A stretch of 8,851 bases of DNA from the IMG/VR virus record IMGVR_UViG_2778261667_000005, positions 1 to 8,851 of that record. The stretch is one strand, 5' to 3'. Below, one piece after another: positions 1 to 8,851 of this stretch (positions are counted from its first letter, which is position 1; every line of letters begins with the position of its first letter). This DNA is from a virus (taxonomy: Duplodnaviria > Heunggongvirae > Uroviricota > Caudoviricetes). The translations under genes and the position numbers were made by a program. The notes below the pieces were generated by a model that saw only the letters and a list, made by a program, of their open reading frames with translations, was not told the origin of the DNA and did not search any database.

Positions 1-1
1 G

Positions 2-214
2 GATAAATCGCATAAGGAAACTTGTGAAGTATTCAGCAAACAACCGCCGAGAACCCTCGCCCAATGCGGGCGGGGAGCAGTCACGAAAGCGCCTGGTGGC
101 GGCAGTCATCAGAAAGTGAGCCTGAACGGAAAGCGGTCGGTTTTCCCGGATCACGGTTCAAAGGAAATGCCTGAACCGCTACGCAAGAAAATAATGAGGG
201 ACCTGGGGCTTTAA
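2..214 (+). CDS. hicA: HicA-family toxin (mRNA interferase), 5' end truncated by window edge
   Basis: Frame 2 is open from the first base with no start codon in the window and ends at TAA 212-214. The translated C-terminus ...APGGGSHQKVSLNGKRSVFPDHGSKEMPEPLRKKIMRDLGL has the HicA pattern (GSH, conserved basic patch, P-x-H, C-terminal LGL) and resembles E. coli HicA as I recall it. It is followed 30 nt later by hicB. Not in the ORF track because the start lies outside the window. Confidence 0.7.
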   Translation, partial: DKSHKETCEVFSKQPPRTLAQCGRGAVTKAPGGGSHQKVSLNGKRSVFPDHGSKEMPEPLRKKIMRDLGL

Positions 215-244
215 GCCCCTGCCTTTTTCAATAGGAGTTTCTCT

Positions 245-676
245 ATGTTTAACTATCCAGTAAAACTGGAGCGCGACGACGAAACCGGTGCGTATGTCGT
301 ATCATGCCGCGACCTGCCTTTGTTTAATTCCGTGGGTGACTCAGTTGAAGAAGCCTTGCTTGAGGCTGGTTATGGATTGGTTGCAGCGGTTGCGATTGAG
401 ATTAAAGAACGGCGACCTGTGCCCACTGGTAGCAAGCCAAAAGAAGGAGAGTATGTTGTCTCCCTGCCAGTACTACCAGCAATGAAGGCTGCACTCCACA
501 ACGCGATGATAGAAACTGGTACACGTAAAGCAGAGTTGGCGCGCAAACTCAGAAAAAATGGAACACAGATTGATCGGCTTCTCGACGTCGAACACTCATC
601 AAAAGTTGAAACTGTCGAGCTTGCGCTGCATCAACTGAATAAAAATATCGCTGTATCTGTAACTTCCATGCGGTGA
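245..676 (+). CDS. hicB: HicB-family antitoxin (HicB fold plus C-terminal DNA-binding domain)
   Basis: 143 aa ORF with SD AGGAG at 233-237, 7 nt before ATG 245. N-terminal MFNYPVKLERDDETGAYVVSCRDLP... matches the HicB N-terminal fold pattern; the C-terminal third (...TGTRKAELARKLRKNGTQIDRLL...) looks like a small HTH/RHH DNA-binding module. Sits directly downstream of hicA in the canonical toxin-antitoxin order. Confidence 0.8.
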   Translation: MFNYPVKLERDDETGAYVVSCRDLPLFNSVGDSVEEALLEAGYGLVAAVAIEIKERRPVPTGSKPKEGEYVVSLPVLPAMKAALHNAMIETGTRKAELARKLRKNGTQIDRLLDVEHSSKVETVELALHQLNKNIAVSVTSMR

Positions 677-713
677 CTTCTTTCTTATCGTGCAACACCC
701 CCCCATGAAAGGC

Positions 714-741
714 TTTAACGATGTCACCGCTTCAATATAAA
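714..741 (+). promoter_or_regulatory. Candidate sigma70 promoter for the 99 aa gene (TTTAAC - 16 nt - TATAAA)
   Basis: -35-like TTTAAC at 714-719, 16 nt spacer, -10-like TATAAA at 736-741, about 20 nt upstream of ATG 763. Motif match by eye only. Confidence 0.25.
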
Positions 742-762
742 AAGTTTTAATCGAGGAAAGAT

Positions 763-1062
763 ATGACCAGCATAGAAACGAAACACCTTTGGAATTTGCT
801 CCCTAAGTTTAAAAGCAATAAAGTCCTTCATGCATCAAAAATCAAAAATATCGAGATTATCTCATCGATTGGTAATACCCCTATTTGTGGCTATATCACA
901 TTAATGGAACCCCAAGGCGTAACAGTTCGTGTTGATGCAGCGTTTTTGCAAAAACACCGGCCAGATACTGGCGGCTATCTGCTCGGTTATGAGGACGGTT
1001 ATCTGTCCTATTTGCCGGAAGAACCATTTGAAGATATTTTCAAATATATTGCCGACGCGTGA
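763..1062 (+). CDS. Hypothetical 99 aa protein with acidic C-terminus; no family recognised
   Basis: ORF with SD GAGG at 753-756. Product MTSIETKHLWNLLPKF...YLPEEPFEDIFKYIADA. AT-richer than its neighbours by eye (roughly 40% GC). Followed by an intrinsic terminator. Confidence 0.65.
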   Translation: MTSIETKHLWNLLPKFKSNKVLHASKIKNIEIISSIGNTPICGYITLMEPQGVTVRVDAAFLQKHRPDTGGYLLGYEDGYLSYLPEEPFEDIFKYIADA

Positions 1063-1102
1063 CAAAATACCTTTGTTTTGTTCTTCCTTTGCCTTGATTC
1101 AC

Positions 1103-1136
1103 CGCAAACTCTTCCCGTTTCGCAGTTTGCTTTTTG
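1103..1136 (+). terminator. Rho-independent terminator for the plus-strand hicAB/orf99 unit
   Basis: Stem GCAAACT (1104-1110) pairs with AGTTTGC (1124-1130) around a 13 nt loop, followed by TTTTT (1131-1135). On the minus strand the A-run precedes the stem, so this is plus-strand specific. Confidence 0.45.
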
Positions 1137-1149
1137 AGGCGAACATTCC

Positions 1150-1178
1150 CGCCCGCCACCAAAGCGGGCGTCGGTTTG
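1150..1178 (+). terminator. Second GC-rich stem-loop (possible tandem or backup terminator)
   Basis: CGCCCGC (1150-1156) pairs with GCGGGCG (1164-1170) around a 7 nt loop, followed by tcggTTTgtg. Lies between the convergent orf99 and the 461 aa gene. Confidence 0.3.
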
Positions 1179-1189
1179 TGGGGCATGAT

Positions 1190-2575
1190 TCATTTTTCTA
1201 GGGGAACAGTTACCCGTTTTGTCGGGCTTTCAAACATAACAAAGTTAAGCCCTTTCCCCTCACCATATTCCTGTTCAATCTCATCAGAAACGGCGGTTAA
1301 AATATTACGCAGATCGACATCTCCACCACCGAACATATCGCCAAGCGCCTGTTGTTTATGAATCAGCTCGTCGTTGATTTTTTGTGCCATTTTTTTGAAT
1401 GCTGCCCCCATACGCTTCGCGCTACGATTATTTGCTACGATGAATAGCGCCAACGCCTCCGCTTCCGGCGTGCTGTCGCCAAATAACCCCCTTTGGGCGA
1501 TCACTTCTTCAACGGCCTGACCATTGTCTTTGGCTTCACGAACAAGATTGATTGCTTCCTGGAGTGCCGCAATTGCCTGTGTATCCAGACCATTAACTTG
1601 CTCTATACCGTCCACTAAACCAGTTACGGCGCCATGGTGAACGTCGCCAGACAGCGACTGCATTTGCGCAAAATCGCTGGCAGCCGTATTTAATGCGGTA
1701 AGTATATTGCGCATTTCCGGATCCGGTTCTTCCGCGACAAACCGAACAAGCCTTTCATCCTTGTACGCTTTGGCAAAAATTGCATTCTGGATGCGATCGA
1801 TAAGCTGTTTCGTTGGGCGCCCATCGGCAGTAAGCAAACCTGCCGTCGCTGTATCGCCTATTTCGCGCAAAAACGCACGAATAAACGCATCATTAGACCG
1901 TGCCAGCAGATTTCCATCATCTGAAGGATTAAATAGCGCCATGACGCTCTCAGTGAGAAATTGCGCATCCGCATACGCTTTTTCACTTGCTGCCATCTCT
2001 TGCAGATCGCTAATGTTTGAATCGCGGGCAAATTGAGCGCGGTCTACATCTGTGAGTCTTTCTCGCACCAGTACGGGCATAGACATTTGCGAAATTTCGT
2101 CAGGATTCAGACCAAACTCTTTCGCATGGTCGATCAAGTACTGACGATACTCATCCGCCTGTCCTTGCTCATAGGCACGCCAGATCCCCATACTCCTTCC
2201 GTTGCCGGATTCAACAACGTTGTCCGGACCAACTATCGGCGCTCCGTGGCTGCTCATACCGGAATCCGTTAATTGTGCCGGGCGTAAAGTGGAGGCAATG
2301 CGGTTAACCTGAAGTTTACTGGATAGACGTGTGCGATCACGTGGCTGGAGTTCTTCCGGGAAGGCCGGGTTAATCGTACCGTCAAGGTTATTCGAAATGA
2401 TTAGGCTACTGGCATCAACAACCTTAAAAGCTGTCTTTACCTCTGCGCCTTTGCTGGTGACTACGTAGCTACTTCGTCCCAGGCGAGTTTCTTTCCTCTC
2501 TAATGAAGAAACCAGAGCAATGATGCTGTTAATGTCTGCGGCCTCGGAAAGCGCAGAAGTAACTGACTTGTTCAC
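1190..2575 (-). CDS. ParB/Srx-like domain protein (461 aa); terminal gene of the Dar-like operon (P1 ddrB position), function unknown
   Basis: Long ORF starting at GTG 2575 with SD AGGGGGAG 6 nt upstream. Residues about 50-135 (KVVDASSLIISNN...EELQPRDRTRLSSKLQVNRIAS...GAPIVGPDNVVESGNGRSMGIW) follow the ParB N-terminal domain layout (beta strand, QPR box, helix, G-x-x-R box) with SGNGRS in place of the canonical GERRxRA. QPRDR is encoded at 2333-2347. Confidence 0.6.
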   Translation of the reverse strand: MNKSVTSALSEAADINSIIALVSSLERKETRLGRSSYVVTSKGAEVKTAFKVVDASSLIISNNLDGTINPAFPEELQPRDRTRLSSKLQVNRIASTLRPAQLTDSGMSSHGAPIVGPDNVVESGNGRSMGIWRAYEQGQADEYRQYLIDHAKEFGLNPDEISQMSMPVLVRERLTDVDRAQFARDSNISDLQEMAASEKAYADAQFLTESVMALFNPSDDGNLLARSNDAFIRAFLREIGDTATAGLLTADGRPTKQLIDRIQNAIFAKAYKDERLVRFVAEEPDPEMRNILTALNTAASDFAQMQSLSGDVHHGAVTGLVDGIEQVNGLDTQAIAALQEAINLVREAKDNGQAVEEVIAQRGLFGDSTPEAEALALFIVANNRSAKRMGAAFKKMAQKINDELIHKQQALGDMFGGGDVDLRNILTAVSDEIEQEYGEGKGLNFVMFESPTKRVTVPLEK

Positions 2576-2644
2576 AATACACTCCCCCTATAGAGAAAGC
2601 TGGAAGTGTAAAAAGTGTGTGATTTATGGAGGCACAAGTAAGTG

Positions 2645-2666
2645 AAAGGGGCATTTCAACCCCTTT
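2645..2666. terminator. 7 bp stem-loop in the 94 nt gap between the 122 aa and 461 aa genes (possible attenuator)
   Basis: AAAGGGG (2645-2651) pairs with CCCCTTT (2660-2666) around an 8 nt loop. The T tract is partly inside the stem, so this is weak as a terminator. Confidence 0.25.
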
Positions 2667-2669
2667 TGA

Positions 2670-3038
2670 TTACCCGGCATAACCGTTGGCTTTCACCCAA
2701 CTTATGGTCTTCTCTTTAGCCTGCTCCAACGTCAGGAACTCGCCTACATAGTTTGAGAGTCCACGCAGCACATCAATAAACTCCATTTGCGTGGACTTTG
2801 TGAATTCCCCTCTAAGGAAGTCAGTCACTATCTTAGGAACTTCATCTACAACAGGAGCAGTCTGTTGTTGCAGCTCCGCTGCCGGTTGCGCGGCAGTCCC
2901 CAGTCCCAATTTCAGCATCACATCAACAATCTGCTTACCAATGGTGACGCGTTGCAATACTGGCGCGATTTTCTGCGCCTGCATTAGATCTGATAGCTCT
3001 TTACCTAATTTCAGGCGGTCTAAAACAGAGATAGTCAT
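2670..3038 (-). CDS. Small 122 aa protein, Dar-like operon member (P1 ddrA position, tentative)
   Basis: ATG at 3038-3036 overlaps the stop of the upstream 650 aa gene (TAATG). SD GGGAGG lies 7 nt upstream. No motif recognised; the call is by position and size only. Confidence 0.5.
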   Translation of the reverse strand: MTISVLDRLKLGKELSDLMQAQKIAPVLQRVTIGKQIVDVMLKLGLGTAAQPAAELQQQTAPVVDEVPKIVTDFLRGEFTKSTQMEFIDVLRGLSNYVGEFLTLEQAKEKTISWVKANGYAG

Positions 3039-4990
3039 TAAGCACCTCCCTGCTGAATTTCAGCCAGAATGTTGATCAGGTAGTCAACTGCTGCACCCAC
3101 AGTGGCTTCGTTCTCGTCGTATCGACCTGCACTGATAAGAGCGTTTGCAGCTTCCTGCACATGGTCAAGTTCGGCACTGATTACCGTCAGATCGCGGGAT
3201 GTAAACTGCACCGGGACGGATTTAAGGTACTCCAACGCTTTATCTGCTTCCTGATCAGCTTCAGTTGCCGCTTCTCCAGCGTCTTCCGGCGTTGGCTGTT
3301 GCTCTGGTTCTGTTTGTGGGTGTGATTCTGGCTCAACTACAGGTGCTAATTCAGGCTCTGGCGTTGCTTCGTTTGAATGATTTTGAAGGGCGTTATATAC
3401 GTCCATAATGAAAAGGTTCTCCCCATCACCAAGCGGATAAGCCACGTTCGGAAACTCTTTGCGGAAAAGAATTTTCACTTGCGCCTTGAATGTTTTCAGG
3501 TCACTGCCAAACAGGTCTACATAACCATCAATATGTTTCGACATGCTGGACGCAACCAATTGGCCTGCAAAATCTTTCAGCTCATCTTCATCAGGAAGAT
3601 AGAGCAACTCGTACTGGCTGACTTCTTCATCTGTCAGTTTACGGTCATACGTAATGATACCGTGACGTGCATATTCGTAATACTGATCAGCCTGGTCAGG
3701 ACGTCCAAATACGGCTTTATTTCCTTCCGGTACAGTACCTACACCAGCCGGACGAGACTGGAGTGCATAGCGGTATTTGCCAACATCTTCAAGGCTAGAT
3801 TGATAAAGCGCATGGCGATATTTGCTAACATTCTGTGTTGCCTGGCTGTTATTCTGATAACGGTTCAGATCCTGTGGCAACACATCCACCTTGTATTGTT
3901 CAGCTTTATGTCCGCGATAGGCTTTTAGCAATTTAGTGGCCGCATCTGCAAGAGTACCACCTTTAACAGTGCTGGTATCAATACAGTAGTTACCTTCAGG
4001 CGCTGAGATCGTAACATAGGTTTCAGCGCCTGACGTGACATAGTTAACCACCGCGCCGTTATCCAGTGTAGTTTTACCGCCAGTTGCGAGATTGTGTTTT
4101 ACGTGTCGAAGTTGGTCGCTGAACGCTCGTTCTTTCGTTTTTTCACCTTTAGCAGACAACAATTTATCGCGTTTTGCTTGTAATTCCTCGTTGATGGCTT
4201 TCTGGGCATCAAGTTTTTTTTGCATCTCCGTAAGAGCAGCACGCTTTTCAGTCAGACCACGTTGAGCTACTTCCACCTGATCAATCATTATTGACCGTTG
4301 TTCTGCTAGTTTATCTGCTTCATTGAGATAACTCTCAATATCTGCCTTCATTTTGTCCTGGCGCTCTTTTGCTTTCTTAAATTTTTCGCTGTTACGCTCA
4401 ATCAAATTAGATAGCGCCTGGCATACCTGGCTTAAAGAAACATCTCTCCCACCAATCGGGGCGACAACGTGAGTTACGTTACGCTTATTAAGTAAAAACT
4501 GAAATGCAACCAGTTCATCATTACCCTTGATTTTCGCGCCATCGGCGGTTGGAGAGTGGAAAATGATGCTTGTGCTTTGCCCATCAGTCAGTGGTATCTG
4601 TGCTGTTAAAACAGGAATATTAGCTACGCGACGAACACGCCCGATAATTGCTCCGCCAATACAATTCCGACCATTTTCATCCGCCCCTGCTTCATCAGTT
4701 CCGGCTGATATATTCGTTCCATTCAGGCCACGATTTAGCGCGCGCACGAAAGCCCGCATTGTTTGTGCAAGCCTGATTCTGGTCGTTGTGATGGCCTCAA
4801 ACATAGCTTCGTCGGACACAACAAGAATTTCATTGCCCATATAGGCAAGCTCGATATCTTCTAATGTAGCCGCTTCAAAAATCAGATCGTCTTCACTTAA
4901 ATCCTCCGAAGACCAGCGGCTTGGGGTATAACCAGGAATCGTATCAGCGAAAGTAGATTGAATATTGATCCGTATGGGATTCTTAATCAT
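3038..4990 (-). CDS. DarA-like large protein (650 aa), putative virion-packaged anti-restriction/head morphogenesis component (tentative)
   Basis: ATG at 4990-4988 overlaps the upstream stop (ATGA). N-terminal globular part, a K/E/A/Q-rich predicted coiled coil (residues about 198-292, nt about 4115-4399), and an acidic P/E-rich linker (nt 3239-3373). Size and operon position match P1 DarA as I recall it. The 205 aa upstream product repeats part of its architecture, as expected for Hdf (homolog of DarA fragment). Confidence 0.45.
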   Translation of the reverse strand: MIKNPIRINIQSTFADTIPGYTPSRWSSEDLSEDDLIFEAATLEDIELAYMGNEILVVSDEAMFEAITTTRIRLAQTMRAFVRALNRGLNGTNISAGTDEAGADENGRNCIGGAIIGRVRRVANIPVLTAQIPLTDGQSTSIIFHSPTADGAKIKGNDELVAFQFLLNKRNVTHVVAPIGGRDVSLSQVCQALSNLIERNSEKFKKAKERQDKMKADIESYLNEADKLAEQRSIMIDQVEVAQRGLTEKRAALTEMQKKLDAQKAINEELQAKRDKLLSAKGEKTKERAFSDQLRHVKHNLATGGKTTLDNGAVVNYVTSGAETYVTISAPEGNYCIDTSTVKGGTLADAATKLLKAYRGHKAEQYKVDVLPQDLNRYQNNSQATQNVSKYRHALYQSSLEDVGKYRYALQSRPAGVGTVPEGNKAVFGRPDQADQYYEYARHGIITYDRKLTDEEVSQYELLYLPDEDELKDFAGQLVASSMSKHIDGYVDLFGSDLKTFKAQVKILFRKEFPNVAYPLGDGENLFIMDVYNALQNHSNEATPEPELAPVVEPESHPQTEPEQQPTPEDAGEAATEADQEADKALEYLKSVPVQFTSRDLTVISAELDHVQEAANALISAGRYDENEATVGAAVDYLINILAEIQQGGA

Positions 4991-5604
4991 GCTTCATCCT
5001 CCAGTCGCGCGATTTCTTCTTTAAGCGCACGCGTCTTAGCTTGTTCCTGAGACAAGGCCGCTTTAACGTTATCCGCATCTTGCATTGCCTTGTCTGACTT
5101 GCTTTGGATCTTAGCCAGTTTGTCGTTAGCATTAGCGATATCTTCACGGAGTGCATCACGTGATTCTTTCGCTTCAGCTAATTTCTGAGCGTTAGATTTA
5201 ACTCCCTCCCGCTTCTTATTTCCGTCATCAATATTTTTTGCTACACGAGCAAGTTTTCGAGCTAATGACTTCTGGAAAGAAGTTGCTCCGCGATTAAATA
5301 AAGCCGCGAGAGACTGCCCCAAAGCCGCCATTGTTTTTACTGGCTTGAACGGTACTGTTTTACCATTCAGTTTTATCCCAGATATATCACCGGTATCGTT
5401 AACCTGGACTTCCATTGTCTGTTCATCAATACCAACAAGGGTAAACGTGCGCGTCATAATCCCATCTTTCTTCCTGCCATTACTAGCAGGGATCACCCTC
5501 GCTATCTTGTAACCACCTTTACTGATTTCTTTGACGAGTTTTGCCAGCCCCTTTTCGTTTAACTCATCATAATTAAGAAGAACATAATTAGTCTTATTTG
5601 ACAT
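4987..5604 (-). CDS. Hdf-like protein (about 205 aa): globular domain plus coiled coil paralogous to the middle of the 650 aa protein (tentative)
   Basis: I place the start at ATG 5604-5602, which has a near-perfect SD AAGGAG 6 nt upstream, rather than the GTG at 5619 used by the ORF track (no SD). Stop TGA at 4989-4987 overlaps the next start. Pattern IKLNGKTVPF...ALGQSLAALFNR + coiled coil parallels KIKGNDELVAF...SQVCQALSNLIER + coiled coil in the 650 aa protein. Confidence 0.45.
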   Translation of the reverse strand: MSNKTNYVLLNYDELNEKGLAKLVKEISKGGYKIARVIPASNGRKKDGIMTRTFTLVGIDEQTMEVQVNDTGDISGIKLNGKTVPFKPVKTMAALGQSLAALFNRGATSFQKSLARKLARVAKNIDDGNKKREGVKSNAQKLAEAKESRDALREDIANANDKLAKIQSKSDKAMQDADNVKAALSQEQAKTRALKEEIARLEDEA

Positions 5605-6040
5605 TCCAGTCTCCTTCACGCTTTTCGATCGTAAACTGGCGCTCTATGCTGTCATTGATAGGGAAAATGCGATAAAGCGGATTTAGTCGGCAGTTACCGT
5701 TTGTCAATGTGACTTTCAGATCCCACTTCGTTGGCTCAAGATATTTCGTATCGATGAGCAAATACTCTTCTCTCTCACCGCGTTTTGAAGCGTCAACTGG
5801 TCGCGTTTTCCCTGAAATAACCACCGATGGATTTTTCAGGTCTTGCAACCAATATTCGATTTGAGCGTTGCTCACCCAGCTTCGCTTAACACGTAGCGAA
5901 ACAGGAAATGCTATAGCGGATTCTTTCACTACAGCGTCACCAATACTCAAAATCTCAACGCTCTTGCGGCGAAATAAGAAACGGTCAACGACGGCAACAA
6001 ATGCCATGATAAAAATGAAATAATTTCCAAAGTTACCCAT
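5594..6040 (-). CDS. Membrane-anchored 148 aa protein (one N-terminal TM helix); LydB-like putative holin antagonist/lysis regulator (tentative)
   Basis: ATG at 6040-6038 overlaps the stop of the upstream holin-like gene (TAATG). SD GGTGGAG. N-terminal hydrophobic stretch YFIFIMAFVAVVDRFLF followed by a soluble domain. Confidence 0.4.
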   Translation of the reverse strand: MGNFGNYFIFIMAFVAVVDRFLFRRKSVEILSIGDAVVKESAIAFPVSLRVKRSWVSNAQIEYWLQDLKNPSVVISGKTRPVDASKRGEREEYLLIDTKYLEPTKWDLKVTLTNGNCRLNPLYRIFPINDSIERQFTIEKREGDWNVK

Positions 6041-6366
6041 TATTTCTCTCCACCTTTTCCCCCACTCATAATTACGCTTATGAGATTCAAGACATTGCCA
6101 GCTCTGGACTTCAAGCCTTGCAAGATTTCGCTTCCGTTGTTACTGGTAATCAGAACAACGCAGAAAATGATACCTTCAGGCCATTCTTGGCTAACCGCCA
6201 CTCCATACCCCGCAAGCCCGGCTGTTACCGCAGTAAACAATTCACTCGCAAGATTGAGCAGGGACGCAGAAATGCGCCCGTCTCTAACTCCGAGAAGGAA
6301 TACGCCGGTTCCACTTAGTAGGGATGTTATGACTACTACAGCCAGATTTTCATAATCTGCAAACAT
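6040..6366 (-). CDS. Holin-like small membrane protein (108 aa, three predicted TM helices, charged C-terminus); LydA-like
   Basis: ATG 6366-6364 with GGAGG upstream. Hydrophobic segments LAVVVITSLLSGTGVFLLGV, LLNLASELFTAVTAGLAGYGVAV and GIIFCVVLITS, with C-terminal GGKGGEK. First gene of the coupled operon. Confidence 0.5.
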   Translation of the reverse strand: MFADYENLAVVVITSLLSGTGVFLLGVRDGRISASLLNLASELFTAVTAGLAGYGVAVSQEWPEGIIFCVVLITSNNGSEILQGLKSRAGNVLNLISVIMSGGKGGEK

Positions 6367-6444
6367 ACCCCTCCAGAAATAACATCTAATGCGCCACTAA
6401 CTTAGTCAGTTTGTTATTTCTTTACAGAACATCTTGTGACAGCT

Positions 6445-6464
6445 CCCCGCCCTGTCGGGCGGGG
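6445..6464. other. Perfect 8 bp GC stem-loop (CCCCGCCC tgtc GGGCGGGG) without a U tract, in the intergenic region upstream of the holin-like gene
   Basis: Read directly from the sequence. Sits about 80-100 nt upstream of the minus-strand operon start. Neither strand has a T-run after it. Confidence 0.5.
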
Positions 6465-6530
6465 CTTCCCACTTCTTAGTCCGCACCGTCTGTATGACGG
6501 ATTCTGGCCTTTTTACGATTTGTGCTTCCC

Positions 6531-6562
6531 TTTTGTTTGCGGGATAGCGCTTTTTGTTTGCG
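6531..6562. repeat. 11 bp direct repeat TTTTGTTTGCG x2, spaced 21 bp (two helical turns)
   Basis: Copies at 6531-6541 and 6552-6562, in non-coding DNA upstream of the Dar-like operon. Candidate regulator binding sites. Confidence 0.45.
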
Positions 6563-6667
6563 TCGCAGATTTCGGCTGGCATTAACTTCCGGAGTCTCAC
6601 TGACTCCATCGACACCAGTACACCAATGGGCGCTTTTCCTTTCACGTAATGGGGGGCGCTGACAGAA

Positions 6668-6829
6668 ATGGAATGCGAGCTTATCGAAGCTGACAGCCTC
6701 TGGAACGCGCCGTCAGGCTGAATATGGCAACGGATGAGGAACACACGACTGGAGGAGTGGGAACGCTACAGCGTTCTGGTCAGTCGTGTGGAGCCTGCAA
6801 ATCCTGAATGGACAGATAAACCAGAGTAA
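6668..6829 (+). pseudogene. Decayed remnant of a second tail-fibre assembly (Tfa) gene, C-terminal part only, convergent with the intact tfa
   Basis: Plus-strand frame reads [58 protein letters not shown]. The last about 30 residues match the Tfa C-terminal motif (lambda Tfa ...[26 protein letters not shown]..., and the intact Tfa here ...LINWMKYVQQVEATDTS...). In-frame TGA at 6719-6721. No Tfa-like sequence in any frame further upstream. Confidence 0.5.
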
Positions 6830-6833
6830 AAAT

Positions 6834-6861
6834 TAAGGCCCAGCATCGGGCCTTTTATTAT
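6834..6861. terminator. Bidirectional Rho-independent terminator between the convergent tfa and Tfa remnant
   Basis: Stem AGGCCC (6836-6841) pairs with GGGCCT (6848-6853) around a 6 nt loop. Followed by TTTATTATT on the plus strand and preceded by AAAAATT (T5 on the minus strand). The stops of both flanking reading frames abut it. Confidence 0.65.
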
Positions 6862-7277
6862 TCAGGCTGTTCCGGGAATATTACTGGTAGCGTAGAAGTG
6901 TCAGTTGCCTCAACTTGCTGCACGTATTTCATCCAGTTTATCAGTTGTTGTCTATCTGAATCACTGATAATCCCCAATGAAAGCTGAGTTTGCCAAAACT
7001 GAGTTTTATCCCTGACAAACTGTAGCAAGGATTGTTTCTTCTTTTCCGCCAGATTAATCATTTCAGCTTCAGTCAGTGGCTCTGGTTCTGTTACAACAGG
7101 CTGACCATCTTCATTGGGATTTATTGTTTTCCCCTCTGATTGTTTGTCAAGAAGATAACGATACCGTTTTTCTGAAATGGAAATAGCATCATTAGGCCAT
7201 GACCCATTGCTGTCATAATCATCCTTTAAATTATCATCATAAAAACCATTAGTTGACGGGCTGTAATATATCGTCAT
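6858..7277 (-). CDS. tfa: Tail fibre assembly protein (Tfa/gpU-type chaperone)
   Basis: 139 aa. N-terminal MTIYYSPSTNGFYDD is the typical Tfa start; the C-terminal ...LINWMKYVQQVEATDTSTLP... matches the Tfa C-terminal motif. ATG lies 1 nt after the tail-fibre stop (TAATATG). Confidence 0.8.
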   Translation of the reverse strand: MTIYYSPSTNGFYDDNLKDDYDSNGSWPNDAISISEKRYRYLLDKQSEGKTINPNEDGQPVVTEPEPLTEAEMINLAEKKKQSLLQFVRDKTQFWQTQLSLGIISDSDRQQLINWMKYVQQVEATDTSTLPVIFPEQPE

Positions 7278-7278
7278 A

Positions 7279-8271
7279 TTAATAACCTATAGCTGTCCAG
7301 TACATATTACCATTCCCTTCGCTATTGAAGGTTGCTCCAGTTTTGGATAGAGAGTTAACCGCAATGCTGTAATCAAAACGCCCATGAGCATTGGTAATTG
7401 TTATATTGACGCAGGCAGATGGGAAAGCGATAGGGAAAGTTAATCCCGCGCCAGCATTAGAAATATATCCCCACTGTGTGATGAGTCCAGTTGAAACATC
7501 TTTATGCCAGCCATTAGCGGCTTTTGATACAGTATTTTTTGCTTGATAACGGGAATCAAAATTACCGTAATCTGATGGAGTCACCTGACCTGCGACATTA
7601 ACTGGCTTGTTACTCTGCAAAGTACCATTCTGAAAGCGGAATACATGCTGGCCATTTGCATAAACATCAAGCAGGCCGTCACCGTTCTGTTTAAAACCAG
7701 TATCATTATCGCCAAGAACGATAGAGTTACCGCCAAGAGCATTTGCAGTACCCAGACCAAGAGAACCATTAACCGTTAAACCGTTCCCAATAGTTACTCC
7801 ACCACTGGCATCGTTAATGGTAAGCGGCCTTAAACTATTCCATGTTCCCAGGCTGTCGCCCGAATTGGTCAACATGAAGTATGTGTTTGAACCATCGTTT
7901 CGGATAAAGAATCCATAGTTACCCTGTACGATGCGGAAGCCGTTTCCTGATTTGGAAACAATCTCGCCAGCAGCCGTTAAACCGCCGGTAAGAGTTCCTC
8001 CTGTTATTGGCAATGCACCAATATCTTCAGGCGTGAGGTTAATGTCTTTTGAACCATCAAACGAAACGGAATTAATCTTTCGCGCGGTTTTTAGTTTTGT
8101 GGCTGTTGAGGCGTTTCCGGACAGCTCACCAGAAATGCCACCAACAACTGTTAGATCACCAGTTATTGTGCCGCCTGAACTTTCCAGTTTTTTAGCAACA
8201 TCACTCTTAATAGAGTCGATTTCTTTTTTCAGATTAGTTATATCTGCTGGTATCGTTGTCACTGTTGCCAT
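7279..8271 (-). CDS. Tail fibre protein: stand-alone 330 aa distal (receptor-binding) segment of lambda Stf / side-tail-fibre type
   Basis: Own ATG with SD TAAGGA 8 nt upstream. Contains ...ATKLKTARKINSVSFDGSKDINLTPEDIGA... and ...GGNSIVLGDNDTGFKQNGDGLLDVYANGQHVFRFQNG...GNFDSRYQ..., which are characteristic of lambdoid/P2/Mu-family side tail fibre distal regions. Immediately followed by tfa. Confidence 0.75.
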   Translation of the reverse strand: MATVTTIPADITNLKKEIDSIKSDVAKKLESSGGTITGDLTVVGGISGELSGNASTATKLKTARKINSVSFDGSKDINLTPEDIGALPITGGTLTGGLTAAGEIVSKSGNGFRIVQGNYGFFIRNDGSNTYFMLTNSGDSLGTWNSLRPLTINDASGGVTIGNGLTVNGSLGLGTANALGGNSIVLGDNDTGFKQNGDGLLDVYANGQHVFRFQNGTLQSNKPVNVAGQVTPSDYGNFDSRYQAKNTVSKAANGWHKDVSTGLITQWGYISNAGAGLTFPIAFPSACVNITITNAHGRFDYSIAVNSLSKTGATFNSEGNGNMYWTAIGY

Positions 8272-8280
8272 ATTAATTCC

Positions 8281-8559
8281 TTACGCCCATTCCCGCAGCG
8301 GTTGTTCTAATTGAACTTCAAAACCATCAAACATTTGTTGTTTCAAACTGTCGTTTAAAATACGAACATTAACAAAGAAGCCATCATTTTTAATCACTGT
8401 TGGTTCTTCGTTCTCGCCGTTTGGTATTTCGGTATATGTAATACCTACAACATCAAGAAGGATGTTGTTTTGCAGTTCTTCATTATCGTGCCAGGATATA
8501 CTCTCTAAAAAAGAGTCGTATTCTGCCCTGTCTCTGAATTTCAACGTAATATCTTTCAT
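8281..8559 (-). CDS. Hypothetical 92 aa protein between a LamG-domain protein and the tail fibre (possible adaptor/linker)
   Basis: ATG overlaps the upstream stop (TAATG). In the same reading frame as the downstream fibre gene, separated by TAA plus 3 codons. No motif recognised. Confidence 0.5.
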   Translation of the reverse strand: MKDITLKFRDRAEYDSFLESISWHDNEELQNNILLDVVGITYTEIPNGENEEPTVIKNDGFFVNVRILNDSLKQQMFDGFEVQLEQPLREWA

Positions 8560-8851
8560 TAAATAACCTCAGCCATTTGTTGGTCTGTCAATTCTTTATG
8601 CCAAATGCGTAAATTTTTCACATGACCAAATAAATGACGTAACCCCGCTGTAGTCTGGCCTCCAATACGGATGGTTGCAGAGTTCTGAATATAGGACCAC
8701 GTAGTCTTTGTTTCGCTGGATATGCGCCCGTTACTTACTGAGCACGTAGACTGATCTGACTTTACACGCATCCCCATAACCATTTTTTCAAGCGATGCGT
8801 TTTCGTTTACCCGTCTGTTAGCTCCTCCAATATCGCAATAAGGAAATCCGT
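8559..8851 (-). CDS. C-terminal end of a larger protein with a LamG/concanavalin-like (Laminin_G_3-type) domain; probable tail/baseplate or receptor-binding protein. N-terminus outside window
   Basis: The minus-strand frame stays open to the window end (...GFPYCDIGGANRRVNENASLEKMVMGM...), so the M at 8783 used by the ORF track is internal. C-terminus ...ATIRIGGQTTAGLRHLFGHVKNLRIWHKELTDQQMAEVI matches the terminal beta-strand signature of LamG-like jelly-roll domains (F-G-h-h-D/N-h-R-I-W/Y-x-x-x-L-S/T-x-x-Q/E-h). Confidence 0.45.
   Translation of the reverse strand, partial: GFPYCDIGGANRRVNENASLEKMVMGMRVKSDQSTCSVSNGRISSETKTTWSYIQNSATIRIGGQTTAGLRHLFGHVKNLRIWHKELTDQQMAEVI

Follow-up and report, generated by a model that had tools for sequence, protein, structure and literature searches.

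The window analysed here is a stretch of 8,851 nucleotides of viral DNA (Caudoviricetes), in which ORF99 occupies positions 763-1062 of the + strand. ORF99 runs from an ATG to a TGA codon and encodes 99 aa, which the ORF list, the homologues and an AF2 model present as a putative stand-alone OB-fold (Dec-like) domain protein. A Shine-Dalgarno sequence, GAGGA (753-757, + strand), read from the sequence, lies 5 nt 5' of the ATG. Upstream on the same strand are a hicA toxin gene (2-214; Pfam HicA_toxin, 6.4e-07), whose 5' end is cut by the contig end, and a hicB antitoxin gene (245-676; Pfam HicB-like_2, 2.9e-12; PHROG 497, 4e-34). On the other side, a ddrB-like gene of 461 aa (1190-2575, - strand; Pfam ddrB-ParB, 2.2e-42) is the last gene of the dar anti-restriction/lysis operon ddrB-ddrA-darA-hdf-lydB-lydA, and ORF99 is convergent with this operon. 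A preliminary description of a 99-aa gene with its own ribosome-binding site downstream of hicAB, AT-richer than its flanks at about 40% GC, was borne out: the measured GC content of ORF99 was 40.7%, compared with 53.1% for hicA, 47.9% for hicB, 49.2% for ddrB and 45.6% for the whole window. The protein had also been called acidic, which is true in a mild sense (pI 5.85; 12 D+E versus 10 K+R; net charge -2) and not in a strong one. That ORF99 is a genuine gene, as opposed to an ORF arisen by chance, is evident from at least 18 contigs carrying an identical or 1-aa-variant protein in a constant context, from thousands of homologues and from a dN/dS of 0.50-0.63 against its nearest relatives; intact long genes of these relatives gave 0.44-0.47 among themselves.

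The expression signals were less clear than the plausible promoter and dedicated terminator that had been described. A sigma-70 consensus scan of positions 600-1300 reported no + strand promoter; by eye, a -10-like TATAAA (736-741, + strand) with a poor -35 forms a weak candidate promoter that the scan did not report. Likewise, the terminator scan reported no + strand intrinsic terminator for ORF99, and a 7-bp hairpin (GCAAACT/AGTTTGC with a 13-nt loop, stem-loop 1104-1130) followed by TTTTT (1104-1135 in all, + strand), which was not reported by the scan, is a possible weak terminator. RNA folding of positions 1060-1200 gave -40.8 kcal/mol (z = -2.73) and revealed a GC-rich 7-bp hairpin, CGCCCGC ... 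GCGGGCG (1150-1170, no strand assigned), between the convergent ORF99 and ddrB. Because no terminator was detected in the 86-nt gap behind hicB, read-through from hicAB is as plausible as a promoter of its own. Nothing matched Rfam in positions 1-2000, and ARAGORN found zero tRNA or tmRNA genes across the whole window.

Comparison of sibling phage-plasmids revealed three states of the interval from the ddrB stop to the portal start: empty (NZ_AP027688; pPSS-10_3), with hicAB but without ORF99 (NZ_CP104667), and with both hicAB and ORF99 (the window and L007-L012). The hicAB-ORF99 cassette has thus been inserted into a hotspot that separates ddrB from the portal gene, in agreement with the proposal that ORF99 is a moron or accessory gene. 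By blastn, a sequence at 1061-1123 on the + strand is a remnant, about 80% identical, of the start of the portal gene and the region upstream of it, and this match marks the former ddrB/portal junction, the entry point of the cassette. This remnant of about 60 nt was the only direct repeat found flanking the insert, and IS-like ends were absent. ORF99 was present in 0 of 5426 complete E. coli genomes, and a megablast search of positions 600-1250 against phages gave zero matches.

The three states also bear on a functional link to hicAB, which found no support. ORF99 shares the strand of hicB and follows it across the same terminator-free gap, so that a third component or a regulator of the toxin-antitoxin module could be imagined here. 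However, the sibling plasmids carry hicAB with 91% nt identity and no ORF99, members of the ORF99 family are found in thousands of places where hicAB is absent, and a PADLOC or toxin-antitoxin family match was absent. We rejected ORF99 as a third hicAB component, since hicAB of the closest plasmids lacks it, and regard a part in this module as extremely improbable.

ORF99 had been described as an orphan of no recognisable family, and this view had to be given up. Pfam (E<=0.1), NCBIfam and PADLOC gave zero matches, and a first word-indexed protein search with ORF99 returned 2 proteins only. The protein nevertheless matched PHROG 11049 (2e-18) and PHROG 872 (4e-10); phmmer gave 1229 representative clusters, and the profile search at E<=1e-5 gave 3205 clusters at 90% identity. 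ORF99 aligned with the family HMM at 4e-30 over model positions 2-89 of 90, and an HMM built without ORF99 and the P1-type and nearest sequences still scored it at 83.6 bits, which is the 4th percentile of the family sample. The conserved domain proper was delimited as residues 13-94 (799-1044, + strand) by phmmer ranges, alignment A3 and hmmsearch. Judging by these matches, ORF99 consists of one complete domain and belongs to a large phage family that is unannotated and has been overlooked because Pfam lacks it. The stand-alone architecture is the commonest in this family: at 41 of 80 IMG/VR loci the encoded protein has <=110 aa, and nearly all of the best 120 profile-search matches were 85-100 aa long. 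A domain so often found alone must serve some purpose by itself somewhere. The alignment revealed that the C-terminus of ORF99 coincides with the end of the stand-alone members, and its tail, FEDIFKYI, fits the family pattern FExGYxxI and resembles FERIYKKVI of P0077.

The family consensus reads PxYxCHKxVxAxKI ... KHxPxxGGYxVxYxDGYxSxSPxxFExGY, and ORF99 agrees at about 19 of the 29 positions with >=80% consensus. The matching residues are P14, K20, A24, K26, I27, V57, K64, H65, P67, G70, G71, Y72, Y76, D78, G79, Y80, S82, P85, F89 and E90. Three of the deviations are H19N, S84L and G92I, where the consensus residue is kept in >=93% of the family and the ORF99 states each occur in <=1.5%; the P1-type long proteins described below retain H, S and G where ORF99 has N19, L84 and I92. 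The other deviations are Y16F, V22L, V74L and Y93F, together with the less conserved A86E and A88P. Among the family consensus residues are K20, K26 and K64, H19 and H65, and Y16, Y72, Y76, Y80 and Y93, and this conserved K/H/Y set would suit contacts with phosphate and base.

The structure prediction that had been proposed as a check gave an AF2 model of ORF99 with a pLDDT of 88.8, in which five strands are predicted to form a small β-barrel of the OB type. The closest solved relative of the family was the capsid-binding OB domain of phage L Dec (PDB 6e3c). In a PDB search with the family profile, Dec was the only matching chain and none of the Tad3-Tad8 chains matched, and a search with the single ORF99 sequence gave nothing meaningful. 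The ORF99 domain is, by profile comparison, remotely homologous to the Dec capsid-binding domain and to the N-domain of 'RyR Tad', gp68 of the Pectobacterium phage vB_PatP_CB1 (CB1). Upon comparison of ORF99 and Dec, we found the OB-fold domain to be common to both, with clear differences. Dec continues into a C-terminal trimeric β-helix stalk and binds capsids (eLife 2019, PMC6449081), whereas ORF99 stops at residue 99, right after the OB domain, and has no such stalk. In addition, the motifs YxDGYxSxSP and PxYxCHK are present in the ORF99 family and absent from Dec.

This relationship, and the labels 'capsid decoration protein' or 'Dec protein' that some annotators give to family members, would fit a protein that decorates the capsid of the phage-plasmid and acts on the virion surface as an analogue of Dec. 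The β-rich linker of the P1-type long proteins and of P0002 is also collinear with the Dec stalk, although this match is non-significant (E 0.5). In contrast, ORF99 has no trimerising stalk and lies on the strand opposite to the late operon, the family genes are lined up with early or accessory genes and lie outside head modules, the domain is fused to cytoplasmic sponges, and the P1 virion proteome contains no decoration protein (PMC9024508). Unlike Dec, the ORF99 family has genomic contexts and fusion partners that point to a cytoplasmic role, and we consider decoration of the capsid very unlikely.

The nearest relatives of ORF99 are P1-type two-domain proteins labelled 'DUF2829 domain-containing', such as YP_009914603.1 (phage vB_EcoM-Ro157c2YLVW, 225 aa) and WP_065226852.1 (IncY plasmid NZ_CP012497, 217 aa). 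A segment of the window at 733-1034 (+ strand), covering the ribosome-binding region and codons 1-91, was 84% identical to the 5' part of the P1-type gene (blastn with L003, L013, L001 and L002; megablast hit H14). WP_065226852.1 and ORF99 share the start and the ribosome-binding region and are 71% identical in aa and 84-85% in nt over the first ~91 codons, while the Punavirus version of the protein is 53% identical to ORF99. The P1-type genes sit in a comparable variable region upstream of ddrB. Whereas the long proteins go on with a β-rich linker of about 40 residues and a Tad2-like domain, ORF99 contains neither and aligns to their residues 1-98 only. The P1-type C-terminal half (PF11195, residues 141-225) matched the Tad2 structures 9eib and 8v3e at 6e-20. 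Hence the anti-Thoeris sponge Tad2 (PF11195/DUF2829) is encoded in one gene with an ORF99-type domain in the nearest relatives, whereas ORF99 itself lacks it; an identity of ORF99 as a Tad2 protein was rejected, as the DUF2829 label refers to the C-terminal half that ORF99 is missing. The DNA homology breaks inside codon 91, and the last 8 codons and the stop come from sequence unrelated to the P1-type gene. On this alignment, the ORF99 DNA has its origin in the 5' half of a P1-type OB-Tad2 gene, or has recombined with that half.

Such an origin raises the possibility that ORF99 is a decaying remnant, a P1-type gene that has lost its linker and Tad2 domain and whose OB domain alone is a neutral, young passenger of the hicAB cassette. 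The break inside codon 91 and the unrelated sequence behind it fit this course of events. The loss of three near-invariant residues (H19N, S84L and G92I) is the reason why ORF99 may be decaying, and its low HMM percentile points the same way. The P1-type gene has also been broken repeatedly in relatives, by IS26 in RCS47, by frameshifts in P0004 and P0005 and by deletion of the Tad2 domain in P0002. Furthermore, ORF99 is rare and its copies are near-identical, which fits a recent event, and a dN/dS of about 0.5-0.6 indicates weak constraint only. Against decay, the whole domain is kept, and the protein ends where bona fide stand-alone members end, with a tail of the family type; plain random truncation was rejected, as the stop falls at a natural domain boundary. 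Stand-alone proteins are common in the family, and intact OB-only ORFs persisted after loss of the partner domain in 3 independent cases (ORF99, P0002, and Horatius and Kc283 of the Cbunavirus group). The ribosome-binding site is intact, and dN/dS was judged to be no higher than between intact long genes. We regard a decaying remnant as a possible but rather doubtful explanation.

The fusion partners of the family speak for a role in counter-defence. Among 150 representatives, we found fusions to Sequestin/PF21825 (8), Tad2/PF11195 (7) and Acb4/PF13876 (2), and among 71 viral loci to Tad2 (4), Acb4 (3) and RyR (1). Either domain order was found, as in P0003 (OB-Tad2) and P0127 (Tad2-OB); P0143 is a triple fusion, OB-Tad2-Sequestin, and P0069 is an OB-Tad1 fusion whose residues 105-176 matched Tad1 (8kbb) at 2e-15. 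PF13876 corresponds to Acb4 and PF21825 to Sequestin (bioRxiv 10.1101/2025.07.12.664507), and RyR domains are degraders or sponges of cADPR (PMC13232231). Nearly all recognisable fusion partners are thus sponges or degraders of immune signals (Tad1, Tad2, Acb4, Sequestin and RyR), and it is the fusion to these five unrelated signal-targeting families, in either order, that makes the family recognisable. The genes next to family members are enriched for these families as well: of 137 immediate neighbours, 5 were separate sponge genes. A neighbourhood comparison with and without hicAB, proposed in the preliminary description, showed the variation of the ddrB-portal site given above and no conserved operon partner of the family: the 137 neighbours matched 101 PHROGs, none of which recurred more than 2 times. 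Some family genes lie in an N4-like 'anti-signalling hotspot' adjoining the primase gene.

We compared the ORF99 family with known counter-defence proteins. Residues 1-86 of CB1 gp68 and Horatius_74 belong to the family, with hhalign probabilities of 96.4% and 98.1%, and the Cbunavirus versions carry both hallmark motifs (YQ[CS]HKxVxA and GYLVVY..Y.SWSP..F.xGY). As in the ORF99 family, the Cbunavirus domain is either fused to a signal sponge or alone, in an accessory-gene hotspot. There are differences, however: at about 70 aa, the Cbunavirus domain is compact and, unlike ORF99, does without the variable middle hairpin, and gp68 has an RyR sponge domain that ORF99 lacks. The gp68 N-domain (residues 1-86), a distant homologue and the one relative with a published test, was inactive by itself against type I Thoeris; in the crystal it is a dimerisation module with a swapped strand, β1 (bioRxiv 10.64898/2026.06.04.730250). 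An inactive homologous domain that mediates dimerisation fits the decay of ORF99, in whose parent protein the OB domain would then merely aid dimerisation or stability.

Sequestin, in turn, was found via fusions to Tad2 and Acb4, and its binding of 3'cADPR has been demonstrated (bioRxiv 10.1101/2025.07.12.664507). Sequestin and the ORF99 family are both small, mostly stand-alone phage domains that are recurrently fused to unrelated sponge families, although their folds are unrelated, α-helical in Sequestin and a predicted β-barrel in ORF99. Whereas the ligand of Sequestin was demonstrated, the candidate ligand of the ORF99 family comes from the logic of the fusions. We found the ORF99 family to be small, mostly stand-alone, phage-borne and fused or adjacent to sponges, which is the genetic criterion of the sponge class in that study (bioRxiv 10.1101/2025.07.12.664507); a fusion search based on Pfam could not see the ORF99 family, because it is absent from that database. 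Lockin, a β-rich hexamer with a K35/K45/S46/T47/K48 pocket, has no members in INPHARED phage genomes. Compared by its description, an identity with Lockin was rejected, as 44 INPHARED records contain the ORF99 family, which has other conserved residues.

A protein-binding module could also account for part of these results: the domain would bind a structural protein of the phage or a defence protein of the host, and could thereby mask the trigger that a signalling defence senses, or tether or oligomerise its partner sponges. The closest solved relative is a capsid-binding domain, as Dec docks on the coat-protein lattice, the gp68 N-domain contacts protein through its swapped β1 strand, and ORF99 adjoins genes for head-internal Dar proteins. 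Signalling defences have been reported to sense structural proteins (capsid vertex, tail fibre), and Tad3-Tad8 are described as working by binding Thoeris proteins. On the other hand, the neighbourhood contains no conserved partner and all named fusion partners bind small molecules, which makes binding of a protein the unlikely choice.

We return to immune signals, and favour, at a probability of roughly 0.4, the reading that ORF99 works in counter-defence by itself, probably by binding a signal, and is carried as an acquired accessory gene of a phage-plasmid. It follows the rule learned from Sequestin, whereby a small stand-alone domain recurrently fused to sponge families likely targets immune signalling. 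The comparisons above show that ORF99 reached this lineage of P1-like phage-plasmids horizontally, through recombination that involved the 5' half of a P1-type OB-Tad2 gene, and that it shares with hicAB an insertion hotspot adjoining the dar anti-restriction operon. It would be expressed by read-through from hicAB or from a weak promoter of its own. The product would be a small, soluble and probably self-associating module whose ligand is a nucleotide-derived immune signal, though not the 3'cADPR that its usual fusion partners handle, and would thus be a new sponge-type protein. The earlier suggestion of anti-defence stood as a strong association, namely ancestry in a Tad2 gene and fusion or adjacency to Tad1, Tad2, Acb4, Sequestin and RyR, on which it depends, and not as direct proof. 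Superinfection exclusion or immunity, the companion suggestion, found no support: no hydrophobic stretch long enough for a membrane segment or signal peptide was seen in ORF99 (by eye, predictor-free), and no such family was matched.

Several observations were counted against counter-defence, namely the inactive gp68 N-domain, the three substitutions at near-invariant positions, the break in codon 91, the disruptions of the P1-type gene, the failure to find a consensus promoter and the rarity of ORF99. In the class of phage nucleotide-signal sponges, to which Tad1, Tad2, Acb2, Acb4, Sequestin, Lockin and TadIV-1 belong, known pockets lie at protomer interfaces of homo-oligomers and are usually positively charged, whereas ORF99 is net negative, which was counted against a sponge. 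The one hint of oligomers in the ORF99 family is the crystal dimer of the gp68 N-domain. More tentatively, the whole Dec-like OB family may be a new counter-defence family, either a sponge for a nucleotide immune signal that its fusion partners do not cover or a masker of the phage trigger of signalling defences; we hold this broader claim to be possible but doubtful.

Should the domain prove to be a counter-defence module, a very common and so far invisible family would be added to the means by which phages overcome Thoeris, CBASS and related immunity based on nucleotide signals, and a signal or sensing step beyond the reach of the known sponges might come to light. The N-terminal domain of RyR Tad, a protein described only recently, would then be accounted for as well, and the link to Dec suggests a common origin for a capsid-binding fold and an immune-evasion fold. 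The counter-defence hypothesis is directly testable by existing assays with ORF99, consensus-like stand-alone members and the natural fusions. For the window alone, the message is smaller: a hotspot next to the dar operon has taken up ORF99 as an accessory gene, which may be in decay already.

ORF99 was confirmed as an open reading frame of 99 aa, with an ATG at 763 and a TGA ending at 1062, and a good Shine-Dalgarno sequence (GAGGA, 753-757) provided the ribosome-binding site of its own that the preliminary description had proposed. The gene was also AT-richer than its flanks, as claimed there, with a GC content of 40.7% vs 47.9-53.1% in hicAB and 49.2% in ddrB. The label "acidic" was not borne out, as the product was only mildly so (pI 5.85, net charge of ~-2), and a consensus scan of 600-1300 recovered neither the plus-strand promoter nor the plus-strand terminator attributed to the gene. 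By eye, we observed a -10-like TATAAA at 736-741 (plus strand) with a poor -35 and, downstream of ORF99, a hairpin followed by T5 at 1104-1130 and a hairpin at 1150-1170; the RNA fold of 1060-1200 was stabler than that of shuffled sequences (z -2.7). Searches for RNA families (1-2000) and for tRNA and tmRNA genes (whole window) found none. Read-through from hicAB and an own promoter are equally plausible sources of ORF99 transcription.

Pfam, NCBIfam and PADLOC scans of ORF99 gave no match. The description as an orphan nevertheless had to be abandoned, as ORF99 matched PHROG 11049 (2e-18) and PHROG 872 (4e-10), neither with an assigned function, and phmmer, run exhaustively against 1.84 billion representatives (E<=1e-3), returned 1229 clusters that aligned to query residues 13-94. 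A family profile built from 27 stand-alone members revealed 3205 clusters at 90% identity (E<=1e-5), nearly all of 85-100 aa, without a Pfam domain and labelled "hypothetical", with the consensus PxYxCHKxVxAxKI ... KHxPxxGGYxVxYxDGYxSxSPxxFExGY. ORF99 spanned the domain in full (positions 2-89 of the 90 in the HMM), and its end coincided with that of the stand-alone members. The hosts of the family were phages of many Proteobacteria, including podoviruses and N4-like, lambdoid, jumbo and P1-like phages. ORF99 is a genuine gene that was acquired horizontally and encodes a stand-alone member of this very large unannotated OB-fold family. No Tad3-Tad8 chain was among the PDB matches of the family profile. 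Lockin was considered as an identity and rejected; it was not in INPHARED, and its pocket motif differs. A member in Ralstonia phage AhaGv (OR820515.1; L017, 4004-4279) was labelled "head-tail adaptor", and its neighbours were labelled "portal protein" (954 nt) and "terminase large subunit" (198 nt); such labels look implausible for the gene sizes, and the annotation of this record is unfit as functional evidence.

AlphaFold2, with a 150-sequence alignment, yielded a confident model (pLDDT 88.8, pTM 0.79) in which ORF99 was predicted to fold into a small beta-barrel plus two short helices. A likeness to the OB-fold domain of phage L Dec (PDB 6e3c) emerged from three independent comparisons. 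A profile search retrieved Dec among the PDB sequences (E 0.001; KPEVGGY...AFExxYT common to both), Foldseek placed it at rank 1 (E 2.7e-3), and hhalign aligned the family profile with the OB segment of Dec at 95.6% probability. The family is related to Dec and, as described below, to the N-domain of RyR Tad. This likeness might suggest a true capsid decoration protein; however, Dec requires its C-terminal trimeric stalk for decoration (PMC6449081), whereas ORF99 has no stalk, and we consider this role very improbable. On a P1-like contig, a variant P1-type gene encoding 135 aa (P0002; L013, 8001-8408, GCA_902846325.1) had lost the entire Tad2 domain by an in-frame deletion (...AGGIATFVVE), leaving the OB domain and a beta-rich linker in a size and layout like those of phage L Dec (134 aa). 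This linker had no significant similarity to the Dec stalk (E 0.5).

The window, which is the whole of PTSF01000038.1 (8851 bp; assembly GCA_002965845.1), represents part of a P1-like phage-plasmid whose nearest complete plasmids were 90-kb, non-mobilisable E. coli phage-plasmids (~91-92% identity). On the plus strand, hicA (2-214, truncated at the contig end) is followed by hicB (245-676) and then ORF99; the minus strand carries a ddrB-like gene (2575-1190), ddrA (3038-2670), darA (4990-3038), hdf (5619-4987), lydB (6040-5594) and the lydA holin gene (6366-6040), and tail-fibre assembly and tail-fibre genes lie beyond lydA. The ddrB-like product kept the ddrB-ParB domain in 461 aa, compared with ~995 aa in P1-type elements (L001, L013). 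A 112-aa ORF (6406-6744, minus strand) had no family match in a Pfam scan. Between lydA and the tail-fibre assembly gene (gap 6367-6857), where sibling phage-plasmids have a Cin-type DNA invertase (L007, 11689-12261), only a 36-residue fragment of this enzyme was present (residues 84-119, 81% identity; 6578-6685, plus strand), and the tail-fibre inversion switch therefore appears to be lost or frozen.

ORF99 derives from a P1-type OB-Tad2 gene. In tblastn, it was 53% identical to residues 1-98 of 225-aa "DUF2829 domain-containing" Punavirus proteins (Ro157c2YLVW, SJ46, RCS47), and over the first ~91 codons it shared 71% aa and 84-85% nt identity with a protein of 217 aa encoded by NZ_CP012497, a P1-like IncY plasmid. 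Whereas the long proteins carry a Tad2-like domain (PF11195, residues 141-225; 6e-20 to solved Tad2 structures), ORF99 corresponds to their N-terminal domain only. At the DNA level, homology began at 733 in the RBS region and ended at 1034, within codon 91. Just past the stop, 1061-1123 held a remnant, ~80% identical, of the 5' end of the portal gene together with its upstream region, which marks the ancestral ddrB/portal junction. Among sibling plasmids, we found this site empty in pPSS-10_3 (portal gene directly after ddrB) and with hicAB only in NZ_CP104667, whereas hicAB and ORF99 were both there in the window as well as in 16 or more other contigs. These three states and the junction remnant therefore show that ORF99 belongs to an accessory cassette, inserted at a hotspot adjoining the dar anti-restriction operon. 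ORF99 follows hicB directly, as a hicAB accessory might; hicAB also occupies the site by itself, and such a role is hardly credible. ORF99 is rare, with copies in 0 of 5426 complete E. coli genomes.

The genes and domains that accompany the family gave the most informative result. A Pfam scan of 150 representatives revealed crAss001_48 (PF21825) in 8, Tad2-like (PF11195) in 7, Phage_gp49_66 (PF13876) in 2, and DUF4406 and DUF551 in one each; among 71 non-redundant IMG/VR proteins, there were 4 with Tad2-like, 3 with PF13876, and one each with RyR and DUF4406. Upon clustering, 12 of the 97 non-OB regions grouped with the Tad2 domain. Either domain order was seen (OB-Tad2 in P0003, Tad2-OB in P0127), and further family members combined OB-Tad2-PF21825 (P0143) or carried a C-terminal Tad1 domain (P0069; 2e-15 to PDB 8kbb) or an Acb2/Tad1 hairpin domain (P0219). 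In the literature, PF13876 corresponds to Acb4 and PF21825 to Sequestin, both of them sponges, and Sequestin was found because it is a small, mostly stand-alone domain fused to Tad2 and Acb4 (bioRxiv 10.1101/2025.07.12.664507). The RyR-domain proteins of phages act on 2'/3'cADPR by degradation or sequestration (PMC13232231). Almost all recognisable partners of the ORF99 domain therefore have nucleotide immune signals as their targets. No neighbour was conserved, the 137 immediate neighbours being spread over 101 PHROGs; 5 of them were separate Acb4, Tad2, Acb2/Tad1 or Sequestin genes, and annotated contexts were rows of small early/accessory genes. Both fusion and adjacency tie the family closely to five immune-signal sponge/degrader families. 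Most OB-fused domains had no Pfam or PDB match (P0030, P0070, P0106, P0111, P0120 and numerous singletons of the 97 regions), and because the recognisable partners are all signal sponges/degraders, these are candidates for further undescribed sponge families.

This association suggests, with a probability of roughly 40%, that the OB domain of ORF99 is itself a counter-defence module, which in its simplest form would be a self-associating binder of a nucleotide signal. The earlier proposal of a moron or anti-defence gene is thus upheld in part, for the accessory position in a hotspot and the association of the family. Alternatively, ORF99 may bind a protein or mask a trigger, much as Dec docks on coat protein; the fold likeness would suit this role and the nucleotide-directed partners would not, and we regard it as unlikely.

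One relative has been tested. In gp68 (RyR Tad) of Pectobacterium phage CB1, the C-terminal RyR domain is a gcADPR sponge, whereas the N-domain, a beta-1 strand-swapped dimer in the crystal, had no anti-type-I-Thoeris activity alone (2026 preprint, 10.64898/2026.06.04.730250). This N-domain and stand-alone ORFs of Horatius and Kc283 are compact members of the ORF99 family. The locus adjoining primase encodes the OB-RyR fusion in CB1 (L101, 6143-6694) and only the OB part, as intact ORFs, in Horatius (71 aa; L099, 2995-3210) and Kc283 (77 aa; L100, 2495-2728), which is a second independent case in which the partner sponge is gone and the OB ORF is kept. The record annotations at this locus, "RyR domain-containing protein" and "Dec protein" (Kc283), are misleading. 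The stand-alone ORFs were closer to the consensus (CHK, FDEGY) than the fused gp68 copy (SHK, FDAGN), and for this reason the negative result may not generalise.

The gp68 data would also suit a reading of ORF99 as the decaying relic of a domain whose sole part is to assist dimerisation. ORF99 matched only 19 of 29 positions with at least 80% consensus, its independent family-HMM score ranked at the 4th percentile among 340 sampled sequences, and H19N, S84L and G92I hit near-invariant residues that the long P1-type proteins retain, the changes being ORF99-specific. The P1-type gene is, moreover, decay-prone, with an IS26 cut in RCS47, frameshifts in P0004 and P0005, and the in-frame deletion in P0002. 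On the other hand, the complete domain and the RBS were intact, the new C-terminal tail FEDIFKYI fits the family pattern and resembles stand-alone P0077, and dN/dS against P1-type N-domains was 0.50-0.63, which we read as no higher than the 0.44-0.47 between intact long genes. We find the remnant explanation only somewhat less probable than the counter-defence one, and the copy in the window is a rare and perhaps degenerate one.

The family-level pattern appears to be previously undescribed, the sole mention found being an unknown-fold remark in the RyR Tad preprint. The counter-defence idea is based on association, and the one experiment on a distant member was negative, but the idea lends itself to direct testing and could be of broad reach; should the family prove to be a sponge or evasion module of a new sort, thousands of members would belong to it.

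Follow-up and report, generated by a model that had tools for sequence, protein, structure and literature searches.

A short D6-type DdrB in the Dar operon of a P1/D6-like phage-plasmid: a ParB/Srx-like domain coupled to a conserved helical domain

The stretch of DNA analysed in this study, hereafter the window (8,851 nucleotides), comes from a P1/D6-like phage-plasmid. It shows a 92% match to Escherichia phage D6 across positions 1230-6685, and the gene order lydA-lydB-hdf-darA-ddrA-ddrB is identical in the window, D6, and P1. The lyd/dar operon comprises the following features:

6040..6366, minus strand: lydA, holin (108 aa), first gene of the lyd/dar operon; annotated on the D6 and P1 maps
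5594..6040, minus strand: lydB (148 aa), PF16084 LydB; annotated on the D6 map
4987..5619, minus strand: hdf (210 aa), Pfam DarA_N, E=2.3e-18; annotated on the D6 map
3038..4990, minus strand: darA (650 aa), Pfam DarA_N, E=9e-40, and DarA_C, E=1.4e-18
2670..3038, minus strand: ddrA (122 aa), phrog_1855 DdrA-like, E=2.5e-47; annotated on the D6 map
2576..2669, minus strand: ddrA-ddrB spacer (94 nt), with an 8-bp hairpin (about 2663..2642) and the ddrB ribosome binding site
1190..2575, minus strand: ddrB (short, D6-type), the DdrB core module; 461 aa, GTG start, stop included

The position of ddrB as the last gene of a Dar-type operon, first proposed from the sequence alone, is thus borne out by the Pfam assignments of Hdf and DarA, by phrog_1855 for DdrA, and by the order shared with D6 and P1; no NCBIfam model matched DdrB, DdrA, or the 99-aa open reading frame. 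The gene sits in the lyd/dar late operon with tail-fibre genes flanking it, and an opposite-strand HicAB module lies downstream, where P1 has hxr. An identical 461-aa protein is encoded by 11 public contigs, of which two, about 90 kb long, carry the same neighbours together with a portal protein, a prohead protease, and RepL. Outside the window, the 90-kb contigs also carry a 2279-aa SNF2/helicase gene of the DarB type. D6 has a DarB homologue too, with 42% identity over 84% of the query.

The 461-aa reading frame is real: the GTG at 2575 is its sole in-frame start, with an in-frame stop 15 nt upstream (2590), no alternative start among the first 50 codons, and a good Shine-Dalgarno sequence, GGGGGAG, 7 nt upstream of the GTG. 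The hairpin and the 94-nt gap before ddrB, both pointed out in the preliminary description, were found again, and both are kept in D6, whereas the P1 gap at the same place measures only 12 nt. The hairpin arms (AAAGGGGU/GCCCCUUU, 8 bp) lie at the beginning of the spacer, and the folding energy of the 111-nt region is -35.6 kcal/mol (z = -4.0 against shuffles). This arrangement might uncouple the expression of ddrB from that of darA and ddrA. An intrinsic terminator was considered and rejected, as the T-run is absent and the terminator scan makes no call. By eye, the spacer sequence CACTTACTT-gtgc-CTCCAT resembles the P1 promoter LPdar, AAGTTACTT-tgca-TACCAT; a search with the P1-type late promoter pattern, two mismatches allowed, returned no site in the spacer or upstream of lydA and overall a number of sites not above chance, and a late promoter in the spacer was dropped.

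Whether the protein is a true homologue of P1 DdrB had been left open; the answer is yes. Window residues 4-450 align with residues 2-442 of P1 DdrB (YP_006491.1, 995 aa, belonging to the Dar anti-restriction system) at 64% identity and 81% positives over 447 residues, with the same Pfam domain and the same operon position following ddrA. Taken together, identity and synteny make the protein a true P1 DdrB orthologue of the D6 lineage. Even closer is D6 orf25 (gp102, YP_009914702.1, 454 aa), annotated "similar to P1 gene ddrB," with 96% identity over residues 1-452. The short architecture, the spacer, and the hairpin are common to the window gene and orf25, yet the latter starts with TTG instead of GTG, ends in a different tail (PTSVG versus SPTKRVTVPLEK), and is followed by different downstream cargo.

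The window protein corresponds to only the N-terminal 45% of its 995-aa P1 counterpart. Residues ~443-995 of P1 DdrB, with a HELGH zincin-type peptidase motif at residue 872, are absent: no HExxH motif occurs in the window protein, and tblastn detected no remnant of the P1 C-terminal half in the window. The close relatives have the full length; P0121, of 75% identity, is 970 aa long and carries WHEAGHH. The last conserved block is GEGKGLNFVMFE, and since the window protein ends 11 residues past the module it is devoid of the ~550-residue C-terminal peptidase half. The end of the gene is as follows:

1190..1225, minus strand: lineage-specific 11-residue tail (SPTKRVTVPLEK region) and stop; homology to D6 and to the long DdrBs ends here

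Other short forms (D6, Pantoea, Leclercia, and others) acquire unrelated tails right after GEGKGLNFVMFE or slightly further into the long-form sequence, and elements of Pantoea, Leclercia, Vibrio, and Photobacterium repeatedly carry solo forms of 440-480 aa. These unrelated tails, and the end of window-D6 DNA homology at position ~1230, indicate that the C-terminal half was lost repeatedly where the conserved late operon adjoins variable cargo. The short gene is under strong purifying selection: against D6, dN/dS is 0.076 overall, 0.062 in the ParB domain, and 0.055 in the helical domain, at a dS of 0.45. A copy of at least 90% identity is present on 113 PLSDB plasmids. The unique 3' junction of ddrB, in contrast, had no exact match among species-representative genomes or in complete E. 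coli genomes.

Within the protein, the N-terminal part reads as follows:

2057..2452, minus strand: DdrB-like ParB/Srx domain, residues 42-173 (Pfam PF18763)
2333..2347, minus strand: QPRDR, residues 77-81; 97-100% conserved in 126 diverse modules
2192..2212, minus strand: ESGNGRS, residues 122-128; strand-helix junction

The ParB N-terminal layout suggested for residues ~50-135 is far above chance: PF18763 (ddrB-ParB) matches residues 42-173 over profile positions 2-120 of 121, with E=2.2e-42 and 144.4 bits, the curated gathering score being 27.6. The intact QPR box was likewise placed exactly, and the replacement of the canonical GERRxRA box holds: ESGNGRS is present instead, and Pfam ParBc gives no match even at E<=1. 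[quoted passage not shown] The best structural matches of the domain, KorB, PadC, SbnI, Srx, and SerK, are nucleotide binders and kinases and uphold the ParB/Srx fold initially suspected. ESGNGR spans the junction between a predicted strand (residues 120-123) and a predicted helix (125-136), which we take, from the known topology, to be the site of GERRxRA in ParB and of GCHR in Srx. QPRDR immediately precedes helix 84-95, like QPR in ParB, so that the positions of both motifs make the earlier reading reasonable. The divergence from canonical ParB is genuine all the same: phmmer and hmmsearch with the protein and an N-domain profile returned chance matches only from PDB sequences (E>0.3), and hhalign of the 127-sequence module profile against a canonical ParB profile of three sequences (Spo0J 6sdk, Myxococcus xanthus 7bnk, Thermus thermophilus 1vz0) gave a probability of about 1% or less in the wrong register. 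Motif equivalence therefore rests on predicted topology. As a guess, DSNISDL (residues 185-191) could be the counterpart of the ENLQR box.

Across 126 modules of 37-80% identity, conservation of the pocket residues is 97-100%. R127, at the start of helix 125-136, is invariant (100%) and would be positioned in the active-site pocket; D118 (98%) provides the Asp/Asn at the end of strand 2, an assignment that follows the description in PMC5512222; and Y143 (98%) lies within an inserted helix (141-149). QPRDR, ESGNGR, and Tyr143 form an invariant pocket signature of this ParB/Srx-fold domain (residues ~42-175). The same traits were used by Iyer et al. 2017 (PMC5512222), who took P1 DdrB as the prototype when defining the DdrB-like ParB domain: a conserved Arg, an acidic or amide residue ending strand 2, and an additional helix carrying a conserved Tyr. 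The window protein shares them, as well as the phage late-gene context, with the PF18763 family. In contrast to canonical ParB/Srx domains, it has three extra short helices between helix 2 and the last strand, and, unlike canonical ParB, KorB, and Noc, it is without GERRxRA, HTH, and ParA partner (no Pfam HTH family matched the protein, and no ParA gene was found in the window). Sulfiredoxin identity is ruled out: the protein has no cysteine at all, so that sulfiredoxin chemistry, which relies on the catalytic cysteine of GCHR, is precluded. While relatives reside in giant multi-effector polyvalent proteins, with at least two effector domains per polypeptide, the window protein is a solo form in which the DdrB module stands alone.

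The PF18763 model spans just the first third of the conserved module and leaves out what follows:

1226..2050, minus strand: conserved all-helical domain, residues 176-450; no Pfam or NCBIfam model

The preliminary description recognized no motif in the remaining ~320 residues. That view has to be revised, as residues 176-450 make up a conserved domain, predicted with moderate confidence to be all-helical (residues 179-448), with 2957 cluster-level relatives at E<=1e-3 (1019 at E<=1e-10) among 1.84 billion cluster representatives. Most of these relatives are embedded in proteins of 600-4000 residues. The helical domain represents about two thirds of the DdrB core and is coupled to the ParB-like domain, which directly precedes it in 136 of 141 newly retrieved representatives (median gap, 1 residue). 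Of the five exceptions, four start inside the helical domain, being fragments or 5'-truncated proteins, and the fifth (P0129, 1009 aa) has no detectable ParB domain. The helical domain is fused without linker to the ParB-like domain and is equally conserved, with N187, E198, D203, N228, R261, N290, Q361, R384, and S385 as invariants. Comparison with solved structures yielded generic bundles only and no specific fold. The domain is acidic (pI 4.6; whole protein, 4.9), a poor fit with a DNA-binding role like that of the ParB HTH domain. Because no family model covers it, annotation pipelines miss it.

Fusion partners of the module were counted among the 141 representatives by non-iterative phmmer, with Pfam confirmation on examples:

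Polyvalent-type inorganic pyrophosphatase: 49/141, on either side of the module
P1-type peptidase region: 17/141, always downstream of the module
DarA_N: 20/141, always upstream, in the same polypeptide

An iterative jackhmmer search with the P1 DdrB middle region was discarded after it drifted onto nearly all sequences, which is why counts were taken without iteration; by non-iterative phmmer this region is confined to P1-like DdrBs. The DarA_N fusions are consistent with the DarA-dependent packaging known from P1, and those with pyrophosphatase are consistent with nucleotide chemistry.

What could such a protein do? DdrB is an abundant P1 head protein, represented by 39 peptides, that "aids DarB addition to capsid" (PMC9024508). 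The order of incorporation into the P1 head is Hdf/DarA, DdrA, DdrB, DarB, and Ulx (PMC12810830). P1 ddrB is non-essential for plaques on the standard laboratory host (PMC10695390). DarA/Hdf-dependent head incorporation, DarB loading, and EcoB/EcoK protection are known for P1 only (PMC9024508; PMC12810830). We are confident, short of certainty, that the window protein is the D6-lineage orthologue of P1 DdrB, encoded by the last gene of the late operon and consisting of the conserved DdrB core without the peptidase half. By analogy with P1, its role is most likely that of a DarA/Hdf-dependent head-internal protein, ejected with the DNA and helping to load DarB; an ejected effector, as envisaged at the outset, is also the published view of DdrB. 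The protein would enter the procapsid after Hdf/DarA and DdrA and there help to load DarB, a step transferred from a P1 protein twice as long; once DdrB is ejected with the DNA, the Dar proteins would shield the latter in cis against Type I restriction, again as in P1. Given the invariant pocket residues, and since all close structural matches are of a nucleotide-binding nature, the most likely activity of the N-domain would be nucleotide binding or turnover. From the fold and the fusions, the ParB/Srx pocket would bind, and probably turn over, a nucleotide, and the helical domain may be part of this nucleotide machine or offer a docking surface for DarA, DdrA, or DarB. Iyer et al. [quoted passage not shown] As it lacks the peptidase half, the short form would not have to cleave itself, and it may equal that predicted fragment.

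Could the short gene simply be a remnant, functionless and on its way to being lost from D6-type lineages? Its length, less than half that of P1 DdrB, and the unrelated tails of short forms would suit such decay, as would a 2025 survey listing ddrB as "missing" from almost all D6-group elements (bioRxiv 10.1101/2025.09.12.675607). Yet the reading frame is intact, every family invariant is kept, the break falls exactly at the module boundary, and solo forms recur across genera; a dN/dS of 0.076, equally low in both domains, and the 113 plasmid copies speak against decay, which we judge very improbable. The "missing" ddrB of D6-group elements may rather be an artefact of the short form than a true absence. 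Even slimmer, to the point of being negligible, is the chance that the gene encodes the plasmid-partition ParB of the phage-plasmid. The ParB/Srx fold and the plasmid-prophage location invite this reading; however, ParBc and a recognizable HTH are both lacking, no ParA adjoins the gene, the location is a late lysis/Dar operon, and relatives are embedded in virion polyvalent proteins. Both decay and partition are effectively excluded.

More serious, if still doubtful, is a purely structural adaptor, in which a catalytically dead ParB-like scaffold would bridge DarA/DdrA to DarB in the head. The DarA_N-DdrB fusions and the absence of the canonical GERR box agree with it, as does the failure of DarB loading, the sole phenotype reported for P1 DdrB (PMC9024508). 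However, Q77, R79, D80, R81, E122, S123, N125, and R127 are near-absolute across modules ~40% identical, and such conservation of polar pocket residues is hard to explain for a dead scaffold without ligand binding; it extends to phage polyvalent proteins with no DarA_N detected in the same polypeptide, and the pyrophosphatase fusions point to nucleotide chemistry instead. A ParB-like DNase or nickase, cutting host or rival DNA after ejection or nicking phage DNA to aid early replication, is among the options raised by Iyer et al. 2017 (PMC5512222), who nonetheless judged NTP sensing or degradation likelier. We too consider it unlikely, since the folds most similar to it belong to nucleotide binders and kinases, its pI is an acidic 4.9, and P1 that has lost ddrB shows no plaque phenotype on a standard laboratory host (PMC10695390). 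Beyond the preferred role as a head-internal aid to DarB loading, a bolder and rather improbable reading takes the DdrB core as a single two-domain nucleotide-processing machine, in which the helical domain would complete or gate the pocket and pyrophosphate would be released, as the pyrophosphatase domains fused to the module in roughly one third of its relatives hint; the reaction might be, for example, a nucleotidyl transfer with DNA or a host restriction component as acceptor.

The divergent ParB/Srx domain of Dar-operon DdrB is already known, given the named Pfam family, the 2017 paper (PMC5512222), and the annotated D6 orthologue. Modestly new are a selected, protease-free minimal DdrB (50 kDa) in the D6 lineage and an unannotated helical domain obligately coupled to the ParB-like domain. 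The strong purifying selection on the minimal form speaks for the N-terminal module as the functional core of DdrB. If the two-domain machine were true, DdrB would be an enzymatic anti-restriction effector itself instead of a DarB loading aid, and the protease-free 50-kDa D6-type protein would be the ideal form for demonstrating it. Overall, the minimal D6-type DdrB offers a simpler protein for nucleotide-binding and structural work on the DdrB family.

Outside the window, the DdrB module, a ParB-like domain followed by a helical domain, is frequently joined to other proteins in relatives. A polyvalent-type inorganic pyrophosphatase is fused to it in 49 of the 141 cluster representatives (as in relatives P0054, P0131, P0132 and P0134, none of them in the window), the DdrB of Vibrio P1-like phage-plasmids included, and one single chain of 1828 aa unites DarA_N, InPase, DarA_C and the DdrB module. 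Within the window, we annotated the following features in and around the dar operon.

2..214 and 245..676, plus strand: HicA/HicB toxin-antitoxin pair (HicB by Pfam; HicA from the full contigs)
763..1062, plus strand: 99-aa ORF of unknown function (PHROGs matches)
1707..2036, plus strand: 109-aa antisense ORF within ddrB (likeness to P1 'IddB')
2576..2669, minus strand: 94-nt spacer between ddrA and ddrB; a stable hairpin follows immediately on the ddrA stop
6578..6685, plus strand: 36 codons from the interior of cin, the DNA invertase gene (likeness to D6 Cin)
6858..8783, minus strand: tail-fibre region (139-aa tail fibre assembly protein, 330-aa C-terminal part of the fibre, small ORFs)

Both the spacer and its hairpin are kept in phage D6 but absent from P1, where 12 nt separate ddrA from ddrB. 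A canonical terminator was ruled out; the hairpin may instead serve in RNA processing or stability, or act as a partial attenuator setting the DdrB:DdrA ratio. The ddrB start codon is GTG in the window copy and TTG in D6, both weak. As for the antisense ORF within ddrB, it shares 63% identity with 'IddB', a gene annotated inside P1 ddrB; yet the sense strand of ddrB is conserved to the same degree, so this similarity does not count as evidence of a real gene.

The HicA/HicB pair directly follows the 3' end of ddrB and is encoded on the other strand. The 143-aa HicB matches Pfam HicB-like_2 (E=3e-12). At the window start hicA is cut off, its 3' end lying beyond; the full contigs, which bear the identical DdrB, have a 60-aa HicA_toxin gene annotated here. 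D6 carries different cargo here (DUF4145 plus a hypothetical protein), and thus, judging from this comparison, the end of the dar operon adjoins a variable-cargo spot. Between hicB and ddrB, the 99-aa ORF keeps its position in 4/4 contigs examined; it matches phrog_11049 (E=2e-18) and phrog_872, both of unknown function, and has no match in Pfam or NCBIfam.

By sequence similarity, the tail-fibre region is mosaic: the similarity at positions 8582-8851 (82-92%) is not to D6 but to tail-fibre genes found in unrelated siphoviruses and in Salmonella phages. Of cin, only a stretch corresponding to D6 Cin residues 84-119 survives (81% identity), whereas D6, as well as two other contigs with identical DdrB, carries an intact 186-aa cin at the same position. 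In the window variant, the invertase responsible for flipping the tail-fibre C-segment seems lost; if so, the host-range fibre of this variant would be fixed.

Follow-up and report, generated by a model that had tools for sequence, protein, structure and literature searches.

What is encoded by the six co-directional genes at positions 1190-6366 of this 8,851-nucleotide stretch of viral DNA (hereafter the window), and does the divergence of the last gene from phage P1 point to a different defence target? A first-pass annotation had proposed a P1-like Dar cassette joined to a holin/antiholin pair. All six ORFs were recovered on the minus strand, and BLASTP against the P1 proteins, the check which that annotation called for, matched every product to its P1 counterpart at 33-64% identity. 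The gene order is identical to P1 lydA-lydB-hdf-darA-ddrA-ddrB, as had been suspected, and the expected agreement in size was found for the first five products (108/148/205/650/122 aa here versus 109/147/203/639/121 aa in P1). All six products were also placed in P1-named families (PHROGs). Because all six are homologous to P1 proteins, the cluster is assigned to the P1/D6-type dar operon. Window positions 1230-6685 share 91.9% nucleotide identity with phage D6, whose annotation describes the same six genes as "similar to" P1 lydA, lydB, hdf, darA, ddrA and ddrB, and the six products are 88-97% identical to their D6 counterparts. Synteny and high nucleotide identity across the operon place the locus among the D6-like phage-plasmids, with mosaic flanks. 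Based on these sequence comparisons, the region 1190-6366 (minus strand) very probably (roughly 90%) represents the intact late dar/lysis operon of a D6-like, P1-related Escherichia phage-plasmid.

The cluster is thus the D6 version of the ordinary, known P1-family Dar (defence against restriction) genes with a holin/antiholin pair, as previously described in the annotation of coliphage D6. Matches to some portion of the 8.85-kb window occur in more than 500 plasmid records and in 1,326 of 5,426 E. coli genomes, and the plasmids that match best span the operon with 90-94% identity; no database record is close to the window over its full length. The D6 version of this already known operon is present on hundreds of E. 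coli phage-plasmids.

The overlapping stop/start junctions said to chain all six genes are exact at all four positions, but the chain comprises five genes, with ddrB set apart. At the lydA/lydB (TAATG, 6042-6038) and darA/ddrA (TAATG, 3040-3036) junctions, the A at 6040 and 3038, respectively, is common to stop and start codons, while hdf and darA overlap in ATGA (4990-4987) and lydB and hdf overlap by 11 nt (5604-5594). These overlaps are not due to chance, because every ORF has strong homologues and a dN/dS of 0.05-0.33 relative to two related elements; all six genes are under purifying selection. The ddrA stop codon (2670) is separated from the ddrB GTG (2575) by a gap of 94 non-coding nt, which contains a conserved hairpin and a promoter-like motif. 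Gene identity, order, coupling and purifying selection, together with the promoter-motif statistics given below, form the observed part of the case.

The operon is headed by lydA (6040-6366, minus strand), encoding a 108-aa homologue of the P1 holin LydA (42% identity, E 2e-23, BLASTP) that falls within PHROG 1527 'holin' (E 3e-37) and is 95% identical to D6 LydA (dN/dS 0.21). Its match to Pfam Phage_holin_3_3 reaches only 18.5 bits, under the gathering score of 28.4. The holin-like character originally noted for this product is borne out by a strongly hydrophobic segment at residues 9-27 (mean 2.16) and a second hydrophobic region. The downstream gene lydB (5594-6040, minus strand) encodes a 148-aa LydA antagonist/antiholin, identified by Pfam LydB (PF16084, 89.1 bits), PHROG 1898 (E 4e-68) and BLASTP against P1 LydB (35% identity, E 3e-31). 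A single transmembrane anchor had been ascribed to it, but this feature is borderline: the 19-residue Kyte-Doolittle mean is 1.67 at residues 5-23, a segment broken by Asp19. P1 LydB has no predicted transmembrane domain (Bednarek et al. 2022, PMC9025707). By gene order, overlaps and homology, the lydA-lydB pair heads the same late transcription unit as in P1, where the late dar operon combines LydA and LydB with antirestriction and head-morphogenesis functions (PMC9025707).

The next three genes carry the features characteristic of a Dar system. Directly upstream of darA lies hdf (4987-5604, minus strand), a short DarA_N paralogue of 205 aa with a C-terminal helical domain; its start was taken as the ATG preceded by the ribosome-binding site GAAGGAG (5616-5610), the longest ORF beginning at GTG 5619. 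Hdf matches Pfam DarA_N (66.6 bits), PHROG 1620 'Hdf-like antirestriction' (E 8e-75) and P1 Hdf (40% identity, E 4e-32, BLASTP), and its residues 3-201 match chain 9ukm_H of the solved P1 virion. The 650-aa product of darA (3038-4990, minus strand), an internal head/antirestriction protein, possesses both DarA_N (135.7 bits) and DarA_C (67.6 bits) and matches, over its full length, the NCBIfam equivalog NF052326 'antirestriction phage head protein DarA' (1099.9 bits, cutoff 350). It is 38% identical to P1 DarA over 629 aa (E 1e-136, BLASTP) and matches the solved P1 virion chain PDB 9ukm_I (E 1e-116). Directly 3' of darA, ddrA (2670-3038, minus strand) encodes a 122-aa homologue of P1 DdrA (33% identity, E 8e-23, BLASTP) belonging to PHROG 1855 'DdrA-like anti-restriction protein' (E 2.5e-47); no Pfam family matched this product.

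The terminal gene, ddrB (1190-2575, minus strand), encodes a short DdrB of 461 aa, consisting of an N-terminal DdrB-like ParB/Srx domain (Pfam ddrB-ParB PF18763, 144.4 bits, residues 42-173) and a helical region, without a C-terminal metallopeptidase. It is the most P1-like product of the set, with 64% identity over 447 aa to residues 2-442 of the 995-residue P1 protein (BLASTP) versus 33-42% for the others, retains the GNGR active-site motif, and has a dN/dS of 0.07 relative to D6. Homology stops at P1 residue 442, and the protein ends ~10 residues further on; the C-terminal half of P1 DdrB contains the metallopeptidase motif HELGHH. This P1-type zincin (HExxH) is absent from the short protein, being a feature of the P1 protein and not necessarily of the family. 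A tblastn search with P1 DdrB residues 450-995 gave no match in the window, in 88 kb of D6 or in three related plasmid loci. Of four related plasmids inspected, three carry the short form, as does D6, and one (an E. marmotae plasmid) has no ddrB. The predicted product of the terminal gene is therefore the ParB-like N-terminal part of P1 DdrB (447 residues), lacking the zinc-peptidase half, and not a new effector. The suggestion that divergence of this gene reflects a different defence target is unsupported, since the retained part is the most P1-like and the protein differs only by the missing C-terminal half. Most simply, the short DdrB would be the N-terminal ParB fragment made directly, because Iyer et al. 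(PMC5512222) predicted such a fragment as the packaged part of P1 DdrB.

Upstream of the operon, a candidate late promoter for the lydA-ddrA unit (6399-6419, minus strand; AAATAACA-AACTGAC-TAAGTT, comprising an upstream box, a 7-nt spacer and a -10-like hexamer) is located 33 nt from the lydA ATG, and the motif is kept at the same position in D6 and three related plasmids. A candidate second late promoter (2605-2625, minus strand; AAATCACA-CACTTTT-TACACT) precedes the GTG start codon of ddrB by 30 nt and matches the D6-type motif exactly. D6, pPSS-10_3 and the A3176 plasmid have it at the same position; the ddrB-less E. marmotae plasmid carries the motif only upstream of prt and lydA. The pattern AAATMACA-N7-TANNNT has two matches in the window versus 0.01 expected, and the looser AAATMACA-N7-YANNNT has nine in 88 kb of D6 versus ~0.3 expected, all of them upstream of late operons. 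Because it precedes nine D6 late operons, we infer that the looser pattern may represent a D6-lineage late promoter, unlike that of P1. Regarding Lpa-dependent expression, the motif stands upstream of both lydA and ddrB and differs from the P1 -22 box, and homologues of lpa, as well as darB and ulx, are encoded elsewhere in the D6 genome. Scans for sigma-70 promoters and terminators gave counts no higher than in shuffled sequences, with no sigma-70-type site upstream of lydA.

Two other promoter candidates were discarded. Given the analogy to P1 LPdar AAGTTACTT, AAGTTAGTG (6403-6395) had been considered a -22 box of the P1 type, but the D6 upstream regions show a different recurrent motif, and the conserved TAAGTT is better read as the -10 element of the D6-type motif. 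The P1 LPdar-like 'ACTTACTTgtgcCTCCAT' in the ddrA-ddrB gap is absent from D6 and the other plasmids, unlike the conserved AAATCACA-N7-TACACT.

Directly 3' of the ddrA stop codon, the gap contains a hairpin (2645-2666, minus strand; AAAGGGGU-loop-GCCCCUUU) with a minimum free energy of -15.6 kcal/mol and a z-score of -2.4, which is kept in D6 and two plasmids. It has no clean T-run and was missed by the terminator scan; it is possibly a partial terminator or an RNA-stability element. We tentatively suggest, at a little under even odds, that in the D6 lineage ddrB may be a separable accessory gene and not the operon's final cistron, with the ParB-like module made directly without a self-cleaving peptidase, transcribed from its own late promoter behind a hairpin, and missing from one or more relatives that are otherwise intact.

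The surroundings of the operon show signs of decay. Of cin, only ~108 nt are left as a pseudogene with IS fragments on both sides, the alternative tail-fibre set is deleted, and hicA is a pseudogene frameshifted by an IS scar; the cin and hicA scars are of TnpB-type IS. A relic of the prt 5' end is located at 1061-1122. An Rfam scan of the whole window (E<=1), including the IS remnants as possible TnpB omega-RNA sites, gave no match, and no cix recombination sites were found in the window at <=5 mismatches. The prophage could be defective, because cin and hicA beside the operon are pseudogenes.

By homology with P1, we infer the timing of expression, packaging and antirestriction activity as follows. 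During late lytic growth, an Lpa-type activator would act at the promoter at ~6419-6399, producing lydA-lydB-hdf-darA-ddrA as one translationally coupled unit, and the second promoter of the same type (2625-2605), behind the hairpin, would drive or boost ddrB. LydA would act as the holin and LydB would delay its triggering, so that the pair times lysis. Hdf and DarA would enter the procapsid paired, bound to the capsid inner face at penton-hexon junctions, where they would help set head size and be needed to load DdrA and DdrB, plus DarB and Ulx from genes elsewhere in the genome. Upon infection, the Dar proteins would leave the capsid along with the DNA, shielding it in cis from Type I restriction systems. 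In contrast to P1 DdrB, the protein encoded here is a ParB-like module alone, and its packaging would involve no self-cleavage by a C-terminal zinc peptidase. The genes darB, ulx and lpa, and those for the prohead protease and the capsid, are located outside the window. In P1, Hdf, DarA, DdrA, DdrB, DarB and Ulx were detected in virions (PMC9024508); 55 DarA-Hdf pairs line the capsid inner surface and are missing from emptied heads, and without DarA or Hdf the other Dar proteins are excluded (PMC12810830). P1 Dar acts only in cis (PMC12707154). Packaging, ejection with DNA and cis protection against Type I R-M are known for P1 only (PMC12810830, PMC9024508, PMC12707154), and we found no published experimental test of any D6-lineage Dar protein.

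An alternative scenario is that the cassette is primarily a capsid-assembly module, in which Hdf and DarA serve as an auxiliary scaffold and determine head size, and that antirestriction is minor or absent in this lineage. Deletion of darA or hdf in P1 reduces normal-size heads from ~80% to ~15%, and the P1 DarA-Hdf pairs are structural elements of the capsid inner surface (PMC12810830). In addition, Hdf, DarA and DdrA (33-40% identity) have diverged from P1 to a degree similar to the portal (50%) and prohead protease (43%), a pattern expected if they co-evolve with the capsid. However, the two roles are compatible in P1, D6 still has darB and ulx, for which no role other than antirestriction is known, and DdrA and DdrB are under purifying selection despite having no known morphogenetic role; we consider a predominantly structural cassette unlikely.

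The missing metallopeptidase half, the separate promoter-like motif behind a hairpin and the fact that at least one relative, the E. marmotae plasmid, does without ddrB would also fit a short DdrB that acts as a distinct effector against a different host defence than P1 DdrB, e.g., as a free ParB-like nuclease or NTPase, and ParB domains of the DdrB type have been predicted to be DNases or nucleotidases (PMC5512222). Nevertheless, no other part of the operon is as well conserved relative to P1 as the 447 retained residues (64%), GNGR included, and therefore the same activity and partners as P1 DdrB are favoured, leaving a distinct effector improbable. Even less probable is a silent, functionless remnant in a defective plasmid prophage: the truncated cin, deleted tail fibres, frameshifted hicA and prt relic agree with it, but the six ORFs are intact with ribosome-binding sites, coupled junctions and dN/dS of 0.05-0.33, both promoter motifs are intact, and the functions lost nearby (host-range switching and a toxin) are accessory. 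An intact D6-type dar/lysis operon remains the preferred reading.

The importance of this locus is modest and lies mainly in its correct annotation. By homology, the window holds, in complete form, the virion-borne cassette for counter-restriction and head assembly of a very common family of E. coli phage-plasmids; such a cassette bears on predictions of whether these elements, which often carry resistance genes, can pass Type I restriction barriers. Furthermore, the short DdrB with its own candidate promoter and the relative without ddrB are natural variants for dissecting the roles of DdrB and its peptidase in P1 Dar. If ddrB is indeed a separable accessory gene, such variants would offer a ready test of the as yet unproven idea that P1 DdrB is packaged and active as its N-terminal ParB fragment, and they would demonstrate that Dar function does not require the peptidase.

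Among known systems, D6 orf25-orf30 (NC_050154 / MF356679; ddrB, ddrA, darA, hdf, lydB, lydA) and D6-like E. coli/Salmonella phage-plasmids have the same genes, order and overlaps, and D6 and the window have in common a 94-95-nt ddrA-ddrB gap with hairpin, a short DdrB and both promoter motifs. However, DdrB is 454 aa in D6 versus 461 aa here with differing C-terminal tails, and its start codon is TTG in D6 versus GTG here. The flanks differ as well: upstream, cin is intact in D6 and accompanied by an invertible tail-fibre segment where the window has the cin pseudogene, and downstream D6 continues with orf23/orf24 (DUF4145), whereas the window has a module of hicA'/hicB plus orf99.

The P1 darA operon (NC_005856, late promoter LPdar) likewise has the same order, five genes near-identical in size, tight junctions, a holin/antiholin pair ahead of antirestriction and head-morphogenesis genes, and a promoter with an upstream box and -10 element but no -35 element, as in the candidate promoter here. 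In contrast, the proteins share only 33-42% identity (64% in the case of the DdrB N-module), P1 DdrB is a 995-aa protein with a C-terminal HExxH peptidase, and P1 ddrB follows ddrA after 12 nt without a promoter. P1 also carries lydC upstream and hxr overlapping the ddrB end, and its -22 box AAGTGAYTT with a 4-nt spacer differs from AAATMACA with a 7-nt spacer here. T4 internal protein I (IPI*) and other capsid-packaged anti-restriction proteins share the concept of head-preloaded proteins injected with the DNA against restriction (PMC12810830, PMC5512222). However, IPI* has no sequence relationship to Dar proteins and blocks one specific enzyme, whereas Dar is multi-component, cis-acting on DNA and tied to capsid assembly.

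The first-pass annotation had read 1190-6366 as a Dar-type ("defence against restriction") cassette of the phage P1 kind, co-transcribed with a holin/antiholin pair, and this reading is supported by BLASTP, Pfam, PHROGs, an NCBI equivalog, and P1 structure chains. All six products fall in PHROGs families named after P1 LydA, LydB, Hdf, DarA, DdrA, and DdrB (E-values 3e-37 to 0). Pfam matches were obtained for LydB (LydB family, 89 bits), for the third and fourth products, Hdf (DarA_N) and DarA (DarA_N and DarA_C), and for the sixth, DdrB (ddrB-ParB, 144 bits), while the match of LydA to the LydA holin family is weak (18.5 bits; gathering score, 28.4). In addition, DarA scored 1099.9 bits against the NCBI equivalog "antirestriction phage head protein DarA" (cutoff 350), and DarA and Hdf matched chains 9ukm_I and 9ukm_H of the solved P1 virion structure, respectively. 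Direct BLASTP of the window products against P1-record proteins gave identities of 42% for LydA, 35% for LydB, 40% for Hdf, 38% for DarA (across 629 residues), 33% for DdrA, and 64% for DdrB (across 447 residues). The single transmembrane anchor proposed for LydB is less certain than stated: an N-terminal hydrophobic stretch is present but is borderline as a membrane span, and P1 LydB is described as having no membrane span (PMC9025707).

An ORF listing of the window returned the six minus-strand, co-directional ORFs at exactly the coordinates originally assigned: lydA (6366..6040, 108 aa), lydB (6040..5594, 148 aa), hdf (5604..4987, 205 aa), darA (4990..3038, 650 aa), ddrA (3038..2670, 122 aa), and ddrB (2575..1190, 461 aa). 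Reading the sequence confirmed each of the four annotated junctions, namely TAATG with a common A at 6040 (lydA/lydB) and at 3038 (darA/ddrA), ATGA at 4990-4987 (hdf/darA), and an 11-nt overlap at 5604-5594 (lydB/hdf), where a ribosome-binding site, GAAGGAG, precedes the hdf ATG at 5604. The proposed six-gene chain stands for the five genes joined by these overlaps, but ddrB is set off from ddrA by a gap of 94 non-coding bases (2669-2576).

The closest known system is that of the P1-related coliphage D6 (NC_050154 / MF356679), which is 91.9% identical to window 1230-6685 and whose GenBank record labels the six genes "similar to P1 gene" lydA, lydB, hdf, darA, ddrA, and ddrB. Matches to part of the window occur in more than 500 plasmid records and in 1,326 of the 5,426 complete E. 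coli genomes. The plasmids that match best span the operon at 90-94% identity, and recent PGAP annotations of them already name DarA. The Dar/lysis cassette is a known one, with annotations in both D6 and RefSeq plasmids. The six proteins are 88-97% identical to those of D6, and the dN/dS values of 0.07-0.21 against D6 and 0.05-0.33 against a more distant plasmid indicate that selection maintains all six genes. Other proteins common to D6 and P1 are 50% (portal), 43% (Pro), 46% (Ulx), and 42% (DarB) identical, and the Dar proteins thus differ from those of P1 by ordinary lineage distance, which is nothing special.

In P1, the late dar operon combines genes for the holin LydA and the LydA antagonist LydB with functions in antirestriction and head morphogenesis (PMC9025707), and none of its genes is essential on a permissive host (PMC10695390). 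Purified P1 virions contain Hdf, DarA, DdrA, DdrB, DarB, and Ulx (PMC9024508). By cryo-EM, the inner surface of the P1 capsid carries 55 DarA-Hdf pairs, located at penton-hexon junctions; these pairs touch DNA and are missing in emptied heads. Without DarA or Hdf, the other Dar proteins are excluded and heads shift to the small form (PMC12810830). Protection against EcoA and StySA requires DarA, and that against EcoB and EcoK requires DarB, Ulx, and DdrB (PMC12810830). P1 Dar acts in cis only, on DNA packaged with it, and counters BREX as well (PMC12707154). By homology, the cassette in the window is predicted to act as the P1 Dar/lysis cassette does; Dar partner genes are located outside the window.

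The neighbourhood of the operon is decaying. The cin invertase gene upstream of lydA has become a pseudogene that retains only nucleotides 250-357 (6578-6686, +). Two tnpB 3' fragments and an IS200/IS605-type right end (6436-6583) have taken the place of its 5' part; the hairpin of this right end ends GTCAC at 6436 (-), leaving 16 nt to the candidate promoter box of lydA. Deletion has also removed cixL and the 3' part of cin, along with the alternative tail-fibre genes and the greater part of a second, convergent tail-fibre-assembly gene, of which a 3' relic persists at 6694-6831. A site search found no cix site left anywhere in the window, indicating that the tail-fibre (host-range) switch is frozen. 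Between this relic and its convergent partner, the tail-fibre-assembly gene at 6858-7277 (-), a GC-rich hairpin (6835-6854) that has T-runs on each strand resembles a bidirectional terminator. The remainder (6858-8851, -) is a mosaic tail-fibre end, encoding an assembly protein (Caudo_TAP, 139 aa), a distal fibre protein (Gp34_trimer and Gp53-like_C, 330 aa), an ORF of 92 aa (phrog_1361, function unassigned), and the 3' end of the large S-type fibre gene; its segments share 73-92% identity with fibre genes from unrelated siphoviruses and P2-like phages.

Downstream of ddrB, the stretch between orf99 and ddrB holds a degenerate duplicate of the start of the portal gene prt (1061-1122, -), covering its 5' UTR and 11 initial codons, in which ATG has become AAG; it was probably left by insertion of a hicAB/orf99 module between prt and ddrB. 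For the 99-aa orf99 (763-1062, +), the only matches are to PHROGs without an assigned function (phrog_11049, E 2e-18), with no Pfam or NCBIfam family; neither D6 nor any other related locus inspected has it. The intact hicB (245-676) is an orphan antitoxin, as the hicA toxin gene (24-214, +) is a pseudogene: after 13 coding nt, a 48-nt scar (37-84) from a TnpB-only IS, the same as at cin, comprising 41 nt of its left end and 7 nt of its right end, substitutes for 40 nt of hicA and causes a frameshift. The E. marmotae plasmid NZ_CP056699 carries the full intact IS at the same hicA site.

The suggestion that divergence of the terminal gene may reflect a different defence target is not supported. 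P1 DdrB has 995 aa, with a HELGHH motif in its C-terminal part, a region assigned to a zincin-like metallopeptidase and proposed to self-process the protein ahead of packaging (Iyer et al. 2017, PMC5512222). DdrB of the window aligns to P1 residues 2-442, keeps the ParB/Srx-type GNGR motif intact, and stops about 10 residues further on; the same short form occurs in D6 and the related pPSS-10_3 and A3176 plasmids, and a search of 88 kb of D6 and the other loci turned up nothing equivalent to the P1 C-terminal half. The window gene is thus the conserved ParB module alone and no new effector. The E. marmotae plasmid carries lydA through ddrA and lacks ddrB. Inside ddrB, an antisense frame (1605-2000, +), open for 131 codons, matches P1 iddB with 61% identity to IddB. 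It lacks the P1 start codon, and its first possible start is a TTG at 1707. That ddrB itself is conserved may be enough to account for this similarity of the opposite strand.

A promoter scan found no sigma-70-type promoter upstream of lydA. Inspection of the D6 sequence ahead of its late operons yielded a recurrent motif, AAATMACA-N7-YANNNT (often AAATCACAnACT...), with nine matches in 88 kb of D6 (loci L001, L007, and L008) versus about 0.3 expected. All nine copies lie 30-140 nt upstream of a late gene or operon in the same orientation: the tail-fibre operon (R), pmgB, the major capsid gene 23, mat, darB, the orf16 lysozyme gene, prt, ddrB, and lydA. The stricter form (TANNNT) occurs twice in the window versus 0.01 expected, giving candidate late promoters upstream of lydA (6419-6399, -) and ddrB (2625-2605, -), both kept in D6 and related plasmids; the E. 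marmotae plasmid without ddrB has copies at prt and lydA only. Judged from sequence, the motif looks like a D6-lineage late-promoter consensus. A conserved hairpin (-15.6 kcal/mol) immediately follows the ddrA stop, and the arrangement suggests two late units, lydA-lydB-hdf-darA-ddrA and ddrB, the latter served by its own promoter and by any read-through of the hairpin.

The layout differs from that of P1, in which ddrA and ddrB are merely 12 nt apart, as opposed to 94 nt with a hairpin in the window. The annotated P1 late promoters combine AAGTGAYTT, a 4-nt spacer, and a -10 element; the D6-type motif has the same architecture but a different box (AAATMACA, N7), and D6 encodes a homologue of the late promoter activator Lpa. 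The sole D6-type match in the 35 kb of P1 examined (AAATCACAAAGTACATACCGT; L003 14572-14592, -; P1 ~31571-31591) lies 39 nt upstream of lydC, a gene described with a predicted early promoter only (PMC9025707), and may be chance or a relic. Relative to the known P1 and D6 systems, what is mildly new is limited to a ddrB that appears to be separately promoted, is peptidase-less, and is sometimes absent, and to the candidate D6-type late-promoter consensus.

Follow-up and report, generated by a model that had tools for sequence, protein, structure and literature searches.

Probable decay of a Cin-type invertible tail-fiber segment in a D6/P1-like phage-plasmid contig

The window analyzed here, i.e., the whole stretch of 8,851 nt, is the complete contig PTSF01000038.1 of the draft assembly GCA_002965845.1. 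Its minus strand carries ddrB, ddrA, darA, hdf, lydB, and lydA, and positions 5400-6435 share 95.8% identity with Escherichia phage D6, which is itself a phage-plasmid of the P1 type; judged by its sequence, the window is a contig of a D6/P1-like phage-plasmid. The locus is anchored by lydA, which in D6-like phage-plasmids adjoins cin on the left. To the right of lydA follow D6-homologous intergenic DNA, two pieces of an IS200/IS605-family TnpB element, a fragment of the serine DNA invertase gene cin, a stub of a U-type tail-fiber assembly gene (tfa), a bidirectional terminator, and a cassette of tail-fiber genes on the minus strand (Table 1).

Table 1. Features between lydB and the right-hand end of the contig, with the evidence for each
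Feature	Position	Strand	Evidence and remarks
lydB	5594-6040	-	Clear Pfam LydB match
lydA, holin gene	6040-6366	-	95.8% DNA identity to D6 lydA/lydB; weak Pfam LydA holin match
lydA-cin intergenic DNA, D6-homologous	6367-6435		Alignment with D6
Right end of an IS200/IS605-family TnpB element (piece A)	6436-6503	-	~90% identity to elements of E. coli plasmids; aligned with L007 2507-2576
Internal tnpB fragment (piece B), ~residues 207-236	6496-6585	-	Alignment with L007 3009-3098 and D6 cin
cin (serine DNA invertase) pseudogene fragment	6578-6686	+	Alignments with cin of D6, pCR-0543_3, and pLD93; tblastn with P1 and D6 Cin
U-type tfa fossil (Mu/P1 type)	6685-6829	+	Last ~46 codons and stop (6827-6829); blastn, four-way alignment, tblastn, Caudo_TAP
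Bidirectional intrinsic terminator	6835-6854		AAGGCCC-loop-GGGCCTT with T-rich runs on both strands; detected on both strands
Intact tfa, 139 aa, U'-like C-terminal half	6858-7277	-	Caudo_TAP, E 1.3e-27, full model; tblastn with P1 U', E 2.8e-26
Distal tail-fiber protein, 330 aa	7279-8271	-	Pfam Gp34_trimer (1.2e-29) and Gp53-like_C (4.6e-14)
92-aa ORF in the fiber cassette	8281-8559	-	No Pfam match; ORF of equal length at equal position in related plasmids
Large tail-fiber protein, C-terminal 96 codons	8559-8851	-	Frame open to the contig end

The terminator is common to both convergent tfa genes and is conserved in P1, Mu, and D6, and the intact tail-fiber operon presumably uses it. The 3' end of the large fiber gene shares 95% identity with a 967-aa fiber gene of NZ_CP123334.1. 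The 92-aa ORF overlaps the stop codon of the large fiber gene and sits between it and the 330-aa fiber gene, and counterparts of the same length and position are found in several P1/D6-like plasmids (L002, L009). The contig ends inside the large tail-fiber gene, ~1.2 kb before the expected crossover site cixR, and this break is probably a consequence of fiber-gene repeats shared with other prophages and not of the cix site itself. At the opposite end (window 1-676, plus strand), next to ddrB, there are a hicB-like antitoxin gene (245-676) and a hicA-like toxin gene that the start of the contig truncates; their Pfam matches are weak or faint, and the HicB-like ORF has no NCBIfam match.

The identity of the stub was established at both the DNA and the protein level. 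A blastn search of window 6430-6870 against 50,697 phage records returned matches of 177-179 nt (window 6694-6870) with 83-85% DNA identity and E values of ~7e-49, landing exactly on the center of the invertible segments, from the U 3' end across the terminator to the final 13 nt of U', in P1, P7, Mu, D108, SfMu, D6, and others; P2-like phages share ~90% identity over window 6694-6811. With tblastn, residues 131-148 of P1 gpU align with 6694-6747 (94%) and residues 148-175 with 6743-6826 (82%), and the joint E value of 4.5e-16 (search space, the window) makes the similarity to Tfa significant in a real alignment. The 43-aa stub peptide, stitched by hand with its frameshifts corrected, scores 40.8 bits against Pfam PF02413 (Caudo_TAP), well above the model cut-off of 22.1 bits, but covers the C-terminal part of the model only (positions 86-131 of 131). 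The decayed plus-strand tfa frame that the earlier note had proposed, lying beside the terminator and convergent with the intact tfa, is thus borne out by blastn, tblastn, the Caudo_TAP match, and the terminator call.

Its limits and its lesions differ from those first described. Alignment with the intact U genes of P1, Mu, phage 899, and D6 puts the start of the U-derived DNA at 6685/6687 instead of 6668; the first 19 nt of the interval originally assigned to tfa (6668-6686) are cin, the peptide 'MECELI' at 6668-6685 corresponding to 'MERELI' at Cin residues 114-119. The N-terminus of U is indeed gone, but the loss is nearer three quarters than the two-thirds given before, since ~46 of 175 codons (143 nt) are kept. 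Relative to the four intact U genes, the stub has lost 10 nt at 6693/6694 and 2 nt at 6741/6742, lesions seen in none of the four, and the U frame is shifted between them; because the loss adds up to 12 nt, the parts flanking both deletions look in frame. The TGA reported to interrupt the frame does exist, at 6719-6721 in the cin/terminal frame, but the stretch in which it lies is out of frame, and the codon appears in the frame that had been followed because the two deletions displace the U frame between them. In addition, the tblastn alignment with P1 gpU shows that the otherwise conserved proline of the EW-P motif has been replaced by T. What is left corresponds to ~residues 128-175 of U only, split over two frames and with cin DNA directly 5' of it, and has neither an uninterrupted frame nor the N-terminal domain of an intact U of ~175 aa. 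The stub is accordingly to be regarded as a gene fragment and not as a gene, and both deletions and the loss of the proline are consistent with neutral decay.

DNA homologous to the stub is found in 2,073 of 5,426 complete E. coli genomes, at up to six places per genome. In every phage and E. coli match listed it lies under annotated tail-fiber assembly genes, and the stub is therefore not a conserved independent small gene, the reading that the earlier note had set against its own.

Fused straight onto the 5' side of the stub is the fragment of cin. The earlier note had seen no invertase gene in the window, which has to be corrected in so far as a remnant exists and abuts the stub: 109 nt that match residues 84-119 only of Cin in tblastn searches with the P1 and D6 proteins (E 1e-12). 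The fragment lacks the catalytic N-terminus, the enhancer region, the C-terminal DNA-binding domain, and cixL. No complete invertase of the kind that accompanies Gin, Cin, Pin, or Hin segments is left at the locus, residues 1-83 being replaced by the insertion sequence fragment and residues 120-186 being deleted; the enhancer, placed by the P1 record at cin nt ~19-90, falls within cin nt 1-249, which are missing from the window. Two indels within the fragment, -1 in GGG (6628-6630) and +1 in a G run (6651-6656), give rise to a TAA inside it (6647-6649) and may reflect either true decay or sequencing errors at homopolymers in the draft assembly.

At the junction of cin and U, GCTTATCG is followed directly by AAGCTGA, with GCTTATCG present in cin and GCTTTCCG in U. 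The two genes share 2 nt exactly (CG) at this point, within an imperfect microhomology of 8 nt (GCTTwyCG). The exact 22-mer across the junction had no match in GTDB representative genomes, IMG/VR, or JGI metagenomes, and the junction was found in none of the 5,426 complete E. coli genomes nor in the plasmid and phage collections.

On the other side of the cin fragment, homology to D6 ends at 6435, 37 nt short of the point where cin starts in D6, and resumes inside cin (6581-6686). The intervening ~142-150 nt consist of two pieces of a TnpB element with ~90% identity to their counterparts, and IS200/IS605-family elements similar to 6436-6585 are common on E. coli plasmids; the protein of the copy used as reference, L007, scores 355.6 bits with the NCBIfam model guided_TnpB. 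Piece A, which was aligned with L007 by eye, comprises the final 9 codons of tnpB with the stop codon and 40 nt 3' of the gene that include a subterminal hairpin (CCCCGCCC/GGGCGGGG, stem 6445-6452 and 6457-6464). It meets piece B at the 8-nt repeat GACGGATT (6496-6503), copies of which lie 440 nt apart in L007, so that ~432 nt of tnpB are gone. Piece B in turn joins cin at another 8-nt repeat, GGCATTAA (6578-6585). The 5' 249 nt of cin are thereby replaced by a doubly deleted TnpB-element fragment (6436-6585, minus strand) in which the right-end hairpin, the last 9 codons, and ~30 internal codons alone survive, with the left end and the 5' part of tnpB gone. With Rfam (E<=1, entire window) no RNA family was detected, and thus no recognizable TnpB guide RNA either, and no plasmid in PLSDB has this TnpB element at the lydA-cin position of the window. 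All three junctions at the locus, i.e., those between the two tnpB pieces, between tnpB and cin, and between cin and U, show short microhomology only (2-8 nt).

Intact counterparts of these remnants are available in related phage-plasmids. In D6, lydA (-) is followed by cin (+), cixL, S' (+), and U' (+), which meets U (-) and S (-) tail to tail, with cixR within S; cin adjoins lydA in both D6 and P1, and P1 and Mu have the same tail-to-tail U/U' center as the window. The plasmid pLD93-1-90kb carries lydA (-), cin (+, 561 nt), Sv (+, 1,065 nt), and U (+, 528 nt), with U facing U' (-) and S (-), so that a U-type gene stands on the cin side in the same order and orientation as the remnants in the window. 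The intact cassette and invertase for which the earlier note had suggested looking at this position are thus found beside lydA in D6 and pLD93-1-90kb. The corresponding blast span measures 2,595 nt in pLD93-1-90kb vs. 751 nt in the window, and the difference of 1,844 nt is fully explained by a 1,690-nt deletion between cin and U, the 12 nt of small deletions, and a net loss of 143 nt in the insertion sequence/cin region. The ~1,690 nt missing relative to pLD93-1-90kb comprise cin codons 120-186, cixL, the whole of Sv, and U codons 1-~128.

The crossover sites were looked for with three kinds of query: 20-mers of D6 cixL and cixR, allowing up to 5 mismatches; the core AAACCnnGGTTT, allowing up to 2; and a 15-mer consensus, allowing up to 3. 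The window gave chance-level matches only, with no cix-like site among them. The same 15-mer search recovers both cixL and cixR in L002, the closest relative with this fiber, which shares the fiber genes of the window at 95% identity. In D6, P1, and L002, cixL lies at the 3' end of cin, and the corresponding region is deleted in the window; cixL has thus demonstrably been lost in the lineage of the window. For cixR the situation is different. In L002 it lies 1.53 kb upstream of the stop codon of the large fiber gene, which would be equivalent to position ~10,090, ~1.2 kb past the contig end. The earlier observation that the window holds no site of the cix type is therefore confirmed but says little on cixR, and a pair of crossover sites is not found within the window, the expected position of cixR being beyond the contig.

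Taken together, we consider the locus to be very probably a decayed Cin-type invertible tail-fiber segment (C-segment) of a D6/P1-like phage-plasmid. The invertase remnant, the U/U' center homology, and the intact relatives support the proposal of the earlier note that a lost invertible cassette has left its footprint here, and the evidence supports taking the stub for the putative remains of the second, cin-proximal arm. One complete cassette (6858-8851, minus strand) faces a 143-nt tfa stub and no fiber gene; the layout is the relic of a tail-to-tail arrangement and not such an arrangement itself.

The homologies, the breakpoints, the missing parts (including cixL), and the intact counterparts can be read from the sequences themselves, and from these a possible history can be proposed, in no fixed order of events. 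The ancestor would have had the order lydA, cin, cixL, Sv, and U, tail to tail with a U'-type tfa and its fiber genes, followed by cixR and the constant fiber part, and the ancestral Cin would have inverted the segment to join either fiber/chaperone set to that constant part. An illegitimate deletion of ~1.7 kb at the GCTTwyCG microhomology, of which the last CG is exact, may have fused the cin fragment to the 3' end of U, taking with it the parts listed above as missing relative to pLD93-1-90kb. Separately, an IS200/IS605-family TnpB element would have landed upstream of cin, and two further microhomology deletions at GACGGATT and GGCATTAA would have removed most of it together with cin codons 1-83, including the enhancer. 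The stub presumably gained its -10 and -2 nt deletions afterwards. It may have survived only because the endpoint of the large deletion fell 5' of the bidirectional terminator used by the intact operon, and would itself be non-coding debris without function. Since only one crossover site can remain, the switch would be inoperable even with an invertase supplied in trans, and with at most one site and no alternative fiber gene, the phage would be locked on the minus-strand fiber set whatever invertase the host may have.

Whether the alternative arm was deleted in place or the locus was recombined had been left undecided in the earlier note. A simple deletion is better supported, as cin and the stub are collinear with the intact relatives and meet at a 2-nt microhomology. 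The other course, in which the stub would stem from a cassette exchange, i.e., recombination at the tfa-3'/terminator center swapped the arm without any in situ deletion, draws on the mosaic nature of the region, in which homology to P1 and Mu extends from the 3' end of U across the terminator but no more than 13 nt into the other tfa. A D6-like plasmid of E. marmotae (NZ_CP099353.1, L009) is instructive in this respect. It carries a cassette with a 139-aa Tfa, a 330-aa fiber, and a 92-aa ORF of the same lengths as in the window; the compared tfa end (window 6807-7400) is 90% identical, and the 330-aa fiber is likened by gene length only. There, the cassette expressed in the window forms the cin-proximal silent arm of a tail-to-tail segment and is therefore a genuine invertible cassette. 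The homology to this plasmid starts only at window 6807, and the cassette is paired with a different tfa, which shows the tfa-3'/terminator center to be a mosaic joint also; given this mosaic, exchange at the center clearly occurred in the family. Such an exchange accounts for the mosaic on the right-hand side of the terminator; it leaves unexplained the fusion of two non-homologous genes at Cin residue 119 and U residue ~128, which has the order and orientation of intact relatives and needs a deletion. As the sole origin of the stub, exchange is therefore improbable, though exchange at the center and deletion beside it are compatible. In the same E. marmotae plasmid, an IS3-family transposase gene lies between the recombinase gene and the silent fiber arm (L009 8890-10118), a further insertion sequence at the boundary of cin and the C-segment.

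A more speculative suggestion, to which we assign a very low probability, is that the center formed by the U 3' end, the terminator, and the U' 3' end is kept as a recombination 'landing pad', or that a 31-aa peptide encoded by the stub modulates fiber assembly. If true, the landing pad would let the phage-plasmid recapture a new alternative fiber cassette from Mu-, P2-, or P1-like prophages resident in the same cell.

It is well known that assembly graphs become tangled at invertible segments and at 3' ends common to several tfa genes, and the junctions might for this reason be artefacts, with a chimeric short-read contig standing for a strain that has an intact, inverting C-segment. The window is the whole contig of a draft assembly and ends inside a repetitive tail-fiber gene, and DNA resembling the fossil occurs in the E. 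coli genomes in the numbers given above. However, the 2-8 nt shared at the junctions are far below any assembler k-mer, and the pieces are collinear with, and in the same orientation as, those of the intact relatives. The stub also bears private lesions of -10 and -2 nt that none of the intact U genes in the comparison has, the identical contig is recorded for two samples, and the E. coli plasmid pCR-0543_3 independently has a similar natural deletion. An artefact is thus extremely improbable.

The same slight chance is given to a functional mini-Tfa peptide made from the 31-aa ORF at 6734-6829 (plus strand). This ORF is ATG-initiated and in the terminal Tfa frame, and the retained D6 DNA upstream of cin (6367-6435) could conceivably carry a promoter. 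Against this, the ATG exists only because the 2-nt deletion puts GATGAGG in a new frame, no Shine-Dalgarno sequence is visible 5' of the ORF, and a T stands in place of the EWP proline that is conserved otherwise. All phage and E. coli matches listed have annotated tfa genes over the homologous DNA, and the cin/U junction occurs in no phage, plasmid, or E. coli record and in no genome, viral, or metagenome contig scanned. With its frameshift-made ATG, no visible Shine-Dalgarno sequence, and no conservation, the ORF was rejected as a gene.

Gin, Cin, Pin, and Hin complement each other, and cixR may survive past the contig end, but the idea that the segment still inverts, using cixR, an unrecognized second site, and an invertase in trans (e.g., Pin of e14 or a prophage homolog of Gin/Cin), has next to no probability, since searches of the window with up to 3-5 mismatches yield no cix-like site and inversion of an alternative arm without a fiber gene would only inactivate the fiber operon.

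Under the preferred reading, that of a C-segment decayed by deletion, the locus can be compared with several known systems. With the C-segments of P1, P7, and D6 it shares the position beside lydA/lydB and the darA operon, the match to Cin residues 84-119, and the tail-to-tail U/U' center with the same bidirectional terminator, at 83-85% DNA identity. Unlike these, the window keeps 109 nt of cin and 143 nt of U, with cixL, the enhancer, the alternative Sv, and most of U deleted, and its expressed cassette (139-aa Tfa, 330-aa fiber, 92-aa ORF, and large fiber) differs from those of P1 and D6. The stub is as similar to the U of Mu (83%) as to that of P1, and the terminator and the convergent arrangement of the Mu G-segment (S-U tail to tail with U'-S', inverted by Gin) are conserved; unlike Mu, the window belongs to a P1/D6-type phage-plasmid and not to a Mu-like phage, and the system is here apparently non-functional.

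Truncated cin genes, missing C-segments, and a presumed loss of host-range switching have been described for pSvP1, pTZ20_1P, and pJIE250-3, with insertion sequences involved in pSvP1 and pTZ20_1P, in the latter case IS26 (Venturini et al., 2019; PMC6906374). Among D6-like Salmonella plasmids, the inversion region is the most divergent part (PMC6799933). Our comparison adds pCR-0543_3 (L003 5171-5880), in which an independent cin pseudogene, frameshifted and with a 26-nt deletion, is followed by a truncated tfa. There, a shared TAAAC links the left half of cixL (…CCTAAAC), where a deletion starts, to a different tfa, and an annotated 77-aa 'tail fiber assembly protein' remains; either Cin acted at a quasi-cix site or the deletion arose by microhomology alone, and no insertion sequence was seen at the junction. 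The window resembles pSvP1, pTZ20_1P, pJIE250-3, and pCR-0543_3 in that cin is truncated or altered and the alternative arm lost, with switching presumably abolished. Unlike these degenerate P1-like plasmids, it has three short-microhomology deletions together with a TnpB-element fragment, whereas the deletion of pCR-0543_3 starts within cixL, at the TAAAC that it has in common with tfa.

The decay is of a known kind in a known system, and the locus is a new, precisely mapped instance without any new mechanism, adding to the reports that P1/D6-like plasmids tend to lose cin and the C-segment. It illustrates how a phage-plasmid may lose a programmed host-range switch: with three small illegitimate deletions and an insertion sequence remnant, the invertase, one crossover site, and one fiber arm are gone, while one intact fiber set and the shared terminator are left. 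Reading the locus in this manner could also aid prediction, as the host range of the element would be fixed.

For annotation, a 112-aa GTG-initiated ORF on the minus strand (6406-6744) is also worth mentioning, as it crosses the tfa stub and the cin fragment in antisense and extends into the tnpB pieces. It was rejected as a gene, with no Pfam or NCBIfam matches and a frame that is a chimeric read-through of tnpB fragments and antisense cin/tfa. Neither this ORF nor the 31-aa ORF should be taken for a gene, and gene callers might annotate the 112-aa one.

Follow-up and report, generated by a model that had tools for sequence, protein, structure and literature searches.

A stand-alone 92-residue gene and a free-standing distal fiber gene are probably intact parts of a portable tail-fiber cassette in a P1-like phage-plasmid

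Is a short open reading frame (ORF) that lies in frame with, and just ahead of, a distal tail-fiber gene the broken end of a longer fiber gene, or is it a gene in its own right? The question is raised by an 8,851-nucleotide stretch of a caudoviricete genome (positions 1 to 8,851 of IMG/VR record IMGVR_UViG_2778261667_000005; hereafter the window), where a 92-amino acid (aa) ORF (8559..8281) and a 330-aa ORF share one frame on the minus strand (8559 minus 8271 is 288 nt, or 96 codons) and are separated only by the TAA stop at 8283-8281 and three sense codons. An earlier note, made from the sequence alone, had offered two explanations: a nonsense mutation or recombination joint that divided a larger fiber gene, or a modular arrangement of an adaptor plus a receptor-binding protein. 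Its description of the locus is right in all coordinates, as is its observation that the 330-aa ORF, which runs from an ATG at 8271-8269 to a stop at 7281-7279, has its own Shine-Dalgarno sequence (AAGGA, 6 nt before the ATG). A split seems attractive at first, in that distal regions of this kind are usually the C-terminal third of long fibers. Comparison with relatives shows, however, that the two genes are intact parts of a conserved, portable cassette, found in many coliphages that are otherwise unrelated, which most likely builds a multi-protein tail fiber (Table 1).

The two genes belong to the distal part of the tail-fiber operon of a P1-like phage-plasmid, and the operon is adjoined by darA/ddrA/ddrB/hdf/lyd genes of the P1-like backbone. 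On the minus strand, an S-like proximal fiber gene is followed by the 92-aa gene, the 330-aa gene, a tail-fiber assembly chaperone gene, and a terminator. The junctions between these genes either overlap or span 1-9 nt: the ATG of the 92-aa gene overlaps the stop of the upstream fiber gene (TAATG, 8561-8557), and a single nucleotide (1 nt) separates the stop codon of the 330-aa gene from the chaperone (tfa) ATG. The hairpin 3' of the chaperone gene is predicted to be a bidirectional terminator closing the operon. An independent sample (L073) has the same arrangement, as do 21 complete E. coli genomes.

Table 1. Features of the fiber operon and its flank, in coordinates of the window
Feature	Coordinates	Strand	Basis
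S-like proximal tail-fiber gene, 3' end, last 96 codons	8562..8851	-	phrog_1419 'tail protein', E 2e-42; weak Laminin_G_3
92-aa gene, conserved and stand-alone, putative partner of the LamG-ended fiber	8281..8559	-	phrog_1361
9-nt spacer GGAATTAAT (GGA ATT AAT)	8272..8280	-	sequence reading
Distal tail-fiber protein, 330 aa	7279..8271	-	Pfam PF21446, PF20744, PF21882; PDB sequence matches
N-terminal motif MATVTTIPADITNLK, residues 1-15 of the 330-aa protein	8271-8227	-	conserved across lineages
Predicted helix, residues 9-31 of the 330-aa protein		-	AF2 monomer model, low confidence
Collar repeat duplicated from the proximal fiber, residues 29-89	8187-8005	-	alignment to proximal and conventional S fibers
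Mu S / T4 gp34-like shaft, residues 85-196	8019-7684	-	Pfam, PDB matches
gp53-like / R-pyocin-like tip, residues 246-330	7536-7282	-	PF21882, PDB matches
Tail-fiber assembly chaperone, 139 aa, TFA/gpU type	6858..7277	-	Caudo_TAP, E 1.3e-27; phrog_188
GC-rich hairpin, T-runs on both sides	6835..6854	.	terminator scan
Frameshifted 3' remnant of a second tail-fiber assembly gene (U'), codons ~131-175	6694..6829	+	blastx, blastn to relatives
cin invertase fragment, codons 84-119 only, internal stop	6578..6685	+	blastx, 81% identity to Cin of L013; blastn

The identification of the 330-aa protein as an Stf-type distal region is borne out by comparison with known fibers. A conventional, single-chain P1-like S protein of 1149 aa aligns through its residues 864-1085 with residues 80-245 at 58.6% identity, and Pfam recognizes Gp34_trimer, gp37_trimer, and Gp53-like_C domains, with scores above the cut-offs for PF21446 (103.6 bits against 27) and PF21882 (53.1 bits against 24.9; E 4.6e-14). 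Sequence matches to proteins of known structure give the same picture: the Mu S shaft (5yvq, E 5e-27); the C-terminal trimerization region of T4 gp34, which residues 85-174 resemble (4uxe/5nxh, E ~1e-22), together with a weak match to gp37; and the C-termini of the R1 and R2 pyocin fibers, which match residues 246-330 (6cxb, E 2e-8; 6cl5; 6ct8), although here it is a short, free-standing fiber that bears the pyocin/gp53-type tip. An AF2 monomer model of the protein was of low confidence, with a mean pLDDT of 61 that fell below 50 in the tip. The cognate assembly chaperone (Caudo_TAP) is encoded downstream of the tip. This 139-aa protein is 52% identical to the TFA that lies behind a Mu-like prophage fiber bearing the same tip, rising to ~80% over the first 70 residues as counted by eye on the alignment. 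Because tip and TFA co-occur in this unrelated prophage, the two appear to move as a pair.

Upstream, the proximal fiber gene runs off the window and is known here from its last 96 codons only; used as a query, this 96-aa fragment returned only short partial proteins. Its C-terminus is the end of a ~430-aa domain resembling LamG and the GTA head spike fiber, and it finishes with ...GGQTTAGLRHLFGHVKNLRIWHKELTDQQMAEVI. In full-length relatives, the N-terminal part is P1 Sc, and these proteins match both NCBIfam NF048003 (GTA_spike_fiber) and the capsule-binding head spike fiber of the Rhodobacter gene transfer agent (RcGTA; 6tb9, E 3e-5). Comparison with the conventional S fiber locates the mosaic boundaries. 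Over residues 1-518, the LamG-ended S protein and conventional S agree at 97% identity, and they part company beyond GNADTATKLKTAR; the collar at this boundary is repeated in residues 29-89 of the 330-aa protein. By alignment, conventional S has no counterpart of the LamG domain, of the 92-aa protein, or of residues 1-28 of the 330-aa protein. The locus thus resembles the S/U systems of P1 and Mu in its P1-like backbone, its Mu S-like shaft, and the gpU-type chaperone downstream, and departs from them in that the receptor-binding part is separate from Sc: the LamG domain, the 92-aa gene, and a new N-terminus are interposed.

The 92-aa protein proved to be a full-length member of a family of its own. 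It matches phrog_1361 over profile positions 1-92 of 92 (E 5.3e-36), a family of stand-alone proteins encoded beside lateral or side tail-fiber genes and present in 181 phage records. Its close homologs are all 92 aa long, except for one entry of 75 aa, and the family ends in an invariant QPLREWA. Among 1.84 billion representative proteins the query matched 62 clusters, in which every credible match was 34-150 aa long. In species-representative genomes, a scan with the close alignment of the 92-aa protein found no match, and an alignment of a distant subfamily found six loci, of which Leclercia, Silvania, and Atlantibacter account for five. The family keeps strict company. The gene lies directly 3' of a LamG-ended fiber in P1-, P2-, lambda-, T5-, T1-, 9g-, and HK578-like phages, and in all of the ~60 loci with a readable upstream ORF its start overlaps the stop of a long fiber ORF carrying the same C-terminal signature (...RHLFGH..N.RIWHK.L.D.Q...). 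Wherever complete in the locus, this upstream ORF exceeds 590 aa. The N-termini of these fibers are specific to the platform that carries them: P2 type (PF12571), lambda Stf type (PF08400), P1 type (after gp16 and R), T5-like (after the collar protein), and those of T1-, 9g-, and HK578-like phages. Hence the modular alternative of the earlier note stands in outline, as the cassette recurs behind all of these platforms; the adaptor role that it gave to the 92-aa protein is a separate matter, taken up below.

What follows the small gene is conserved only at its beginning. In most lineages sampled, the next gene starts with the motif MxTxTxIPxDIxxLK, and the downstream proteins resemble one another only in the first ~15 residues, of which nine positions are invariant; the bodies behind this shared N-terminus are unrelated and measure 166, 231, 294, 330, 510, or 576 aa. 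The motif occurs in 54 of the 120 best homologs of the 330-aa protein (at residue 7 in 53 carriers and at residue 8 in one), with no internal copy anywhere among the 120. Its 54 carriers are free-standing proteins of 262-408 aa with interchangeable tips of five or more classes, the gp53/pyocin-like tip being rare among them (2/54). A separate scan confirmed two additional motif-bearing loci, both with the small gene upstream.

We propose that the cassette would build one fiber with two receptor-binding elements. The proximal fiber would carry the platform-specific N-terminus and a LamG-like tip, and the 330-aa protein would be a separately translated, trimeric distal fiber whose MxTxTxIPxDIxxLK peptide and following helix dock non-covalently onto the tip formed by LamG and the 92-aa protein. 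The 139-aa chaperone would fold the tip of the 330-aa protein. The 92-aa protein, positioned like a tail-fiber assembly protein, may itself be a dedicated partner of the LamG tip, either as a folding chaperone or as a bound cap.

A different role for the small protein, that of a physical adaptor or hinge joining the proximal and distal fibers much as gp35 does in T4, has some appeal: wherever a cassette has both fiber genes, the 92-aa gene stands between them and is tightly coupled in translation, and the putative docking motif is seen only downstream of it. We nevertheless consider this role unlikely. Two phage records, Jouyvirus ev207 and PhiR41_1, like many lambdoid prophages, have a cassette with the LamG fiber and no distal fiber gene, and yet they retain the 92-aa gene in intact, conserved form, so the small protein cannot be only an adaptor. 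For the same reason its tie is with the LamG-like domain upstream and not with the distal fiber, and calling it an adaptor, as the earlier note did, is not established. Nor was any similarity, in sequence or fold, found between the 92-aa protein and the T4 hinge proteins gp35 and gp36. A search of the literature for a described role of the small protein or the cassette returned only the general statement that the lateral fibers of siphoviruses may comprise one, two, or more proteins (BASEL paper, PMC8594841).

It is considerably less probable that the 330-aa protein is an independent short fiber, attached to the baseplate or tail and merely co-located with the pair of LamG-ended S and 92-aa proteins. 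Many myoviruses do carry such fibers; however, the N-terminal motif persists in siphoviruses and myoviruses whose baseplates and tail tips are unrelated, and the LamG domain and the small protein are the sole partners that all these genomes have in common.

The shared reading frame could in principle be functional, if occasional read-through of the TAA gave a 92+330-aa fusion that tethered the small protein to the distal fiber. Consistent with this idea, most lineages sampled have a spacer of 9 or 12 nt with no in-frame stop. Against it, the in-frame relation expected of programmed stop-codon read-through is not conserved across lineages: Dhillonvirus KarlBarth, L088, and L089 have an 11-nt spacer, while that of L085 and L087 measures 2 nt, and both lengths put the ORFs out of frame. 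In addition, in-frame spacing of 9-12 nt is also found where the downstream gene encodes an unrelated 97-aa membrane protein. The spacing has its own explanation, in that the TAA and the spacer together form the Shine-Dalgarno sequence of the 330-aa gene (TAAGGA); with a ribosome-binding site that begins inside the stop codon of the 92-aa ORF, the spacer is short and falls in frame. Among stop codons, TAA is, moreover, the one that leaks least in E. coli. We therefore find functional read-through scarcely credible. Given the out-of-frame lineages, no statistical meaning can be attached to the shared frame, which is incidental and goes no further than chance plus common descent would take it.

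The idea that a single ancestral fiber gene was recently split here, leaving the 92-aa ORF as a decaying N-terminal fragment, is refuted by the survey of homologs, despite the shared frame and the mere TAA and three codons between the ORFs: the 92-aa sequence matches no fiber protein and is a complete, stand-alone family member down to its QPLREWA terminus, no fused gene occurs in the 62 clusters drawn from the 1.84 billion proteins or among the best 120 homologs of the 330-aa protein, and stop, spacer, and start are all conserved in P1-, P2-, and lambda-like relatives, in which the spacer is identical. Both genes are conserved and free-standing, which is essentially the observation that the earlier note had named as telling against a split. 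The result is deflationary for the in-frame "split" as first described, since the arrangement is an ordinary and conserved one.

The proposed two-chain fiber has partial parallels elsewhere. The long tail fiber of T4 (gp34-gp35-gp36-gp37, with chaperones gp38 and gp57A) likewise has separately encoded proximal and distal proteins meeting at a non-covalent joint. Here the joint is deduced from the genes, and there are no homologs of gp35 or gp36; the junction would use the LamG-like domain and the 92-aa protein in their place. In the T5-like phages DT57C and DT571-2, the branched lateral fibers consist of LtfA and LtfB, the second of which is thought to be attached to the first via its N-terminus (PMC4728585, PMC10713586). 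As a model for the cassette we rejected this pair: the LtfB N-terminus (LtfB / phiEco32 gp15 type; MSRPLMPKSG..., first 50 residues, by inspection) is unrelated, and ltfA and ltfB have no small gene between them. Other T5-like phages, such as L6jm, carry the present cassette rather than the DT57C-type arrangement. The LamG-like domain has its counterpart, by sequence and by NF048003, in the RcGTA head spike fiber Rcc01080 (6tb9; PMC7296036, PMC10218006), which has been investigated as a receptor-binding protein for an extracellular-polysaccharide receptor (PMC10218006). Rcc01080 is a head spike, whereas the LamG-like domain here terminates a tail fiber and is coupled to the 92-aa gene.

This operon sets host range in P1-like phage-plasmids, and host range in turn influences transduction and the spread of resistance genes. 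If docking occurs as proposed, the N-terminal peptide and the LamG/92-aa pair would constitute a natural plug and socket already working on P1, P2, lambda, T5-like, and T1-like chassis, and so offer a ready means of exchanging receptor-binding tips when phages and transducing particles are engineered. A widespread family of "hypothetical" proteins would thereby gain a function, and the annotation of these fiber loci with one, two, or three genes would be explained. A broader reading, plausible but tentative, is that a portable "cut-and-dock" module is made up of the LamG domain, the 92-aa protein, and the N-terminal peptide. It would insert at a duplicated collar repeat of a continuous tail fiber, convert this into a two-chain fiber with two receptor-binding elements, and have spread among myoviruses and siphoviruses with unrelated baseplates. 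On this view the 92-aa protein would be a tip partner or adaptor of a new type, and, where the module sits inside the Cin segment of P1-like plasmids, inversion would toggle between a one-protein and a three-protein fiber.

Relatives with intact cin and C-segment versions do exist, and in these the cassette lies inside the Cin-invertible segment. The window differs from the P1 switch in this respect: in place of an intact cin and two alternative Sv-U sets, it holds a 36-codon piece of cin and a 45-codon remnant of U', the alternative Sv'/U' set having been deleted. Matches to the U' remnant are annotated "tail fiber assembly protein (x2)", and the remnant, oriented opposite to the fiber operon, reads as a relic of the invertible C segment's other half. 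With the neighboring inversion switch degraded, the fiber set of this phage-plasmid is therefore fixed.

The window belongs to a P1-like phage-plasmid, and hundreds of E. coli plasmids of ~90 kb carry DNA about 92% identical to it. The earlier note had described a 330-aa distal fibre ORF that has its own Shine-Dalgarno sequence and shares a frame with the preceding 92-aa ORF, and a reading of the sequence confirmed that description. The two starts lie 288 nt apart, so the ORFs share a frame, and the Shine-Dalgarno sequence of the 330-aa gene consists of the TAA stop of the 92-aa gene plus GGA. The order 92-330-139-lyd-darA-ddrB recurs in L073, a locus assembled from an independent read set; thus, the arrangement is not an assembly artefact. 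L073 also has the plus-strand pair that lies at the window's left end, past ddrB: a HicB-like antitoxin ORF (143 aa, 245-676) and a 99-aa ORF of unknown function (763-1062).

Coordinates of the fibre genes, their domains and related features, in the window unless a locus in another genome (L-number) is named
Feature	Location	Strand	Remarks
ddrB, ddrA, darA, hdf, lydB/lydA genes	1190-6366
Upstream fibre ORF, partial	8849..8562	-	TAA stop overlaps 92-aa ATG (TAATG)
92-aa ORF	8559..8281	-	TAA stop
Spacer GGA ATT AAT, 9 bases	between 92-aa stop and 330-aa start	-	sequence reading
330-aa ORF	start 8271, stop 7279	-	sequence reading
139-aa ORF	7277..6858	-	begins 1 nt past 330-aa ORF
GC-rich hairpin	6835-6854		closes fibre unit; terminator scan
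U' remnant	6694-6829	+	oppositely oriented tail-fibre assembly gene; frameshifted 3' 45 codons
cin invertase fragment	6578-6685	+	codons 84-119 (36 codons), internal stop
Gp34_trimer (Pfam)	residues 57-152 of 330-aa protein
gp37_trimer (Pfam)	residues 197-248 of 330-aa protein
Gp53-like_C (Pfam)	residues 260-330 of 330-aa protein
LamG-ended fibre, P2 H-like N-terminus	L010		behind V-W-J-I baseplate genes
LamG-ended fibre, lambda Stf-like N-terminus	L011, L042		behind lom
LamG-ended fibre, P1 S N-terminus	L014		behind gp16, R
LamG-ended fibre, T5 collar-attached fibre	L6jm
LamG-ended lateral fibres	Warwickvirus, Seuratvirus, Dhillonvirus
LamG-ended fibre	48 kb RepA plasmid		with P2-like baseplate
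Cassette in C segment	L014 3789-9648		joined to Sc
Cassette in C segment	L013 4585-9731		flipped against cin
LamG domain and small gene in both C-segment arms	L077 1498-10253; p24AR0070B
94-97-aa predicted membrane protein (MDISPLLHALCAVAAQ...)	L042 3792-4085; L079 4292-4585; L081 3289-3573

The earlier note had also suggested, as one of two options, that a larger fibre gene was split, and it was right that long fibres normally have such a region as their C-terminal third, as residues 80-245 of the 330-aa protein match residues 864-1085 of a conventional P1-like S (58.6%). The split itself was rejected. The 92-aa family stands alone: an exhaustive search with its profile through 1.84 billion representative proteins returned 62 clusters and no fused homologue, with credible hits all of 34-150 aa; three longer hits were weak, and the two inspected were repeat proteins without similarity to fibres. 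Moreover, the LamG-like domain that ends the upstream fibre, the 92-aa protein and residues 1-28 of the 330-aa protein have no counterpart in the conventional P1-like S. When a P1-like fibre ending in the LamG-like domain (S-LamG, 974 aa) was compared to the conventional S (1149 aa), the two were 97% identical over residues 1-518 and diverged directly after GNADTATKLKTAR; residues 29-89 of the 330-aa protein repeat this collar segment, with 62% identity. The fibre halves are separated by an inserted module, consisting of the LamG domain, the 92-aa gene and the new N-terminus (residues 1-28), rather than by a mutation. The shared frame is real and the arrangement ordinary, not an unusual split; the underlying module is of moderate interest and lends itself to experiment.

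The closest complete plasmid is pPSS-10_3 (L002). Its distal fibre gene (14850-16028) is homologous to that of the window over only ~62 N-terminal codons, and the annotation treats the remainder as an N-terminally truncated pseudogene. Similarity breaks off close to the duplicated GNA.TATKLKTARKIN collar repeat, a possible hot spot of recombination.

Of the upstream gene, 96 residues are visible; they form the end of a phrog_1419 'tail protein'. In full-length relatives the LamG-like domain spans ~430 aa and matches NCBIfam GTA_spike_fiber and the Rhodobacter GTA head spike fibre (6tb9), which has been investigated as a receptor-binding protein with extracellular polysaccharide as the receptor (PMC10218006). 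In all of the ~60 loci with a readable upstream ORF, the ATG of the small (92-aa) gene overlaps the stop codon of a long fibre ORF with the ending ...RHLFGH..N.RIWHK.L.D.Q...; where the locus contains this ORF in full, its length is >590 aa. The N-terminus of this fibre varies to suit the host virus. At L011 (1846-11420), P2 tail genes come immediately after a lambda-type cassette behind lom (Stf-LamG, 92 aa, 303 aa and tail-fibre assembly chaperone, TFA), and their order and product lengths are those seen downstream of the P2-like locus, L010. Either lambda-like and P2-like prophages recombined via the cassette that they share, or the junction is a chimera of metagenome assembly.

The 92-aa protein is a full-length member of phrog_1361 (E 5e-36), a family of unknown function, and has no match in Pfam, NCBIfam or PDB. 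It was found by tblastn in 181 phage records and, in the annotated rows listed, is a separate 'hypothetical protein' adjoining a lateral or side tail-fibre gene. Its C-terminus, QPLREWA, is invariant in close relatives, a P.R.W motif is kept in distant ones, and a reasonably confident AF2 model (pLDDT 83.6) has a small alpha/beta domain. The small gene is kept in cassettes that have no distal fibre gene, including those of many lambdoid prophages next to sitABCD and of the phage records Jouyvirus ev207 and PhiR41_1, which argues that its product serves the LamG domain itself; it also occupies the position held by tfa in lambda. Its role is uncertain; the favoured reading is that it acts on the LamG tip, as a dedicated chaperone or a bound cap, and perhaps helps to form a docking site as well. 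A pure hinge is less likely than this chaperone or cap. In these cassettes without a distal fibre, the following gene encodes a 94-97-aa predicted membrane protein with no Pfam or NCBIfam match. It is conserved in lambdoid prophages, ev207 and the 108 kb element PhiR41_1, adjoins the sitABCD manganese-transporter cargo in L042 and ev207, and may function in exclusion or conversion.

The spacer after the small gene is 9 nt in P1-, P2- and lambda-type E. coli elements, T5-like phages and Seuratvirus, 12 nt in Warwickvirus and PhiR47_1, 11 nt in Dhillonvirus KarlBarth and the Atlantibacter and Leclercia loci L088 and L089, and 2 nt in L085 and L087. The range is narrow because the Shine-Dalgarno sequence begins within the stop codon, and in-frame spacing of 9-12 nt is also found ahead of the unrelated membrane-protein gene. 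Read-through of the 92-aa TAA, which would yield a joined product, finds no support in the sequence.

By sequence comparison, the 330-aa protein matches the structures of Mu S (5yvq) and T4 gp34 (4uxe, 5nxh), and its tip those of the R1 and R2 pyocin fibres (6cxb, 6cl5); the 139-aa protein is a Caudo_TAP TFA in Pfam. Among the 120 best homologues of the 330-aa protein, 54 have the start MATVTTIPADITNLK..., with the motif at residue 7 or 8 in every case (residue 7 in 53) and internal in none. These carriers (262-408 aa) are almost identical over the N-terminal ~240 residues and have at least five different C-terminal tips, the gp53-like tip of the window being rare (2 of 54). The 330-aa gene is thus complete and recurrent. 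A Mu-like E. marmotae prophage encodes a 375-aa fibre whose last ~80 residues are ~87% identical to the window's tip, as counted by hand on a printed alignment, and the TFA behind it is 52% identical to that of the window; tip and chaperone thus move together.

Across lineages, proteins encoded after the small gene have only their first ~15 residues in common, with M1, T3, T5, I7, P8, D10, I11, L14 and K15 invariant. The bodies beyond are unrelated (166, 231, 294, 510 and 576 aa), and several carry an S74 intramolecular chaperone. In an independent scan, the small gene preceded the motif gene in both of the extra motif-bearing loci confirmed. Because the baseplates or tail tips of cassette-bearing phages are unrelated, leaving the LamG domain and small protein as the only common partners, the N-terminal peptide probably docks onto this pair. 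A distant small-protein subfamily (ending P.RVWA) occurs in Silvania, Atlantibacter and Leclercia chromosomes (L086, L088, L089, L090), where the three loci with a readable upstream ORF have a fibre ending ...RNLRIWH.ALTDNQI.GLR. In L086, L089 and L090, the next gene begins with another conserved N-terminus, MANRID..EL..., which may be a second docking type; the L086 protein has an S74 chaperone.

Multi-protein and branched fibres are already known, and the cassette is built from different parts. The T4 gp34-37 fibre is also multi-protein, but homologues of its hinge were not found with the cassette. DT57C LtfA/LtfB is another such fibre (PMC4728585, PMC10713586); however, the N-terminus of LtfB is unrelated to the cassette's motif and no small gene lies between ltfA and ltfB. 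The BASEL paper remarks that lateral fibres are possibly built of one, two or more proteins (PMC8594841), and our literature search found no paper describing the small protein or the docking motif.

The cin fragment and U' remnant are all that the window keeps between the fibre operon and lydA, and the P1-type invertible fibre switch is dead, with the fibre set locked in one orientation. Decay of cin and of the C segment is already on record as a variable hot spot in P1-like plasmids (PMC6906374). The orientation is that shown as 'on' by L014, with the upstream part beyond the window. In intact relatives, the segment inverted by Cin contains all of Sv-LamG, the 92-aa gene, the distal fibre gene and TFA, which lie tail to tail with a conventional Sv'-U' set. 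Thus, where cin is intact, inversion would switch the fibre between a three-protein and a one-protein form.
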